Positions 1 to 64,000 of a DNA stretch of 64,000 nt are shown here, piece after piece. The stretch is from Octopus vulgaris (Eukaryota): the NCBI GenBank assembly GCA_951406725.2, contig OX597815.1, forward strand, positions 166,966,001-167,030,000, given 5' to 3'. Positions within the stretch are counted from its first letter, which is position 1, and every line of letters starts with the position of its first letter. The position numbers and the translations under genes were made by a program. The notes beneath the pieces were generated by a model. It had not been told where the DNA came from. It was given only the letters and a program-made list of their open reading frames with translations, and made no database searches.

Positions 1-81
1 AGTGCCAATATTTCTAAATAAGGCGAGGAGTTGGTAGAACGATTAGCACGTTGGGCAAAATACTTAGCAACATTTCGTCCG

Positions 82-520
82 GGATCTTTTCGGTTTGAAC
101 GGCAGTTTTTAATATAATTTCTAGGTAACTAAAAAAATTTTAAACTTGGTATACTGGTAGAATGTGTTTATAAAACATCTTTTTTCTCTTGGCTTTATTG
201 AGAAAATTCTATAGTTTGTAAGATATTTGGTCTTTAATTTCTTGCATTTCGGCAATTTCAACCAATCAATGACCGTCTATTAAGGTGAAAGCATTCTGTG
301 CCGTATGAATATGTCCCTCGTTTAAGAAACAGATTGGGTTTATTTACATTTGTGAAGAAAACAAGATATCCTCCCCCACCCTTAACCCTAACCCTAACCC
401 TAACTAACCCTAACCCTAAAATAGATTGAAATGCAATAGATCAATACTAAGGTCATAATTATGGGTGACAATTTCATATGTCACCGCTAGAAAAAACTGC
501 CGTTCAAACCGAAAAGATCC
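82..520. mobile_element. Non-autonomous DNA transposon (MITE), possibly Merlin-like, with internal telomere-type repeats
   Basis: ~29-bp TIRs GGATCTTTTCGGTTTGAACGGCAGTTTTT (82-110) and its reverse complement (492-520); exact 8-bp TSD TTCGTCCG at 74-81 and 521-528. A GG start with an 8-bp TSD fits Merlin (inference). Confidence 0.88.
383..419. repeat. Interstitial (CCCTAA)n telomere-type repeat
   Basis: taaccctaaccctaaccctaactaaccctaaccctaa inside the MITE. Confidence 0.9.
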
Positions 521-2514
521 TTCGTCCGTCTTTACGTTCTAGGTTTAAATTCCGCTGAGGTCGATTTTTTACCTTTCATTCTTCTGGAGTCGATAACATA
601 ACTACCAGTTGAATACTGGGGTTGATGTAATCGATTAGCTCCGTCCTCCGAAATTGCTGGCCTCGTGCCAAACTTTGAAATCAGTATTTTTAAATGCGAC
701 CCTCGTATATCATCGATCTAAGTACTGTGATTCAGTTGTGTAAGCATGTGTGTAACGCGCTAATTCAGCGTAAGTCGTTGACCCACCTCTGTTAAAGTTC
801 TGTGATTTTTTTCCCCTCAACGTTTCAGAACATAAAGATACTTGATCATCTGTTCACTTTGTATCTCAAGAAAGAGACAAAGGAAGGTATAAATAGGTGC
901 TTTATTTTGCCTCTTGAGTTAAAAAATTCCTGTGAGATAACATTTGTCTTCATTACAATTTTTTTCTTGCCTTTAAAATTCTGGTAAAGTTGCATTTATC
1001 CTAGTTACAAAAGTTTGGCAATGATAGAATTAGGTCCTTCTCTGTCTTCCTTGGATTAAACAGTCTAGTAAAGATTTCGCCAAGTGGATTGTTTTCTCAG
1101 TAAGGCATTTTAAAATAGTTCATTGTGTTAGAAGCAGAGGCAAATGCTAATGTTTGTTTACTTTTTTCGCTGTTTTGTTCATTTGACCAAAGAGAAAAAA
1201 AAATTTGCTTACATTGTGCATGGTTGTTGCTGATAATTGTCAAATAGTTACGAATGTATATTCAAGGTTAGTGAGTTTTGTAATAAAGAAATAAAAACAC
1301 TTCTTTTCTCCTTGTAAATTTTTCTTTTTTCGTTTCAAAATATATACGGTGGGTCTAGTTTCTCTGGTTAGTGATGGCTAGTTTTAGGTTGAATATATGC
1401 CTAAAAGAATATTAATGTTTAAACAGTTTGAGAATGAGCAACCATTTTTCTCTCCACTTATGAATGAGATATCCAGAATTGTTTCTGAATATTTCAAGGA
1501 ACCATTTAAAAGAAATGTTTTTTGTTTTCTTTCAGTTAAGCATGTTAGAGAAAAAAAAATGAGTCACAAATCACACGTTTTTCGACCCCAGTCGTTTTTG
1601 AACACAGAACATAAACACGGTCAAAATACTGCTCTAATAATTCGGCCAACTCGCCGCCAAAAAAATTACTGTTTTTGTCATAGGCTGGTTAAATCTGAAT
1701 TTTATCTTGTGACACTTGTGTATACAATTGAAGGGTAAATTGTCCTTAAATGGGAATGGAAACCGAGTTGCTCTCCCGCAGTTTGAATATGCGCACATAC
1801 ACACACACACACACACACGTTAAATTGTCACCAAGCCATGTTTTACATGTTTTACAAAACTGGAAAAACAAAAATCGACACCAACCTCGTGATATTTGAT
1901 CTCAAACTGTAAGTGACGTAGCTAAACACCTCGAGGCATTTTACTTGGCGCTACACTATGATATCCAAGGTTTTTCTTTCCTACCAGTAATGATATTTAC
2001 CACATACTAAATAAAATAGTACCGTTTATTTAAAAAATAATCTTTTGTTTTTTGTAGTAAATTATAAGCCATTTTTCTCTTTATAAGAAACTTCGTAAAA
2101 TGCCGAGTTTAGTTAATTTACTGGTCCCGAGGTATGCTGTTCTGACGATTACAAAGAAGGATGAAATAGCGCTATACGTGACTACAAATGAGTAGAAGCT
2201 TTAAGAACTTTATATTACGCAGATTAAAAAATTAATGTGTATGCTCTTTACTCTTTGATGTAAATACCTGAACTTTGATGTAAATTCCTTAACTTTATCT
2301 TAATCTTACAGAAATTATCTCCCCCATAATGACAAGTTCAGCAAGATCGCACACCATGTGTTCTTATTTTTTAAATATTTTTACTAAAAACACCTCGTTT
2401 CTTTTACAGACACCCTATAGCAAGGTGGTGGTGTTAAATTGGATGTAGAAATAAGTATACTACAAAAGATATGTCAATCTGATTGATTTTCACACAGTTC
2501 TGTCTATTCTATTT

Positions 2515-2746
2515 AAGGTGGCGAGCTGGCAAAAACGTTAGCACTCCTGGCGAAATACTTAGCAGTATTTCGTCTGACGCTACGTTCTGAGATCAAATTC
2601 CACCGAGCTCGACTTTGCTTTTCATCCTTTCGGGGTCGATTAAATAAGTACCAGTTACGCACTGGGGCCGATATAATTGACTTAATCCGTTTGTCTGACC
2701 TTGATTGTCCACTCTGTGTGTAGCCCCTTGTGGGCAGCAAAGAAAC
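2515..2746 (+). mobile_element. tRNA-derived SINE family 1
   Basis: ggtggcgagctggcaaaaacgttagc...tttcatcctttcggggtcgattaaataagtaccag...gccccttgtgggcagcaaagaaa; near-identical to copies at 22429 and 48939. Confidence 0.85.
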
Positions 2747-3349
2747 AACAGCTCTGTCTATTCTCACTTCACTCACAAGGATCTATCCAAAGCAATGATG
2801 AAATTCACTTTCCGAAGTTGTCGTCCAGTGGGATTGTTTCTGAAAGAACATGAATGCGAAGCGAACAATTTGATAACATGAACATGAACGTGCCCCAGCA
2901 TGGCCGTGGCCTTTGGGCTGAAACATTTTTAAGGATTTAAGGATTCATGTGTATAATACATATCCAGATTATTAGGATCCGTGCTGTGATGTGCATCACA
3001 AATTTTAATAATATAAAGTTTAACACAAGACATGCTGCCATTCATTACAACATTGAAGCTATGGGAAAAGTACAAAAGAAAAAAGGGAGGAACAAAAGAT
3101 TATTCTTCTAATATCATGACTCGGTTACGCAAAGAAATTACATCTTCAAGAGTATCCAGTCGCACATTGTCTTCTAATATCACTATAACGTGAACAATGA
3201 ATATTTAGTAACTACAACCACCGTAACCCCATAAATTTACAATAACACTACCGGTAGCAGTAACATAATTTTTAATGCTGAATAGAAACTGTAACAATGT
3301 GCTAAATACAGCTACAACCAAAAGAACCACAGCAGCAGCAGCAGCAACA

Positions 3350-3708
3350 CGTGGAGGCGCAATGGCCCAATGGTTAGGACAGCGGACTCGCGGTCGGAGG
3401 ATCGCCGTTTCGATTCCCAGACCTGGCGTTCTGTGTGTTTATTAAACGAAAACACTTAAAGCTCCACGTGTCCCCTGTTGTACACTTTAGCTCCAACTTT
3501 CTCTCACTCTTTCTTCCTGTTTCTTGTCCCCGACTTCTTACGCAAACGCTGAGCGTGGATGCGTATTCATCCATCCGTCGATGCTCTCGGTGTCGGGGGT
3601 TAACCTGCTTTCTCTTCTTACGAATAGCAAAGGACCACGTTTCGGACTTCTCCCATCTTGCGAGCCCTGGGACGAAGACCGTTCGCTCAACAACAACAAC
3701 AACAACAA
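3350..3708 (+). mobile_element. tRNA-derived SINE with (CAA)n tail
   Basis: A-box 'tggcccaatggttagg' and B-box 'gtttcgattccc'; (caa)n tail; flanking cagcagcagcaaca duplicated on both sides. Confidence 0.75.
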
Positions 3709-4206
3709 CAGCAGCAGCAACAGCAATATGATCACAGTTTAAAGCAATCAGGAAATAGAAATGTATACGGAATATGAAGTAAATATTTGCAAAAAACCCA
3801 AACTATCTGGTACATAACACTTCTAGTCTCATTACATTTATTTGGGACCCAGAATCATCATTGATAACCATTCTGAACAATCAAAGCTCTATACAACTGA
3901 AGAGCGTTTTGTTAGGTTTCATTGTGCAGCTAAATCCGCCCAAATAATATTATGGGACAGACGATGGATCCTTAGTAACGCAATTAATTAAGACAAAGGC
4001 ACTTGTGTGGTAGATAATAAGATTGGACTAAATATACAAGAGAGCCTAGTTAAGCGCTTTTACATCCTGTGTGTAATAGAGTTTAACTTGTTCTTCAATA
4101 ATCCAGTTTCAATTTTGTATGTGTGTTTGTATGTATGTATGCATGTATGGACACAGGCATAGCTGAGTAGCTGTGTGTTTAAGAAGTTCACTACGCAAAC
4201 ATGAGG

Positions 4207-5482
4207 TTACAAAGCCTTGGGAACAGGTTCGAACTCTGACGTCATATATCTTGACTTCAGTAAAGCGTTCGACAGGATAGACCATAATATCCTACTCTCA
4301 AAATTGGCAAATGTTGGAATCCGTGGAAAACTTCTACACTGGATTAAGTATTTCCTGGCGAATAGAACACAACATGTTGTAGTTGATGGGGTCCACTCAA
4401 GCCCAGCAAAAGTCACCAGCGGTGTCCCCCAGGGGACTGTCTTGGGCCCGCTATTCTTTATAATTTACATAAACGACCTTTCCAGTGTCGTACATTACTG
4501 CAAAGTGAAAATATTTGCTGATGACACTAAGCTCCAGCAAATCGTCAATGAAGAATCAGACCGAACTCAACTCCAGTCTGATCTATTTGCTGTGAGTCAA
4601 TGGGCAGACAGAAACAAAATGCAACTGAACGAGGGAAAATTTGAGCTGATGCATTTTGGAAGAAATTCCTTACTAAAACAGCCATACTCTCTTCCTTCAG
4701 GGGAACCGCTCACAGCCTCTAACAATATCAGAGACCTGGGTGTAATTGTTGATGACGATCTCAGTTGGAGTGCACACATCAACAATAAGGTCGATATTGT
4801 TCGGAGGATGAGTTCCTGGATCTTAAGAACTTTCCGGTCCAGAGAACAAGGTGTCATCATACCACTTTTCTCCTCCTTTGTACGGCCACACCTCGAATAC
4901 TACTGCCCACTGTGGTCTCCCCTTACAAGACAAAACATCTCGAGGATTGAATCACTCCAGAGGGCACTCACTAAACGAATTGAAGGCATAGCTGCTCTCG
5001 ATTATTGGGACCGCCTTAAAGCCTTGAAACTCTACTCTCTCCAGCATCGTCGTGAGCGGTTCATCATTTGTACGATGTGGAGAATATACCGCCAACTTTG
5101 CCCAAACGACCTGAACATTAGCTTCAAGGTCCATCCAAGACTGGGACCACGTGCCATACGTCCCCTGCCCAATTCAAGATCACGGCATACATGTACACTG
5201 CAACATAATTTCTTTTCCTCAACAGGCCCTGCCCTATTTAACATTGTCCCGAAAGAGATCAAAGAGGAAAAGGATCCCTTCAACTTTAAACGGTGTCTGG
5301 ATAGATTTCTTCAAGGAATACCAGATAAGCCACCCATAATTGGATACAACTCACCCAACAAAAACTCATTACTTGAATGGACCATGAACAAAACTTGACT
5401 TAAACAGGATTTAGGTAATCCTATTAGGTGGTGCTATTAGGTTAGACATGGCCTGGACCAATCTTTGGTCGAAACATATCTA

Positions 5483-5487
<5 letters not shown>
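4207..5487 (+). mobile_element. 5'-truncated CR1/L2-group LINE, uninterrupted RT C-terminal ORF (4217-5398) plus 3'UTR
   Basis: RT motifs YLDFSKAFD, SGVPQGTVLGP, IFADD, RDLGV, RPHLEY..PLWSP, LKLYSL; ends in (TA)n. Confidence 0.95.
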
Positions 5488-5526
<39 letters not shown>

Positions 5527-5529
<3 letters not shown>

Positions 5530-6552
5530 GCCCTCTCAGATATGCCCGCAAATGCTCGAATAGCCACTCTGGCCAGCTACGCAGACGATACGAAAGTCTC
5601 GCAGAAAATACAGAACCCCAGCGATGTTGCACACCTGCAGCAGGAGTTGGACTCAATCTACAGATGGGCTGAGGATAATAATATGCAGTTTAATGCTGAA
5701 AAATTCCAGGCCCTGCGCTACCAGCATCCAAAACTGAATATTAAACTTACAGGATACACCGGTCCACAGGGAATTTCAATCCCAGAGCCTAAGTCTGTGA
5801 GCGACCTGGGTATCGACATGAGTGATGATACCTCTTTCCAAGTGCACATTGCCAGGATGGCGACAAAGTGCAGACGACTGGCTGGGTGGATCCTAAGAAC
5901 ATTCAGAACCAGAGATAAGGAAACCATGATGGTCCTCCAACGGACATTCGTCCTCAGCCGCCTGGATTACTGCTCACAGCTATGGTCACCCACCAGTGTA
6001 AAATTAACAGCGGACCTTGAAGCAATGCAGAGAAGATTCACAAAGAAGATCGTCTCTTTGCAACAGCTCAGCTACTGGGAAAGGTGGAAACAGCTAAGAC
6101 TCTACTCCCTGAAGAGAAGACGGGAGAGGTATACAGTAATATATGTCTGGAAGATCCTGGAAGGAATTGTGCCAAATTTTTGCATTGTAAGCTACACCAA
6201 TGCTAGAACGTGACGACACTGTATAGTGCCAAAGATCCCAGCAATGCCATCACGCTTCAGGACCAACTTCTGCAACAGCCTGGGTTTCAAGGGCCCACAG
6301 CTTTTTAATATTCTCCCAAAGAGTCTGAGGAACTTGCACAAAGTAGATGTAGCGGTTTTTAAATCAAAGCTGGACATCTTCCTGTCGAGAGTCCCAGATG
6401 AACGTACCTCACGGCCAGAGGTGCAAATGAGGGTAGCTATATCAAACTCCATTCTTCACCAAGAGCTACATATTAGAGGAGGCTCTTAGTAATAACAGTG
6501 TAGCACAAAACGGCGGTGCATCAGCATGGCCGCAACTCTGAGATGAAACAAA
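5527..6552 (+). mobile_element. Second 5'-truncated CR1/L2-group LINE (different family), RT C-terminus with one premature stop
   Basis: YADD, MQFNAEK, SDLGI, SRLDYCSQLWSP, LRLYSLKRRRER; TGA at 6211-6213, then GPQLFNILP..FKSKLD; flanked by (TA)n on both sides. Confidence 0.95.
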
Positions 6553-6553
6553 T

Positions 6554-6635
<82 letters not shown>

Positions 6636-6670
6636 CATATATATATACATATATATTTATATATATATAT

Positions 6671-7561
6671 CAAACTAAGGTTGCACAACAAACAAATACA
6701 AGATCATCCACGAAACATTTCATATCTCGAACATTTAATCATAGAATATACATGTATAACATCACGGAAGATGAAACATAACTCGTCTGTAAAAGCATAT
6801 AAGAAAGTGCGAGAAAGAAATAAGAAATGTATAATAAGATAAAAGTTCATCGTTTAGAATTTTTTTTAAAATTACTTTTCAGATAAGGGAAGCCTATAGT
6901 TAAAAGCCAGTGTCCAAGCAAAAACGAAGAAACCATATTTACATTCCCTATGGCCATTTGAGGGGTACGTTACTGTATATAAAGCAAGAGGGTGTATCAC
7001 AATAATAACTCCTTCTTCAGGGGAAAAGTAGAGAGACAGACATCACGTATCAGGGCGAGACCTCCTTAACCAGTTATTATTGTGATGCACCCTCGTGCAT
7101 TAAATACAGTAATGTACCACTGAAATGGCCATAGGGAATGTAAATATGGTTTTTTTTTTTTGCTTGGACACTGGCTTTTAACTATAGGTTTCCCTTATCT
7201 GAAAAGTAATTTTTAAAAAAAATTCTAAACGATGAACTTTTATCTTACCTTATATATTATACATTCCTTATTTATATGCTTCCTATATATATATATTTAT
7301 ATATTTTTATATACCTATATATCTATATATTACTTTATACTTTATATTTTTACGTATTTATTATTCTAGGTGTTGTAATGTTTTTAAAAATATATATATT
7401 TCTTAATCGCTAAAGTATTAACTTTTGACCTTTTCTCGCACTTTCTTATATGCTTGTACAGATGAGTTATGTTTCATCTTCCGTGATGTTATACATGTAT
7501 ATTCTATGATTAAATGTAACGTGGATGAGCTTGTATTTGTTTGTTCTACAACCTTAGTTTG
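6671..7561. mobile_element. (TA)n-anchored fold-back element (Penelope pLTR-like) with decayed hammerhead
   Basis: Arms 6671-7010 and 7072-7561 are reverse complements; the right arm has an AT-rich insert at ~7270-7430. Confidence 0.8.
6944..7025 (-). ncRNA. Type I hammerhead ribozyme motif, decayed (GAAA>CAAA)
   Basis: Minus strand: TTCCC-CTGAAGA-AGG...CCT-CAAA-TGGCCA-TA-GGGAA; the opposite arm keeps GAAATGGCCATAGGGAA at ~7122-7138. Confidence 0.65.
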
Positions 7562-7645
7562 ATATATTTGTCTCATTCAATTGAGCACTTCTATAGCAGT
7601 CGTATTAAACATTTTGTTCCTGATAAGAAACAATCACTGTATTAT

Positions 7646-7743
<98 letters not shown>

Positions 7744-7744
7744 T

Positions 7745-7776
<32 letters not shown>

Positions 7777-7779
<3 letters not shown>

Positions 7780-8210
7780 TATTATAAAAGGCAGATTTTA
7801 TCTGCCTCCCTTTGGGAGTTATACAAATCTACAATATAGGATTTCTTCAATTACAATTTACCTACCATTTTTAAGAGTACAATGCATCGCATCATGCCAG
7901 GTCCAGTTTTTAAAATTTAAACTCCAATTAAGCAAAATTTACAGAAAACTCACATTCTGGTGTGTGTGTCAAATGCTTTTCTTAGTCTGGTTTACACCAC
8001 ACGCAAACGCACACACACAGTGGGCAACGAATAAAGTGAAACTAGATGTAATATTTGTTTCTCTCTATCACGCTGATAGAAACATGAGTAAAATGTATGG
8101 GAAGCTAACACATAAGTGTGAGTGAAAATGTTCTTGGAAGAGAGTAAATAGCCAGAGATAGTGATTTGAGGAAGACTTTACATTAAATAACCGTACTGGC
8201 TTGTGTTAGT
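7777..8210 (+). mobile_element. Possible non-autonomous Helitron
   Basis: 5' 'TCTTATTATAAAAGGCAGATTTTATCTGCC' follows (TA)n and resembles the other Helitron starts; the 3' end is degenerate ('ccgtactggcttgtgttagt'). Confidence 0.45.
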
Positions 8211-8248
8211 AATAAAGTAAACATACACTCATACATACATACATACAT

Positions 8249-8281
<33 letters not shown>

Positions 8282-8344
8282 TACATACATACACACACAC
8301 ATACATACACACATACATACATACATACATATACATACATACAT

Positions 8345-8375
<31 letters not shown>

Positions 8376-8631
8376 TACACACACACACAGTATTGAAGCT
8401 TGAGAACAATCAGATACATTTGCAACACATCTGTTGAAAATATTATTGTTCACACACATACATATACATATATACATACATACAGACAGACAGATAGACA
8501 CACACACACACACACATGATCCAGCATGGCCACAACCTCAAGGCTGAAACATATAAAAGAATAACAGAATATAAATGTGTGCATGTGTGTGAGAGAGAGA
8601 GTGTGTGTGTATATGTATGTATGTATGTATG

Positions 8632-8662
<31 letters not shown>

Positions 8663-8841
8663 ATATATATAATAATGCGGTTTTTTCAACAGCTTGAACT
8701 AAAAGTCAGAGGGGAATGGGATAAACTACTTATATTAACTTGCTATAAAAGCAGGTAGTAATTTTATCTTGTCCTTATTCATAGTGCAAGTTTTGAAGAG
8801 TGCATTTCGATTTTAACAGCTATTTTTTTCAAAGCTATATT

Positions 8842-9100
8842 GGAACAGCCTAGAAGACGAGCCTCATCCTGAAAGATCTGTAGAACTCGACAAGGACATC
8901 CTGAAAACCCTGGTGGAACAATATCTCATCGTAACTGTTGAGGAACTAGCAGAGAAGCTTGGATTTGGTCATTCAACCATTCATTGAGACCTGTGTGCTA
9001 TCGGAAAAGTCAGCAAATTGGGTCAATGGGTTCCTCACGAACTTTCCGAGTCTAATTGCATGCAGAGAGTGAATGTATGCTTTTCTTTGCTGTCACATCT
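8842..9100 (+). pseudogene. mariner transposase fragment (HTH-linker region)
   Basis: Translates SLEDEPHPERSVELDKDILKTLVEQYLIVTVEELAEKLGFGHSTIH*DLCAIGKVSKLGQWVPHELSE; WVPHEL is the mariner signature; one stop codon. Confidence 0.9.
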
Positions 9101-9122
9101 CACCACTACTGCGCTATGTATA

Positions 9123-9760
9123 TCTATATATATAAAACTGTAGTTGTGTGAGTGTCTGTCCCCTTCGATTTAGATTCCTAACTACTCCCACATTTTGCGG
9201 TGCAGTTTAACCAAATTCGGGTAGCTTATAGTCGTGATTCATATCGAGCCCGTCTGAGTATTAGCGCGCGTCTACGATGAGTCTACGATTTTAAAAATAA
9301 TTTAACATCATTTTTTATTCCATTTTAATGCATAATTTTTCGTGTGTCGATGGCGGCGGAGTTGGCATCCACGCTCACACCTGCACCTGTGGGGAAGGGA
9401 GTGCAAGGAAATCAATGTCGTAATGCGTTGTCAAGGAGACCAGCGTTCTTTTAGAACAACGACTTCATGGCTTGAAGACACCAAAACAGAAATGGCTAAG
9501 AAAGCGTCTACATGAGTCTACGATTTAAAAAAAAATTTACCATCGTTTTTTTTCCCATTTTAATGCATTTTTTCGCTATTATATAAGGAAAGTAACTCTC
9601 TAAAAATGTCTACGATGAGTCAACGATTTTTCAAAAAATTTACCATCATATTTTTTCCATTTTTAATGCATTTTTTGCTATTTTTTGGCTATAACTCTCT
9701 AAAAATGCTTATATAGTTATTTCCCTTACAAACCCGAGCAACGCCGGGCGATACTGCTAG
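9123..9760 (+). mobile_element. Non-autonomous Helitron
   Basis: Starts TCTATATATATAAA after an A; ends with hairpin CCCGAGCAACGCCGGG then CTAG followed by T; three internal copies of a 'tctacgatgagtctacgatttt...ccattttaatgca' unit. Confidence 0.88.
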
Positions 9761-10270
<510 letters not shown>

Positions 10271-12457
10271 TACAGGTATTGCGAGTCAAATGGTAAAACT
10301 ACAACACAAAATATGAGTAAATGTATATTTATATTGATATTTTGCGGAAGCATCAGTATGATGCATGGTCAGAGATTGAAAAGAGATGGGTTAGCCACAG
10401 CAGAAATCTAAAGAAAACACCACTACCAACAAAAAAAAGCTTTGCAACTACTGTGACTAGGAACCTGCCAACAAACAAACACGTCTAATATAAATGTATA
10501 TTTACGAGTACCAATAGTGATTGGTAAGATTCTTGGAGAGTGGCTCGATTTTTTATTTCTGTAATGTAATCTTTCATGTGGTTTTGTGTAAAAGAATTTA
10601 TGCGTATCTAATTTTTAAGCAGGAGTCAGAAAGTTAACTAAACGGAGATAAACTAAGATTGGTATGATGCATAACCTTATGTTTTGCTTGTTCTAAATTT
10701 TTCTAAATCTTGAATTATGTGAGACTGTTTGGCCATCGGTCTTGTATAAAATTTCCTCGCAAAGTAGAGACACATTTGAAGGTAAAAATGTAAATTTTAA
10801 TGACCTTGCAAAATATTTCGTCGCCTTTATTTTTATCCAAAAATAAATTATCAAAAATTAGAAGTTATTTACATGCATGCACAATGATGTTTATATTGGA
10901 TTCCCTGATTTCTATAAAATTACTAGCGAAAGTTAAGGACTTATAAAGAAGATCAGCTTTTTCGGTAGGTGAGGTAAAGTTCAATTATATTGAACTATGT
11001 GAATTTGCAAATTGACTATCGTTGACACTTATGAACTACTCTATGCTGGAAAACTTTTTATTCCACAGTGAAAGAGAAATAACTTTCCTTACTAACTTGC
11101 ATTTAGGGTGATAAATAAATCGACTTTATGAGCATTAAATGTAAAGAAGGGTTTATTGCAAGATTACATATTCAACTCAATTGTTTATTTTAATTTCAGT
11201 CTTTTGCTTCAAGGTTCATGGAATATGTAGTGTAATGTTAATAGGTAATTGCTTGCGATATATAATGTAATGTTACTGAGAGTTAAAGCGATTTGTATTG
11301 TAACTGAGTTTCAGGTTTTCAATTGTTGAAACAGTTGGATTAACAAAACGGTCTAACAATATGTATGCAAAAATATTCACAAAATATCGAAATATGATAA
11401 ACCAACATTGAATCAGAAAATCAAGTTTTAACTGCTTATTTTCAGTAGCGTAGAAAAACGTGAGACAAATTTTTCATGTATTTTTTGCCAGGCGCACAAT
11501 GTATTATATCTTTATCAATTACCACACAAAAACGCATGCTGCCTTTATGCTACCAGTTCTATGTTAAAGAAAAACGTTACTCATGTTTCATAGCCCTTTC
11601 ATCCATATAAACTAATGCAAATATAAAAATATCCCTAATATGTGAATAAAACCCATAAATAAATGAAATGTTCTCTTGTTTATGAAGTTTCGATGTCGAT
11701 GAATTACTTTTCGCCTTTACTGTTAAGACTAAATTTCAGTGTTCGCTAAATCCTTTGTCAATTGGTATTTGGGAATTCCTCAATAAATAAAAATTAAATT
11801 TACTTCAAGTATTCATCAAATCCGACATGTTATCAAAAATCGCTAACAGCTTTAAAAAAATGCACATACTTTTATGTAATTTGAACAACCCTAAAATATG
11901 CTCTTTCAAGGACATGTCTTTTCAAGGCATAACTTTGTCAAGACAAGTTCTTCACGGTTATTAGTAAAATAAAACATGAAACGAGTTTTATAGAAAGTTA
12001 TACTTCTGAGAAGGAGAGAGATTGCTCATTGCAAAAGCATTAATGTGCGATAACGTGTATTCTGCTATGGACCAATCGATATTCGATTGTAAATGATATT
12101 GCATTTGAATCCCTGGTGCTTCGTTTATCTTAAGTCAACCTTGTCGATCACAAGTATCAAAAGTACTCCAGTGAGGGTGAAACCTGAAGGTCATCTTGCT
12201 GCTATTTATAGCAGATGGTGGCCAAGTAGAGGCTCACCGTTCATTCATATCTTGATAGTATACTGGTAAGGTGCCTTACTGAATGTTTTAATATAAAGTT
12301 GCAATAATAATCACTAAAGGAATATGTTGGAATCCCCGTTCTATTTTGTTGTCTACAAGTTCATGCCTTTGAAGTGACAGATATTAAAGATGTTGCAATT
12401 ACTTCATGGAGAATAGACTTAACATGTTTTTAATGCAAAGGTTTCGTCCGTGTATAC

Positions 12458-14790
12458 TAGTGGTTCTCAAAGTGAACGGTATTGCCACCCCCCACACACA
12501 TATACCTGGGTGATGGAGCGATACAGGGCGGCGTTGAATTGGGGCAAAAGGGATATATACAGCATACATACCAGGATTTTAAAAAGTTCTGGGTTCGATT
12601 TGTTCGACTAAACACCTTTCGAGGTAGTGCCCCAGCATGGCCGCAGTTAACCGATTGAAACAAGTAAAAGATAAAAGCTATATACATAGAGAGAGAGGGA
12701 GGGAGAAAGATTGATTACTGAACAAATAATATCTTTTTCAAATAACTACAATTTTGAGTTTAATGCATTTGGCACGGATATTATCTTGAGTATATAGTTT
12801 TAGTCCTAAAATTTAGGGTAAAGATGAGAAATTCTTCATATCTCTCATTATTTGGTATTTTGTTCTAAGTAAAGAACTGCAATTATTTTAACGCAATTTA
12901 TGAATATAATATTAGTCAGAATTTACTTTCGTACATTGTTCTAAAACAGAGGCTTGACTCAACAGACTCGACATTTATTAAAATAGCAGCTATTTTAAAT
13001 ATAAATTACTATAACATTTTTTTTTTAAGAATTGGTGGAGTACACGTTATTGTAGTAGACTTCGAACCGGAGTTCACCGATTGAGTTTGTCTTTTGGTGT
13101 TTTCCGCATTTATTTCAAAATTTTGTATAAAAAAAAGACATTTATCTTTGTAAGACGTTCATAGCTGTCTTACATAAATAGGAATTTCTCTTCTTTTTTT
13201 CAGTATTTTTCTACATTCCACACTCGCAGGAGGACTTTCTTTAAAACTTTTTAATCCATGCATTTTTTAAACGTCTACCTATCCCCTCATCGTACATCCG
13301 GAACACAAGTTTCCACGTCTTTTTCTTACATTTTTTTCGTCATGTAGTATTTCCCATCTTGAAACACTTCTTACTGAAAAGTTTGGGAAAAAGCCATCAT
13401 GCATCAAATTTAGCTTACAGTTTGATTAGTCCGCTTTGTCAAGCAATGTTTGCTTCATCAAAGATTAACGTTTGGTTCAAGAGCTATTATTTGTAACGCA
13501 ACTAGTAGCAGATACAAAAGAGGAGTCAGTATTTCGTGTTTAAGCAATGGATGAGACACAATCGATGGTAGGTTGTCATTTCAGCTTCATCAGGTTATTG
13601 AAGTTATACGTAACGTATTTACAACGCACTATATGATCCACAGGCAACATCTGGTTGCAAATAACCTGTGATTAACTTAACAAATTGATGAGCATTGTTA
13701 TAACAGGAGTAAATAAAATCATGGCACATGCTCACAATTCGCCACCGTTTCTACAGCTCTGTACTGAGAATGATAACATGCTTGAATGTTTGCTGTTACA
13801 CACCGATGTTAGATGTCTGTCAAAGGGAAACTGTTTGAAAGTTTCTATTCCCTTTTTAAAACAGTTGTTTAATTCTTGCAAGTCTCTTATACTGTTCTTT
13901 GTGATGTACCAAGAAACATTGCTTATATGGCAGATACATTCACACAGTTCAATGAAGTTAATTTGCAACTGCGAGGAAATGAGGTTAAACCGTATCAAAA
14001 TAAAACTAGCTCTCTCCATGGTTCTGTCCAAGTTACAGCTAATAAAATTTAACTTAAGCCGTCGTTAGTTCTTTCAGTTTCTGATCCTCTCTGAATTGGA
14101 GAATAAAAAGCGCTTACCAAAAAATAACATTCAAGTCCATTGTTCACACCTGGATGAGCTGCACAGAGACATGTCTGCTAGATTTCAGGATATACATTTT
14201 TGATTCAAATACAAGTCTGGGTGATTCCTAGATATCAGTAATGAGGAAGCAAGAATAATGGAGGAAGAACTAGTTTCACTTAAAATGATATTGAACTGTG
14301 GTCAAAATTCTAACAAATCCATGCCAAGATTTTTTATTGCAAAAGAACCTTTCTAACCGCTATCCTGCACTATGGAACGAAGTCAGGATGTACTTTATTA
14401 CCTTTCCAGCATCATATTTTGTTGAGCGGGGCTTCAGTGCAGTTGCCCAGATTCTTTCTGAGCAAAGAAAAAGACTGAACATTATTGAACGTGGGGATCT
14501 AAGACTACTTCTTAGTACCTTTCAGCCAGATGTCGAGAAGCTGATATCGCTGCACAATGTTGATCCATCACATTGAAGACATGAAAACAAAGCAGTTACA
14601 GGTGGGATGCAAATCTAGTCTTTCATATTGTAAATACAACAAGATAATGTGTTAATTAGGATAAGCTTTATTTGTGAAATACAATTATCTTGATTTGCTG
14701 TATAATGAGATGTGTGTTTGTATTGGTGAGTGGGGAGGGAGAGTGTTAGGAGTGTGACGTGGGCAATCTAGAAAGGTTTGGGATCCACTA
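12458..14790 (+). mobile_element. Decayed hAT (Charlie/Buster-type) DNA transposon
   Basis: Transposase remnants LLHTDVRCLSKGNCL and YPALW..FPASYFVERGFSAV..KRLNI..RGDLRLLL..P..EKL...H (13685-14576); TIR-like TAGTGGTTCTCAAA at 12458 and TTTGGGATCCACTA ending at 14790; imperfect 8-bp TSD GTGTATAC/ATATATAC. Confidence 0.85.
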
Positions 14791-14802
14791 ATATATACCG
14801 TT

Positions 14803-15067
14803 GTGGAGACTCGTTGCTTAATGGTTAGGGTGTCAGCATCATAATCGTAAGATAGTGGTTTCGATTCCTGGACCAGGCGACGCGTTGTGTTCTTGAGCAA
14901 AACACTTCATTTCACGTTGCTCTAGTCCACTCAGCTAGCAAAAATGAGTGACGCTGCAATGGATTGGCGTCCCGTCCAGCTGGAGTACACATACGCCAGT
15001 GAAACCAGGAAACCGGGCCCATGAGCCTGGCTAGGCTTTAAAAGGGCGCATTTATTATTATTTTAAG
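14803..15067 (+). mobile_element. tRNA-derived SINE (family 3) with TSD
   Basis: A/B boxes, core 'gtgttcttgagcaaaacacttcatttcac', 10-bp TSD ATATACCGTT (14793-14802 / 15068-15077); sister copy at 58402. Confidence 0.85.
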
Positions 15068-15741
15068 ATATACCGTTAATGGATACAGCGAAGGTTTTGG
15101 TGTAGATATAACCAATCATAATTTTTATTAAAAATTTTATGGTATAGGGAAGAATACTAATTTCAAAGCTATAGTAAAATGTTCACATAAAAGCAAGCAT
15201 TTAAACTATAAGGCTATTTAATTTCTTATTATTATGGCAATGAATTTTAAGACTGTTTTGTGTGCAATGATTTCTACTTTTGAACAATTTCCTGTTGATG
15301 CGTCTTTGGACTAATGAGTAGCTTATTCTACGGATTACTAATTAGAAGATGAGCCTGATATGAGCTTATAAATATTTATTTTAAAGAATTGTTGGTAAAT
15401 GGTTAAAATATATGTTAATAAACTGAAACTTCATTACTAAGAGTGAAATTTCCATCAAGAAAATCTGCTTCCCTGAGCTATACATGACTCTGGGATTAGG
15501 AAATCATCGTGTCTTTTTCGTATATGAGAAAAAATGGAGTTATATATAATGCGGGAGGCACAGAATAGATCCCCGATGCATGTATGAAGCAAAAGCTAAG
15601 GGTTTTCGGAAACCAATCAAATAGCAAATCATATATCAATGTGTTTGAGAATATTTTTCTCTACTTTCTATCATCCTGTTTTATAACGTAATCGTTTGAA
15701 AGATCGCAAGCGTCAGCTCATCACAATACATATGTATGTGT

Positions 15742-15839
<98 letters not shown>

Positions 15840-17254
15840 ATATAATGTATGTTATGTATGTATATTCGACCTTTTGGTTTACATTTTCCTGGAATAGACA
15901 AGATCAGTACCAATGGTAAGTCATGGAGTTGATACGAGCTAGTACACAATTGATGACGTCGTTCCAACATAACAGTAGCATGGCAAAGGACTAAAACCGG
16001 TAAATATCATACGCAAGTGCGTTCGTGCGAATGTGTGGCCGTGCAGGCGCATGTGTGTAAAATATACAAGAGGTCCATCGTCCATCGGAAAATACAACAA
16101 TAGAATTCTGTATAATACATAAAAGAAGTGGTAAATATTTACGGAAAACTTAAGTTACACTCTACTTGAATTTCACAAGCCCATTACATTCATTTGATAC
16201 CTTGGATCACCAGAGATAACCAGCCTGAACAATCGAAGCATTGTATATTTAAAGAGTGATTCATTGTGCATCGAAAATCCTCGAAAATAATACTATTGGA
16301 GAGATGATGGCCCTCTAGTAGTGCAATTAGCCAAGACAAAGACGATTGTGTTGCAAAACCACAAGAACATCCCCTAGTGCTTAGTTAAACACTTCTATAT
16401 TCTGAGTGTAAACAACAACAGAGTCTTCATTGTATTCCAATGCTCCAGGTTTGAGGTTCGATACAATGTTCATGGTCGATTCAATTCTTTTTCTCATTCT
16501 CGCAAAAGATTTATGCATATTTGTTTTAAAAATCGTTATAAATCAAGGCACATAGTACTATATACTTTCTGCATGCTATTTTCAACGAAATTATGGGAAG
16601 AATTCAATAACTGCATTATACACGTATTTAAACGTTCAAGCATTAGTCGTGAAAATCCCACGTTTACTTTAACTGTAGAATGACTGGAAGTTAGCAGAGA
16701 ATCATGCAGGTATACAATGTTCGTTAGAAATTGTATCTCATTTGAGATATTTGATTCCTCACACAGTGCAAAAGACCACGTTTGGTAGCATTGAAGTTGC
16801 ATTCTTGGGAAACTTCTCTGAAGTGCATGATCTTGTCACCTCTTCGACTTGCTTGAGACGTGCTACATCAAGAAATAATCTTAAGTATGGAGCGAAATCG
16901 AATACATTATCTATAACATTAGCCTGCTAGGCTACATGTTCATTGGTAACACTTTGACTAATCTTAATTGGCGTATTTCATTATTATTTGTACATAAGAG
17001 AACACTTTAGGTGGTAAGACTAGAACCCAGTCATGCTGGACGAAATGTGATATCGTAGTGGCTGTCCTACTGAGCTGTGGTTTTTAAAAGAAAGATAAAA
17101 TAACTTCAATTATACAGGAGCAAGTATGTCTGTCTGGTTATAACAATCACTTCTTAACCATGTACTTTTTGGTTCGGACCACTGTGTAGCTGCTTCTGCA
17201 AGAGTCTTCAATAACAGCAAGTTGACAAATGCCTTGTGTAAAGTTTGGTAGGCA

Positions 17255-17312
<58 letters not shown>

Positions 17313-17316
<4 letters not shown>

Positions 17317-17505
17317 AAAGTTTAAGAAAAAAGCAAAAGACGAAGACAGGTGGTGTACAAAACACAAACAGATACATTAGTATAACGCTCAGGAATAGAA
17401 AATGTCTTTTACGTTTCGAGCCTACGCTCTTTTACAGAAAGGGACACAGAAAAAACAAGGAGAGAAAAAAATGTGTGAAGTGGCTAACGATTTATCATGG
17501 CGACT
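17313..17505 (-). mobile_element. Penelope-like 3' terminal fragment (family A) with HHR-like motif at 17406-17441
   Basis: Reverse complement matches 53170-53365, which lies downstream of a GIY-YIG ORF; embedded between (TA)n tracts. Confidence 0.75.
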
Positions 17506-17536
<31 letters not shown>

Positions 17537-17537
17537 G

Positions 17538-17570
<33 letters not shown>

Positions 17571-18153
17571 GGTGTGTGTGTGTATTTAAATCTGGGTGTA
17601 AATGCGTCTATGTGGGAGAAGTGTGTATATATTTAGGTCGCTTAAAACCAGTGATGTTGATGTATCGTAGTATAGCAGATCGACAAATTCGTATTGAGAG
17701 AATCGCATTTCTGCTGCATATAAGTAATCTTTATTCAGTCAAGCGATTGATCGCAGAATCAGCGAGTTTTCAAGTCATTATCACTATATCACTATATCAC
17801 TAGTGACAGACATTGTCTTAGCATGGGTACATCCTGCAGACAAATCCCTACGAAGCAGAAATGCACCTCTGGCAATATCACCGCTTCTAGTAGACGATGA
17901 TTTTCGTCTGCTGCTGCCTTTGTATTTTCAAATACAAGGCATCAATAAGAGATAGTAACCTCGAACGAATACCGCAGTTACATTGCCTCCCCTATGTAAA
18001 TGTACTAAATATGATTCACTATGGCTATATATGAATATATAAATACATAGATACAAGCAGAAGACCTTGGCATGCTTTCTTTCTTTTAACAAAACGATTA
18101 TTTTATATACTGAGAAACAAATGAAAAACACAATTATTCAAATAAACGTAGAC

Positions 18154-18213
<60 letters not shown>

Positions 18214-18479
18214 AAATATTTAAAGATGCAGGGACATAAGCTGTCCTACGTCTCGATATTGTTCATCTATTCTACAATGTAGAATAGAAAGAAGAGTAAC
18301 TAAGAAGACATTCTCTGGCAATCTGAACGACGTGTTTCATTGAATAAAAAAATTACGCTCACTTTTGCATTACTCTCGGAAGAATTCGTGTACAAAAGAA
18401 CCAAATCGAGGAAGGATATTTAGAAAGGTATCTCCGCAATTCTTATAAAAGTTGTTTTTCGTTATCCGATGTAATTAAG

Positions 18480-20420
18480 ATATCAAGGTATTACAAATAC
18501 TTTGCCCGATCTACATGTAAAAAAAAAAAAACTCCCAACAAAAGAGAACTATCGGAGTTCCTCAAATCAATATGAGACCAATAAAAAGAAATCGCATGCA
18601 ATGCAAATATGAACCGTGTCATTCAGCTTAAGATTGATAGAAAGCTGGCTATTTTGAATCAGGGGCATAACAATAATGTACGCAAAACACAATATCACCA
18701 GAAAGAAATATAAACAATAAAAATCTACGCAAAAATATGATAACAATCTAAATAAAGGGGCGAACATCATTCCTCAGTTCTGTCAAATAAAAGAAGGGAA
18801 AAGAAAACTAGAAAATACGACGATTTTATAACACAAAATTTGTTGAAAGAAAAGCGTTGGACTAAACATAAATTTAGGTGCCAAGAAAAGAGCTGAGTTA
18901 ACTCATATTCTCAAAGAAAATATAAAATGAAAAGAATATTCAACATTCAAGTTAAATCTCTTAAAAAGATACGTAACGAAGACGAAACAGTCAACAAAAA
19001 TAATAATATTGCGATTATAAGTTATGAAAATAGATCTTACAAAACGAGTAGAATAACAAATCATAACATAATCACACACTGTAACACATAATACTGAGCA
19101 ACAAAATCCGAACTGAAACACAAACTAATCTATAACTAAAAGGCAATATAAGGAAGTGTTAGAAATAGGAAACTCTAAAGGTCTAAGTCATGCACAAGAA
19201 AATATGAAGGTGGAATTAGTAATTAAAAATAACCATTCTTCATATGGATCGGTGAAAGTATATTGCAATGAGGAAACTGAACGATGAAATAGCCACTACA
19301 AAAGAAAGCTTAAAAAATTAACAAATACGAAATTATTTATCAAACAACTCTAGTTACAAAGGAAACGGAGAATTTGTTCAGATCTTCCCATGTAAGTATA
19401 TTAAAACAAAATCAATATGAAAAGAAATGTACAGAGCAATTTTCTTTTACTTGCTTCAATCATTTGACTGCGGCCATGCTGGAGCACCGCCTTTAGCAAT
19501 GTTGGTAATAGTTGAAAATATCTCTCAAACGTATGTGATATCAATAACAAAAAGACACAACTGCAAACCCAGAGGTGCATATCCTAAAAATATAACATAA
19601 GAAAAAATAAGGGAAAAATGTTTGTATATGGATGACATTAAGTTGTATGCTTTAGATGATAAATAACTAGAAACACTGCTACAGCTAGTACACTGATTTA
19701 CTAGAGGAGTTAGTTTTAGATTAAGCTTGTAAAAATGCGTCAAGACAAATTTGAAAGAAGGAAAATTAAGAATAATAATATTTACTAATATTATGCTTAA
19801 CAAAGACAGAAAAACGGAATTGAACCAAGCAGAAATATTTATAAGTGAATGAAGTAGACAATACACGCAAATAAAATACGAGTTTAAAAGTAAATATAGA
19901 CTCATTAGATTATTACTTAAAACAGAGCTAAATAACAAAAATTAAGCAATAAGAATCTAAGCTCTAGCTGAGTCAGTAATTAGGTAGCATTTTCAACATG
20001 ATACTAAATGAAGTAGAAAGATTAGACAGAAAACGAGAACAATAATGACTATTTTTACATAACATTACTAAAAATGACATAGGATATATTGACATGAATT
20101 CAAGAAGACAGAGGCCTTATGTTACTAGAAAAGTTTATAAAATATCTTTTGTATGATATAAAAATATGTAGTAAAATATAATAGAAACCTCATACAAATA
20201 GCTACAAATACAAACCATTTCTCAGCTCAAGGAAGCTAGCTTATTAAGAATTTAGAAAACACAGCACTGCAAGGTACATCATACATATTTCGCGGAGTAG
20301 TTTCAAAGCGCAATAAATATACAGAACATTTCAAATGACTTAGGTGTACAGATCTGAGCTCGTTAGTGCAGTGATGGTATTCACAAGAAATGTGACTATT
20401 AAATAGGAAGAATGCTAACT
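18480..20420 (+). pseudogene. Heavily decayed R4/Dong-like non-LTR retrotransposon
   Basis: LYMDDIKLYA at 19622-19651; LLKTELNNKN; LDRK-RTIMT; RGL motif; C-terminal TALQGTSYIFR near 20260-20295. Boundaries approximate. Confidence 0.65.
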
Positions 20421-20559
20421 TATGACAACGAGACTGAAGACGTTAGGAACCACACAAGAACAAGACACAGATACATATCAAAGTTCTTGCATAATTTTTA
20501 ATGTTTTACAAATAACGTGTTCATGCAAGTGCTACCAGTCGAGAACTCTGCAAACCGGA

Positions 20560-21130
20560 AGCCATCAATGCATACCGGCCCCCTCACTGATATGAGGCCC
20601 CGCTTGCTAGATCAACTGGTTATAAAACAACCAAATCCAGTGGATAGCCTTTTCTACTGTAGTTTGGATATCGGTCATGGTGGTATTTACTTTCGATTAG
20701 TTAGGCCAAGCGATAACAAGAGTCGTTTCACACTGTGTCCAACAAACCCTCTACATCCGACATCGATTGGAAAATGCTCCGTTTTCCAGCCTGCGTCTTC
20801 ACATTCCTCGAGGAGGTTAACATAACGGTCAATCTTTCGAGCGGTGTCCATGTTATCTCGATAAGGAATCGTTAACTCGACTAGATTCACAACTTTCTTT
20901 CTTTCAAAGAACATTAAAATGTCTGGTTCTTTCGTAACTGGGATGGGAAAGAGTCCTTGACACCCTGGCAAATCTGCAGTCACCTCCTAATAGCCGTTCC
21001 AATTGTCATCGCTTACAGGAAGTTTGTTGTTCTCTTTGATATGGATCTGCTGTCTTGAGCTTACGAAGGTAATGAATTCTCTAGTTGGTACTTTCAACGT
21101 TTTTTTTTCTCTGTTGTTGAAATCAATTTA
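20560..21130 (-). pseudogene. HERO/NeSL-like non-LTR retrotransposon 3' fragment (restriction-like endonuclease)
   Basis: ORF 20687-20983: PDIL...VELTIPY...RY..L.EEC...GW...FPIDVGCRGF, a typical PD-(D/E)xK RLE C-terminus. Confidence 0.8.
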
Positions 21131-21144
21131 GTTTTTTATAGCAG

Positions 21145-21147
<3 letters not shown>

Positions 21148-21206
<59 letters not shown>

Positions 21207-21286
21207 TAGAAGAAGAAGAAGAAAAAGAAGAAGAAGAAGAAGAAGAAGAAGAAGAAGAAGAAGAAGAAAAGAAGAATGATGATGAT
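21148..21286. repeat. (AAT)n-(AAG)n-(GAT)n compound trinucleotide microsatellite
   Basis: Direct reading. Confidence 0.95.
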
Positions 21287-21519
21287 TTCAAAATTTGGCA
21301 CAAGGCCAACAATTTCGGGGGTAGTCAATTACATGACCCTAGTGGTCAAATAATCCTTATTTTATTGACCTCACCCCGAAAAAATAACCTCAATGACGGT
21401 AGTATACTGTAGCCACCACCACCACCATCGCATCAGTAGAAGTAGCGTTAGTAGAACTTGGTAGTGCCATGTTGATTATGATAATAATTAGGCTGCTGTT
21501 GCTGATGATGACTGTGATA

Positions 21520-21555
<36 letters not shown>

Positions 21556-21944
21556 GCGATGATGAATGGAAAGATAATTTACGTTCCTAGAAATAAGATC
21601 TTCGATAGCATAAATTGTTTCCAAACATTTCTTTTGACACATGATAGATGCGTCTCCAGGCCGTTTAGATTCGATAAGGGACGGCATTACTTCATTGCAA
21701 TGATATATATCTGAAACCGCGGGGGACCTTTAGTTTTCGCCATGAAAAGTTAGGATCAGTTAGAACGAAGTAATGTATATAGATGCAAGTATTTTCTCAC
21801 TATAAACATCCTTCTTTCTTCACTAAGATTCTAGATTTAGATCTGCCATGTGATCAGATGCATTTTATTATGACGTTGAGAAGTGTGTCTCATTAAATAC
21901 GCATGTGTATATGGTGTGTTTGCATTTTCATATTTATATACAAT

Positions 21945-22158
21945 CCTTTCTACTATAATCACAAGGCCTGAAATTTGGGGGAGGGAGATAGTCAGTTACA
22001 TCGACCTCATTGCTTAACTGGTATATTTTTTTCATCGACCCCGGAATGATGTAAGGCAAAGTCGACCTCGGCAGCATTTGAACTCAGATCGTAAAGACGG
22101 ACGAAATGCTGCTAAGCATTTTTCCTGGCGTGCTAATGATTCTGCCAGCTTGTCGCCT
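21945..22158 (-). mobile_element. SINE family 1
   Basis: Reverse complement of the family 1 consensus; flanks repeat 'tatttata'. Confidence 0.8.
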
Positions 22159-22428
22159 TATATTTATACATAATAAATGCACACGTATAGAGGATGTTCG
22201 CGCTAAATTTGAAGATTTTGATATCTCCACTTCTCCGGAACCGCTCGATGTATTCATGAACAGTTATTGGCGTTGGCGAGCATAAAGATTAAAGTTGTAG
22301 TTGAGAAAAAATCCGTTGACATGGAGGATTGAAGCCATTTGAATAGTGGAAAATAATTACCTGTGTCATGATGATTCATGCCGGGTATTAAAATGCTGAC
22401 ATCATGGCGGTATGTATGTGTGTGTTAC

Positions 22429-22660
22429 GGCAGCGAGCTGGCAGAAACGTTAGCACGCCGGGCGAAATGCTTCGGGGTATTTCGTCCGCCGCTACGTTCT
22501 GAGTTTAAATTCCGCCGAGGTCGACTTTGCCTTTCATCCTTTCGGGGTCGATTAAATAAGTACCAGTTACGCACTGGGGTCGATAAAATCGACTTAATCC
22601 GTTTGTCTGTCCTTGTTTGTCCTCTCTGTGTTTAGCCCCTTGTGGGCAGTAAAGAAATAG
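22429..22660 (+). mobile_element. SINE family 1
   Basis: Full head-to-tail copy. Confidence 0.85.
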
Positions 22661-23519
22661 GTATGCCTGTGTGTGTGTGTGTGTGTGTTTACATATTCAT
22701 ATATAATAAACGCAATCAGAAACTCACACATATGTAATGTGTGTACTGTGTGTGTGTGCGTGTGTGTATGTGTGCGTGTTTGTGTTTTTGTGTTCACGCA
22801 TGTGCGTGAAAGCGCATGGCATAGAGTTTAAACACTTGAGCGTTCAAATTTTGTATCGAATGCCACCATATGTTGTGGGGCACGATATCTCATTTCACGT
22901 TGCTCTGGTGTTGGTACAGCAGCCTCTGCCTCCAGCTGTCATATCATAGGTGTTTTGCTGAGACAACAAGTGGGAATGCCAAAGAGCTTCTATATTTCCT
23001 CGCGACTACATAGACACAATTAGCACAAAGCTAGTACATGCTACTAAGTCATATTCAGTCAGTAATGAAATTGCGTATGCATACAGAGAAGGAAGGGGAG
23101 AGAGAGAGGAAGAAAAAGAGAAAGAAATATAACATTGCTGTAACCCTAATCCGAACCCTAAATCTTAACGTTATATAATAATTGTAAACGGTGTGATGAT
23201 CTCAACTTAAAATGCTGATGAAACATTTCATTTACCTTCGTTTCAGAGATCTGCTCAAAAATAAATAACAATAAAAACTGACTGAACAAACCTACAATTC
23301 ACAGAACCAACAACAATAAACACGAAATACTCTCTAAGCAGTTATTTCATCACCATTAAATAGCTCCTGAATATCACACAAATTGCAAGAAAGACATCCT
23401 GGGCAATGTGGTTTTGGATATACAAACAGATGTGCATGTTTGATCAGGGAAACCAAGAAGTAAACAAAAACAACAATAGTTATATTCCCTTTCCCCTTAT
23501 AATTACCCGTTTAAAATTT

Positions 23520-23912
23520 TTTTCTACTCTAAGCACAAGGCCTTGAAAGTTTTTGGAGAAAGGGCTAGTCGATTACATCGACCCCAATGAGTAACTGATA
23601 CTTATGTCATCGACCCTGAAAGGATGAAAAGCAAAGACGACCTCAGCAGAATTTGAACTCAAAACGTAGCGGCTGACGAAATATCTATTTCTTTACTACC
23701 CACAAGGGGCTAAACACAGAGGGGACAAACAAGGACAGACAAACGGATTAAGTCGATTATATCGACCCCAGTGAGTAACTGATACTTATTTAATCGACCC
23801 CCGAAACGATGAAAGGCAAAGTCGACCTCGGCGGAATTTGAACTCAGAACGGAACGGCATACTTCTAAGCATTTCGCCTGACGTTCTAGCGATTCTGCCA
23901 GTTCGCCGCCTT
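23520..23912 (-). mobile_element. SINE family 1 tandem dimer
   Basis: Two head-to-tail bodies with a single tRNA head; flanks share 'ccgtttaaaatt' (23507-23518 / ~23917-23929). Confidence 0.8.
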
Positions 23913-26900
23913 ATATCCGTTTAAAATTGAATTCATAAATAAGCTATTTAGTTAAATTATTTTTCTGTAAATATATATTTTATGAATTCAAATGCTTACG
24001 GATAACTTTTCTCGTTTTTTTAAAAATCTAAGCTATTTATTTTCTGTTGGTCAGCGCGATCGTATATTGTTGGTTCTGCTTTCACTAATACACGATGACT
24101 CGCGTGAATTAGATACGTTTGATGTTAATCTATTTTATGAAATCTTAAAAATACTTGTGAGATAAAACCGGTTTCTCTTTTTTTTTCTTTAATGATAGTG
24201 TATTGTTGATTATCTGGAAAGAGGTTGGGGTCTACTAGATGTTTAAAAGTGACTAAAATTCGCAGCATGTCAGGGCAGCCCCTACCGCGACCACAACAGG
24301 AACTGAGAAGGCATAATTAAGTAAAAGAACTGCATATAGTTGTGTGGATATACAGCATGCGTAACAAGCGGCCAAAGCCTCCCGCCTACATTGCACTGTG
24401 CCTGTGGTGGAAACAAGGCAATTTCTCTCCATGAATAAGCGAAGAAGCGTTGGAAAAATGGGGTCATTACTACACCATCGTGTATCTCGTATAAAATTAG
24501 TATGTGTCTCATCGAAACATCATTAGTAACAAATGATAAATTCTTACACAGTCGCAAGACCAGAAATTGATGTGGGAGGGGACAGTCTATGACTTCAATT
24601 CCAATATTCGATTGGTACTTTAAATAAAGTACCAACCAACTCTGGAAGGATTAAAAGCAAAGTTGACTTTGGTGAGATTTGACCTCAGCATGTAAAGAGT
24701 CGGAATATAGAAAGGTAAGCTGCCAATCCACTGCCGTAACATCACTTGTATCAGCCTGCAATCCAACTGTTCTGAATGCTATCGCTGCTGCTAATAATAA
24801 TAATGCTAATACTAGTTTTGCTGTTGCGCTTCCTCTGCTGCCGAGCCTACGGTTGGTGTTGCTTTTACTATTACGGAATCGTCTCTCCAACTGTGCCATT
24901 TTTAACATGCATTTCTACTCAAGTTCACTGGAGCCACAAGATTGAAAAGCATTTAAGAGTATGTGTGTGTTCTGGTATGAGTACATATGTGTGTCTGCGA
25001 TTATATGTACATTACGAGTATTTCGCTCGTGTGTGCGTGCATACATGCATGCAAACACACATACATACAAGTATATGTACGTACGTGTGTATACATGTGT
25101 TTGTTCCTGTGCGTTAAAAATGTCACAAATTTTAGGAGATTTATTTCTTCAGAAAATCTTTGTACTTTACGGTTTTCCATTTTTTACAGCTTTAGCATCC
25201 CTCGAGAAAAAGCTGTTCATTAAACTAACAGAATTTACACATTTCATAGTCTTATGATATCTATGTCTAGACTCCATTTTTTTTTTTTACAAACAATTTT
25301 CATTCTTGTTTTGTTTTGCTGTTTGTTTCTGAAATTTCAGTTCGTTTCCCCTTAAGTGTCATAATGGTTCCAATATTTAGAGAAATAAAGGCGGTGAATG
25401 AGCCGAATCAGTTGAATGTCGGGAAATGTCTTGTGGTATTTTAGTTAATGTTTCCTGGCGTTCTGAATTCGAAACTTGCTAGTATCTACATTGTCCTTCA
25501 ATTTTCAGAATCTATGAAATAATTAATGATTTCTAATTTTCGTTCAAGGCAAGCGATTTTACGGAGCGATGGATTTGTCGGTTACATAGACTCCAGTGCT
25601 CGACTGGTACTTCCCTTTACCTATCCCGTGAGGATGACAGGCAGAGTTGACGGAATTTGAACTTCTATAGAATTTGAACTCAGAACGTAAAGACGGACGA
25701 AATGCTACTCAGCATTTTGCTCGGCGTGTCAATAATTCTCCCAGTTCACCGCCCTAATCCATGAAAAAAATTTATAATGAAGCAGTGATCGACTTTTACC
25801 CCTACCCTATAAAATTTGTTATCAGTGCATAAATGAGAAGCAATATAACGGGAATTAAATAAAACTGCATATTTAGGCGGGCTTGTATCGTTGCAGAATT
25901 TAATCACAGGTATCTGTGTTGAGGGTAGATTCTTTTTTATTTATGCTTTTTCTTGGGTACTAAAATTCTTTCTACTAGGGGAGCAACCCTTGAAATTGTG
26001 GGGAAGATTGGCAGTTACAACGACCACAGTACATTTTTATCGACCACTAAAGGATAAAATGCAAAGCCGCCCTTTGTGGAATTTGAACTTAAAACGTAAA
26101 GACAGACAAAATACTGTTAAGCATTTTTCCTGGCGTGCTAACGATTTTGTCCCCTTGCCTTAATAATATTGAATAATAGACAGAGTGCATAGACAGCTGA
26201 AGGTCTTTAACTTTATTGCAGTATTTGATTACGTCGTAGGTTTAAATTCTACCAGAATACATTTGTCAAAATTTATAATCAGTACTCAGAATGTGAGAAC
26301 GATGTAGAGGAGCAGAATCGATACATGATTTTGTCCGTTTATTTTACTTTGTTCACCATTGATTTTGACTATTGGAGTTGATAAAATAAACCCTTCTTTC
26401 TATGTTGTTATTTGTTCATTCTTGTTAAAGCAAAAATATGATCAAAATCATACCAACCTTCGCCATCGCGTTTTTTTGATGTTACAAGAATTACATTATA
26501 TGACTTTCCCTCATTTAAAATGCTATGATGTATTTTAAAATAAAAATTCGAATACGTAAAGATTTCTTCGTTGGTCTCAACGTAAAGAGCTGGAATAAGA
26601 AAATATTTTCTGTTATTTCCTGCAGCTCTTTAGGCTCCTAGTTCAAATCTCACCAGAATTACATTTGCTTTGCATCCGTTTGGGATCGATAGAATAAAGC
26701 GCCACTCAAATACTGCATCTGTGTTGTCGATCAACCTTTCCCTTTAAAATTACAGTACTTATGCCTAAATTAGAAACTATTACAACCAAATTGCTGCTGG
26801 GTTATGAAGCAGCGTTTTCTTTGCACTTTTAATAGTTCAAAAATTCTAAAGAAAAATTTCATCCACTTTGAACAGGGGAGGAAAATCTTTTCCTTCGTGT

Positions 26901-29900
26901 TGATAACATGCAGAAGAGGATATTCGGTACAAGCTGGAGTTTATTTTTTGTCAAATATACGAGGACAATAGTTCGTTTCCGACATTTTATGTTTCAGTTC
27001 GGGGCTCTAAAAATAATGATGACGGCCACAAAAAACAACGAAAAAAGATATTCTTCTATTACGCACAAAAATTCAACAAGCAAATATTTGCGACCAAAAA
27101 AAAAAAAAAAAACTCTTCTGTCACATGACATATACATAGAAGATAGGAGCATAGTGAAATTTTCTAAAATAACATTATTAGCTATGATAAGAGCATACAC
27201 GATCTTCGTCGATGTCTTCTTTTATTTTGTGTCACTTGTTGCACAGAGAAGTTGAATATTAGTGAGGTTCAATAAAGAGGTTCAATATGATGGAATCGTT
27301 TGACCAAGAAGGATGCTATTCTTCACGACCACGTATCAGAAGTGAGAGCGAAAAAAGTATGTTTATCTTGCTTGTTAGGGAACTGAGAGATTTTATTGTA
27401 TCAACGTAGCATCAAAACAATAATTACATGTAGCAAAGGATAATTTATGGAAGTGCATTACTTCAATTGGCCGAGTTAAAGCGTACGAATTGACTTGTGT
27501 AGATTTTAGTAATGAGGTCGAAATAAGGAAACAAGTCGAGTAGGTGTGATACAGTTCTCAGTTCTGCCCAAATATGTGCCTTAATCCTTGGAGAGACGAG
27601 ACACGAGGGTCACAGTCAGCATAGGTACCGATGTTAACATTTGGCCCGCAGCTACTTTCGTGGCACATATGGATAAATAGTATGTGTTATGGTCCGAAAA
27701 AAATGGCCTGCTTTCGGATGGAGTCTCAATAGACATAGAAGATCCTATGACCTCCGAAGACTACAAAACTATTTCGAATGAAGTCGAATTGCTATAACTC
27801 TGATAGGAAAAACTACTTGAGGACCTTCTGTCCGAAGGAACAGCAGATGCAGAAATAGAGCAGTTGCAGACGCAACGACAAACCCCAGAAGATGCTTCTT
27901 TTCTCACTATTTTCAGTGCCAAGAGCGGTGCAGATATCCGAAGGACACCTTTCTCCGATCAAGGATGACAATGAGGTAGAAAAACAGGAGGAATGTTGAA
28001 AAAAAGCAGTAATAACAATAGTCACTAGCGATTCTAGCTCCAAGAGAAGTCAAAGAATCTTTCTTGGCCTTGTTCCGAGAAGCCGATGACCGAAAGTCTT
28101 CCTATTTCTCAAACAATACCATCAATCCATCATAAACAAAATGGAGCAAATGGAGGAGCCGGCAGAAATGGCAGGGCGAACTCGACCTAATAGTGTGAAA
28201 ACACATGCAAAAGTCAACATGTAATCCAAAGATGCTCGGAAGACAAATCGGTTTCTCGTGAATAAATTAACGCTTAATGGGTGCAAAGATTATAGTCTGT
28301 TATTTTATGAAAAAATCAAATGAAGGTCAGAATGCAGGAGATATCGTTGTGTGACATAATTTTAGTAAAAACCAGAAAAGAAACATAAACATACACAAAC
28401 GCTGAAGACGTGTTTTTATTTTTCCTCATCCCACGCAGGGAATGCTATTGAATGCTTTTGGGTGCATCAAATCTCCGTATGAAGTGACAAGTGGGCAGAA
28501 ATGAGAGGGGGAGGTCTCTAACCAAACCTATGCTGTAGGTTCTCATTCATATGTGGGTGGTCTTAAATGTTTCTGTTTGTACTTTTTAAAAATATCTGTT
28601 TTATATTTATTGTTTTCTTTATATTTATTATATATTTATATTTATTTTTACACAAATGTTTAAAGCGACTTCTTTGTATAACGTCCCTGACCGCCCTCGT
28701 TTTTACATAACTTTTTCTTTTTCTTTTGTTTCGTTCTGTTTTAATGTTTCAAGTAAGGTTCCAAGTAGTTGTATGCATGAATGAAATTGAATGTTATTGC
28801 CCTCAGTGGTTAAATAGATGGATCGGTTTAGGTCGGTAGATTTGTAGAAGCGGTAAAACGGCGAATAGAATTCTTTGCTTATTTGTTCCGGTTCTTCAGG
28901 TCTGAGTAGGAAAAGCATTGCAGTCGACTTTCCTTTTCATCTATATGGGATCGAAAAAATAGTACCAGTTAAGTACTAACGTTGATTTAATCGTTTATGA
29001 CCCTCCCCTAAATTTCTAAAGTAATTGTTAGAATCTAGGACAAACTGCTTTTAAGTTCGGAGTTCAGTTCCTGCTGAGATCAGCATGTCTTTCATCCTTC
29101 TGGAGTAAGAATACATTACTAGACAAATACTGTAGTTGATATAATCGGCTGTTCCTTATCCCGAAATTTCTGGCTTGTGACTATAAGAAATTTCAATTAT
29201 TATAATTTTTCTTTGTTTTTTTTCTTTGTCTCTTCAAACAATAATCTGGAGTTGTGTACCTGGGACTGATGTTTATGAAAATAGAAGTTGTTTGAAAGGT
29301 TGAAAATAGTATCAGTATAATTCGTAACAAAATTAAAACAAGAAATGCGGAGAAGGATGCTTGTACTATAACTCCCAGTGGTTTAATCAACCCGAAGTAC
29401 AATATTGCGTCGATTCACCAGATTAGCCTCTCACATTACATGTATCCGATTTTGTGCCAATGTTCGATAAAAAAAAAAAACGTGATGTATATTCGTTCAT
29501 AAAACATTCCAACAGACTTTGTCGTGAACATAGCTTTTATGAGAACAACTTCATTCTCTAGACCCATTTGAATTACCCTCAGGTACTAAATCTTTCGCTA
29601 TGATTATTGCATCATCGCTATATCATGGTTTCGATTCTCAGACCGGTACCGTGTTGTGTTCCTGAGAAAAATGCTTCATTTCACATTGCTCCGTGGCTGG
29701 GACAGTGATAAATTCTTGCTACGTTGGCAGACATATATTACAGTATATTTTCTGGCTCTCTACATTCTGAGATCAAACTCCACTTCTCTGGAGAAAGTAA
29801 CGGAACATATGTCGGAAGCATAAAGATTTGAATAACCCCTGCGTTTGAATCCATTTCTTAATTTATCTATTTTATACAAAAACATTTCACTTAACCCTGA

Positions 29901-30522
29901 AATTTCTACCTTTATAAGAGTAAGCTGTAATATCCTTGGCACTTATTTGAATTTTTACTAACCTGGTAATTATATATTTATTTTTCTGTGTTATTTGTAT
30001 ACATTGAAACAATCCACATGCATTTATATAATGAGTGTATGTGTTTTGAAATATATGCATGTTTATTTTGTCTCTTCCACCCCTCTCTTTTGTCTCTTCT
30101 CTCTCTCTTTACTTCTCTCCATATATAAGCGTGTGTATACGCTTATATATATATATGTGTGTGCGTGTGTGTGTGTTGTGTGTGTGTGTGTGTATTCATA
30201 TTTATTTGTATATATTTATATATAAAGGTGTAGATGGGTTTCTATGTTGTGTGTGTACTTGATTTATTCCAAATCAATACTCTGTATGAAAAGCATATTG
30301 ATGTGTGGGTGATGCGAGTGTGAGATTCTTCAAAGTTCAAATTTCATCTGTGGATATTTCATGAACTCAGTTGACTTCCTATAAAAGTTTATTGATGAAC
30401 ATTACAATTTCTTGGTATTAGATTGAATTCACGAAGAAATGTTTTTCTATAATGATTGAGCCACGATATATCTTTACTGTAATGATTACTTTTTCCTCGC
30501 CTGGTCAACGTAATTTTGTCTT

Positions 30523-30890
30523 AAGGCGGCGAGCTGGCAGAAACGTTAGAGTGCCGGGCGAAATGCTTAGCGGTATTTCGTCTGCCGTTACGTTCTGAGT
30601 TCAAATTCCACCAAGGTCGACTTTGGCTTTCATCCTTTCGGGGTCGATAAATTAAGTAGCAGTTATACACTGAGGTCGATATAATCGACTTAATCCATCT
30701 GTCTGTCCTTTGTGTTAAGCCCCTTGTGAGTAGTAAAGAAATATTTTGTCTCTCTTTATATTCTGAGTTCGACTTTGCTTTTCATCCTTTCAGGGTCGAT
30801 AAATTAAGTACCAGTTGCGTAATGGTGTCGATATAATCGACTGACCCCCTCCATCAAAATTTCAAGCCTTTTGCCTACCCTAGAAAATAA
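30523..30890 (+). mobile_element. SINE family 1 dimer
   Basis: Full copy followed by a second partial body. Confidence 0.8.
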
Positions 30891-31101
30891 CGTAATTTTG
30901 TCTTGTTCCGTTCTTCCATACACTGCAAATATCAAAGGTGAAGTTTATTTATATATTTAGAGTTGAACTATTCAGGTAACCACGATGTTCTGATGAACCA
31001 CCTGTCTTTTTATGCATTATTTTATGAATATGTGAATTATTAGAGGCGTAGGCGTGGCTGTGTGGTAAAAAGCATGCCTCCCAACCACGCATACATGTAT
31101 A

Positions 31102-31170
<69 letters not shown>

Positions 31171-31237
31171 GTATATATATATATGTATATATATATATGT
31201 ATATATATATATGTATATATATATATGTATATATATG

Positions 31238-31276
<39 letters not shown>

Positions 31277-31353
31277 GTATATATGTATATATATATATGT
31301 AGATATGTATATATATGTGTGTATGTATATATGTATATATATATATGTAGATA

Positions 31354-31759
31354 TACTCTTTTACTCTTTTACTTGTTTCAGTCATTTGACTGCGGCCATG
31401 CCGGAGCATCGCCTTAATCGAGCAACTCGACCCCGGGACTTATTCTTTTGTAAGCCCAGTACTTATTTTATCGGTCTCTTTTGCCGAACCGCTAAGTAAC
31501 GGGGATATAAACACACCAGCATCGGTTGTCAAGCAATGCTAGGGGAACAAATACAGACACACAAACACACACACGCATATATATATACATATATACGACG
31601 GGCTTCTTCCAGTTTCCATCTACCAAATCCATTCACAAGGCTTTGGTCGGCCCGGGGCTATAGCAGAAGACACTTGCCCAAGGTGCCACGCAGTGGGACT
31701 GAACCCGGAACCATGTGGTTGGCAAACAAGCTACTTACCATACAGCCACTCCTGCGCCT
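31354..31759 (-). mobile_element. SINE family 2 (tRNA head, CORE-like middle, LINE-derived tail)
   Basis: Minus strand: aggcgcaggagtggctgtatggtaagtagc...accttgggcaagtgtcttc...gcatggccgcagtcaaatgactgaaacaagtaaaagag. Confidence 0.85.
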
Positions 31760-31903
31760 ATGTTTATTTTATTACTAAATACATAATTCATTTAATGGAT
31801 ATAGATTAAAAGATAGTTACTTAATTTTTTTTTGTTATTGTTGTGGATGATATTGTTATTATCATTATGCTTATTATATGTCTACTAAAATTAATAGTAT
31901 TCA

Positions 31904-31946
<43 letters not shown>

Positions 31947-33426
31947 TAATAATTTTAGTAACGTTAAATAAATAACTTTGAAAATGTAGTAAAAATTTTA
32001 ATGTACTATTTATTTATAATGATAATATGCACTGTATTTATTCAATTAATGAGCGAAGTATTTGATCTAAATATAAATTACTTTAATTTATTATTTTAGC
32101 ATTTGTTTTGAATATTAATATGATATATAATATATATTTCTTATAAACGACAGTTAAGTTTATAAGTTTGTAATAAATTTTATATTTTGTAATAAATTTT
32201 TTATATATTAATCAAAATGTATATTATATATTCCGAACTAGATTTATTTAGATGTTTATTTAATTAATTAATATTATTTATTACTAAATATTAATTACAT
32301 TATAGTTTTAAATTAACTTAAGTTTATTAATTATTAGTTATAATATAGATACTGATTGAATTAGTACTGAGTTAATATAGAATGTGTCTAAAAGTTGTTT
32401 TATTTAAATAAAGGTTTGTATATACATACATATATACATATATATTGGTATATGTATATATATTACTACTTATATATACACATATATAAATATATATTGG
32501 TATATGTATATATATTTCTATCTAGATATACACACACACACATATATATATATATAGCGGTTCGGCAAAAGAGACCGATAAAATAAGTACTGGGCTTACA
32601 AAGAATAAGTCCCGGGGTCGATTTGCTCGACTAAAGGCGGTGCTCCAGCATGGCCGCAGTCAAATAAGTGAAACAAGTAAAAGAGTAAAAAGAGTAAAGA
32701 GAGTATCTAAATATAATCTAACTTTATTTTAAAAAACCCTTTACTAACTGTTATTGACTTATACTCAAACCCCCTACAGAAGTGCAGTCACAACACTACT
32801 ATAATTAATTAATTAATTTATTTAATTATTCATTTATTCATTTAATAATAAATATTAATTTAGACTTATTAAATTATGTAATATAAAATATAAAATCATT
32901 AGAAAAAAATATAACTACAAATTAGAAACAAAAATAGGGTTTAAGTATAGTCGCTATTTATCTAAAAATTATTATATAAGTAAAGTAATTTGTGTCTACA
33001 TTTAATTTTACGGTCGTTCAATGAATTAACTAATTTATTATGATTATAAAAAATATGTTCTTAAATTCAATAGAACATAAGAAACAAGAATTACTACCTA
33101 TACTATATGATTTCGCCTCGCAAATTATCTCCCACTTTAAATTATACTTAATTCGTTGGGATTTAAGTGCGCATATGTATTTGCTAAGCCCAATAGCGTT
33201 CATACGATTTCTATTCTAGCAGGTAGATACTTGTTAAGCATCATTACGCTCCGTGCAAATTTATGACTCATAGCTATATAATACTATTGCGCCTACGATC
33301 CACGTATGTCACTGCTGGTGATATCAATTTTAAAATTTATCCACAGATGATATGAACAGTAGTGACATCTGATTTCAAATCTCAGTGTTTGAATGTTTTG
33401 CTTATACATGCATGCGCGCGCGTGCA

Positions 33427-33465
<39 letters not shown>

Positions 33466-33475
33466 ATATATATCA

Positions 33476-34190
33476 AAGTAAATTTAGAGACAGAACCACC
33501 ATCAACTCAACGCTGAAAGATTTTATACCCGACCACTGCATAAAATGTTAAAAATTAAATCTTATACTAACTATATCTATTCTGAATCCTTTATTTTCCG
33601 TTTATAAGACTACACGTGTTTCATGAAAGTACGTATTGATTAGATACAAGGTATCTAGTTCCAATACTTACTCGGGTCGACATGCTCTCAATCTTTAGGT
33701 CTGGATTCCTCAACATTTTTACTACAACATTTATACACTTCCATGATACTCTATATCTTCAATATAATCTTACTTAACATGTACAAATGAAAATAAATAC
33801 AAATAATAAATAAAAATAATAACTGAATATTAAAAATTTAAGGAGTAAAAATTTAAGGAATAAAAATTTAAGGAATAAAAACTCAAGGAATAAACATTTA
33901 AGGAAAAAAATTTAAAGAGAAACAAATACGAGAAAAAATCACGAATAAAGATTCCGAATAACGAATAAAGAATTGTGAATAAACAAATAAGAAATAAAAA
34001 TGAAATAATAATGAAATATCAATGAAATAATAATGAAATAAAATTAGAGACGAAAATAAAACGAATGTTAACTTATCTTTTCTTTCCTCGACGAAAATTA
34101 GACAAAGCTACATCTTGCAAATAAGCTAAAATCCGCGTTTGATAATACCTATGGATAGGAGGTACTACAAATAAATGTCAGTCATGTATG
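33476..34190 (-). mobile_element. Penelope-like 3' end carrying a hammerhead with extended stem II
   Basis: HHR motif at 33607-33702; ends at a microsatellite; A-rich short-period repeats at 33830-33910. The far boundary is approximate. Confidence 0.55.
33607..33702 (-). ncRNA. Type I hammerhead motif with G5>A lesion
   Basis: AGAC-CTAAAGA-T-TGAGAG...CTTTCA-T-GAAA-CACGTG-TA-GTCT; stem I AGAC/GTCT; palindromic stem III ACACGTGT. Confidence 0.7.
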
Positions 34191-35833
34191 TTCCAACGGG
34201 ATGGTAAAGACACTTTTGAACTAACTGGTCATTCAGTATCTTACTGATCTTAGTTGGACTGTCCGTGAGGGAGTCATCCTTTTGGAAGAGGGATCCTATC
34301 TTGCAGTGTACTGAGGCTATTTCTTTCGCGTAAGGAACGGCCTTTGGGTTTGACTTAATGTTTTTTATTACCCAGACTTCTTTGCTTTCTTTCTCACATA
34401 GGATTGTTGCAACCTTTTTTCTATCTTCATCAGTGTTGCTTTTAGTTGGGACCTTTCGCTACTTTTGGGATATTGGTTGAGTCGATTTGCAACCTTCGTC
34501 CGTCGTCTCATGAGGATTTTCATCTCTCTTGGAATTTTGTGCCTATTTGTTTTGCCCTTGTGCTCTGGGACATATCTCTGGCATATGGCTTGCACAACAG
34601 ACATGAAACATTCTAGTTTCATGTTAATGTCTGGTGTGGAGAAACATTTCAGCCAGTCCTCTCTGAAGATCTATTTTTGAATCGATTTCCAGTCTGCTTT
34701 GTGGAAGTTCAGATAGGAGAGATTTCGGGTGCTTCCTTTAGGCTGTATGTCTCTGGTTACTTTCGGCCCAAACATAGACAGCTATATTATGTTGTGATCC
34801 GAGACTAATGTCGGCGTCACTTTCACATCATGAATGATGTCCATATTGTTTGTGAAGCAGAGATCCAGAATATTTATTATTCGACCTAGTTGGTCTGAGT
34901 ACAGCTTGCTCCATGAATAGGGCATTGGTGACGTTGAGCAGGGACTCCACCTATGCTTGCTTGCAATGAGTCATTCCTGAGAGTATGAGACCTTCGTGCC
35001 ATTTGATGTTGGGGAAGTTGAAATCACCCATAAGAAATATGGTCACGTGGTGTTCCAGTTTCATAAGGATTTCTTTAATTCTTGTGAGGCAATCTTGAAA
35101 CTTGCCTATGTGGTTTGGAGCATCCGGTGGGCAATATGTATTGCATATGACTATATTATATTGTCCTATGTATACAATTAGAGTGTCACATACCGAATTT
35201 GAGCATGACAGTAAGACCTGGGGTGTGAGGTCATCATGGATGTAAACAGCAACTCCTTTCCCTTCTGTCTGTTCTTAGTATGGCATAGTTTGGCACGTGT
35301 ATAACTGCATTCTCTATATCAGAGCTGAGGTGAGTTTCCATGAGTGCAATGCATAGGGCTTCATTGCATGCAGTAAGATCTCTCAGGAAAGAAATTCTGC
35401 TTTTATTAGGATGCAACAGGCCTCCAATATTTAGTAAAAGTATTGGGGTGACGACTGTGCAGGCGTTGCGGGAGGCCATCCCGTGTCAGTTGACTGTGGT
35501 GGTTTTGTATAGTGGTGGGCAAGGTTCCTTCTTTGTGCTTGGTGTAGCCAGGTCAGCAGCTGCGCAATCTTTTGCGCCATGTACAAAAAGACACTTGCTC
35601 AGCTGCTGCATTGCGCATATGACGAGCAAACGTCTTTTGTAAATTTTTTCCTTTGATTCATCTGTTGTCTTTCCTCAGGGGAGTTTTTCTCCTTAAGGCT
35701 CCTGTGGTTTTGGCGAGCTGTTGGATGGGCAAACCGGCAGTTTTTGCCCTCTTCCCCATGCCATTTGCCTTGCAGATAAAATTTACAAGTTCATGAGTGG
35801 CTTCCAAATTTCATCTTTCCTGTAGGGTTTTGG
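34190..35833 (-). pseudogene. 5' portion of a CR1/L2-group LINE: CCCH-like ORF1 remnant plus APE endonuclease, decayed
   Basis: LLLNIGGL..CIALMETHL..VPNYAILRTDR (35234-35479); GDFNFP, LDLCFTN and SDHN motifs downstream; CKFYLQGKWHGEEGKNCRFAHP at 35722-35787. Confidence 0.85.
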
Positions 35834-35854
35834 ATATATATATATATATGTTGG

Positions 35855-36530
35855 TATAAAATTAAATTTAGGGTAAAAATTGATATTTATCAATTAGAAC
35901 CAGTGGTCTAGCATATTAAAGAAAGAATCCGAAGATTAAAATATTTATATATACCAATTAAGGACTGCACACGAAAAGTGGACAGTCAACATGCTAGATA
36001 TAGACGTCAAATCGCCATTCTCCACAAAAAGTTTATGTTCTCAGATCAAACTCAACAAAACCAAAGCAATAAACAAGTGAAAAATATACGAAATAAATAT
36101 TTACCCATGTACTAAATTTAGTTTCAGCTGTTATTTTCCGCAAGGAAAAGTGCAGCATCATCAGCATGGTCCCATATAAAATGTAATTTGCTGGACAAAA
36201 TGCCAACACGACACCAAAATATCGCGTGCATGGAATCCGGCCTATTACATTTGAAATATATATTTCAAATGCCTTTGCTTTTGGCGCGATGAGACCCGGG
36301 AAAACTAGCCTGCAGCTAATAGTTAGCAGCAGTTAATTTATCGGTTAGAGAACAAATATTTATAAAATTAAATTTAGGGTAAAAATTGATATTTATCAAT
36401 TAGAACCAGTGGTCTAGCATATTAAAGAAAGAATCCGAAGATTTCTTCGGATTCTTTCTTTAATATGCTAGACCACATTAAATTTTACCCTAAATTTAAT
36501 TTTATAAATATTTGTTCTCTAACCAATAAT
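35855..36530 (-). mobile_element. Retrozyme/pLTR-like element: 506-bp unit with 83-bp terminal direct repeat, inverted tail and hammerhead
   Basis: 35855-35937 = 36361-36443; 36444-36524 is an inverted, internally deleted copy of 36343-36441; HHR at 36105-36169. Confidence 0.8.
36105..36169 (-). ncRNA. Type I hammerhead ribozyme (apparently intact)
   Basis: CCATG-CTGATGA-T-GCTG-cac-TTTTCC-ttgc-GGAAAA-taa-CAGC-T-GAAA-CTAAATTTAG-TA-CATGG: full core, stem I CCATG/CATGG, GUA cleavage triplet. Confidence 0.88.
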
Positions 36531-36604
36531 TGGTATATATATGTTGGTATATATATGTGTATATGGATATTGGTATGTATATATGTGTACATATATACAT
36601 ACAA

Positions 36605-36647
<43 letters not shown>

Positions 36648-37124
36648 AATCTTGTCCACACATTGAACGGACGCAACGCTTAGACAAATTACGGAAAGTA
36701 CACACATGATAGAAGATAAACTTAGCCTAAATAGAAAACTAGAATGGAACACTAGCATACATCCCCTGATGACAGAATAAGGTCCTCAGGAACTAATAAT
36801 ATGAAACAAATACAATAGATAGATAAATAAATGGAATTAAGTAATTAAACACATAAACAAAATACTGTAACTTAATAAGAAAATAAAAAGTAAACAGAGA
36901 AAAACAAATAAATATATAGTGATATAAATGTGTGGGTGTGTATTGGTATGTATATCTATATATACTATATATTTCTTTATTGCCCACAAAAAGGGACAAA
37001 CAGGGACAGACAAAGGGATCAATTCGATTATATATATATATAATTCCTCTGTATATATATTGTTGTATGTTGGCATATATATATATATTAGTGTATATTG
37101 GTATACGTGTGTATGTATACACAT

Positions 37125-37181
<57 letters not shown>

Positions 37182-37760
37182 AATTGTTGTATATTGGTAT
37201 GTATGTATAGATATGTTGGTGAATATTGGTATGTGCACACACACACACACTCAACACACACATACATACACACACACACACACACACATACATACACACA
37301 CACACATTTATATATATTCTGGATGCGTTTAGCATGGTGATTTGCATGAAGCAGACCAGCAATAGATTATACGCTATGTTTTAAAGATATAGTTGTACAA
37401 GATCTAACCATTGATGCTATTCACCTTCGAATATGTTGAACAGATATAAATAAATATCTTAACCATGTCATCGTAGTCTGAAAAAATGGGCTTGATCAAA
37501 TCAGTTCCATTCCTATTTGGGACTATTGAAAACAACTGTGCGCTAGTGATTTTTGAGTAGGAAGAAAAATGAAGATGAGCATTCATTAATTATATGGAAT
37601 GCAGTAAATCGGAATACTGATTGGCATAAATAGCTCTCTTCTGGCAAATTCGTCTACCAAAGAATTATTTATGCCCCAAGCTGCGTTTTTTAACGTAATT
37701 TTGAATGAACAACAGAGTATGTTCTTTTCGTGTATCAAACGTTTTAGCGTATCACTTATG

Positions 37761-37961
37761 TACTCTTTACTTGTTTCAGTCATTTGACTGTGGTCACGCT
37801 GGAGTACCGCCTTTAGTCAAGCAAATTGACCCCAGCACTTATTCTTTGTAAGCCTAGTACTTATTCTCTCGGTCTTTTTGCCGAACCGCTAAGTTACGGG
37901 GACCTAAACACACCAGCATCTGTTGTCCAGCGATGTTGGGGGGACAAACACAGACACACAA

Positions 37962-37992
<31 letters not shown>

Positions 37993-38152
37993 TATATATG
38001 CATATACATATATACGACGGACTTCTTTCAGTTTCCGTCTACCAAATCCATTCACAAGGCTTTGGTTGGCCCGAGTCTATAGTAGAAGACACTGAACCTG
38101 GAACCACGTGGTTCGTAAGCAAGCTACTTACCACACAGCCACTCCTACGCCT
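37761..38152 (-). mobile_element. SINE family 2
   Basis: Matches 31354-31759 with a small internal deletion. Confidence 0.85.
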
Positions 38153-38485
38153 ATGTATTAATTATTTAGTTTTATGTTTAGTAAAAGAAAAAGAGATCAA
38201 TTAATTCAGATCAAAACAATTCAACAGCGAAGTGCCCTGAAATTAATTTCGTACTTCCTAGACTATTTAACCATTAAAACCACTACGTCAGTAAATATTT
38301 CGTGCCATATGAAGAGTATTCTAAGTTGTATTACCAGAAGAATTTGTGCTTTATGAAAGCACGGACTTGTATAATATAATTTACGAGTTTTCAAATTAAA
38401 ACAGCTACGGAAATATATGTAGTAATACCCCAAACGAAATATTCATTTCATCCTTACTACTTACATATATATATATTTATATATA

Positions 38486-38939
38486 CGAGTAAAACGCCCC
38501 CGTCCAATGGACGGTGCTGAGTTGTTAAACAGTTAAACTAAATTTTCTCAAAACAACTCGTCCGACCGTCCCATAGGCCTTCATTTGAGAAACACTGATT
38601 TAACCTAAATTTGAGACACCAGCAAAAGAAGAAATAAAGATATACTTTTTTCTATTCCAAAGAAAAACGATATTATTCACACAAATATGCAACCGAAGAG
38701 TTTAAAGTACCAGTAAGTACATCGCAACAGCTGATGTACATGCTCGTACAAATGCACGTTCCCACGGCTTTATCGATCGCATTCTCACCTGGAATCGATT
38801 TTTGTATTTTTTTCAAAACTTATACATGCCCTGAAACCGTCGGTATCTACATATCAAATTTGAGCGCAATCGAATGGAGGATGCCCGATATCCCAGAAGA
38901 CACACACACAGACAGACAGAACGGATTTTATATAATAGA
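38486..38939 (-). mobile_element. Non-autonomous Helitron
   Basis: Minus strand begins TCTATTATATAAAATCCGTTCTGTCTGTC; ends with hairpin CCGTCCATTGGACGG then CTCG (degenerate CTAG). Confidence 0.75.
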
Positions 38940-39901
38940 TTGTGTGTGTGTGTGTATGTGTCTGTGTGACTGAGGATGTTAGACAGAAACAACTACATTG
39001 CAAGAAGAAAGAGCTAAACACTCTAATGGACATAATTGTATAGGCACATGCTGACAGACTCCGTAAAAGCCCGAAAAGCAGCGGTCGTGACATTCCCAGA
39101 CTGATCGGTCAGTTTCGGCTTTTTTTTTTTGCCGTAGCCCTTTCAATGGGATCGATATAAAACAAAAGTCCAAGAGACGTTTGCGGCAAATATTACTTTG
39201 TTTACGATGACAGACGAGAAGAATTTAGAGTAAAAATATAACATTGCAGAAATAATCTTAATGAAAGACAAGGAAGAGAGGAAAAGGAGGTAGAAAAGAG
39301 TGAAGCGAATCATAAAAAAACGCACGTTGTTGTCTATGCATCTGTGCGTGTGTGTACGCGCGCGCGTAATATGTTTATGCGTGTGTAAAGTCACGTGGTT
39401 TCCTGGTTAGGCTGTTGGACTTATGACCATTAGGTTGTAGGATCAATTGCTATACTGGACTTCGCGTGATGTCCTTGCACAAGAAACATCGTTTCACATT
39501 GCTTCCGTTTACTCGGTGGTATGCAACAGACAGCCGAGTGCTAAAGCCGCACTTTGTCCCTTCAAGTGTCACATAATTAATGTCCAGCTAGCTTAAATTT
39601 GGGATAATCAAGTGTGTTTCTACCTGTTCGTTACACTATAACCACCTAAAAGTATTAGCAAAAGTATGATTTAAGCTATCAGTTTATTCTCGCTTGCAAG
39701 TGACGTCTAAGATTAGATGTATGTATGTATGTATGTATGTATGCATGGCTCTATGTATGTATATATGTGCGTGTATGTATATATATATATATAAATACAT
39801 ATACATGCATGGATATATATATATTTACATGCATGCATAAGTGTATATATATTTATATGCATACATATGTATCATGCATATCTGTGTGTGTATGTATGTG
39901 T

Positions 39902-39933
<32 letters not shown>

Positions 39934-40454
39934 ACGTGTATATGTGCGTGGATAGTCAAGGACTACACTTAAAAACTCTTCTTGTAAACATTGTTGTTAT
40001 TGTTATAACTTAGCTCCAGCCAATAAAGGAATATAATTTATAAAGTACAAACAAAATATTGTATTCTTTAGTCTCTTTCAGGTCCTTAAACTGTTTGAAC
40101 TTATCTTGTAGATGAGCGTTGCAAGTGGATTTGGCGGAAGTTTCAAGTAATATCACAAGAGGGCAATGTTACTCTACAAAAAAAATTATATGATGCGGAA
40201 AATCATTTAAAAAATTTTAATAACTGAACTTTTCTTAAAATCTCATAGTTGGCTAGTTCGAGCATCGGAATAAATTCCTCACCATATTTCTTCAAGTTAT
40301 TTACATCTGAGTTCAAATATCGGCGAGTTCCACTTTGCCATTTATTCCTTTGCAGTTGATGAAATAAAATATCAGCCAAGAACTGATGTTGGTGAAATCG
40401 ATTATATTCCTTCCATTAAAATTACTGTCTTGCGTAAATCAGAAACCATTATTT

Positions 40455-41208
40455 CAAATTTTGGCACACGGCCAGTAAGTTCAAGGGAGGGATTAAATAG
40501 ATACCCTCGACCCTAGTGCTCAACTTGTACTTATTTTATCGACCTCCAACTGGATAAAAGGCTAAGTCGACCTCTGCAGAATTTGAAATCAGAACATAAA
40601 GACAAATGAAATACCGCTAAGCAATTTTTATTCTACTCTAGGCACAAAACCCGAAATTTTGGGGGAAGAGTGCCAGTCGATTGTATCGACCCCAGTACGC
40701 AACTGGTACTTAATTTATCAACCCGAAAGGATGAAAGGCAAAGTCGACCTCGGCGGAATTTGAACTCAGAACATTAAGACAGACGAAATACCTATTTCTT
40801 TACTACCCACAAGGGGCTAAACACAGAGAGGACAAACAAGAACAAACAAACGGATTAAGTCGATTATATCGACCCCAGTGCGTAACTGATATTTATTTAA
40901 TCGACCCCGAAAGGATGAAAGGCAAAGTCGACCTCTGCGGAATTTGAATTCAGAACGTAACGACAGACGAAATACCTATTTCTTTACTGCCCACAAGGGG
41001 CTACACCCAGAGGGGACATACAAGGACAGACAAACGGATTAAGTTGATTACATCGACCCCAGTGCGTAACTGGTACTTAATGTATTGACGCCGAAAGGAT
41101 GAAATGCAAAGTCGACCTCTGCGGAATTTGAACTCAGAACGTATAGGCAGACGAAATACCACTAAGCATTTCGCCCGGCGTGCTAATGTTTCTGCCAGCT
41201 CGCCGTCT
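40455..41208 (-). mobile_element. Tandem array of ~4 SINE family 1 bodies
   Basis: Repeated 'gaaaggatgaaaggcaaagtcgacctc.gcggaatttgaactcagaac' at roughly 180-bp period, with one tRNA head at ~41160-41208. Confidence 0.85.
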
Positions 41209-41608
41209 TAACCTTTCAGCGTCTATAAAATAAGTACCAGTTGAACTCTGGGGTCGATTTTATTGACCTATTCCCTATCCTGAAATTGCTGGCGTGAAGC
41301 CAAAATTTGAAATTATTGTTAATTAAGACGGTGAATTAACAGAATCGCCGGTATGCTGGAGAAATTGCTTTGCGACATTTCCTCCTGTTTTACATTCTGC
41401 GTTCAGATTCTGCTAGTGTCCACTTTGCATTTCACCTGTTGGGGGTTGATGAAATAAGTGACAATTGACCACTAGGACGATCTAATCCACTATCACCCTC
41501 CCCGCAAACTTCAGACCTTGTGCCAACAGCATAAAGGATTATTATTGGTATTTTATTTTACTTCTCAGAGATCTCGGTCTTACTTGCTCCAGTTAATTCT
41601 GTAAGAGC

Positions 41609-41875
41609 GAACAACAACCTGTTGTCAAAAATCTCACGGGATCTCTTTCCACAAATTATAAGAATTAGTACTTAGATGAAAATTATATTTAATCATTGAA
41701 CAACAACCTGTTGTCAAAAATCTCACGGGATCTCTTTCCACAAATTATAAGACTTAGTACTTAGATGAAAATTATATTTAATCATTGAACAACAACCTGT
41801 TGTCAAAAATCTCACGGGATCTCTTTCCACAAATTACAAGACTTAGTACTTAGATGAAAATTATATTTAATCATT
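41609..41875. repeat. 3 x 89-bp near-perfect tandem repeat
   Basis: Unit gaacaacaacctgttgtcaaaaatctcacgggatc...aatcatt starts at 41609, 41698 and 41787. Confidence 0.95.
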
Positions 41876-42035
41876 ATTATTAGTTTTCTTTTTCACAGAT
41901 TTTGTTGGAGATCTTGGAGTCTTACTACCTCAGCCTACGGTGTCATCCAATCCATTCTTTTCAGTTGTCTAATACTTGCCTGATTATTCTGGCCGTGTCA
42001 AGGAGGCAAACCTTTTCTAACAGTTCTACTGGGTA

Positions 42036-42355
42036 CTCTCTCTTTACTCTTTTACTTGTTTCAGTCATTTGACTGCGGCCATGCTGGAGCACCGCCTTTA
42101 GTCGAGCAAATCAACCCCAGGACTTATTATTTGTAAGCCTAGTACTTATTCTATCGGTCACTTTTACCGAACCGCTAAGTTACGGAGACGTAAATACACC
42201 AGCATCGGTTGTCAAGCGATGTTGGGGGTACAAACACCGACACAAATATAGACGGGCTTCTTTCAGTTTCCGTCTACCAAATCCACTCACAATGTTTTGG
42301 TCGGCCCGAGGCAATAGTAGAAGACACTTGCCCAAAGTGCAACGCAGTGGGACTG
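42036..42355 (-). mobile_element. SINE family 2 (head truncated)
   Basis: Matches 31354-31700. Confidence 0.8.
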
Positions 42356-43157
42356 TCTATTCCAATTTCCTTTATATTCCCCTTGATGCATTCTGATAGT
42401 GATCTCAAAGACGCAATAATAATTGGCAATATCTTCACCTTCTTAGTTTTCCTAAGAAGGATCAGAAACAATGTAATGTTTCATCATATAAAAGGGGGTT
42501 AATACGATTTTGTCCAGAAATCACGTTTTCAAAGTTTTTATTCCACCCCTACCCCCATCCTCACCGAAATTGCTTTGTTTGTAACTTGTATTCGAATTCT
42601 TTTTTTTTTTTTTTTTGCTAGCCTCATAGAAAAATACGAATGTGGGAAATGAGTATTTTTTTTATAGTTTAATTTTTCTTAAAGAAACACTCAATGCTCC
42701 TTCACCTACATCTCCCACCCATCAAAAAGCTAAAATCTTCCAATCTTTCGCTTTTGTCTGATGTTTCACGCATGCCCAGAATTCTACTGAAATAACAGAC
42801 GTAAAAAGTACCAGACCACCACCAGACCACCACCAAAGAACTCAACATGCTGAAAACGAAAGGCAAACGACATTATTTCTGAAGACACTTTCCCGCTTTC
42901 CAAACAGCTAAAAGTGTAACTTTGGGAGTTTGTAGCTTTTTGAAAGTGGTGAGGTGATGGGAAAAATTCTTAAATATTCGTATTCTCTGATTTTACTCCA
43001 TAGATTACCAAGAAAAAGTTACGATTAAAGTATCATTATAGCTATGATAAATATATTATGATTAATAACACTGACAATATAAAAAATGAGGCTAATTTAA
43101 TGTGCTAATAACTTTAAAGAATTAAGTATTATAACAATGTACACCTACTTTTGCACC

Positions 43158-43219
<62 letters not shown>

Positions 43220-43803
43220 TACAGGTACAAAAACACTGATATATACATATACACACATATATCTATAATATTTGAGAAAAGTAAAAAATGAATTTGGTGT
43301 GGTGAGGGAGAAAATTAAAATAATGAGGACGTGTTTTGTGGGTGAAATCCTAATCTCCTGTACCGCAAACATAGGAATCGGAAGAAATTTAGGAAAAAAA
43401 ATAAGGGTGGGGTACAAATGTGCTAAAAATATGCTAAAAAGAAGTAAAGGACGGGATTACTGCAGAAACTTACTCTGAAGTTTATATCGAAGATCAAGAT
43501 TTTAAATACGCTCATCACAAACACAAATTACACGAGAGAAATGGTCATTTCAATCAGGTTTGAGCTGTAAATTCGCGCGTGCACACAGCAAGAAATGGCA
43601 TAATGCGTACAAAGGTTTTACCTACTATATATGTGTGTGTTTATGTGTGTGTGCATGTGTGTGCCAAAAGAAGTTATTTTATGGCATTCTTTCGATTGCA
43701 GAAACAAAGTTGTCAACTCAGTCACGTGGTTGATCATGTGATTGTTCGTTAATTCTTTTTTATAGATGTATGTGTGTATATGTATATATCAGTGTTTTTG
43801 TAC

Positions 43804-43851
<48 letters not shown>

Positions 43852-43902
43852 GTACAAAAACACTGATATATACACTGATATATATATATATATATATATA
43901 TA

Positions 43903-44281
43903 CAATAAATTCAGGGTGAATACTTGATAAATGTAACCACCTTTATATGCCAGCGAGTGAAAAAAACGGTATGGACGATTTGTTTTGGAGTCTCGCAATG
44001 CCATATACACCTATGAGGATTTACTTTCCCAATGTAACTCGGTTTTTTTCCCAAACTTTTTCTCAAACCTGCTATAATGTGATACATGTCTTTGGTGTGG
44101 TAACAGTACGCGGCTGAAGAAGGCTTTTGATCTACCTGTTATATCAATTATGCATTGATATTAGTTGTTCAATAAAGCCCGAAACATATGTACCGCAAAA
44201 TCCTTTGCGTCCTGTTTTTCTTTTGATATATATATATATATATATGTATCGAAAGAAAAACAGGACGCAAAGGATTTTGCG

Positions 44282-44290
<9 letters not shown>
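43903..44290 (+). mobile_element. (TA)n-embedded hammerhead-bearing element with short inverted tail
   Basis: HHR at 44110-44196; 44251-44289 is the reverse complement of ~44186-44223 across a (TA)n spacer. Confidence 0.75.
44110..44196 (+). ncRNA. Type I hammerhead ribozyme (apparently intact, long stem II)
   Basis: GCGG-CTGAAGA-A-GGCTTT...ATATCAAT-tatgc-ATTGATAT...AAAGCC-C-GAAA-CATATG-TA-CCGC. Confidence 0.88.
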
Positions 44291-44326
<36 letters not shown>

Positions 44327-44329
<3 letters not shown>

Positions 44330-44553
44330 TGAGGTGCAAAAGTAGGTGTACAATGTTATAATATTTAATTCTTTAAAGTTATTAGCACATTAAATTAGCC
44401 TCATATTTTAAATTGTCAGTGTTATTAATCATAATATATTTATCATAGCTATAATGATACTTTAATCGTAACTTTTAATTTTTTTCGATAAAAATGAGTA
44501 TTGAACGTGTTTTCTTTCTTTCATAACTGTACACCTACTTTTGCACCACTCTG
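44327..44553. mobile_element. Tc1/mariner-type MITE
   Basis: TIRs CAGTGAGGTGCAAAAGTAGGTGTACA / TGTACACCTACTTTTGCACCACTCTG, preceded by TA; inverted partial copy at 43015-43162. Confidence 0.75.
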
Positions 44554-44654
44554 TGTATGTGTGTGTGTGTGTCTCTCTATATATATGTAATATGTATGTA
44601 TGTATGTATACGACGTGCTTCTTTCAGTTTTCGTCAGCAAGCTTCTTGCACATA

Positions 44655-44710
44655 TTGTTGTTGTTGTTGTTATTATTGTTGTTACTATTGTTGTTATTTT
44701 CATCATCATC

Positions 44711-44772
<62 letters not shown>
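44655..44772. repeat. (TTG)n/(CAT)n/(TAT)n microsatellite
   Basis: Direct reading. Confidence 0.95.
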
Positions 44773-44774
<2 letters not shown>

Positions 44775-45547
44775 AAATATTGTGACAAAAGAACGCTTAT
44801 TATAAACTGGAATTTATATGGGCTATTTTATTCGTGGTTTTGTTTTATTGAAATGGGGGTCTTATAGTATGTCTATCTCAGTGTTTTAGAAATAGTAAAA
44901 TAACAAACCGCCAAATTTACATTTTGAATGACATTTTCTCCATATCTAAAGGGCAGGATGACAAAGGTTGTTGAAACTTGAGGTAGAATTGTTAGAGTGC
45001 TCCAAAAGTGCCTTGTATTTCTTCTGGACCTTTACAATCTTAGTAACCCTTACCGAGGTCAATTTTACCTGCCATCCCTTTAGTGGTTTGACAAAATAAA
45101 ATAGCAGTTAAGTACTTGTTCGATGCTACGGAAGATGTTCCTCTCGTCAAAATTGCCGGACTTAGACTTACATAAGAAATTATTTAGGGTGCTGGATTGG
45201 TAGATTCGTTTGTGCGTCGGAAAAATGCTTTACGATACTTCCTGCAGCTTTTTCACTATAAAAAGGTAAAAGCTGCCTTTGGCTATGAATGACCATGAGA
45301 TTGAACCTAGAAAGTTTCCCTTCGAGTCACATCTACTTGACGTTTGATTTACGGCTATAGACTACATTAGCTACATTAGTAGATTTACGGCTATAGACTA
45401 CGGCTACATTAGCTAATGTATCCTCTTTTTTGAGGAGCGATAATTTGAGGCACATTTAGCTGCTAGTTCTGGTAATGTGAGTGACTATCTATAGAATTCT
45501 TCTATGGTCGTCGTCGTCGTCGTCGATGGTATTAGTAGTAGTAGTAA

Positions 45548-45590
<43 letters not shown>

Positions 45591-45667
45591 TGTAATAGTA
45601 GTTAATGCTACAGTTGTTGTTTTTGAGCAGACCATCATCTTTCTTTCTCAGGTTTTGCGTAAATAAA

Positions 45668-46012
45668 ATAGTAAAGACCCACTTCGGTCATGAATGGCCA
45701 TTAGATTCCACCTAGAAAGTTCCCATCCGATAAGTATGGCACATGTCCGGGCAACGTTGCTTATGGTTGACCAGTAGTTGCCCATGCATAGTAGCTTCTC
45801 ATCTCCACGTCACTGATGTTATTCAAGGGAGAAACAAAGGCCGACACAGCTTGGCAAGCGTGACGACGCAACTCATTCCTACAGCTGAGTGAACTGAAGC
45901 AACGTGAAATGAAGTGTCTTGCTCAAGAACACAACACACAGCTCGATCCGGGAATCCACCTCACTAGATCATGACTGTCAGCCCGACGCTCTAACCACTG
46001 AGTCATGCGCCT
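45668..46012 (-). mobile_element. tRNA-derived SINE (family 3 core, different tail)
   Basis: Minus-strand head 'aggcgcatgactcagtggttagagcg', core 'gtgttcttgagcaagacacttcatttcac'; the tail is also seen at 45260-45330. Confidence 0.75.
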
Positions 46013-46324
46013 ATACATTACATCATACCTTGATACTGTGTAGACTAGGATTCTCGATGACAGATTGCTGAAATCAAATAGTGCTTTATACTTATAGTGT
46101 GCAAGTTAAACGCGCTGCTTATTTTTCTGTGATTGATTAATTAATGAATACATCTCTGATAAGACCCCGATAAGTTTCGAAAATGAATTAAGTTTGTTCA
46201 TTGTTTTTGGTCGGCCCGAGTGTATAGTAGAAGAGATTGCTCAAGGTACCATGCAGTGGGACTGAACATAGAGCCATGCATTTGGGGATCAAGCTTCTTA
46301 CTACTCAGCCACGCATGCTCTCAC

Positions 46325-46593
46325 GCACACGCACGCGCACCTTCATTTTGGGATAACCACTACATTATTATCTCCCCTTCTTCCTAGCTCTCCTGTGTGA
46401 CCCCTCTGACCGGCATTTGCCATGATTGCTCGTTAGCCACTACACAATATTTATTTCCTTTCCTTGTTTCTTTTTGTGGAAGAGCGTAGGCTCGAAACAT
46501 TAAAGACTTTTTCACTTCCCGAGCGTTATACTAATACATCTGTTTGTTGTCTACACTACCTGTCTTCCTCTTTTGATTTTTTTTGTGAATTCT

Positions 46594-46597
<4 letters not shown>
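46325..46597 (+). mobile_element. Penelope-like 3' terminal fragment (family A), HHR-like motif at 46470-46505
   Basis: Collinear with 53080-53365; ends in (TA)n. Confidence 0.75.
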
Positions 46598-46627
<30 letters not shown>

Positions 46628-46684
46628 GAGGTATTGGTATCTATTCAAACACAAATATTTACCTTTATTTAACCATCTCATATC

Positions 46685-46732
46685 GTCTCTGATGAAGGGA
46701 TATCCATAATATCCCAGAAACAGTTTTAAGAC
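46685..46732 (+). ncRNA. Type I hammerhead motif with damaged stem III
   Basis: GTCT-CTGATGA-A-GGGATAT-ccata-ATATCCC-A-GAAA-CAGTTT-TA-AGAC; stems I and II pair perfectly. Confidence 0.72.
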
Positions 46733-47318
46733 TATATCTATATCTCTTTCCTTATAAATGTCATGAAAACTCCTCACAGCCTGGGATTTGTTATCTCGTT
46801 TTGTCTAATACGTATTTATATATTTCAGGTTTGATCGAATATAAAGGTAATCAAAGAGTTCGCCATCGAGCTCATCCCATTGTTTTCTTTTAAAAGGTGC
46901 AGCGTATCTGGGACTTTAGAGTATAGTATTTCTACCTAGAAGAATAACCGCATTAAGGCTCCCTCGTGAGCTCATATTATCGTAGGAAAGATATATAATT
47001 CTAGGTTTCTTTTATCTTATGTTCAAGAAAAACAGGTTTTCATGATCAAGGGAAATATTAATAATAAAGGATATATATCCAACTTTTTTTTTAAGGGAAA
47101 TACATGTCAGAGGGAAAATGTCACATTTCGTTTAAATATCATAGATAATGATTAAGGATAGCTTCCAGTTCAGTCCTATAGTGTGGTACCTTGGGTAACT
47201 GTCTTCTACTTTATGAGTGAATTAGGTAGACGAGGGCTGTGTGGAAGCCTGGCATATATGTGTGTCTGTGTGAGTTTGTGTGCGTGAGAGACAGAGAGAG
47301 AGGGAGAGAGAGAGAGAA

Positions 47319-47386
<68 letters not shown>

Positions 47387-47524
47387 CGTGCGTGTGTGTG
47401 TGTGTCACTTCCCGTAGCTTGAAAGCCTGTGCTGTCTCTTCGGCAAAAGAACCGACAGTGTAAGTGCACGACTTTAAAGAATACATAAATAGTGGGGTCA
47501 ATTTGCTTGACTAAAGCATCCAAA

Positions 47525-47969
47525 TTGGAATTTGAACTCTGACCGTAAAGACAGACGAAATATCTATTTCTTTACTACCCACAAGGGACTAAACACAGAG
47601 GGGACAAACAAGGACAGACAAACGGATTAAATCGATTACATCGACCCCAGTGCGTAACTGATACCTAATTTATCGACCCCGAAAGGATGAAAGGCAAAGT
47701 CGACCTCGGCGGAATTTGAACTCAGAACGAAATATCTATTTCTTTACTACCCACAAGGGGCTAAACACAGAGGAGACAAACAAGGACAGGCAAACGGATT
47801 AAGTCGATTATATCGACCCCAGTGCGTAACTGTTACTTAATTTATCGACCCCGAAAGAATGAAAGGCAAAGTTGACCTCGGTGGAATTTGAACTCAGAAC
47901 GTAACGGCAGACGAAATACGGCTACGCATTTCGCTCGGCGTGCTAACGTTTCTGCCACCTCGCCGCCTT
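47525..47969 (-). mobile_element. SINE family 1 tandem (2+ bodies)
   Basis: Same architecture as 40455-41208. Confidence 0.85.
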
Positions 47970-48027
47970 AACAAATACGTATATGACAAGAACACTAACC
48001 CATGAATATACATGTAAACACACGCAC

Positions 48028-48093
<66 letters not shown>

Positions 48094-48938
48094 GCATGTG
48101 TATATGTAACCCAAGCTCAAAGCATTTTTAGTCAGCTGAAACTAACAGTAGAATCTTTAAAAATTTGGATACATTTTAATATAAATGATACTTTTGCCAA
48201 TAGTTTTTAACATTTTTACTCAGAACACACACCTCCTCTCCTACTTCCTGCAAAAGTAGATTCACTCCCTTATCGCTTCCGCTCTCGTAACTACATTGTA
48301 AAAACAATTATGATTTGAAAGAAATAAAAATACAGTTTGCGCAAAGCAACAAGAATAAATGAAATTACTTTCTCATTTTGCTACTTTCTTGTACATCTTT
48401 TACAGTCTTAAACTTATTTTACTATTTATTCTGACCTCATAAATGTTCAAAATTTATATCTCTGTTCTCTCTTTGTCTCGGTCTATCTATCTGTCTATCT
48501 GTCTGTCTCTCTCTCTTTCTTTCATATTTCAATGTTTCATAAGCTTCTCTAAGACTAAACTAGATACGTTAGATACAGAAAAAATAAAGGGACTAGATAA
48601 TTCAAGGATTACGTTATAATGTAATTCATTATATATCGTCCTCACTTATCAATCTCGCGAAACGATTTACTGTGCATGCATATGTGCGTGCTTGAGATAC
48701 ATACGGACTCTAAAATATACAAAATTACGCCTATGTCTACACACACACAAACACACACGCACACACACACGCACGCACCCTAATTATAATTTTACTCATA
48801 ATTATAAAACTATTGTTTAAGTTTGGCGATAAGAGCCCTTTTAACATGCCGAAACTACGTGGTAAAGTTATCAATTATGATTTAATTAATTAATTTTACC
48901 CTTTATTATTATTGATATATATTTATATATAATACGAA

Positions 48939-49166
48939 GGCGGCGAGCTGGCAGAAATGTTAGCACACCGGGCGAGATGCTTAGCGGCATTTCGTCTACC
49001 GTTGCGTTCTGAGTTCAAATTCCGCCGAGGTCGACTTTACCTTTCATCCTTCCGGGGTCGATAAATTAAATACCAGTTACGCACTGGGGTCGATGTAATC
49101 GACTTAACCCCTTTGTCTGTCCTCGTTTGTCTCCTCTATGTTTAGCCCCTTGTGGGCAATAAAGAA

Positions 49167-49168
<2 letters not shown>
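48939..49168 (+). mobile_element. SINE family 1
   Basis: Full copy. Confidence 0.85.
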
Positions 49169-49207
<39 letters not shown>

Positions 49208-49218
49208 GTGTACAGTCC

Positions 49219-49295
<77 letters not shown>

Positions 49296-49530
49296 CGTTA
49301 AAATTATGCAAAAGTGTCGTAAGTCCAAAAAAGTAGTTTCACCATTGCATATGTACTACATTTTAACAAGTTTTGGTATCTTGGCATCTGAAGAAGCTGG
49401 AGATATGATAGTTTGGCCAAAAGACCCGGTTATTGCAAGCAAATAGAAGTATTGGCAAAAACGCAAATTTGGATATACGATAGATTAACATAAAATATAT
49501 GTTATATATACTGTATATATGTTATATATA

Positions 49531-49720
49531 CAGTAACCTCTCGCCATATCGCGGTTCACCTATCGCGGTTTATTATTTAAGCTTACGTCGATCCTCCGTG
49601 CTGTTATAAATATATGCCAATTATAAAAATGATAAAAGAAATATACAGCACAGTACTGTTTCTACTTCGCGGATTTTCACCTATCACGGTGGGTTTGGGA
49701 TCGTAGCACCCGCGATAGAA
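49531..49720. mobile_element. Tigger/pogo-like MITE remnant
   Basis: TA then CAGTAACCTCTCGCCATATCGCGG; right side ends '...cccgcgatag'; the same TIR stub occurs at ~50694. Confidence 0.6.
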
Positions 49721-50653
49721 ACTTCAGTTATGATTTATTACAAATATGTGTGTGTGCCTGTTTGTGTGTGTATTCTTTTATGATTTTCGATTTTATTTCA
49801 ATGGACTCTTAATCCGTTTCAATAAAAGCTGTATGTAAAATTCAAAAAAGAATCACATATCCGTGTAAGAAAATAAACTAACTTTAACTGTATTAAAAAT
49901 ATCGCTAACTATCATAAAAGTAAAACATTTATAAGGTACAAATAAATACACGTAGACAACGAACAAAGTGCGGTACTATATCCAAGGATTTTAGCTGATT
50001 TTATTAACCCCACTGTTTGGTAAAATACAAATGTGACTGATATCGCGTAGATAAAAATCAAAGTTAATCTGTTCTTAAGAGGCTGTCACAAGTATTATTG
50101 ATTCTCCTTTGACAAACGCACAATGAAATACTCATACACAAATAATCATATATATGTGTGTGTGTGTGAAGTAGGCATTGTTTTCTTAATGGTAAACTTG
50201 CAACATTAAAAATACTATTAATTTAACGGATTAAAAAGACGAAGCTTTTTGTCTCCCTTTACTTGTAAATTTTCTTTAAATTTTCTCGTCTTTACGTATT
50301 TACGGGATAGCTGCGCCATTTGAGCCAGAACGATTGTCAGATCGTACAAGATACTCTATACATACCCATCCAATTACTATACTATTCGATCATGAAATTT
50401 GAAGAAGGTCACGTATAATTTCAGTATTTATACACAGGCGCACGCTCGTACACATAGTGTATTATATGTATGCAAATAGATATCCAAGTGCAACAGTTAG
50501 ATCTTGAGCTCCATGTAGATTATCATCGGAGCATCCAAAGCAGAGTTCCAAACAACCACAACGCTAAAATGAAAGGTAGAAACTAATGAAATAAAGTTGT
50601 GTTTATCGTAATTTCCACCTTATGTGAGTGAGTGATTATGTGTGAGTGTGTAC

Positions 50654-50696
<43 letters not shown>

Positions 50697-50719
50697 ATAA
50701 TCTCTCGCCATATCGCACA

Positions 50720-50908
50720 AAGCCCAAAGGTTTGGAGTGAGAGGGCCAGTCGATTGGATTGACTCCGTACACAACTGGTACTTAATTTATCGACCCCGAA
50801 AGGATGAAAGGCAAAGTTGAACTCGGCGGAATTTGAACTCAGAACGTAAAGACAGACGAAATACCGCCAAGCATTTCGCCCGGTGTGCTAACGTTTCTGC
50901 TACCTAGC
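50720..50908 (-). mobile_element. SINE family 1
   Basis: Reverse complement of the consensus. Confidence 0.8.
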
Positions 50909-50911
50909 CTT

Positions 50912-50998
<87 letters not shown>

Positions 50999-52398
50999 TT
51001 TTATATCTTAATTGTTACAGTCATTTGACAGCGGCCATCCTGGGGTACCGCTTTAAAATTTTGGTTGAACAAACCACTTCGAAGCCTATTTTTTAAGCCT
51101 AGTAGTTATTCTATCGGTCACTTTTGACATCGGTTGTCAAGTGATGGTGAAGGATAAACACACACACACACACACACACATTTATATACACGTGGGGCTT
51201 GTTTCAGTTTTTAATCTAACAAATCCACTTCCAAGGTGACACGCAGTGGAACTGAACCCAGAACAATGTGGTTGGGAAGCATGCTACTTACCACAGAGCC
51301 ACGTCTGCCCCTGTGTGCATATATATTCCAATATTGCCTAATAATGAAGAAAAAAACACTGAACAAAATTATTATCCCATTATTATCCCACCATTTTTTC
51401 GCTTTATTATGTAAATTTCTTTACACCGCTAAAAGCTTGTTATTTTTATTATTTTTTCTCTATATACGTATATCTATTCTTCTTCACTTAGGAAGTCCAG
51501 ACCTAAGCAATCTTTGATGAATCTTAAGAAAGATGAAAGTAGTGGGATAACCCTTACTGTCAGCTGTTGAGGTTCATGTGATTCATCTACAGCTATTAAA
51601 TTAAAAGCAAGTCTTAAATTAAGCTTATTATGATTTATATGATTTCTGTATACACACTCAGAACAAAGTTGTGTTGGGACGACCGCAATGCAACGTACAA
51701 TCCGGGCCGAAAGAAATAGAATGTAATTCATTTTTTGAAAAACTCCAAGTACTTCGCTAGAATCGTCTGTAATACACAGTCTCCAGAATGCATAGGAACA
51801 AGAGTGATTGCAACCTGTGAATGATAATTACGTGAAGTAGGCATCAAAATGATTAACGAAGCATCATTTCATACGGATATTATTAATTCGACAACAACTG
51901 AATAATATTTAGTGACTGGCTGGCTGGTTGACTGGCTGACTGACTGACTGGTTGGCTGGCTGACTGGCTGGCTTGATGGACGAATGGATGGATGGATGAG
52001 GTCATTAGGAGTGAAAAAAAGTTGTAAACGTTTGTTCGTTTGTTCTCACTCTCTGGATAGTTAATTTCAATGAAAGTCGCTGCATATTGTCAAGCGGACA
52101 GCAGAATTCGAAGAAATTTTACGCTGCAACAGTACAATAATTGCATCCATGTAAAAAAATAAGGTACTTGAAAAAGGTTGAGAGTCCAAAGACACTGCAT
52201 GGGGCGATTGTGGAAAGGATGTACAATGATTGTGTGCGCGTGTGTGTGCGAGCGCGCGTGTATGGAAGATATTAAGAATAGTAGCAGCAAAATTTGTTTT
52301 GGGGATCTTCACTATTCTCGGAGTGGGTACCGTTGCTGTCTGACAAAGTACTCCATCTTATTTACTTTTAGAAATAGATAATAAATTAGCTTAAGGTA

Positions 52399-53364
52399 CA
52401 TTTCCGCTCTACCGGTCATTCTTTACAACACCTGTCTGTGTTCGGATTTTCCTCACACAGGGGCCATCCGAACTCCCGTCTTCGACATGAGCTAGGATTA
52501 ATCTTCTCTCTTCGCCCCTTTGTACCACATGGGCCCAACTCTCCTCCTCTCTTCTAACCACGTCCTCTCTCCTCTCTTACTCTCACACCTACTTCCTCCT
52601 TTCACTACCACCACCTCTCCTCTCTTCTCTTGCTCTGACATCTACTTCCTCTTTTCGCACCTACCCGCCTTCTCCCTTCCACACTCTCCCTTCATCATCA
52701 TCCCTTCCACCCTCTCCTTTCATCGTCACTCCCTTCCACCATCTCCCTTATTCGTCACCCCTCCATCGTTACCCCACCCCTATACATTCCAACCCTACCA
52801 CCCCTATACATCCCACCTCCAACCCATCTCACACATTCCACTCCCACTTACCCCACCTCTTCCATACGCTTGCTTCTCCCACTCTCCCACCACAACACCA
52901 CCACACCACACCATACCACATACCACCGCACACCACCATACCACACAACACCACATCACACTACCCCGCACTCACTAGCACTGACCACTTCCCAACACCC
53001 ACGCCATCATCCACACACCTACACATGCGCACACGTCAAGGTCACCAGTCCCTATCAATACGCACATGCACATATACACGCACGCACACCTTCGTTTTGG
53101 GATTACCAGTACTTTATTATCTCCCCTTCTTCCTAGTTCTCCTGTCTGACCACCTTTGTCCGGCATTTGCCATGACTGATCGCTAGCTACTAAATCTATT
53201 TTTTAATTTTTCTCTCTGTTTATTTCTGTGTTCCTTTCTGTTGAAGAGCGTAGTCTCGAAACGTAAAAGACTCTCACTTCCCGAGCGTTAAACTAATACC
53301 TCTGTTTGATGTTTACGCACCCGTCTACGTCTTTTGTTTTGTCTATTTTTTTGTAAATGCCAAC

Positions 53365-53365
<1 letters not shown>
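52399..53365 (+). mobile_element. 5'-truncated Penelope-like retroelement (GIY-YIG C-terminus, pyrimidine-rich UTR, family A terminal repeat)
   Basis: 52399-52557 translates HFRSTGHSLQHLSVFGFSSHRGHPNSRLRHELGLIFSLRPFVPHGPNSPPLF*, matching the PLE GIY-YIG end pattern HF..H...R..E..I..L...P.GLN; HHR-like motif at 53234-53269; ends in (TA)n. Confidence 0.8.
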
Positions 53366-53409
<44 letters not shown>

Positions 53410-53414
53410 GTATA

Positions 53415-53454
<40 letters not shown>

Positions 53455-53456
<2 letters not shown>

Positions 53457-53833
53457 ATAACAAAATAATAAATAAAACATATTCATATATACACACATAT
53501 ATGTACGTACCTACATCTATATGTATATATACATGCATATATGGGTACAGGACACAAGAAAAACGTCGAACACAATGAGAAACGAAGACATAAAAACAGA
53601 ACCATGAAAACGGACATTTTTTTAAACAACGAAAAAACAGTACAACACAAGGAAAATTCCCCGTCTTCAGCCACCTCCGTTTCGTCTACCCCGTGTTATT
53701 TTTTCGTTCCTCATTGTGTTCGACGTTTTTCTTTTTGGTGTCCTGTACCCTTATATGCATGTATATATACATATAAATGTAGGTACGTACATATATGTAT
53801 ATATGCATGTTTTATTTAGTGTATTGTTATTAT
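53455..53833. mobile_element. (TA)n-anchored fold-back element
   Basis: Arms ~53455-53586 and ~53703-53833 are reverse complements; CTGAAGA on the minus strand in the loop. Confidence 0.7.
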
Positions 53834-53884
53834 ATGTTGGAAAGTAACGCATCCACTTCCAAGTAAGTTTTATTTATATTCTTT

Positions 53885-54283
53885 CTTTTACTTTCTTTTA
53901 CTTGTTTCAGTCATTTTGACTGCGGCCATGCTGGAGCACCGCCTTTTTTAGTCGAGCAACTCGACCCCGGGACTCATTCTTTTTGTAAGCCCAGTACTTA
54001 TTCTATCGGTCTCTTTTTGCCGAACCGCTAAGTGACGGGGACGTAAACACACCAGCATCGGTTGTCAAGCAATGCTAGGGGAACAAACACAGACACACAA
54101 ACACACACACATACATATATATACATATATACGACAGGCTTCTTTCAGTTTCCGTCTACCAAATCCACTCACAAGGCATTGGTCGGCCCGGGGCTATAGC
54201 AGAAGACAGTTGCCCAAGATGCCACGCAGTGGAACTGAACCCGGAACCATGTGGTTGGTTAGCAAGCTACTTACCACACAGCC
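53885..54283 (-). mobile_element. SINE family 2
   Basis: Matches 31354-31750. Confidence 0.85.
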
Positions 54284-54286
54284 ATA

Positions 54287-54322
<36 letters not shown>

Positions 54323-54343
54323 TGTATGTATGTATGTATGTAT

Positions 54344-54395
<52 letters not shown>

Positions 54396-54579
54396 ATTAG
54401 GGCTTAGTAAAATAAATTACTTTGCCACATACTGAACTTAGTAGAAATAGCAGCCAAAAAAAAAAATTTTCTTAGCATTTCTACAACTTAAAGAAAATTT
54501 CTCTCAGATAATGTTTACTCTAGACAGCCCACGAAGGTTTGGAGGTAAATACAGAAAAATATCACAAGTACATAGATCG

Positions 54580-54642
54580 TTTGAGTACGTCAACGTTTCA
54601 AGATTAGCCAAATAAAATCAGCATTTCTATCGTCAGCTCAAA
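54580..54642 (-). ncRNA. Type I hammerhead ribozyme (left-arm copy)
   Basis: Reverse complement of 55228-55290. Confidence 0.82.
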
Positions 54643-55227
54643 ATTTCTTAATTTGGATTTGGAAACACTAAAAGAAGGAACTTTACCTATCAGCGAAGTT
54701 ATCGCTTCAGATGAACCACTCCGACTAACAGTGTCAACAAATTCAAAATGCGCAAAACGTTGACGTACTCAAACGATCTATGTACTTGTGATATTTTTCT
54801 GTATTTACCCACCTTCGTGGTCTGTCTAGCAAACATTATATTTTCTGCGAGAAATTTTCGAGGCAGTATGACCGAGAGAAATGAATTATAATATCAACAA
54901 TTGAGGGTAAAATTAATTAATTAATCAATTTCGCCTTAAATGGTCCTTTTACATACTGAACACTTGGTGAAATTGATTAATTAATTAATTTTACCCTCAA
55001 TTGTTGATATTATAATTCATTTCTCTCGGTCATACTGCCTCGGTTCTCGCGGTTAAAATATAATGTTTGCTAGATAGACCACGTGGGTGGAAGCGGATTG
55101 AAGAAATTTACGCCTGCGCATTTTGAATTTGTTGACACTGTTAGTCGGAGTGGTTCATCTGAAGCGATAACTTCGCTGATAGGTAAAGTTCCTTCTTTTT
55201 AGTGTTTCCAAATCCAAATTAAGAAAT

Positions 55228-55290
55228 TTTGAGCTGACGATAGAAATGCTGATTTTATTTGGCTAATCTTGAAACGTTGACGTACTCAAA
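55228..55290 (+). ncRNA. Type I hammerhead ribozyme (apparently intact)
   Basis: TTTGAG-CTGACGA-T-AGA...TCT-T-GAAA-CGTTGACG-TA-CTCAAA; 6-bp stem I; stem III ACGT-tg-ACGT; GUA triplet. Confidence 0.85.
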
Positions 55291-55568
55291 CGATCTATGT
55301 ACTTGTGATATTTTTCTGTATTTACCTCCAAACCTTCGTGGGCTGTCTAGAGTAAACATTATCTGAGAGAAATTTTCTTTAAGTTTTAGAAATGCTAAGA
55401 AAATTTTTTTTTGGCTGCTATTTCTACTAAGTTCAGTATGTGGCAAAGTAATTTATTTTACTAAGCCCTAATTATATAATGTAAAATTTTGAATTCGCCT
55501 TAAATGGTCCTTTTATATACTGAACACTTGGTGAAATTGATTAATTAATTAATTTTACCCTCAATTGT

Positions 55569-55607
<39 letters not shown>

Positions 55608-56828
55608 CATACAACATACTTTCAGTTTCCGTCTATTAAAGCTTTTATCGGCCCGAGGCTATAGTAGAAGACACTTGCCCAAAGTGCAACGCAGAGAAAC
55701 CGATCCCGGAACTAAGTGGTTGGAAAGCAAGCTTCTTACCACACAGCCAATAGTAGAAAATATTTGTCGAATATGCTGCGCATTAAGACTGAACCCAGTA
55801 CCATATGGCTAGGAGGCAATTTTCTAGCCACAGAGCCACACTTACACCTATAAAAAATCAATTTTCACCCCACATTTTATTCTTCTGCTGTCTATACCCC
55901 CAAACTTGTATTTGAATGGGTTAGCTCTAAAAGGGACACTTAAATGTTTTTATGCTAAAAAATAGGAATGAATATGAGAGAAATTGATGGGATTTAAAGA
56001 GTGAAAAAGAAATAATAAAATCAAAAAACAGTGTTTAATTGAAGTTTGGCTATGCGTGAAAAAACACTACTAAAATGGACGTTGCTGGATGGATGAATTG
56101 GTGGATGCAGTGGGCGGTGTCTGAGAGATTTGTTGCTTGTCTAAGGAGAAAATAAGATTGTATCTTCGTTAGCGATTATTGTTTAACCTTCCAGAAAGTT
56201 CGTAAGAAAGAGAGAGGGAGAGAGATAGGGAGAAAGAAAGAAAGAGGTGGAGAAAAGAGGATTGAAAAAATACAAAATGTCTTGAGTGATGCTTACTTTA
56301 GATCGAGTCTACTTGTTAAAAAAAAAATGGATGTTGACGTGGACAGTACGGTCACTTAATATTGTTAAGTGACATTGTGATGTTATTGTTACTATTGCTG
56401 TCGTCTGCGCCCAAGAAAGTCATCTATCACCCTGCCTGCCTGCCTGCCTGCTCGCTTATCTATCCATCTATCTGTCTATTTATCTACCAATCTCTCACCC
56501 TCTCTATCTATCTAACTAATTATTCATCTACCTATATATCGAGCGTATCTGTACGTCTGGTCGTTTATCTGTCTTTCGGATTATTCCTTGCTTTTCTTGC
56601 ATGGCTGTCTATTTGTCTGTTTGTCACTTTGAAGTGTCATACTAGATATGACTACATTTATAGGTCTCGGTAGCTTCCCTGGTGTGTATAAGCCCACAGT
56701 TGAATTAGTTCCAAGATATAAAAGTAATACGGCCAATTTTTATTGTTTGCTTACTTATTTAGGTTATATACATCACAAGGGGAGACTGCGCACACATTTT
56801 CAAGTATGTTGTATACATGCATTTATAC

Positions 56829-56859
<31 letters not shown>

Positions 56860-56991
56860 AGTTTGTATGTGCATGCATGTGTGTATGCATATCGGTATAT
56901 ATATGGTTTATTTTTATTTTTTACTTGTTTCAGTCATTAAACACCGGCCATGCTTGAGCACCGCAGTTTTAGTCAAATGATTCGCCCCATA

Positions 56992-57690
<699 letters not shown>

Positions 57691-57726
57691 CCCGCACCCG
57701 CGTACGCACACATACACATACACATA

Positions 57727-58062
57727 TCAACGCTCATAATTGCTTACATACATACTAACAGAGACCGTAAATGGCCGAAAGCGGCAGTCGAGATATCCCT
57801 GTACTGTCGGACAGTTTCGGCTTTAACACGGAACCCTCTTCAGTAGGATCGGCACGACTCGCCAGATTCCGGACAATATCGCCGCTAGTATATATGTCTA
57901 CACCAAAGAAATCTATGGATGATTCAGCGAATCACTAATGTGTATAAAAATAATTAAAGTAGGCAGCAGTTTAAAGCCGAAATTGTCCGATAGTATAGGG
58001 ACACCTCGACTGCCGCTTCCCACCGTTTACGGTCATTGTATGTATGCAATTAAGCGCGTTGA
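57727..58062. mobile_element. Fold-back element with hammerhead
   Basis: Arms 57727-57826 / 57971-58062 are diverged inverted repeats. Confidence 0.7.
57797..57848 (-). ncRNA. Type I hammerhead motif (near intact)
   Basis: TCCTA-CTGAAGA-GG...CC-GAAA-CTGTCCGACAG-TA-CAGGG; the other arm has TA-TAGGG, which restores the first stem I pair. Confidence 0.68.
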
Positions 58063-58169
58063 CTGCAGCATCAGAACGCTTTAGCTCGTGTTTCTAGCAT
58101 TGTGGGTGTACTAACACCCCCAGTCATAGTTAATGCATACATACATACATACATACATACATACATACA

Positions 58170-58200
<31 letters not shown>

Positions 58201-58401
58201 CTACATATGTGTGTGCAAAAACTAATGTAGATTATATAGACTTCGAAGAAATGTGACAATCGACTTTAGTCAAAATACTCCTTCCTCGCTAGCTGAATTA
58301 TTGCAACTACCATCACTGCATTACCTTCAGGTTTGAGTTTACAAAAAACATTGAGTAAGCTTTCAGTTTCATGTGAAATTGCATTTGCTATAACTTCAAA
58401 C

Positions 58402-58662
58402 GTGGAGGCGCGTAGCTTAGTGGTTAGGGTGTCAGCATCATGATCGTAAGATTATTGTTTCGATTCCTGGACCGGTCGATGCGTTGTGTTCTTGAGCAAA
58501 ACACTTCATTTCACGTTGCTCCAGTTCACTCAGCTGGCAAAAATGAGTAACGCTGCGATTGACTGGCGTTCCGTCCAGTTGGGGAACACATACGCCATTG
58601 AAACCGGGAAACCGGGCCCATGAGCCTGGCTAGGCTTTAAAATGGGCGCATTTATTTGTTTT
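58402..58662 (+). mobile_element. SINE family 3 with 13-bp TSD
   Basis: TSD TATAACTTCAAAC at 58389-58401 and 58663-58675; sister of 14803-15067. Confidence 0.88.
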
Positions 58663-59299
58663 TATAACTTCAAACATTAGTGGGTTATTGAATGAATAAC
58701 AATATAACTAGTAACAAGATTAAAAAAGAATGGCCGTTTCCAATATTCCTTGTAATTTTCAACACTATTTTCTATATTTTGTATTAATCGGTAACAGAAG
58801 AAATTGTTGAGGATTTCAAGAATCTAATTTATTTGAAGTTTCGAATACTCAGATTTCTACATTTTATGATATTTACCATGTCTGTTCAAGGAGGAACAAC
58901 ATTTGAAAAATAGCATGTCAGCCAACTTGAATGAAAGATAACTTAGAGTAATTGAAACGGATAATAGTAATTACTATGGCGTTTCCTTATTTTCTATTTT
59001 ATAACTACTATCGATATTAAATGCAAGCAAAGCAATTTTATATTTTCTAATTTCAGTGTAGCTTTTGCATCATCACCTGCAAACAAAACTCATTACTATG
59101 TCTTAGCCAGAGAGATGTTACTGGTTGTGCTCTTGCTTTGGCAATATCCACTGGAAGCTTTTGGATGTGCTGTTACAAAAGTTAAAACTGAACATTAACA
59201 CCCACGAAGTTCGCCGTCAGTGAAGTCCCGACTCGAACCAGGTGGGACAATCGAGGACCATTAACATCAAAGAGTAGAAACTGACAGAAGCATTCAGCT

Positions 59300-59900
59300 C
59301 AGCCTTGTTGGACAATAAAACTTGTAGTGAAAGTAGTCTCAGTGTCAAACTAGATAGCAGTACGAGCAAGAGTGACGACTGGAAGGTTGGAAGAGCAACT
59401 AAGACGTTACAGGCCAAGTAAAGCGAAATCTATAACCATTAACAAGGTGATTCACCTATGTCATAGATCAGAAGCATGGACTTATACTACGAGTAGCATA
59501 TCTTAAATATTCATGATCGTACATCTAAGGCAGTTCATGAACATCACTTGAAAAGGTAAGGTGGGGAACAGTTCGACCCTAGAGAAAGTCAAGCCTACCT
59601 ATTTTGGAAGAGATATTTGACCACTGAAACACCAAATGGCTAGAGTATTCCAAGGAAGTCAGAAAAGGATGTTACCGACTACAATCCTGTAATCACAGTT
59701 GGCTAGCGATACAAGAAATCGGGTTAAGCCACGGTAGAATATTGTGGTTAATTATAACATGAGGAGATTGGGCATTGACATTGACAGTTGGCACACTGGA
59801 GACCGATACAGAAAGCTGTGGAGGATATTGATCGGCTTTCGATATTATAACCTAAGATTGTACATGTGGAACCTCATCGTCGATATGACAAAGAATAAAA
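59300..59900 (+). pseudogene. Decayed RTE-type LINE 3' region
   Basis: SEAWT-like remnant near 59470; RRLGIDIDSWHTGDRYRKLWR resembles the RTE C-terminal 'W...A.DR..WR' motif. Confidence 0.55.
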
Positions 59901-60652
59901 CAAATTCATGTGTCCTACTGTCCATGAATTACTGACACCAAGTAAGAAATCCCATTGTAAAGATGTTAACAATTGCATGACACTTATAAAGTTTTTATAT
60001 ATCTTGCATATATTGCTGTACTAGTTATATTTCATGTTTTCAGGCTGACGTCTTTCCTAATAAATAAATCAAACATTGCTTGTCTAATAACGACAGATTT
60101 CGTACAATAAAAAAATATTAGATTATCTGAGTAATATATCTTGAGTTTCTTTAGCAAAAATAAAACTCCGTCATCATATTTACCCCTTGAAGCAGTTCCC
60201 TGCAACTTGATTTTATTTGTCTCTTTAATACAGTAGATATTTTCACTTCTCCCCTACACTCTGTTCTCCATATTCTTTACGCTCCTCATACGTTTTACCA
60301 CTTAAATACATCCACCCACATATAGTCCCCCATTGGGGTGCAATAATTTTTATCTAATTTTTTTTTAGTTTTATTTATTTCTCGTCCTGAAAAAGTCTCA
60401 TCTCGTAACCGGTATTTAGCTTTGAAGTCGATGTCATAAAAGTTGGTTTACAGCCTCTCTTATACGAAGCCTTGTCAGGCTTGAGAGTGAAACCGTCTTC
60501 AGTTGTTTATTTAGTCACCTACCCCCTACTCCATTTTGTTTGGTGTTTTATTCTGCGTAAGAATTAATGACGCTTATGTTATATGTCAGGTCTATAAATG
60601 TCGTTTTTACATACATACATACATGTATATACATATATATGCATGTATATAC

Positions 60653-60706
<54 letters not shown>

Positions 60707-60862
60707 GTGTGTGTGTGTGTCCAAGAATGAACAAAATACGGAAAATTATATATATATATATATATACACACATATATGCATGTATATATATATATATATG
60801 TATATATATATACATATATGTATATGTATGTATATATATATATATATGCACATATATGCATG

Positions 60863-60929
<67 letters not shown>

Positions 60930-61254
60930 AAATTCATGTATGTGTGTACATAAACATACAGACATACATACATATATACGTACTTTGCGTATGATGTGCT
61001 TGATTTTAATGTGATCGAATACATTTCTAAAAGAGGAGTTAATTATATCTGACCGCTTTCTTTCCGAACTTAAAATTTATTTTAAATCAAGAGGTAGACT
61101 TTACTTATATGTGAGTTATAATGCTTTTTATAACAAATAAATACGTTATTAAAAGGCCATTAAATGACAGAAGTAAATGAGTACTTACCAGGCTAAATTT
61201 TTTTAAAATTTGGGTTATGTCCTATTCCATGGTGAGTTCAAATCACTGCTTATG

Positions 61255-61460
61255 TTGTTTCAGGCTCTTGCTTCATGGGGTTGGAGCCATCCCAGATTAG
61301 TGGTCCCAGAGACCAGGTCTTTCAGTACTCTCCATCGCTGGTAGTCTTGTGCCAGCCCCTCTGCAGCCTCCACGGTAACGTTGAGCCTCTTGGATATATT
61401 CCGCAATGACGTCCAGACATCTGATGCATCCGCACCAGATGACAGGACGTTCAAACCACT
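61255..61460 (-). pseudogene. RTE-type LINE 3' end fragment
   Basis: EAAEGLAQDYQRWR resembles the RTE 'A.DR..WR' C-terminal motif. Confidence 0.55.
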
Positions 61461-61664
61461 CCGATACCGAATTTAGATTTTATCCCTCAGAAATGTAAAT
61501 CTATAACATACACTGAAATCTACAGCATACACGGAAATCTATAATATACACTGAGGTTGCTGATTCAATCGAATAAATGTCACTTCAGCAAATTGAAAAA
61601 TCTACAAAAGTTTACAATCAATCCGTTAATAAATTAGTAACACAGGAGTTAAATTATTAGTCTC

Positions 61665-61868
61665 AAATTTTGGCAGAAGGCAAGTAATTTCGGCAGATGG
61701 GGTAAGTCGATTACATCGATTCTAGTTCTCAACTGGTACTTATTTTATCGACCCCGAAATGATGAAAAGCAAAGTCGATTTCAGCGGAATTTGAACTCAG
61801 AAAGTAAAGACGGATGAAACGTCACTAAGTATTTTGTCAGGTGTATTAACAATTTTGCCAACTCGCCG
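61665..61868 (-). mobile_element. SINE family 1 (diverged)
   Basis: Reverse complement of the consensus. Confidence 0.75.
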
Positions 61869-61948
61869 ACGTACATACATGAACTAAATTATCCAGTGTG
61901 TATGTTTTATTGGCGTAATGACCCTCCCGAGTTACAACAATAACTGTT

Positions 61949-61999
<51 letters not shown>

Positions 62000-62263
62000 G
62001 TGTGTGTGTAATAACATACATAAAATATGTATGTATGTATGTATGTACGTGTGTATGTGCCTACTATTGAGACAAAGTGTATATATGACACCTCTTCTTC
62101 AGCCGATTACCACAGTAACGTCACTTTCTATTAGTATATCCTCGTTAAGATATACCGATTGCTTTTCGGTTCTAATACTGCTTCTCATCTGTCTGTGACT
62201 TACCCAGTACAATGAGGGAGTATGTGCAGCCGAGTGCCCTGGTTTACAAAACCCTTTTTTTTG

Positions 62264-64000
62264 CACTAAGGCAAGGATGTGACAAGGTGGGATTTTTTTA
62301 CTAATTTTAATGTGATGAATTCAATTTTCTGAACAGTTTTGCCATATCACCTCTAGTTTTTTTTTTTTACTTTCACATATCCCATTTTAATTATACTGCA
62401 TATAAATTCAAAATATGATGTGTTTATTCCATCAATTACAAAAGCATATTACAGAAAAAAAACAATAACATAGATACATAACGTTGATGGAATTAAATTA
62501 CTTGGATAATACAATACACATAAATCATAGTACAGCAGACAGAGGTGAGTTTTTTTACGATCTTGTGTACTTTACCTCCGGTATGTCACGCAAGAGCATC
62601 CAGCAAAAGTCCCCCATCATGCTGGGGTTCCACTTGCCTTGGTATTTGCTTCCATCATAGTAATGCTCATCACTCACAGCTCCGAGCTTCGGAGGAAGTT
62701 GAGATGAGAGTGGAGAAAATGAATTTTGAGTGACAGTTGGCATTCCATATCCTCATAAGACTGTAACAACTTCTCAAGTCACACTTGGTAATCTAGTATC
62801 CGTGTGTAACCAAGGAAACCATAGCAGACTGACTTAAATGCTCCCCATCTCAGTTCCTTTAAGGCAAGAAGCTCCTTAAAGTCCTTATCCTTCAGCACCT
62901 CTCCAATCTGAGGTCCGATGAAGATGCCCTCCTTGAGCTTAGCATAACTCAGAGCTGGAAACAGAGTGCACAAGCTTGATATGAAGAGGTGGAAGAAGCA
63001 CTTTGTTCATGTCCACCAGAGGATTTTCTTGGACAGTGTTCACCAGGCACAAAAGTGCCCCTAGATCCTCAGTCCTTCTGCTTGGACACAAACCGGCTAT
63101 CCCAGAGACAGCGAAAGCAACAGTACCTTGTGAAGACCACTTGCATACACATAAGGAGCCTAATGACCTTGAGGTCTCCGCAGATTCCATTGGTACAGGT
63201 TGTACTTGACAGCTTCCAAAAGGAGCTCCACAGTATCATACCACTCCTTCAGATGGACTGAGTAGGCAATGGGAATGCTGGGATATTTATTCCCATTGTA
63301 CAGGAGCACAAACTTCAGACTTCGCTTGGTTGTGTCTACGAAAAGACGCCAGTCTGAGGGATTGTGTGGGACACCAAGAAAGGTGAACAAGCCAGAGACA
63401 TTTGTGCAGTAGAACAATCTGTTTTCGATGTCGAAGAAGGAAGCGAAGTCCTGGTTCCGTGTCCTGAAATTGGTGGCCCTTACATCTGCTTTGATTAGGT
63501 TCCACTGCCTAAGCCAGGATGCCAGGAGCTCTGAGTGCTGCTTAGATAGATACAAATCACGGGAATGGTCATTCAGGTCTCCCTCTATGGTCCAGTGGGG
63601 CTCATTACCACTTGCTCCTGAATAAACAGAGACATTGTCTTCAGAAGAGGTCGACTTGGCAGAATCTTCCCTTGAAGGCATTTCTTCATCTGATGAGGAA
63701 AGAAGATCCTTATTTGCTAGAGCGTGTAGGGACAGGGAGATCATCTGAGTGGGGAACAGATCTCATAGCTGATGGAATGTTGGGATTTTTGATCTTTTTC
63801 CGGAAGAAGCATTGAAAGCTGTTATAATTGTTAGACAAAAATAACAACCATCTGCATGGCTTCGTGGCTCCATCAAGATCATTGGTACAGGAAAGTTGAA
63901 GGCTGCTTTCTTGCCGTTAAGCCTTGCAGTTAGTTCATTGTAGCAGGGTTTTCAACAGATGTGTGGGGCCCATGATTTGTCCTGATTTCCAATTTTACAG
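62264..64000 (-). mobile_element. Decayed Chapaev3-like (CMC group) DNA transposon, running off the window end
   Basis: Frameshifted transposase: IGNQDKSWAPHIC..PM..EPRSH..CYFC; DLND..RDLYLSKQHSELLAS; WRLFVDTTKRSLK.VLLYNGNKYPSIP; LPPLHIKL; AKLKEGIFIGPQI; LGAVSDEH..YQGKW..MMGDFCWML. Putative CAC terminus at 62264. Family assignment is from recalled motifs. Confidence 0.78.

What the first reader, a model, noticed from the sequence alone, without database searches (positions are those of the whole stretch)
54391..55574. 1.2-kb nested palindrome with outward-facing hammerheads on both strands
Seen: ~364-bp nearly identical arms each carry an intact HHR. There is an inner 74-bp inverted repeat, a third partial HHR 3' half starting at 54755, and an ~82-bp terminal direct repeat. 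Inference: a transcript from either strand would contain one sense ribozyme plus its antisense, forming a long hairpin. Coleoids are known for extensive ADAR editing, so this is a candidate editing or siRNA substrate, and the mosaic suggests multiple template switches during one recent insertion.
Basis: partly seen in the sequence, partly recalled or inferred. Interest (0 to 1): 0.75.

Follow-up and report, generated by a model that had tools for sequence, protein, structure and literature searches.

The report
Two-armed hammerhead retrozyme insertion, Penelope-style
This palindrome is one of hundreds of copies of a small non-coding repeat that carries a predicted self-cutting RNA motif, and its back-to-back layout is the usual footprint likely left when Penelope-type jumping-gene enzymes paste such RNA into TA repeats, so it is most likely not a purpose-built editing or silencing hairpin.

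Summary
The anatomy is real: 364-bp arms (361 of 365 columns identical), a hammerhead (HHR) motif on each strand, a 76-bp inner inverted repeat and an 81-bp direct repeat. The locus is not special. It is one insertion of a 564-bp non-coding HHR repeat (578 exact subfamily motif hits; 9,022 for the wider group) in (TA)n. In a position-ordered sample, 34 of 58 loci are two-armed. Their outer ends fall on two fixed sites about 90 nt apart, usually one of each (22 of 26 assignable, p=2.7e-4). This fits the known inverted copy plus tail of Penelope-like elements (PLEs) and their two reverse-transcription starts. The HHR covaries across families and is predicted to work as a dimer. It lacks the usual G10.1-C11.1 pair and is predicted to be buried in the full hairpin. 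No A>G excess was found in dispersed copies; transcription is unshown. Peculiar to this locus: three strand switches (2 of 58 loci) and a unique 50-bp mosaic, either a real join or a polishing artefact. No autonomous partner was found. This scan already reported the same pattern for similar repeats on other DNA.

The parts
54285..54390 (.). Left target microsatellite, (TATG)n then (TA)n
54391..54754 (-). Left arm: antisense copy of unit positions 554 to 191 (unit position u1 = window 54930); its outer end is start site A
   Evidence: site A recurs at u545-566 in other loci
54580..54642 (-). Type I hammerhead motif, predicted cut after 54586
54755..54809 (+). 55-bp sense copy of u343-397, starting inside the HHR GAAA (G12 missing); junction 1 has no microhomology
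   Evidence: (D10)
54810..54859 (.). Mosaic alternating about 9 times (read by eye) between sense u398-448 and antisense u165-112, the two strands of a stem in the predicted RNA; unique in the genome
54860..54935 (-). Inner inverted arm, antisense u112 to u37; joined to the right arm through a 6-bp overlap with 1 mismatch (junction 3)
54930..55572 (+). Right arm: one 564-bp monomer plus about 80 bp of the next; ends at start site B
   Evidence: longest ATG ORF 34 aa, GC 33%
55228..55290 (+). Type I hammerhead motif with self-complementary stem III and U-U at position 10.1-11.1; predicted cut after 55284
55484..55572 (+). About 90-nt 'tail' between start sites A and B, missing from the left arm; part of a ~165-nt 3' module shared by several sister families
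55571..55604 (.). Right target microsatellite (TA)n

Best explanation
This is one recent copy of a multi-copy, non-coding 564-bp repeat with a predicted dimer-type hammerhead (retrozyme-like), and its palindrome was likely made at insertion, when a Penelope-like reverse transcriptase copied the RNA from both cut ends of a (TA)n site and the two cDNAs were joined head to head. Steps: (1) Shown: tandem monomers, fixed 3' ends, 5' truncation, (TA)n flanks, no ORF. (2) Predicted: HHR dimers cut tandem transcripts into monomers, which may circularise into a rod-like RNA. (3) Inferred: a PLE protein acting in trans cuts both strands in (TA)n and primes one strand at site A (u~551) and the other at site B (u643), giving two arms that differ by a ~90-nt tail. 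(4) Inferred for this locus: the cDNA from A ran u554 to u191, jumped onto an antisense template to copy u343-~448, returned to the RNA at about u165-112 through the monomer's own self-similar stem, ran to u37, and annealed to the cDNA from B. (5) Predicted: read-through RNA of either strand makes the antisense arm first and buries the ribozyme, so any editing or siRNA would be a by-product.
For: Family: 228 matches from 40 scored of 1,340 candidates; 51 exact HHRs; 578 subfamily and 9,022 wider-group motif hits, each with 0 for the reversed control. Layout: in all 58 loci defined by the first 100 listed hits, 34 are two-armed, 23 one-armed and 1 other. All 25 opposite-strand motif sets in that list are head-to-head and none tail-to-tail (hand count). 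Of the 26 two-armed loci with both ends assignable, 22 are A+B, 3 B+B and 1 A+A (p=2.7e-4 against 0.5); 8 more had one end at neither site. A best-hit-biased set gave 26 of 27 (28 two-armed of 62 loci). 60 of those 62 end in TA. Literature: partial tandems, inverted 5'-truncated copy, tail at one end and (TA)n targets (PMC8557442); both strands cut and extended, two internal starts that define the tail, predicted dimer (PMC11167929). HHR: across 35 distinct variants the distal stem II (not used to pick them) is 95.7% paired against 66.7% in shuffles (maximum 81.4%), and stem III is self-complementary in 30 of 35. The dimer fold is -27.0 kcal/mol, close to the two-copy MFE of -27.2, against -18.4 for two monomers. 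A circular monomer folds at z=-4.8 (40 shuffles).
Against: No autonomous element shares the 3' module or the monomer. Hits in GIY-YIG loci (L068, L087, L132, L169) and next to RT fragments (L209) were separate neighbouring insertions, on the other strand or beyond (TA)n runs. In 20 loci of a third PLE family only the copy already known in L183 matched, and none of 50 Hydra-like loci matched. The tail (~90 nt) is longer than the published 30-40 bp, and the monomer is longer than the usual 150-450 bp. In vitro, the PLE tested showed no strand difference in start site, so the pairing of A with B is not explained by that work. 4 of 26 loci break the rule. The HHR lacks G10.1-C11.1, and Rfam misses it. 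The 35 HHR variants are related, so the shuffle control overstates significance. No cleavage, circle or transcript is shown.
Confidence: 0.85

Rival explanations
1. The locus is a selected host hairpin that serves as an ADAR or siRNA substrate, with self-trimming ends.
For: A 364-bp near-perfect duplex is predicted for either strand. Long duplexes from repeats are typical ADAR substrates (established knowledge; only search listings seen).
Against: The same layout is found in 34 of 58 family loci. The HHR is predicted to be buried in the hairpin. None of 35 window ORFs matched a host gene in Pfam; the only hits were transposon domains (short exons would be missed). Copies show no A>G excess.
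Confidence: 0.05
2. The insertion is real, but the 50-bp mosaic (54810-54859) is a consensus or polishing artefact: reads from other copies anchored on each side vote column by column across the self-similar stem.
For: About 9 alternations in 55 bp is many for a polymerase. The two parent sequences are abundant, and contigs from other copies leave the locus exactly at 54809/54810 and 54859 with the two normal continuations. The mosaic is unique in the genome.
Against: Annealing of two ~70%-alike single strands with patchy repair, or repeated switching, gives the same pattern. The rest of the element matches other copies at 99-100%.
Confidence: 0.4
3. The whole palindrome is an assembly or fold-back read artefact.
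For: Inverted PLE structures are known to trouble assemblies (PMC8557442). No raw reads of this locus were examined.
Against: The arms differ at 4 columns. The left arm stops at the family's site A, which also ends 10 of 23 one-armed copies. The flanks differ, and junction positions differ from locus to locus.
Confidence: 0.03
4. The inverted arm came from one cDNA folding back on itself (second-strand synthesis), not from priming at both DNA ends.
For: The inner inverted repeat (54860-55041) with a 6-bp near-match at its apex looks like a fold-back, and segment 54755-54809 needs an antisense template.
Against: Fold-back alone does not explain why outer ends sit at site A, which is used as an ordinary 3' end in one-armed copies. 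It also does not explain inverted arms longer than one monomer, or longer than the direct arm (L003, L030, L096, L239).
Confidence: 0.1

Closest known systems
Metazoan non-LTR retrozymes (PMC7229834, passages; bioRxiv 10.64898/2026.07.22.740005, part 1 of 5)
   Same: Non-coding tandem repeat with one type I HHR per unit, low GC, predicted rod-like circle, proposed PLE origin.
   Different: 564-bp unit (usual 150-450). HHR has a conserved 3x3 internal loop in stem II and no G10.1-C11.1 pair. Dispersed, often two-armed insertions in (TA)n. Circles and cleavage not shown.
Insertions of endonuclease-positive Penelope-like elements (Penelope/Poseidon, Neptune, Naiad, Hydra; PMC8557442, passages and supplement hits)
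   Same: Partial tandems, 5' truncation, inverted 5' copy, tail at one end only, (TA)n target, HHR near the 3' end.
   Different: No RT or GIY-YIG ORF; tail ~90 nt rather than 30-40; no sequence link to any autonomous family examined.
PAc Poseidon in vitro (PMC11167929, parts 1-2 of 4)
   Same: Two internal start sites that bound the tail; AT-rich target; both strands cut and extended.
   Different: There the two strands showed no difference in start site; here the genomic copies mostly pair one A end with one B end.
Opposite-strand HHR pairs of truncated PLEs in Schistosoma (PMC4209133, section 5 and passages)
   Same: Two HHRs 100-700 bp apart on opposite strands; short palindromic helix III that needs a dimer.
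   Different: Here stem I is 6 bp and the carrier is a tandem non-coding unit.

Membership tests
Non-LTR retrozyme | Type I HHR in each unit | tested here: met
   Motif, covariation and dimer fold; computational only
Non-LTR retrozyme | At least two consecutive tandem units with complete HHR | tested here: met
   Met by the family (three exact HHRs about 563 bp apart at C2:154.69 Mb and at C10:103.90 Mb); this locus alone has 1.14 tandem units
Non-LTR retrozyme | No protein coding; low GC | tested here: met
   Longest ATG ORF 34 aa; GC 33%
Non-LTR retrozyme | Usual unit length 150-450 bp (descriptive range, not a strict rule) | tested here: not met
   564 bp; sister families 560-594 bp
Non-LTR retrozyme | Self-cleavage and circular RNA | not testable with these tools
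   Needs a bench assay and RNA data
Canonical hammerhead | Core CUGANGA / GAAA / NUH with three stems | tested here: met
Canonical hammerhead | G10.1-C11.1 pair closing stem II | tested here: not met
   U-U here; the first position is A-A, C-A, A-U, A-C or U-U across 35 variants; a register shift could give G-C in some sister families but not in this one
Canonical hammerhead | Match to an Rfam hammerhead model | tested here: not met
Autonomous EN+ PLE | RT plus GIY-YIG ORF | tested here: not met
   No ORF; not filed as an autonomous PLE
PLE-mobilised non-autonomous element | Partial tandem, 5' truncation, inverted 5' copy, one-sided tail, (TA)n target | tested here: met
PLE-mobilised non-autonomous element | 3' end shared with an autonomous PLE | tested here: inconclusive
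   None found in the GIY-YIG, third-family and Hydra-like loci examined; only top-scoring or first-listed loci were fetched
PLE-mobilised non-autonomous element | Target-site duplication | tested here: inconclusive
   Cannot be read inside (TA)n flanks

The most novel reading that the evidence does not exclude
A dimeric Penelope-type enzyme primes both ends of a cut (TA)n site on a circular hammerhead RNA at two dedicated start sites, one per strand, fixed by a conserved ~165-nt 3' module that thousands of unrelated-body retrozyme copies share. This locus would be a frozen intermediate showing the enzyme leaving the RNA, copying cDNA, and re-entering through the RNA's own rod stem, with base-by-base mosaic resolution of the join. 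The hammerhead would be an active variant without the G10.1-C11.1 pair.
Probability: 0.3. Interest if true: 0.55.

Novelty: new member of a known kind. Interest (0 to 1): 0.3.

Why it matters
How PLEs make their inverted copies and one-sided tails is still open (PMC8557442; PMC11167929). The one-A, one-B pairing gives a sharp prediction for an in vitro assay: one start site per strand, coordinated. The short non-coding unit is a convenient template for that assay. It also means that the many head-to-head HHR palindromes in this genome need no host-function explanation. The single locus adds little beyond its unusually complex join.

Tried and rejected
Rfam: no HHR hit. Sequencing runs: no RNA holder listed. 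Laid contigs were multi-copy repeat pieces and did not bridge this locus's junctions; this says nothing about presence or expression. Autonomous partner searches led nowhere: GIY-YIG loci, the first 30 listed plus 36 further stretches; a third PLE family, 20 of 150 listed loci; 30 sister-HHR loci; Hydra-like loci, 50 stretches from 274 hits; and three short family motifs sought in the PMC8557442 supplement, with no relevant hit, though the file was cut when stored. The similarity in L087 first looked like a partner's pLTR and was rejected: a (TA)n run separates it from the PLE's own 3' end. Editing footprint in copies: none. The flanking 83%-alike SINE-like pieces (D5) were rejected as a target-site duplication: they are a very common repeat. 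Inversion junctions at the self-similar stem are not general (by eye). Literature searches for this family or the pairing rule found no description; the library lacks most subscription papers and Repbase, and preprint supplements were not seen.

Full report
Observation. Unit coordinates u1-u643 stand for window 54930-55572. The left arm 54391-54754 is the reverse complement of about 55120-55483, with 361 of 365 columns identical. An HHR motif lies at 55228-55290 (+) and 54642-54580 (-), with predicted cuts after 55284 and 54586. The inner inverted repeat is 75 of 76. 54755-54809 is an exact copy of 55272-55326 but lacks G12. The 81-bp direct repeat has a spacing of 564. Both sides are (TA)n-type microsatellite. 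Rfam found no hammerhead.

It is a dispersed family. A search of the own genome gave 228 matches from 40 scored of 1,340 candidates. The 54-nt HHR occurs exactly 51 times, a subfamily motif 578 times, and a looser 3' motif 9,022 times; reversed controls gave 0 each. Loci consist of tandem 564-bp monomers, cut short at the 5' side and ending at fixed places against (TA)n. Sister families of 560-594 bp have different bodies but share a ~165-nt 3' module and a related HHR. The monomer has no ORF over 34 aa and is 33% GC. As a circle it folds rod-like, at -139.9 against -109.5 +/- 6.3 kcal/mol for 40 shuffles. The genome is 2.8 Gb in 227 contigs.

The palindrome is the family's normal insertion form. 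In 62 loci chosen partly by best match (biased towards two-armed copies; two pairs look like duplicates), 28 were two-armed. 26 of the 27 assignable had one outer end at site A (u545-566) and the other at site B (u>=625). To remove the bias I took all 58 loci defined by the first 100 listed hits (17 already held, 41 fetched): 34 two-armed, 23 one-armed (10 end at A, 13 at B), 1 other. Among the two-armed, 22 were A+B, 3 B+B and 1 A+A, and 8 had one end at neither site. 22 of 26 against the best case of 0.5 under independence gives p=2.7e-4. Three 'one-armed' loci show a very short B piece in the flank by eye (L262, L263, L265) and were left as one-armed. PMC8557442 (passages) describes partial tandems, an inverted 5'-truncated copy and a 30-40-bp tail at one end for PLEs. 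PMC11167929 (parts 1-2 of 4) shows a PLE protein that cuts and extends both strands and starts at two internal RNA sites bounding the tail. PMC4209133 (section 5) reports HHR pairs 100-700 bp apart on opposite strands. I infer priming from both DNA ends, one at each site, followed by head-to-head joining.

The ribozyme. 199 motif hits in overlapping loci gave 35 distinct variants with at least 4 stem I pairs (stem I was used to pick them, so it is no test). The distal stem II was 95.7% paired against 66.7% in shuffles (maximum 81.4% of 2,000), with several pair types per position. Stem III was self-complementary in 30 of 35. The variants are related, so this control is lenient. For the window HHR, the swapped-dimer fold (-27.0) nearly equals the two-copy MFE (-27.2) and beats two monomers (-18.4); the monomer active fold is -7.7. 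This fits the dimer-type HHRs of PLEs and retrozymes. Against activity: position 10.1-11.1 is U-U here (A-U in the more diverged copies), not the conserved G-C. Predicted stem I formation is 0.42 in the right arm with its tail, 0.009 in the bare 364-nt arm and 0.000 in the whole element. Because the HHRs face outward, the antisense arm is transcribed first on either strand.

What is peculiar to this locus. It has three strand switches; 32 of 58 loci have one, 1 has two and 2 have three. Read along the top strand it is antisense u554-191, sense u343-397, a mosaic, antisense u112-37, then sense u1-643. The parsimonious reading (inferred) is one cDNA from site A that left the RNA at u191, copied an antisense template, and came back about 25-80 nt further on. 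It could do so because sense u395-448 resembles antisense u165-112: in the predicted fold u408-433 pairs with u131-154. It then joined the site-B cDNA through a 6-bp overlap with one mismatch. The mosaic alternates about 9 times between its two parents (by eye) and occurs once in the genome. Patchy repair of a heteroduplex, repeated switching and a polishing artefact all fit; I could not separate them.

Editing and host function. Private substitutions in 133 copy segments show A>G 22 and T>C 22 (15.8 and 12.0 per 10,000; p=0.37) and no hyper-edited copy. This speaks only to edits fixed at re-insertion. Of 35 window ORFs scanned (of 44 listed), Pfam matched only reverse-transcriptase and endonuclease fragments. 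A hairpin RNA would be a good ADAR substrate if transcribed (established knowledge; only listings seen), but nothing here marks this copy as selected for that.

The partner was not found. The genome holds young intact PLE-type families: a 781-aa RT-GIY-YIG ORF, a second related family, a third abundant family and a Hydra-like family in 2.59-kb tandems. None of the loci examined shares the 3' module contiguously. PLE mobilisation therefore rests on the footprint, not on shared sequence.

Novelty. It works like a non-LTR retrozyme inserted by PLE machinery, and at family level it meets the computational criteria (PMC7229834 passages; bioRxiv 10.64898/2026.07.22.740005 part 1 of 5), apart from its larger unit and variant HHR; circles and cleavage are untested. 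Searches found no paper on this family or on the A+B pairing. I had derived the pairing before opening earlier scan notes, which report the same for similar repeats here and in other genomes; those notes are not independent evidence. Verdict: a new member of a known kind; interest 0.3.

Noticed in passing
window 48788-48904: Solo piece of the shared 3' module (roughly site A to site B) from a sister family, ending in TA.
   Followed up: partly
window 53200-53365: Resembles by eye the 3' end and minimal HHR of the third PLE family, ending in (TA)n.
   Followed up: no
window 46689-46750: Another HHR-like motif from the pattern scan.
   Followed up: no
window 4205-6210 (+); 34954-35274 (-): Reverse-transcriptase ORF pieces and an endonuclease fragment.
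   Followed up: no
L117-L126, L087, L146: Young PLE family with an intact 781-aa ORF in many copies. Its 3' HHR reads U3/A8 rather than C3/G8, as do some sister retrozyme families; this variant is described in PMC4209133.
   Followed up: partly
L278-L282, L326: Hydra-like family with a 674-aa frame (from the motif to the stop) in 2.59-kb tandem and head-to-head arrays.
   Followed up: partly
L143-L157: Sister family with 584-594-bp units, a very long stem II and arrays of up to about six units.
   Followed up: partly
L021/L024 and L091/L092: Near-identical insertions with like flanks 7 kb and 18 kb apart, probably local duplications.
   Followed up: no
L251: The other three-switch locus; it looks like two small palindromes back to back.
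   Followed up: no
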